DNA from: Candidatus Iainarchaeum sp.
Lineage (GTDB): Archaea; B1Sed10-29; WALL01
Assembly: GCA_021162685.1 (NCBI GenBank)
Contig: JAGGYF010000010.1
Location: forward strand, 1-15,106
DNA length: 15,106 nt
Reading direction: 5' to 3'
The position numbers and the translations under genes are program-made. Positions 1 through 15,106 of this stretch are shown piece after piece; within the stretch, counting starts at the first letter, position 1; the number at the start of each line of letters is the position of its first letter. The notes under the pieces were generated by a model. The model was given only the letters and a program-made list of their open reading frames with translations, was not told the origin of the DNA and searched no databases.

Positions 1-6961: not shown

Positions 6962-8107
6962 ATGTTTGAGGGCATAAAGAAGAACGTATTTTTTCTGGGC
7001 CTTGTTAGTTTGCTGAATGACACAAGTTCTGAGATAATTATGCCTTTGCTCCCTATCTTCCTGACAACAGTGCTCGGAGCAGACGCTAGCGTCGTAGGAT
7101 TGATAGAGGGCGTTGCCCAGGCAACAGCAAGCATCTCAAAGGCAATCTCTGGTTGGTTTTCAGACAGGATACATAAGAGAAAGAAGTTCTTGGTCGTTGG
7201 GTATTCTCTTTCTGCATTGTCAAAAACGTTTTATGGTTTGTCTGTTGTGTGGCCTCATGTTCTTCTGCTGCGGTTTTTGGACCGTGTAGGTAAGGGTGTG
7301 AGAGGTGCGCCAAGGGATGCGATGATATCAGATTCAACAGCATTTAGATACAGAGGAAAAGCATATGGTTTTCACAGAGCAATGGACACTCTCGGCGCTG
7401 TTTTGGGACCCATCCTTGCTATCCTCCTCTTACCAATCCTCGGCATGCGCATGCTCTTTATATTTGCTGCAATACCTGCTTTCATTGGAGTAATCATTGT
7501 AACATTATTTGTAAAGGAAAAGATTTCAACGCGATTAAGGAAGAAGATAAAGAGGATCACATTAACAAATAGCTTGAAGCGTTTCTTCATGGTGCTTGTT
7601 GTTTTCGCGCTCGGTAATTTCAGTTTTGCATTCCTCATACTGAGAGCAAAGGACGTAGGTATCGCAACCGAACACGTTATTGGCATATACCTCCTCTTCA
7701 ATATTGTTTATGCACTTGTGTCTATGCCTGCTGGAAAACTGTCAGACAGAATAGGAAGAAAAAAGACACTAGTTTTAGGCTATTTTACCTTCTTCTTTGT
7801 ATGTATCGGATTTGCACTTGCATCTTCATGGTTGTATATCCTGCTCTTCTTTGCTCTATATGGTATTTTTAAGGCTATAAACGAGCCAGTGTACAGAGCA
7901 TTTGTTGTTGACCTGTCAAAAAGGGGAACAGAAGCAACGTCGCTTGGCGTTGCGCAAATGCTTATAGGCATAATGGCTTTTCCATCCAGTGTGATTGCAG
8001 GGCTCCTGTGGACACATTTTGGGCCAAAAACAACATTCCTTTTCGGTGCAGTCACAGCAGCATTTGCAATAGTATTACTCATGATGTTCCATAGGCAACT
8101 AGAATAA
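6962..8107 (+). CDS. Major facilitator superfamily transporter
   Basis: About 12 TM segments; motif A GWFSDRIHKRK and GKLSDRIGRKK; DRVGKGVRGAPRDA. Confidence 0.93.
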   Translation: MFEGIKKNVFFLGLVSLLNDTSSEIIMPLLPIFLTTVLGADASVVGLIEGVAQATASISKAISGWFSDRIHKRKKFLVVGYSLSALSKTFYGLSVVWPHVLLLRFLDRVGKGVRGAPRDAMISDSTAFRYRGKAYGFHRAMDTLGAVLGPILAILLLPILGMRMLFIFAAIPAFIGVIIVTLFVKEKISTRLRKKIKRITLTNSLKRFFMVLVVFALGNFSFAFLILRAKDVGIATEHVIGIYLLFNIVYALVSMPAGKLSDRIGRKKTLVLGYFTFFFVCIGFALASSWLYILLFFALYGIFKAINEPVYRAFVVDLSKRGTEATSLGVAQMLIGIMAFPSSVIAGLLWTHFGPKTTFLFGAVTAAFAIVLLMMFHRQLE

Positions 8108-8138
8108 CTTATTTATACCTTCGCACCATTAAGAGATT

Positions 8139-8759
8139 ATGCCTCTCCCTCAGCAACAACCACAGCGGATAATCAAGGTTAGGACAATTATAAAGAGGAG
8201 CCTCAACTTTAATATTGTTTTGTTTCCTGGCGTTATTTTTCACGAACTAGCACACCTAATCGCATCCTTACTTTTTGGTGCAAGGGTTACAAAAGCAAAG
8301 TTCTGGGACCCAAAGCGTGCGGAAATCGTACACGAGGAAGTTGGGGGCATTAGGGGATACTTCATCTCAACCGCACCTTTCTTTTTTGGAACATTCCTCT
8401 CTATCATATTCACTTATCTGGCACAAGAGGCAGCAATAATGTTAAAACCATACTCTCCGTGGCAGGCATATTTCCAGGTGATTCTCCTGTACTATCTTGC
8501 TATAAGCGCAGCATATCATTGCTTTCCAAGTAAAAAGGACACCAGCAATGCAAGAAGAGAACTTGTCAAGCACTATCCCATAGCGCTTTCGTTCAGGCGC
8601 GGATTTGTGACAGGCATTATTGCTTGGCTTACTCTGATCCCAGTGTTTATTCCCCTTTATATCTCTTCTTTGGTCATGTCTTTTTTCGCCAGCATACCTA
8701 ACCTTGGTTTGCTATGGTATGTCATTATCTTTTTTGGTGTTGCAGCACTAACCTTTTAA
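8139..8759 (+). CDS. Membrane zincin metalloprotease (M50/DUF3267-like)
   Basis: PGVIFHELAH (HExxH), ISTAP and FPSKKD motifs, several TM helices. Confidence 0.75.
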   Translation: MPLPQQQPQRIIKVRTIIKRSLNFNIVLFPGVIFHELAHLIASLLFGARVTKAKFWDPKRAEIVHEEVGGIRGYFISTAPFFFGTFLSIIFTYLAQEAAIMLKPYSPWQAYFQVILLYYLAISAAYHCFPSKKDTSNARRELVKHYPIALSFRRGFVTGIIAWLTLIPVFIPLYISSLVMSFFASIPNLGLLWYVIIFFGVAALTF

Positions 8760-8795
8760 ATACCAATCTTTAAAACTATATGAAAGGTGTTAGAC

Positions 8796-9098
8796 ATGGC
8801 AGACCCTATAAAAATCTATGAAATACAGCCAACATCCTATCAGAAGATTGTCCAAGTAACAAGGCAGGACCACTTTGCAAGGAATGGTTATACGCTCAGA
8901 GATGCAAAAGCATTAGGCATAGATAGAGATGTTTACTATCTGTACATAAAAGCACCAGAGGAATTCTTCAAGGAGCATGAGAAAGAGATTCTCATAGAAG
9001 GTGTAAAACCATTGGAAAGTGTTGAATACGAGAACGTGAAGAGAGTCATTGAAGCAGAGGAAGAAAACGTAGCAAGTGGCATTGCACTATTTGGATAA
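8796..9098 (+). CDS. Hypothetical protein, 100 aa (start revised to ATG 8796)
   Basis: SD AGGTG at 8785-8789; C-terminal EEENVASGIALFG; stop codon 11 nt before tRNA-Leu. Confidence 0.75.
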   Translation: MADPIKIYEIQPTSYQKIVQVTRQDHFARNGYTLRDAKALGIDRDVYYLYIKAPEEFFKEHEKEILIEGVKPLESVEYENVKRVIEAEEENVASGIALFG

Positions 9099-9109
9099 GC
9101 TTTGGCAAT

Positions 9110-9222
9110 GCAGGGGTGCCGGAGCGGTCAAACGGGGTGGACTCAAGGGGTAACAAAACGCCCGTCTTCCTGAGACATCCACTGGCTTAGTGCCTACGAG
9201 GGTTCAAATCCCTTCCCCTGCA
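9110..9222 (+). tRNA. tRNA-Leu(CAA), intron at 37/38, long variable arm, no encoded CCA
   Basis: Acceptor GCAGGGG/CCCCTGC plus A73, anticodon stem GTGGA/TCCAC, CAA at 9144-9146, variable arm GGC-TTAGT-GCC, T-arm GAGGG-TTCAAAT-CCCTT. Confidence 0.95.
9148..9176 (+). other. 29-nt tRNA intron with canonical BHB
   Basis: Central helix CTCA (9142-9145)/TGAG (9171-9174), 3-nt bulges AG|G and AC|A, outer pairs GG/CC. Confidence 0.9.
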
Positions 9223-9225
9223 CTC

Positions 9226-9286
9226 AGGGGGCCTTGTGCCCCCTCTCTTGGATTTAGGTTTTGATGAAACTTTTGTAAAAAGTTTC
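9226..9286 (+). repeat. Two hairpins forming a minimal non-coding module
   Basis: AGGGGGC-CTTGT-GCCCCCT (9226-9244) and GAAACTTTT-GTA-AAAAGTTTC (9266-9286). Confidence 0.85.
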
Positions 9287-9308
9287 TTCGAATCCCTTCC
9301 CCTGCACT
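9287..9308 (+). repeat. tRNA-Leu 3'-end copy 1
   Basis: TTCGAATCCCTTCCCCTGCACT, 21/22 identical to 9203-9224. Confidence 0.92.
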
Positions 9309-9496
9309 GACCAAATTACACATGGTCGTTCGTTGTGGGATACAAGATCCCACTTACAGCAGGAGGGGGTGTGGAATCCGAGGGTTCGCAAAGCGAAGCA
9401 AGGGAGTATATTCTCGTAGTATGCTCTGCGCTTCGCATTGCGCAGGGGGAACCTGGGTTCACCATAAAGGACGCTCTTCGAATCCCTTCCCCTGCA
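9309..9496 (+). ncRNA. Putative structured non-coding module
   Basis: Consecutive GC-rich hairpins at 9309-9327, 9335-9353, 9385-9397, 9426-9445 and 9449-9460; no credible ORF. Confidence 0.4.
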
Positions 9497-9500
9497 CTCA
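9477..9500 (+). repeat. tRNA-Leu 3'-end copy 2
   Basis: TTCGAATCCCTTCCCCTGCACTCA, 23/24 identical to 9203-9226. Confidence 0.92.
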
Positions 9501-9595
9501 CTTGTTAAATAATCATAACGAACATATTAAGCATGTAAAAATAGGTAGTAAGTTTTTTATATAATTGGTTATATAATGACTATAGGTGATGTATA

Positions 9596-9823
9596 GTGGG
9601 TGCAACTACAACTATCCAACTCCATAAGTCAGTAGTAAATGCTCTAAAGGAGATTAAAGCATATCCACGACAAACTTACAATGAATTAATCTTGCAGTTG
9701 ATAGAGGTATTCAAGAGGGTTAAGTCCAGAAACCAATATGATGAGTTTCTTCACAAAATACAGCAATACAAAATGAGAGAACTGTGGGATAACAAAGAAG
9801 ATGAGGCTTGGGAAGATGCTTAG
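9596..9823 (+). CDS. Putative antitoxin of the MazF/PemK pair
   Basis: GTG start with SD AGGTGAT (9584-9590). RHH-like TTIQL...TYNELI and acidic tail LWDNKEDEAW; overlaps the toxin start. Confidence 0.8.
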   Translation: MGATTTIQLHKSVVNALKEIKAYPRQTYNELILQLIEVFKRVKSRNQYDEFLHKIQQYKMRELWDNKEDEAWEDA

Positions 9824-10130
9824 TTCAGGAGATGTAGTATTAGCAAGGGTCCAATTTACTGACACTCTAGAAATAAAAAAACGACCTGCTTTAGTGTTGT
9901 TTGAAGAATTTGATAATGTAGTGGTTGCAGGTATAACAAGCAACCTTAAGATGAAAGGAATTCCCCTTTCAAAAAAAGAAGGGGCAATAAAAGATAGCGT
10001 AATAAAATTAAATTACATCTTTACAATATCCAAAGCAATGGTTTATAAGATACTGTTCCATCTCAGTAAAGAGAAAAAAGCAATTGTTTTTAACGAATTA
10101 ACAAAACGCCTAGGTGCACTAAAAGTTTAA
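9816..10130 (+). CDS. MazF/PemK-family toxin (104 aa; start revised to ATG 9816)
   Basis: GDVVLARVQFTDTLEIKKRPALVL...VVVAGITSN. Confidence 0.9.
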   Translation: MLSSGDVVLARVQFTDTLEIKKRPALVLFEEFDNVVVAGITSNLKMKGIPLSKKEGAIKDSVIKLNYIFTISKAMVYKILFHLSKEKKAIVFNELTKRLGALKV

Positions 10131-10152
10131 TTCGTTAGCGGGTTCTGGCCCA

Positions 10153-10195
10153 GGTTCAAATCCCTTCTGAGGCTTAGGGAGGCCCTGTGCCCTAA
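10153..10195 (+). repeat. Hybrid Leu/Thr tRNA 3'-end copy plus degenerate GC hairpin
   Basis: GGTTCAAATCCCTTC (= Leu 9201-9215) + T + GAGGCTT (= Thr 224-230), then AGGGAGGC-CCTGT-GCCCT. Confidence 0.8.
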
Positions 10196-10249
10196 AGAAG
10201 CCTCTAAATCCTTGACATCCTATGTGGCTAAGGATCCATTTATGAATGT

Positions 10250-10269
10250 TGTAAACAATAGTGTTTACA
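10250..10269. promoter_or_regulatory. Palindromic operator upstream of the RHH pseudogene
   Basis: TGTAAACA-ATAG-TGTTTACA, 8 nt before ATG 10278. Confidence 0.7.
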
Positions 10270-10277
10270 GTGATGTT

Positions 10278-10495
10278 ATGGTCCAAGTCCAACTAAGAGT
10301 TCCAAAAGAGTTAGTTAAAGAATTAGATGAATGGGTAAAAGAGGGCAGGTTTGGGAGCAGAAGCGATGCTATAAAAACAATCATTGCATTATACGAAGAA
10401 AGAGAGAAAACAAGGGAGTTCTATAAGATGCCAATAGAAAGAAGCAAAGAGGCGAAAAAGAAGCGGAGTTGCTTATACCTCTTGAGGAAATATAA
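10278..10495 (+). pseudogene. RHH (CopG-type) antitoxin with a 1-nt deletion near 10464
   Basis: MVQVQLRVPKELVKELDEWVKEGRFGSRSDAIK. The shifted frame gives the typical tail ELLIPLEEI* ending TAA 10493-10495, abutting ATG. Confidence 0.75.
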
Positions 10496-10624
10496 ATGTA
10501 TAAAATCTTTTTTCATCAGAAAGCAAAAAGCGCCTTTGATAGATTAGAATCTCAAATCCAGGAGGAATTATTGTTTATAGGTCACAGAAAAAATGTTTAT
10601 GATAACTTTTCAAAGTTATTCTAA
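10496..10624 (+). pseudogene. RelE-family toxin remnant with in-frame internal deletion (42 aa)
   Basis: MYKIFFHQKAKSAFDRLESQIQE is joined directly to LLFIGHRKNVY; the central catalytic region is absent. Confidence 0.75.
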
Positions 10625-10631
10625 TCTTTTT

Positions 10632-10982
10632 TTACATCTGGTTTATTATCTGTTTTATAACCTTAGTCTTTCTGTCAATTTCTTCAATCAAACGTTTTCT
10701 CAATGCGTCTTTTTCTAGTCGCTTGAACTCATAGTAGTACCCTCTACCTTTTGTTTTTCTCTCTCTGATAACAACACCAATGGCCATAAGTTTCGTTAAA
10801 CTCCTCTGCACTGTACTTTGGTTTTTACCAATTTTTTCCACAAGTTGGTTTGTTGTTTTCGGTTTTTTCAAGAGTTTTAATATCTCCGTATCTGTATCAT
10901 TAAGGCCGAGCAAACATTTTAGTATATTATCTGTTGTTGGTTTCTCTGTAAACAAGAACGCACAGAACTCATTTGCTTGCAT
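10632..10982 (-). CDS. Archaeal wHTH transcriptional regulator (COG3355/TrmB-like; start revised to ATG 10982)
   Basis: ILKCLLGLNDTDTEILKLL...TTNQLVEKIGKNQSTVQRSLTKLMAIGVVIR...GRGYYY. Confidence 0.82.
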   Translation of the reverse strand: MQANEFCAFLFTEKPTTDNILKCLLGLNDTDTEILKLLKKPKTTNQLVEKIGKNQSTVQRSLTKLMAIGVVIRERKTKGRGYYYEFKRLEKDALRKRLIEEIDRKTKVIKQIINQM

Positions 10983-11246
10983 AGTCCCTATTATACATAA
11001 CCACATATATAAACATGTATTGTTATGCCATTCCAATGCATAATCTATCCTTCAAGCAGTATCTTCATTGCCAGCATAAACAACAGTCTACTACACATAT
11101 CAACTGTGATAGAAAGTTATAAAAAATCTCATGTGAGATTATCAACAGTGTAGTTATAATACCAAAAGGAACACCAATAAGAAAACTAGCAGTTAGCCGA
11201 CAAAATCCACAAAAGTTTAAATAACTGTTTGTGTTCAACTAATCGC

Positions 11247-11957
11247 ATGCAAGTTTCTGTGATTGTACCAACTCTAAATGAAGAGAAGGAGATAGAGAAG
11301 TGCCTAGCATCTATAAGAAAGCAAGACACGTCTCTCACATACGAGTTAATAGTTTCTGATGCGTATAGCGAAGATAAAACAGTAGATATTGCCAAGAAAT
11401 ATGCAGATAAGGTTGTGTATGCAGAGAGAGGGATATGGAGAGGCAGGAACAAAGGAGCAGAAGTAGCCCGTGGTGATGTCTTGGTTTTCATAGATGCAGA
11501 TACATCTATCCCTCCAAACTATCTAGATGTTGTTTATGCAGTTCTGAAAGACAGAACAATAGCTGCGCTTACATGTGGGTTCAGATTCTCCAAAAAATCA
11601 AAAAGATTAGATACAGCGGCAAACCTCTTGAATGATTATTTTACATTCAGATATTTAACAGGAAGAGGCACATTAAGTGGGTTTAACCTATGTACCACAA
11701 GAGAGGTTTTTGATGCTGTTGGAGGATTTCCAAACTCTCCAATAGAGGATGGAAAGTTTGGCGAATTAGCATCTAAGTTCGGAAGAATTGTCTTTTTGCC
11801 AGAACCGAAGGTTGAGACATCCTCAAGGCGACTAGAATCTCAGGGGTTACATGGTGCACTATCATACTACCTGCAGTTAATGCTTACAGAAGACGCACCA
11901 GATTTTTTGAAGGGCATAAATCCCATGCGATATAAGGACTACTTCCCTGTACGCTGA
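11247..11957 (+). CDS. Glycosyltransferase family 2 (start revised to ATG 11247)
   Basis: VSVIVPTLNEE, DAYSEDKT, RNKGA, FIDAD, GGF...ED, TSSRR motifs; TTTAAATA at 11216-11223. Confidence 0.93.
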   Translation: MQVSVIVPTLNEEKEIEKCLASIRKQDTSLTYELIVSDAYSEDKTVDIAKKYADKVVYAERGIWRGRNKGAEVARGDVLVFIDADTSIPPNYLDVVYAVLKDRTIAALTCGFRFSKKSKRLDTAANLLNDYFTFRYLTGRGTLSGFNLCTTREVFDAVGGFPNSPIEDGKFGELASKFGRIVFLPEPKVETSSRRLESQGLHGALSYYLQLMLTEDAPDFLKGINPMRYKDYFPVR

Positions 11958-13177
11958 TTTTTATTCTTCTTCTCCTTTTCATTATCAGGTTTAATTAAGG
12001 ATACACCAATTACTGTAAATATGATTGTAAAGAGGATCACTGAAAGAACAAGGGTTGTGAATCCTTTCAGTATCTCATAATGTGGAATGGTTGATGGAAG
12101 CATATAGAGGGGCATTTGTGCGATAACCGCGGCTGCTAATCCTCTTCCTGCCATAACAGAGATAATCCTCTTGTCATATCTTTTCAACGTCTCATTAAAC
12201 AACGCAAGTTCAGCAGCGAAGTATCTCATTATCATGAATGCAATTGCTAGTATGAGGCCATATGCAACAAGGTCCCATCTAGCAAAGTTTATCAACATGC
12301 CAAGGTAAACGAAGAAAAAGGTTTTTATGAAGAATTCTATTTCTGAATAGAAGAACTTTGCTCCTTTATCTACAGTTGCTTCCTCAGGCAATTTTATAAG
12401 TTTTCTTAATTCGTTTTTGTTTCCTAAAACCAACCCAAACATCAGTGCACCTAACGCTCCATTGCCCCCAATAAACTCAATGAACACATATGCAAACATC
12501 AATGCTGCCAGTGTTACAATGTATGATTTTATCTCCTTCTCTATTCTCACCAACACAAAAAACCATATGATACCAAATAATGAACCCATTGTTATGCCAA
12601 TAGCAAATGCAGCGATTACTGATTGTACTGCTGAGTACACATCCACAAGACCCTTTCCTATAATATCAATGAGAGCAATGCCCAATACAACAACCAGTAT
12701 GTCCGTTGCACTTGACTCTATAATGAGCATGGGCTTCACAACATCAGAGACTTTCAGTTTTGTAATGATCGGGGCAATAACGCTGCTGCTTGTTCCACCA
12801 ACTGTTATCCCAAGCAGCAATCCATAAGAAAGTGGCCATTTCAGTAGTGAGGTAAATATGAGAGTAGTGAGTATGCTAAAAATAAACGACGCAACAGATA
12901 AAACTAGGCCTCTTGGCACTCCTTTAACGAACTTGCTTATGCGCATATTCAACCCACTTTTAAAAAGAATGAGCATCAATGCTATTGCTCCAAATGGTCC
13001 TGCCAGGTTTATTGCTATCTCCTTTTGTGCAGGGTTCATAAAGAGCCCAAGTATGATTCCAAAAATAATAAGCCAGATGATATCAGGTATGTTTGTCCTT
13101 TTGAATATGATCTCGCCGATAAACCCTATAAATAGGATAACAGATGCAATCAGCAGTATTGTCAGTGTATCTATCAT
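11939..13177 (-). CDS. Cation:proton antiporter, CPA1/NhaP-like
   Basis: About 13 TM segments; LILFKSG, GGTSSSVI, ESSATD, FFIKTFFFVYLG, GRGLAAAV. Confidence 0.9.
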   Translation of the reverse strand: MIDTLTILLIASVILFIGFIGEIIFKRTNIPDIIWLIIFGIILGLFMNPAQKEIAINLAGPFGAIALMLILFKSGLNMRISKFVKGVPRGLVLSVASFIFSILTTLIFTSLLKWPLSYGLLLGITVGGTSSSVIAPIITKLKVSDVVKPMLIIESSATDILVVVLGIALIDIIGKGLVDVYSAVQSVIAAFAIGITMGSLFGIIWFFVLVRIEKEIKSYIVTLAALMFAYVFIEFIGGNGALGALMFGLVLGNKNELRKLIKLPEEATVDKGAKFFYSEIEFFIKTFFFVYLGMLINFARWDLVAYGLILAIAFMIMRYFAAELALFNETLKRYDKRIISVMAGRGLAAAVIAQMPLYMLPSTIPHYEILKGFTTLVLSVILFTIIFTVIGVSLIKPDNEKEKKNKNQRTGK

Positions 13178-13237
13178 GGTTAGAGCAACGAAATTTTAGT
13201 TTATATAGGTTTTGGTGTAAAAAAGAAGAAGAGGGGG

Positions 13238-13438
13238 TCAGAAGCCCTCTGGCACAAGATTCTCTTCTGGAAAATCTTCCAGTTCCTCTGTTGTTACGTT
13301 CAATGAACTCTCTATGTTTTCCAGTTCTGAGAGGGAGACACCTTCTGTTTCTTGTGTTGGTGATTGCTGCAGCGCTACATATGCTGCTAAGACTACCACA
13401 ACCACAAGAACCGCAACAGCTATAATCTTTGTATCCAT
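13238..13438 (-). CDS. Small membrane-anchored acidic protein (66 aa)
   Basis: N-terminal TM and acidic tail; starts 1 nt after the upstream stop, with an SD-like GGAGG and a T-rich tract downstream. Confidence 0.75.
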   Translation of the reverse strand: MDTKIIAVAVLVVVVVLAAYVALQQSPTQETEGVSLSELENIESSLNVTTEELEDFPEENLVPEGF

Positions 13439-13439
13439 C

Positions 13440-14681
13440 TTATCCCTCCTTCATCTCCTGTACCAATTGTCTTATCGTTGTTGCAAATTCTCTGTATCTA
13501 TTCTTCAGTGTTTTTATGTCCTCTTTTGTTTTTTCGTACTCACCCGCGTCCTGGCTCACCTTTGCATCATTTATAATCTGTTTCATCTCCTGTAATGCCA
13601 CCTCAGCCTCTGCGGTATCTATCCCCTTCTTTTTTGCCATTTCCACAAGTTTTTCTGATTTACTAACTACTGTCTCTACTCTCTCAATTGTTTTTGTCAC
13701 AACCTGTTTTCTCATCACCTCTGAATACATCTTTCTAAATTCAATCCATAGCGAACGGATTTCCTTATTCACCCTGATTACTTCTGTTCTATTTTCTGAA
13801 TCATATGCTGCTTCTAGTTCAGTCCTCATCCCCTTTACTTCATCAAGCTTTTCTCTAAGTTCACTCACATTTAAGCCTACCTTCTCTTCGAATACTGTTA
13901 ATACATGCTCTGCAGACGCTATGTTCTTGTCAAACACCATCAATGCAACTTCTTTCAAGTGCTGCCAATTCTCTGTTCTCATGCGTTTGATTTCTGGTTT
14001 TGCCTCAAGTTCTTCTGATATCTCCGCTTCAATGGTATCTGCCTCATCTCCCATCTTCTCTCTTGCACTCTCTCTAAATTGGTTTGCAATCGTTTTCATC
14101 TCTTGTGCAATCTGGTCAGGGTTGTCAGATTCTTGAAGCTCTATGTATTTAGTGAAAAACGCATCCCTCATCTCCTCTAAGTCCGAAGTATTCATCCCTT
14201 TTTCTTTTAATCTTTCGATGGTAAGATTCATTCTCTCCCCAAATTCATTTACAGCAGCATCATATTTCATGCGTTTACCTTCTCTGATGATCTCTGTCGG
14301 TTTCATTTCATGCATTTTTTCCAATCTAGTTCGCCTTATTTCCTGTACTTTCACTAATGCATACTCTCTTACACTCACTCCTATCTCTTTTGCAATAGAT
14401 GCAATACCTCTTCCAGTGAAATTTCCACTCGCTATGGCGTCCTTTATTCTCTTTACCTTGTCTTCAACAATCTGTTCAGTTATGTACTTCCCCATTCCTT
14501 TCACTGTTCCACTTTCGTTCTCAGTCATGTCTGGTGCTTGTGGGGCAGACCCCTTTTTAACATCTGTTGGAATGTCTGGGTTTGGGATACCTGTACTGCT
14601 CCGTCCTCCAGCCATGGGCAACGCAAACACACTTGCTACAAAGAATAGCACAAACAACGCCCCTATCAATTTTTTATCCAT
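13440..14681 (-). CDS. Secreted Glu/Lys-rich alpha-helical/coiled-coil protein (413 aa)
   Basis: Signal peptide MDKKLIGALFVLFFVASVFA; SD GGAGGTG at 14687-14693; several N-x-S/T sequons. Confidence 0.85.
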   Translation of the reverse strand: MDKKLIGALFVLFFVASVFALPMAGGRSSTGIPNPDIPTDVKKGSAPQAPDMTENESGTVKGMGKYITEQIVEDKVKRIKDAIASGNFTGRGIASIAKEIGVSVREYALVKVQEIRRTRLEKMHEMKPTEIIREGKRMKYDAAVNEFGERMNLTIERLKEKGMNTSDLEEMRDAFFTKYIELQESDNPDQIAQEMKTIANQFRESAREKMGDEADTIEAEISEELEAKPEIKRMRTENWQHLKEVALMVFDKNIASAEHVLTVFEEKVGLNVSELREKLDEVKGMRTELEAAYDSENRTEVIRVNKEIRSLWIEFRKMYSEVMRKQVVTKTIERVETVVSKSEKLVEMAKKKGIDTAEAEVALQEMKQIINDAKVSQDAGEYEKTKEDIKTLKNRYREFATTIRQLVQEMKEG

Positions 14682-14858
14682 TTTTACACCTCCTTTTTCT
14701 AAATAACGCTTAAATTTATGCTATTTCACATATTTAAGCCTTTCTCTGTTTAATCTAATTTAAAAAAGCCTAAAATACTTTATAATGCTTTACAAAGCTT
14801 TATCTAATCCCCACTCACCCAAATCATTAAAAATATCAGAGAATACCAATAAGTACAT

Positions 14859-15106
14859 ATGATTAATACCTTTAGTAGATCATTAGTGCTTATTTTTCTA
14901 TTTTTAGCTATGTCCTATTCAGCTCAGATATACGGCACCATTTATAAATGGGATGATATGAAAGAGGTGCCTGCTCTTGTAAAGATATACTCTAATGGGA
15001 CTCTCATCAAACAGGTTATCGCAGATGAACACGGATTTTATAATGTGTCACTTGCCCCGGGTGATTATCTTGTCAAGTTTTACTATGTTCATAATAGGAC
15101 AACATA
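14859..15106 (+). CDS. Partial secreted/membrane protein with a carboxypeptidase-regulatory-like beta domain (runs off the window)
   Basis: Open frame MINTFSRSLVLIFLFLAMSYSAQIYGTIY...DEHGFYNVSLAPGDYLV to the window end. Confidence 0.75.
   Translation, partial: MINTFSRSLVLIFLFLAMSYSAQIYGTIYKWDDMKEVPALVKIYSNGTLIKQVIADEHGFYNVSLAPGDYLVKFYYVHNRTT

Follow-up and report, generated by a model that had tools for sequence, protein, structure and literature searches.

Small hairpin units and toxin-antitoxin cassettes in a row behind an archaeal tRNA-Leu(CAA) gene, a possible accretion array

We consider it about an even chance (probability roughly 0.5) that positions 9203-10624 of the DNA analysed here represent an accretion array of integrase-less, CIME-like units, put in place behind tRNA-Leu(CAA) by tRNA-tail-specific integrases acting in trans. 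The window is one whole 15-kb contig (15,106 nucleotides) of a 45-contig MAG, referred to below as G000. The array consists of two non-coding units, an antitoxin-MazF pair and a decayed RHH-RelE pair, separated by partial copies of tRNA genes. All of its features lie on the + strand.

Results

The tRNA-Leu(CAA) gene (9110-9223) contains a 29-nt canonical intron; it was called by ARAGORN run with introns and matched by Rfam RF00005 at 43.8 bits, and was not called by default ARAGORN. Its segment from the T-loop to the 3' end (B0, 9203-9223) was taken as the reference core. As a preliminary description of this DNA had reported, the core recurs downstream, at 9287-9307 (B1, TTCGAATCCCTTCCCCTGCAC) and at 9477-9497 (B2, the same sequence as B1), which places the cores 84 and 190 bp apart. 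B1 differs from the gene by a single T-loop base, with G in place of A. The 17 bases that end the gene, AATCCCTTCCCCTGCAC, occur exactly three times in the window (at 9207, 9291 and 9481) against 0.01 expected, and three copies were reached in none of 200 shuffles. The direct repeats are thus the 3' segment of tRNA-Leu(CAA) from the T-loop on, and the intact tRNA stands at one end with partial copies on its 3' side only, both of which are features of accretion arrays. Because the tail copies lack the 5' strand of the T-stem, they cannot form a T-arm. After B2 comes the flank TCACTTGTTAAATAA, which in G013 likewise follows a tRNA-Leu 3' end.

A further variant copy had been placed at 10155. That copy is real (10155-10175, 90% identical to a tRNA-Thr tail), but it is of Thr type: the core, B3 (10153-10175), best matches tRNA-Thr(GGU) on contig C12 of G000, at 20 of 22 positions, and is therefore not a Leu copy. 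B3 is followed by a partly decayed Thr-type hairpin 1 (10153-10205 for B3 plus hairpin), and on C12 tRNA-Thr(GGU) is followed by tail plus hairpin in the same way.

Both non-coding units of the preliminary description were recovered, the first as a two-hairpin module and the second as a member of a hairpin family. Unit 1 (9224-9286, 84-bp period, fold z = -5.07) is a conserved module in which a GC hairpin 1 (9226-9232 pairing with 9238-9244) is followed by a T-run, a linker that ends in TTTTGATG, and an AT-rich hairpin 2 (9266-9274 pairing with 9278-9286). This module is also found at tRNA-Leu(UAG) on contig C20 and tRNA-Thr(GGU) on C12 of G000, and is present in G003, G019 and G020; one module family (GC hairpin, TTTGATG, AT-rich hairpin) occupies the Leu(CAA), Leu(UAG), Thr(CGU) and Thr(GGU) loci. 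A scan of genome contigs for the module gave four matches, and the real module was seen only in one contig with a Micrarchaeota title. Readings of unit 1 as C/D-box sRNA or hammerhead were rejected on inspection by eye, since the D box and the core, respectively, are not conserved between copies.

Unit 2 (9308-9476, 190-bp period, fold z = -4.10) belongs to a dispersed family of GC-rich hairpin elements, with a left end ..GACCAAATTACAYATGGTCGTTCG and a right end ..CATAAAGGACGCTC. G000 contains 16 left ends of this family, and the right-end motif has 36 matches there, of which about 13 were judged real by eye; most members adjoin tRNA genes or contig ends. Contig depth was 14-57 over unit 2 versus about 4 in the flanks. 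The two ORFs in this region (9322-9564 and 9316-9501) had no Pfam match and are probably spurious.

Unit 3 (9556-10152) is the antitoxin-MazF cassette that had been proposed as the third unit. A palindromic promoter/operator (~9556-9590) precedes an antitoxin gene with a GTG start (9596-9823; weak DUF7557/VapB-like Pfam matches), which overlaps, at 9801-9823, the MazF/PemK toxin gene (9801-10130; Pfam PF02452, 37.6 bits versus a cut-off of 23.1). With its PemK/MazF fold and small, overlapping upstream antitoxin gene, the pair is predicted to be a type II system of the MazEF/PemIK definition. Homology of the cassette with G006, G013 and G004 begins at the operator and stops at the stop codon. 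The cassette lies downstream of a conserved flank, CTTGTTAAATAA, rather than directly at the Leu core, and its right-hand core is of Thr type.

The RHH-RelE cassette (10240-10624), identified by Pfam RHH_1 and by alignment with the intact cassettes of G013 and G016, has the operator GTAAAC..GTTTAC and is decayed, as had been suspected. The RHH gene, which starts at 10278, carries a 1-nt deletion near its 3' end that produces a frameshift relative to the intact homologues (the Pfam RHH match falls on ORF 10212-10547), and the 42-aa RelE remnant (10496-10624) has an in-frame internal deletion of 138 nt, or 46 codons. From these lesions we interpret the locus as a pseudogene pair rather than an intact RelBE/ParDE system. 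All four TA loci of the window lie in or beside its two arrays; among the 25 ORFs scanned, no other was TA-like.

The other array (124-3031, + strand) shares the design of the Leu array, a likeness noted in the preliminary description, and the design recurs across G000 and its relatives. The tRNA-Thr(CGU) gene (124-229, + strand) is followed by tail copies at 1226-1240, 1911-1925 and 2990-3010 (all + strand), an RHH-ParE/RelE pair (1368-1853), a HEPN-MNT pair (1953-2938, - strand) and a terminal hairpin (3011-3031). This array also contains an orphan ORF, P0001 (284-1111, - strand). P0001 was considered as a hidden recombinase and rejected, there being no match in Pfam, NCBIfam, PADLOC or PDB sequences; its atlas matches were all below the useful range. 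A word-index search yielded no homologue, and a full HMMER search retrieved one 91-aa protein with 95% identity over residues 1-44.

The polarity seen in the window holds throughout G000. Around its 44 tRNAs, 12-mer tail copies were found 13 times downstream and never upstream or on the opposite strand, and 14-mer copies 7 times downstream and likewise never upstream or on the opposite strand. Most tail copies begin in the T-loop; 7 tRNAs instead have duplicated 5' ends, upstream. The repeats are between about 10 and 53 nt long. The expected association of TA genes with tRNAs was also observed genome-wide, in that 9 of 15 toxin-domain matches (a count that includes 3 below Pfam cut-offs) lie within 4 kb downstream of a tRNA, a territory of 10.3% of G000 (p = 3.7e-6).

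It had been suggested that a single mechanism acts on several tRNAs through a T-arm sequence common to both tRNAs of the window. The two do share the 17-mer CGAGGGTTCAAATCCCT, at 204-220 and 9197-9213. However, among the 8 tRNAs that have 12-mer tail copies, 5 (Leu UAG, Leu GAG, His, Thr CGU on C12 and Pro CGG) carry a different T-arm, so the shared 17-mer is not required and the suggestion fails in that form. Tail copies are enriched in the 17-mer class (3/5 versus 5/39 of the other tRNAs; Fisher p = 0.035), an enrichment that is confounded with Thr and Leu identity.

No match to PF00589, PF16795, PF00239, Cas1 (PF01867) or Y1 transposase (PF01797) was found in G000 at E <= 1, and tblastn with the integrase of a relative, G002, left no trace there. 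A Pfam scan of units 1-3 likewise revealed no recombinase gene; like CIMEs, these units are att-flanked and lack integration and transfer genes. Of the features of accretion arrays, an encoded recombinase is the one missing from G000 and present only in the relative G002. Nor does the array have an integron head, G000 having no tyrosine recombinase and the array being headed by a tRNA gene, and the absence of a PF01867 match speaks against casposon- or CRISPR-type integration.

In G002, which belongs to the same family, tRNA-Thr(CGU) is followed by six further core copies, forming a seven-core array, and one unit, bounded by copies 2 and 3, carries the gene for a 389-aa tyrosine integrase (PF00589, 5e-24). 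Copy 2 is a 25-nt T-loop-to-3'-end repeat located 75 nt before the integrase gene. Relatives of this integrase were found in five more of the 31 class genomes (6/31 in all). A G002-type integrase begins 41 nt after tRNA-Ser(GCU) in G004; the integrase loci of G013, G017, G020, G023 and G024 have no tRNA nearby, or have, on short contigs, tRNAs whose CCA is encoded. None of the Leu arrays was found to hold an integrase.

The cassettes are mobile among the tRNA loci of relatives. MazF homologues, with identity of up to 77%, occur in 7 of the 31 genomes, behind tRNA-Leu(UAA) in G006, behind tRNA-Ser(GCU) in G013, and apart from tRNAs in G004 and G007; in each of the four relatives inspected, the RHH-RelE cassette has a tRNA gene or tRNA tail as its neighbour. 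Occupancy of the tRNA-Leu(CAA) site differs between related genomes, another feature of accretion arrays: the site is empty in G005, holds only a short hairpin region with no tail copies in G004, and holds different units, including MNT-HEPN, in G002. The G002 tail copies at this site match the G000-type and G005-type tRNA tails and not G002's own. The non-tRNA sequence beside the cores is conserved across arrays and genera. A metagenome search for empty sites of close relatives that used the upstream neighbour protein gave no confirmed relative. In viral contigs, a search for attP-like free forms returned 34 pattern matches, all by chance and with the module absent, and there were no matches to the left end of the GC element.

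Discussion

In the reading that we favour, small DNA units would have been inserted one after another, in tandem, behind tRNA-Leu(CAA), each insertion leaving the tRNA intact and copying the T-loop-to-3'-end core downstream. The likeliest agent would be a tRNA-tail-specific tyrosine integrase supplied in trans from a source other than G000; relatives encode one within the same kind of array. The present units, two non-coding hairpin modules and the antitoxin-MazF cassette, are integrase-less and comparable to the cis-mobilizable elements (CIMEs) of bacteria, and a segment with a Thr-type core stands before an older RHH-RelE cassette that has since decayed. This reading is supported by the three exact cores, the downstream-only tail copies, the conserved sequence beside the cores, the integrase-bearing unit of G002, the movement of the cassettes, the varying occupancy of the tRNA-Leu(CAA) site and the clustering of toxin domains behind tRNAs. 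TA pairs may persist because their loss is harmful (addiction), other cargo having been deleted. Several observations count against an integrase as the maker of the Leu array: G000 has no recombinase and the Leu arrays no integrase, repeat lengths are spread over ~10-53 nt, 5' ends are duplicated at 7 tRNAs, and the MazF cassette adjoins no Leu core and has a Thr-type core on its right.

The hairpin units fit a target-duplicating mini-element better than they fit integrase units. By this account the non-coding units, and perhaps the cassettes, would be inserted by a transposition-like or break-repair process, with cuts in the T-loop (the D-loop for the 5' cases) and at a variable second point. 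Since the stretch between the cuts is what is duplicated, no attP would be needed. A 28-nt hairpin-2 motif precedes whichever tRNA tail is local (Leu CAA/UAG/UAA, Ser GCU, Thr, an Ile-type variant and Val), and identical hairpin-2 modules adjoin the tails of at least 6 different tRNAs, always the local one, so that an integrase would need many attP variants and target duplication fits better. A 29-nt hairpin in G012 is flanked by a 53-nt duplication. At least 120 metagenome contigs contain the motif; among the matches listed, 12 of 124 instances lie in called tRNA introns, in either orientation, and many others stand in non-tRNA contexts. Among the same listed matches, direct repeats of at least 10 nt flank 17 of 117 instances, compared with 2.2% of mismatched controls; some of the 17 stand at sites outside tRNAs and duplicate non-tRNA sequence, which also counts against an integrase. 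However, several of the 17 are T-runs or tandem copies, and 100 of the 117 listed have no such repeat. Furthermore, G000 lacks a transposase, Cas1 or HUH enzyme, the variable duplication lengths are unlike those of known transposases, and the integrase-bearing unit of G002 is left unexplained. Target duplication is a possible but less likely explanation of the array. At least two kinds of element, integrase-type cassettes and hairpin mini-elements, seem to be at work. In a further reading, which we regard as rather doubtful, tRNA genes in these ultra-small archaea would serve as docking sites for an integron-like system that has no resident integrase, and in which small cassettes with conserved structured ends (TA pairs and other small genes) are shuffled among many tRNA tails; a separate, very widespread 27-nt hairpin element (TTTGATG plus AT-rich stem) would insert into tRNA flanks and introns and, on flank insertion, duplicate the local tail. 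If so, orphan tRNA fragments would arise directly from hairpin insertions, and decay of the proximal copy would yield non-canonical (T-loop or D-loop) tRNA introns.

Host homologous recombination is another route, in keeping with the lack of a recombinase in G000: excised circles or foreign DNA with a tRNA fragment could integrate Campbell-style through conserved tRNA sequence, and relatives could exchange whole arrays through tRNA and flank homology. The variable repeat lengths and the foreign tail copies of G002 agree with this, but cores of 10-24 nt are very short for such a process, the copies consistently begin in the T-loop, and the arm sequences beside the cores are conserved, which suggests protein-recognised sites; we consider this route improbable. 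It is more improbable still that the hairpins and tail copy form a pre-tRNA trailer (a terminator, processing signal or small RNA) kept by selection. Both non-coding units do fold better than shuffles, hairpin 1 is followed by a T-run, hairpin 2 is paired in 97.5% of cells with compensatory changes in 2 of 9 pairs, and the 27-nt motif is conserved over many metagenomes. On the other hand, Rfam at gathering and E-value thresholds matched only tRNAs and no family for the hairpin units, the C/D-box and hammerhead readings failed, the tail copies form no T-arm, the motif occurs in both orientations within tRNA introns and in non-tRNA contexts, and the module is absent at tRNA-Leu(CAA) of G005 and G004. 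Finally, we give almost no credence to an assembly artefact, in which collapsed repeats or the multi-copy 190-bp element would have caused a misjoin. The window is an entire contig of a fragmented MAG, copies of the hairpin family lie at several contig ends, and in a coverage check with short contigs from four runs, 9503-9569 and most of 10500-10775 were uncovered among the contigs listed. Nevertheless, short contigs from public data span 9099-9288 and 9259-9364 with no mismatch and so link the tRNA, unit 1, B1 and unit 2, and the same architecture, as looked for at other tRNA loci and in relatives, was found on other contigs and in other genomes. The ~21-nt repeats are shorter than the usual assembly words and B2, to the right of the multi-copy element, is specific to Leu(CAA), both of which argue against a misjoin.

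Chromosomal integrons hold rows of small, promoter-poor or self-contained cassettes with structured end sites, many of them TA pairs, at one docking site. The present arrays resemble them in lining up small TA-rich cassettes at one docking site, but that site is a tRNA tail, there is no IntI, attI or Pc platform, and in G002 the integrase rides inside a unit. REP/REPIN sequences, IS200/IS605-derived hairpins and MITEs are dispersed short hairpins that carry a conserved motif on the 5' side of the stem; to our knowledge, these families do not generate long target duplications. The TTTGATG motif 5' of the stem and the compensatory stem changes recall REP/REPIN, whereas the lack of a Y1/HUH enzyme in G000 and the many copies in tRNA introns and flanks do not.

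SSV- and pNOB8-type integrases belong to archaeal elements integrated in tRNA genes. Partial tRNA copies are described as marking the insert borders of integrated elements in Thermococcaceae (PMC9897764), and the tRNA-Thr locus of Caldiarchaeum is presented as an archaeal integrated-element case in which a recombinase-bearing insertion left a tRNA fragment (PMC3293823). The archaeal cases described in these accounts are single elements of ~2-23 kb with repeats of ~44 bp (PMC9897764; PMC3293823), whereas the present arrays are rows of mini-units with 10-25-nt repeats, mostly without an enzyme gene.

Closer parallels come from bacteria. Dehalococcoides is reported to carry several islands in tandem downstream of ssrA, bounded by 20-bp direct repeats of the 3' end of this RNA gene; gene and repeats consistently differ at one base, and shortly before every repeat comes a conserved non-gene motif (PMC3146451). 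Conserved non-gene sequence beside the repeats is thus common to these islands, as described, and to the archaeal tail arrays (PMC3146451). Fifteen of the islands, lacking an integration module, were read there as cis-mobilizable elements joined by accretion (PMC3146451). By that account the islands span several kb or more, have tmRNA as their target and use a serine recombinase encoded in the same genomes (PMC3146451), whereas our units measure 84 bp to ~1 kb and occur at many tRNAs of an archaeon with no genome-encoded recombinase. Streptococcal CIMEs are described as att-flanked, stacked in tandem and stripped of integration and transfer genes, with newcomers entering at the 3' end of a tRNA gene (PMC5704250). 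They are, however, decayed bacterial ICEs or IMEs of many kb, for which the same source reports mobilisation in cis by an ICE as demonstrated (PMC5704250). By analogy, the Leu array seems to repeat, on a miniature scale and without an enzyme, the stacking of mobile elements known from tRNA genes.

These loci show that an ultra-small, streamlined DPANN archaeon, in whose genome no recombinase was found, keeps TA and defence-type genes in stacks of tiny units behind its tRNA genes. If the accretion reading is correct, the model of tRNA-targeted accretion would widen to mini-cassettes of archaea, 84 bp to 1 kb in size, with the integrase family of 6/31 class genomes as the candidate enzyme. A widespread hairpin element common to tRNA flanks and introns makes the origin of tRNA fragments and odd introns testable. 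Such loci also fragment assemblies and cause wrong tRNA and ORF annotation.

Repeats and assembly of the tRNA-Leu(CAA) array

Both tRNA genes of the window contain canonical introns and are missed by ARAGORN at its default settings. With introns allowed, and with the Rfam tRNA model, tRNA-Thr(CGU) was placed at 124-229 and tRNA-Leu(CAA) at 9110-9223. The window comprises all 15,106 bp of contig C17 of G000, a genome of 1.11 Mb in 45 contigs that is 98.4% complete by marker genes. A repeat finder returned the tRNA-Leu tail at 9201-9227, 9285-9311 and 9475-9501, and the exact 17-mer AATCCCTTCCCCTGCAC occurred three times against an expectation of 0.01 (three or more in 0/200 shuffles). A fourth copy (10155-10175) clusters with the tRNA-Thr tail in repeat family D5; it shares 20/22 bases with tRNA-Thr(GGU) of contig C12 and is followed by a partly decayed version of the hairpin that stands behind that gene. 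The preliminary description of the array at 9203-10624 was therefore correct as to repeats, units and toxin-antitoxin (TA) pairs, except that the fourth copy is a Thr-type rather than a Leu-type tail.

To assess the assembly, contigs from four public runs (X1-X4), which may include the source sample and so are not independent, were placed on 8900-10900. Contigs with zero differences cover 9099-9288 and 9259-9364, which comprise the tRNA, unit 1 (84-bp period), the second tail copy, B1 (9287-9307), and the start of unit 2 (190-bp period). Summed contig depth was 14-57x over 9302-9502 as compared to ~4x alongside, as expected of a multi-copy element, and 9503-9569 had no coverage among the contigs displayed. 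A misjoin within such a repeated element might have produced the array. However, the third copy, B2 (9477-9497), lies to the right of the element and carries the T-stem strand CCCTT, which in G000 is unique to tRNA-Leu(CAA), and this evidence argues against a misjoin.

Tail copies and toxins across the genome

The genome-wide test used 44 tRNA genes of G000. Their 3'-end 14-mers (up to one mismatch, within 6 kb) had seven copies downstream, at five tRNAs, and 0 upstream; 5'-end 14-mers had copies upstream at seven tRNAs and 0 downstream. With 12-mers within 4 kb, 13 downstream copies were found at eight tRNAs, and 0 upstream or on the opposite strand. At the start of the window, the 41 bases that cover 23 nt upstream of tRNA-Thr(CGU) and its first 18 nt (98-138) are present a second time, without a difference, at 1-41, and the two copies enclose a 56-nt GC-hairpin insert. 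The same kind of 5'-end duplication is present at seven G000 tRNAs, and since this repeat abuts the contig start, an assembly effect is possible.

Fifteen toxin-domain matches were obtained (PIN 1, ParE 6, HEPN 6, PemK 1, AbiEii 1; three under Pfam cut-offs), and nine of them lie no more than 4 kb downstream of a tRNA, in a zone that makes up 10.3% of G000 (binomial p = 3.7e-6). One more is behind a Leu tail on C34, a contig that starts with an MNT-HEPN pair behind this tail, bracketed like the other TA cassettes. One match, on C15, is near a contig end, and the four not near a tRNA are two HEPN-MNT pairs (C25), one HEPN (C36) and the PIN domain (C18). Bracketed cassettes comprise an unknown gene with ParE/RelE behind the C12 tRNA-Thr(CGU), a ParE-like gene, AbiEii and HEPN-MNT behind tRNA-Thr(UGU), and a ParE-like pair behind tRNA-Ser(GGA).

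In the comparison that the preliminary description called for, tRNAs sharing the 17-mer T-arm of the two window tRNAs were enriched for tail copies (3/5 versus 5/39 others; Fisher p = 0.035) and toxins (3/5 versus 3/39; p = 0.013). However, these five are Thr and Leu tRNAs only, and copies also occur at five tRNAs with other T-arms, so the shared 17-mer is not needed. Judging from these repeats, the T-loop is their usual left border.

Toxin-antitoxin cassettes in the window and in relatives

Only four pairs of TA-like genes were found by Pfam among the 25 window ORFs scanned, and all are in or beside the two arrays, in agreement with the preliminary description. The MazF/PemK toxin (9801-10130, Pfam) has a small overlapping gene upstream, and the RHH protein behind this cassette was confirmed by Pfam. 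Alignment with the intact cassettes of the related genomes G013 and G016 bore out the supposed decay of the RHH-RelE pair: one nucleotide is deleted close to the 3' end of the RHH gene, and 138 nt of RelE are gone in frame.

MazF homologues are present in 7/31 genomes of the class, across families, at up to 77% identity. The cassette lies ~160 nt behind tRNA-Leu(UAA) in G006 and ~90 nt behind tRNA-Ser(GCU) in G013, does not adjoin a tRNA in G004 and G007, and is interrupted by contig ends at two further loci. Its DNA homology runs from a palindromic operator to the stop codon, with a further ~30 nt common to G000 and G006. RHH-RelE is intact in G016 (tRNA-Leu, non-coding unit, tail copy, then RHH-RelE), in G013 (directly behind the tRNA-Leu tail), in G018 (~200 nt behind tRNA-Ile(GAU)) and in G006 (~110 nt before what looks by eye like the 5' end of a tRNA, where ARAGORN made no call). 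The 12 bases CTTGTTAAATAA follow both the Leu tail of G013 and copy B2 of G000, which points to an older state in which RHH-RelE followed tRNA-Leu. This was probably the earlier order, and the MazF segment with its Thr-type tail would have entered between the two, downstream of the CTTGTTAAATAA flank.

Non-coding hairpin units

In unit 1 (fold z of -5.07), a GC hairpin (hairpin 1) is joined by a linker that ends in TTTTGATG to a perfect AT-rich hairpin of 9 bp (hairpin 2). The module also stands behind tRNA-Leu(UAG) on C20 and behind tRNA-Thr(GGU) on C12, where its second loop holds a 60-nt insert; with its parts inverted (hairpin 2, core, hairpin 1), it ends the tRNA-Thr array of the window. 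Among relatives, it is found behind tRNA-Ser(GCU) in G003, tRNA-Leu(UAA) and another tRNA in G019, and tRNA-Leu(CAA) in G020, followed each time by the T-loop-to-3'-end of the local tRNA. A strict pattern matched in 3/31 class genomes (control pattern, 0 matches), and when a module-specific pattern was run against the species collection, the sole genuine match was a Candidatus Micrarchaeota contig. Thirteen hairpin 2 instances from eight genomes align without gaps but for one row, with 97.5% of cells paired and both-sided changes in 2/9 pairs.

Unit 2 (fold z = -4.10) belongs to a dispersed family of GC-rich hairpins with 16 left ends in G000, where most copies directly adjoin tRNA genes or contig ends; ~13/36 matches to the right-end motif were genuine by eye. 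No Rfam family matched unit 1 or unit 2. Behind tRNA-Leu(GAG) and tRNA-Leu(UAA) (C15:41013-41360 and C12:4918-5260), two GC-rich hairpin elements stand in tandem. One element lies within another's loop, which suggests that insertion has repeatedly hit earlier copies.

Hairpin 2 has a much wider distribution than the arrays. Its exact 27-nt pattern (TTTGATG plus the AT-rich hairpin) occurs on at least 120 metagenome contigs (loci L124-L243). Among the 124 instances listed, 12 are within ARAGORN-called tRNA introns (11 antisense, one sense), five are behind a tRNA, four of these with a tail copy of at least 10 nt, six are at contig starts, four have T-loop-like tails and 97 are elsewhere, several of the latter antisense to tRNA 5' parts (by eye; no ARAGORN call). 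Direct repeats of at least 10 nt span the element in 17/117 listed instances with enough flank, versus 2.2% of mismatched control pairs; some of these repeats are T-runs or tandem copies, and some lie at non-tRNA sites. In G012, a 29-nt hairpin lies between 53-nt duplications of the T-loop through tRNA end plus hairpin 1. In either orientation, the 27-nt motif often accounts for the greater part of a canonical tRNA intron; in some cases a second hairpin and a T-run stand in tandem with it.

Integrases and the origin of the array

At tRNA-Leu(CAA), G005 is without tail copies and G004 has a short hairpin region only. In G002, from the same family as G000, the order is GC-rich unit, tail copy, MNT-HEPN pair, tail copy and the same GC-rich unit, and the tail copies match the tRNA-Leu tail as it reads in G000 and G005 rather than that of G002 itself. 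The tRNA-Thr(CGU) of G002 is followed by six more copies of its 13-nt tail. The units between the copies begin with three unknown ORFs and then an isochorismatase, continue with a 5.3-kb element and a TFIIB-like fragment, and end with two GC-rich hairpin units (166-182 nt). The tyrosine integrase encoded by the 5.3-kb element has 389 aa (PF00589, 5e-24) and is accompanied there by a 224-aa ORF and a subtilase; the tail copy before the integrase is 25 nt, T-loop included, and G002 and the G000 Thr arrays have conserved sequences beside their cores. Relatives of this integrase occur in G003 (84% identity), G004 (44%, partial), G025 (39%), G030 (39%) and G020 (34%). That of G004 starts 41 nt after tRNA-Ser(GCU), that of G003 has no tRNA piece in front, and those of G025 and G030 have T-loop-like fragments of uncertain identity within 350 nt.

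No integrase was seen in the Leu arrays. G000 gave 0 matches at E <= 1 to PF00589, PF16795, serine recombinases, Cas1 and Y1 transposases, tblastn with the G002 integrase found nothing in it, and its sole GIY-YIG domain is far from any tRNA. PF00589 is present in only 10/31 class genomes (2/11 of high quality), and thus a XerA-type dimer resolvase seems to be absent from most of the group.

We give a probability of about 0.5 to the reading that this is a miniature, integrase-less accretion array at a tRNA tail, in which TA pairs are persisting cargo. Integrase-type accretion best accounts for the gene cassettes and for the array overall, and a separate insertion mechanism may apply to the two hairpin units. 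Insertion with target duplication explains more readily than attP x attB recombination that one module adjoins the tails of many different tRNAs, that repeat lengths vary and that 5' ends are duplicated at some tRNAs, and for these features we kept a two-layer view. The single mechanism first proposed, acting through the shared T-arm, agrees with the one design and the modules common to several tRNAs, but not with the dispensable 17-mer, and more than one mechanism is probably at work. The architecture recurs on other contigs of G000 (C12, C20 and C34 among them) and in relatives (G002, G003, G016, G019 and G020 among them).

In archaea, integrated elements bordered by partial copies of a tRNA are well known; usually these are single 9-23 kb elements with ~44 bp repeats (PMC9897764, PMC3293823). 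Of the architectures described, the ssrA island region of Dehalococcoides comes closest, and the G000 array fits that kind. In contrast to those islands (PMC3146451), it has miniature units, involves many tRNAs in an archaeal host, is TA-rich and lies in a genome without a recombinase. At the level of titles and abstracts, no such array is described in the reports found on tRNA-linked TA or integrases in DPANN/Micrarchaeota.

Other features

The first unit behind tRNA-Thr contains an orphan ORF, P0001 (284-1111, minus strand, 275 aa), with 0 matches in Pfam, NCBIfam, PADLOC and PDB sequences; its sole relative among 1.8 billion representatives is a 91-aa protein matching residues 1-44. A glutamate dehydrogenase ORF (4805-5779, minus strand, 324 aa) aligns with the N-terminal Pfam domain from position 55 on, and the gene may be truncated, split or mis-started. 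A small PLD-family nuclease (6389-6895, minus strand), well matched by DISARM DrmC models (2.5e-22), stands alone amid housekeeping genes. In G019, a candidate tRNA-Thr-like gene (locus L009, ~2330-2530) has several apparent insertions by eye, one in the T-loop. A 45-nt AT-rich repeat (87% identity, family D2) at 6355-6399 and 10999-11043 lies just upstream of the minus-strand glutaredoxin-like (6035-6337) and TrmB-like HTH (10632-11036) genes, and could be a common promoter or operator.
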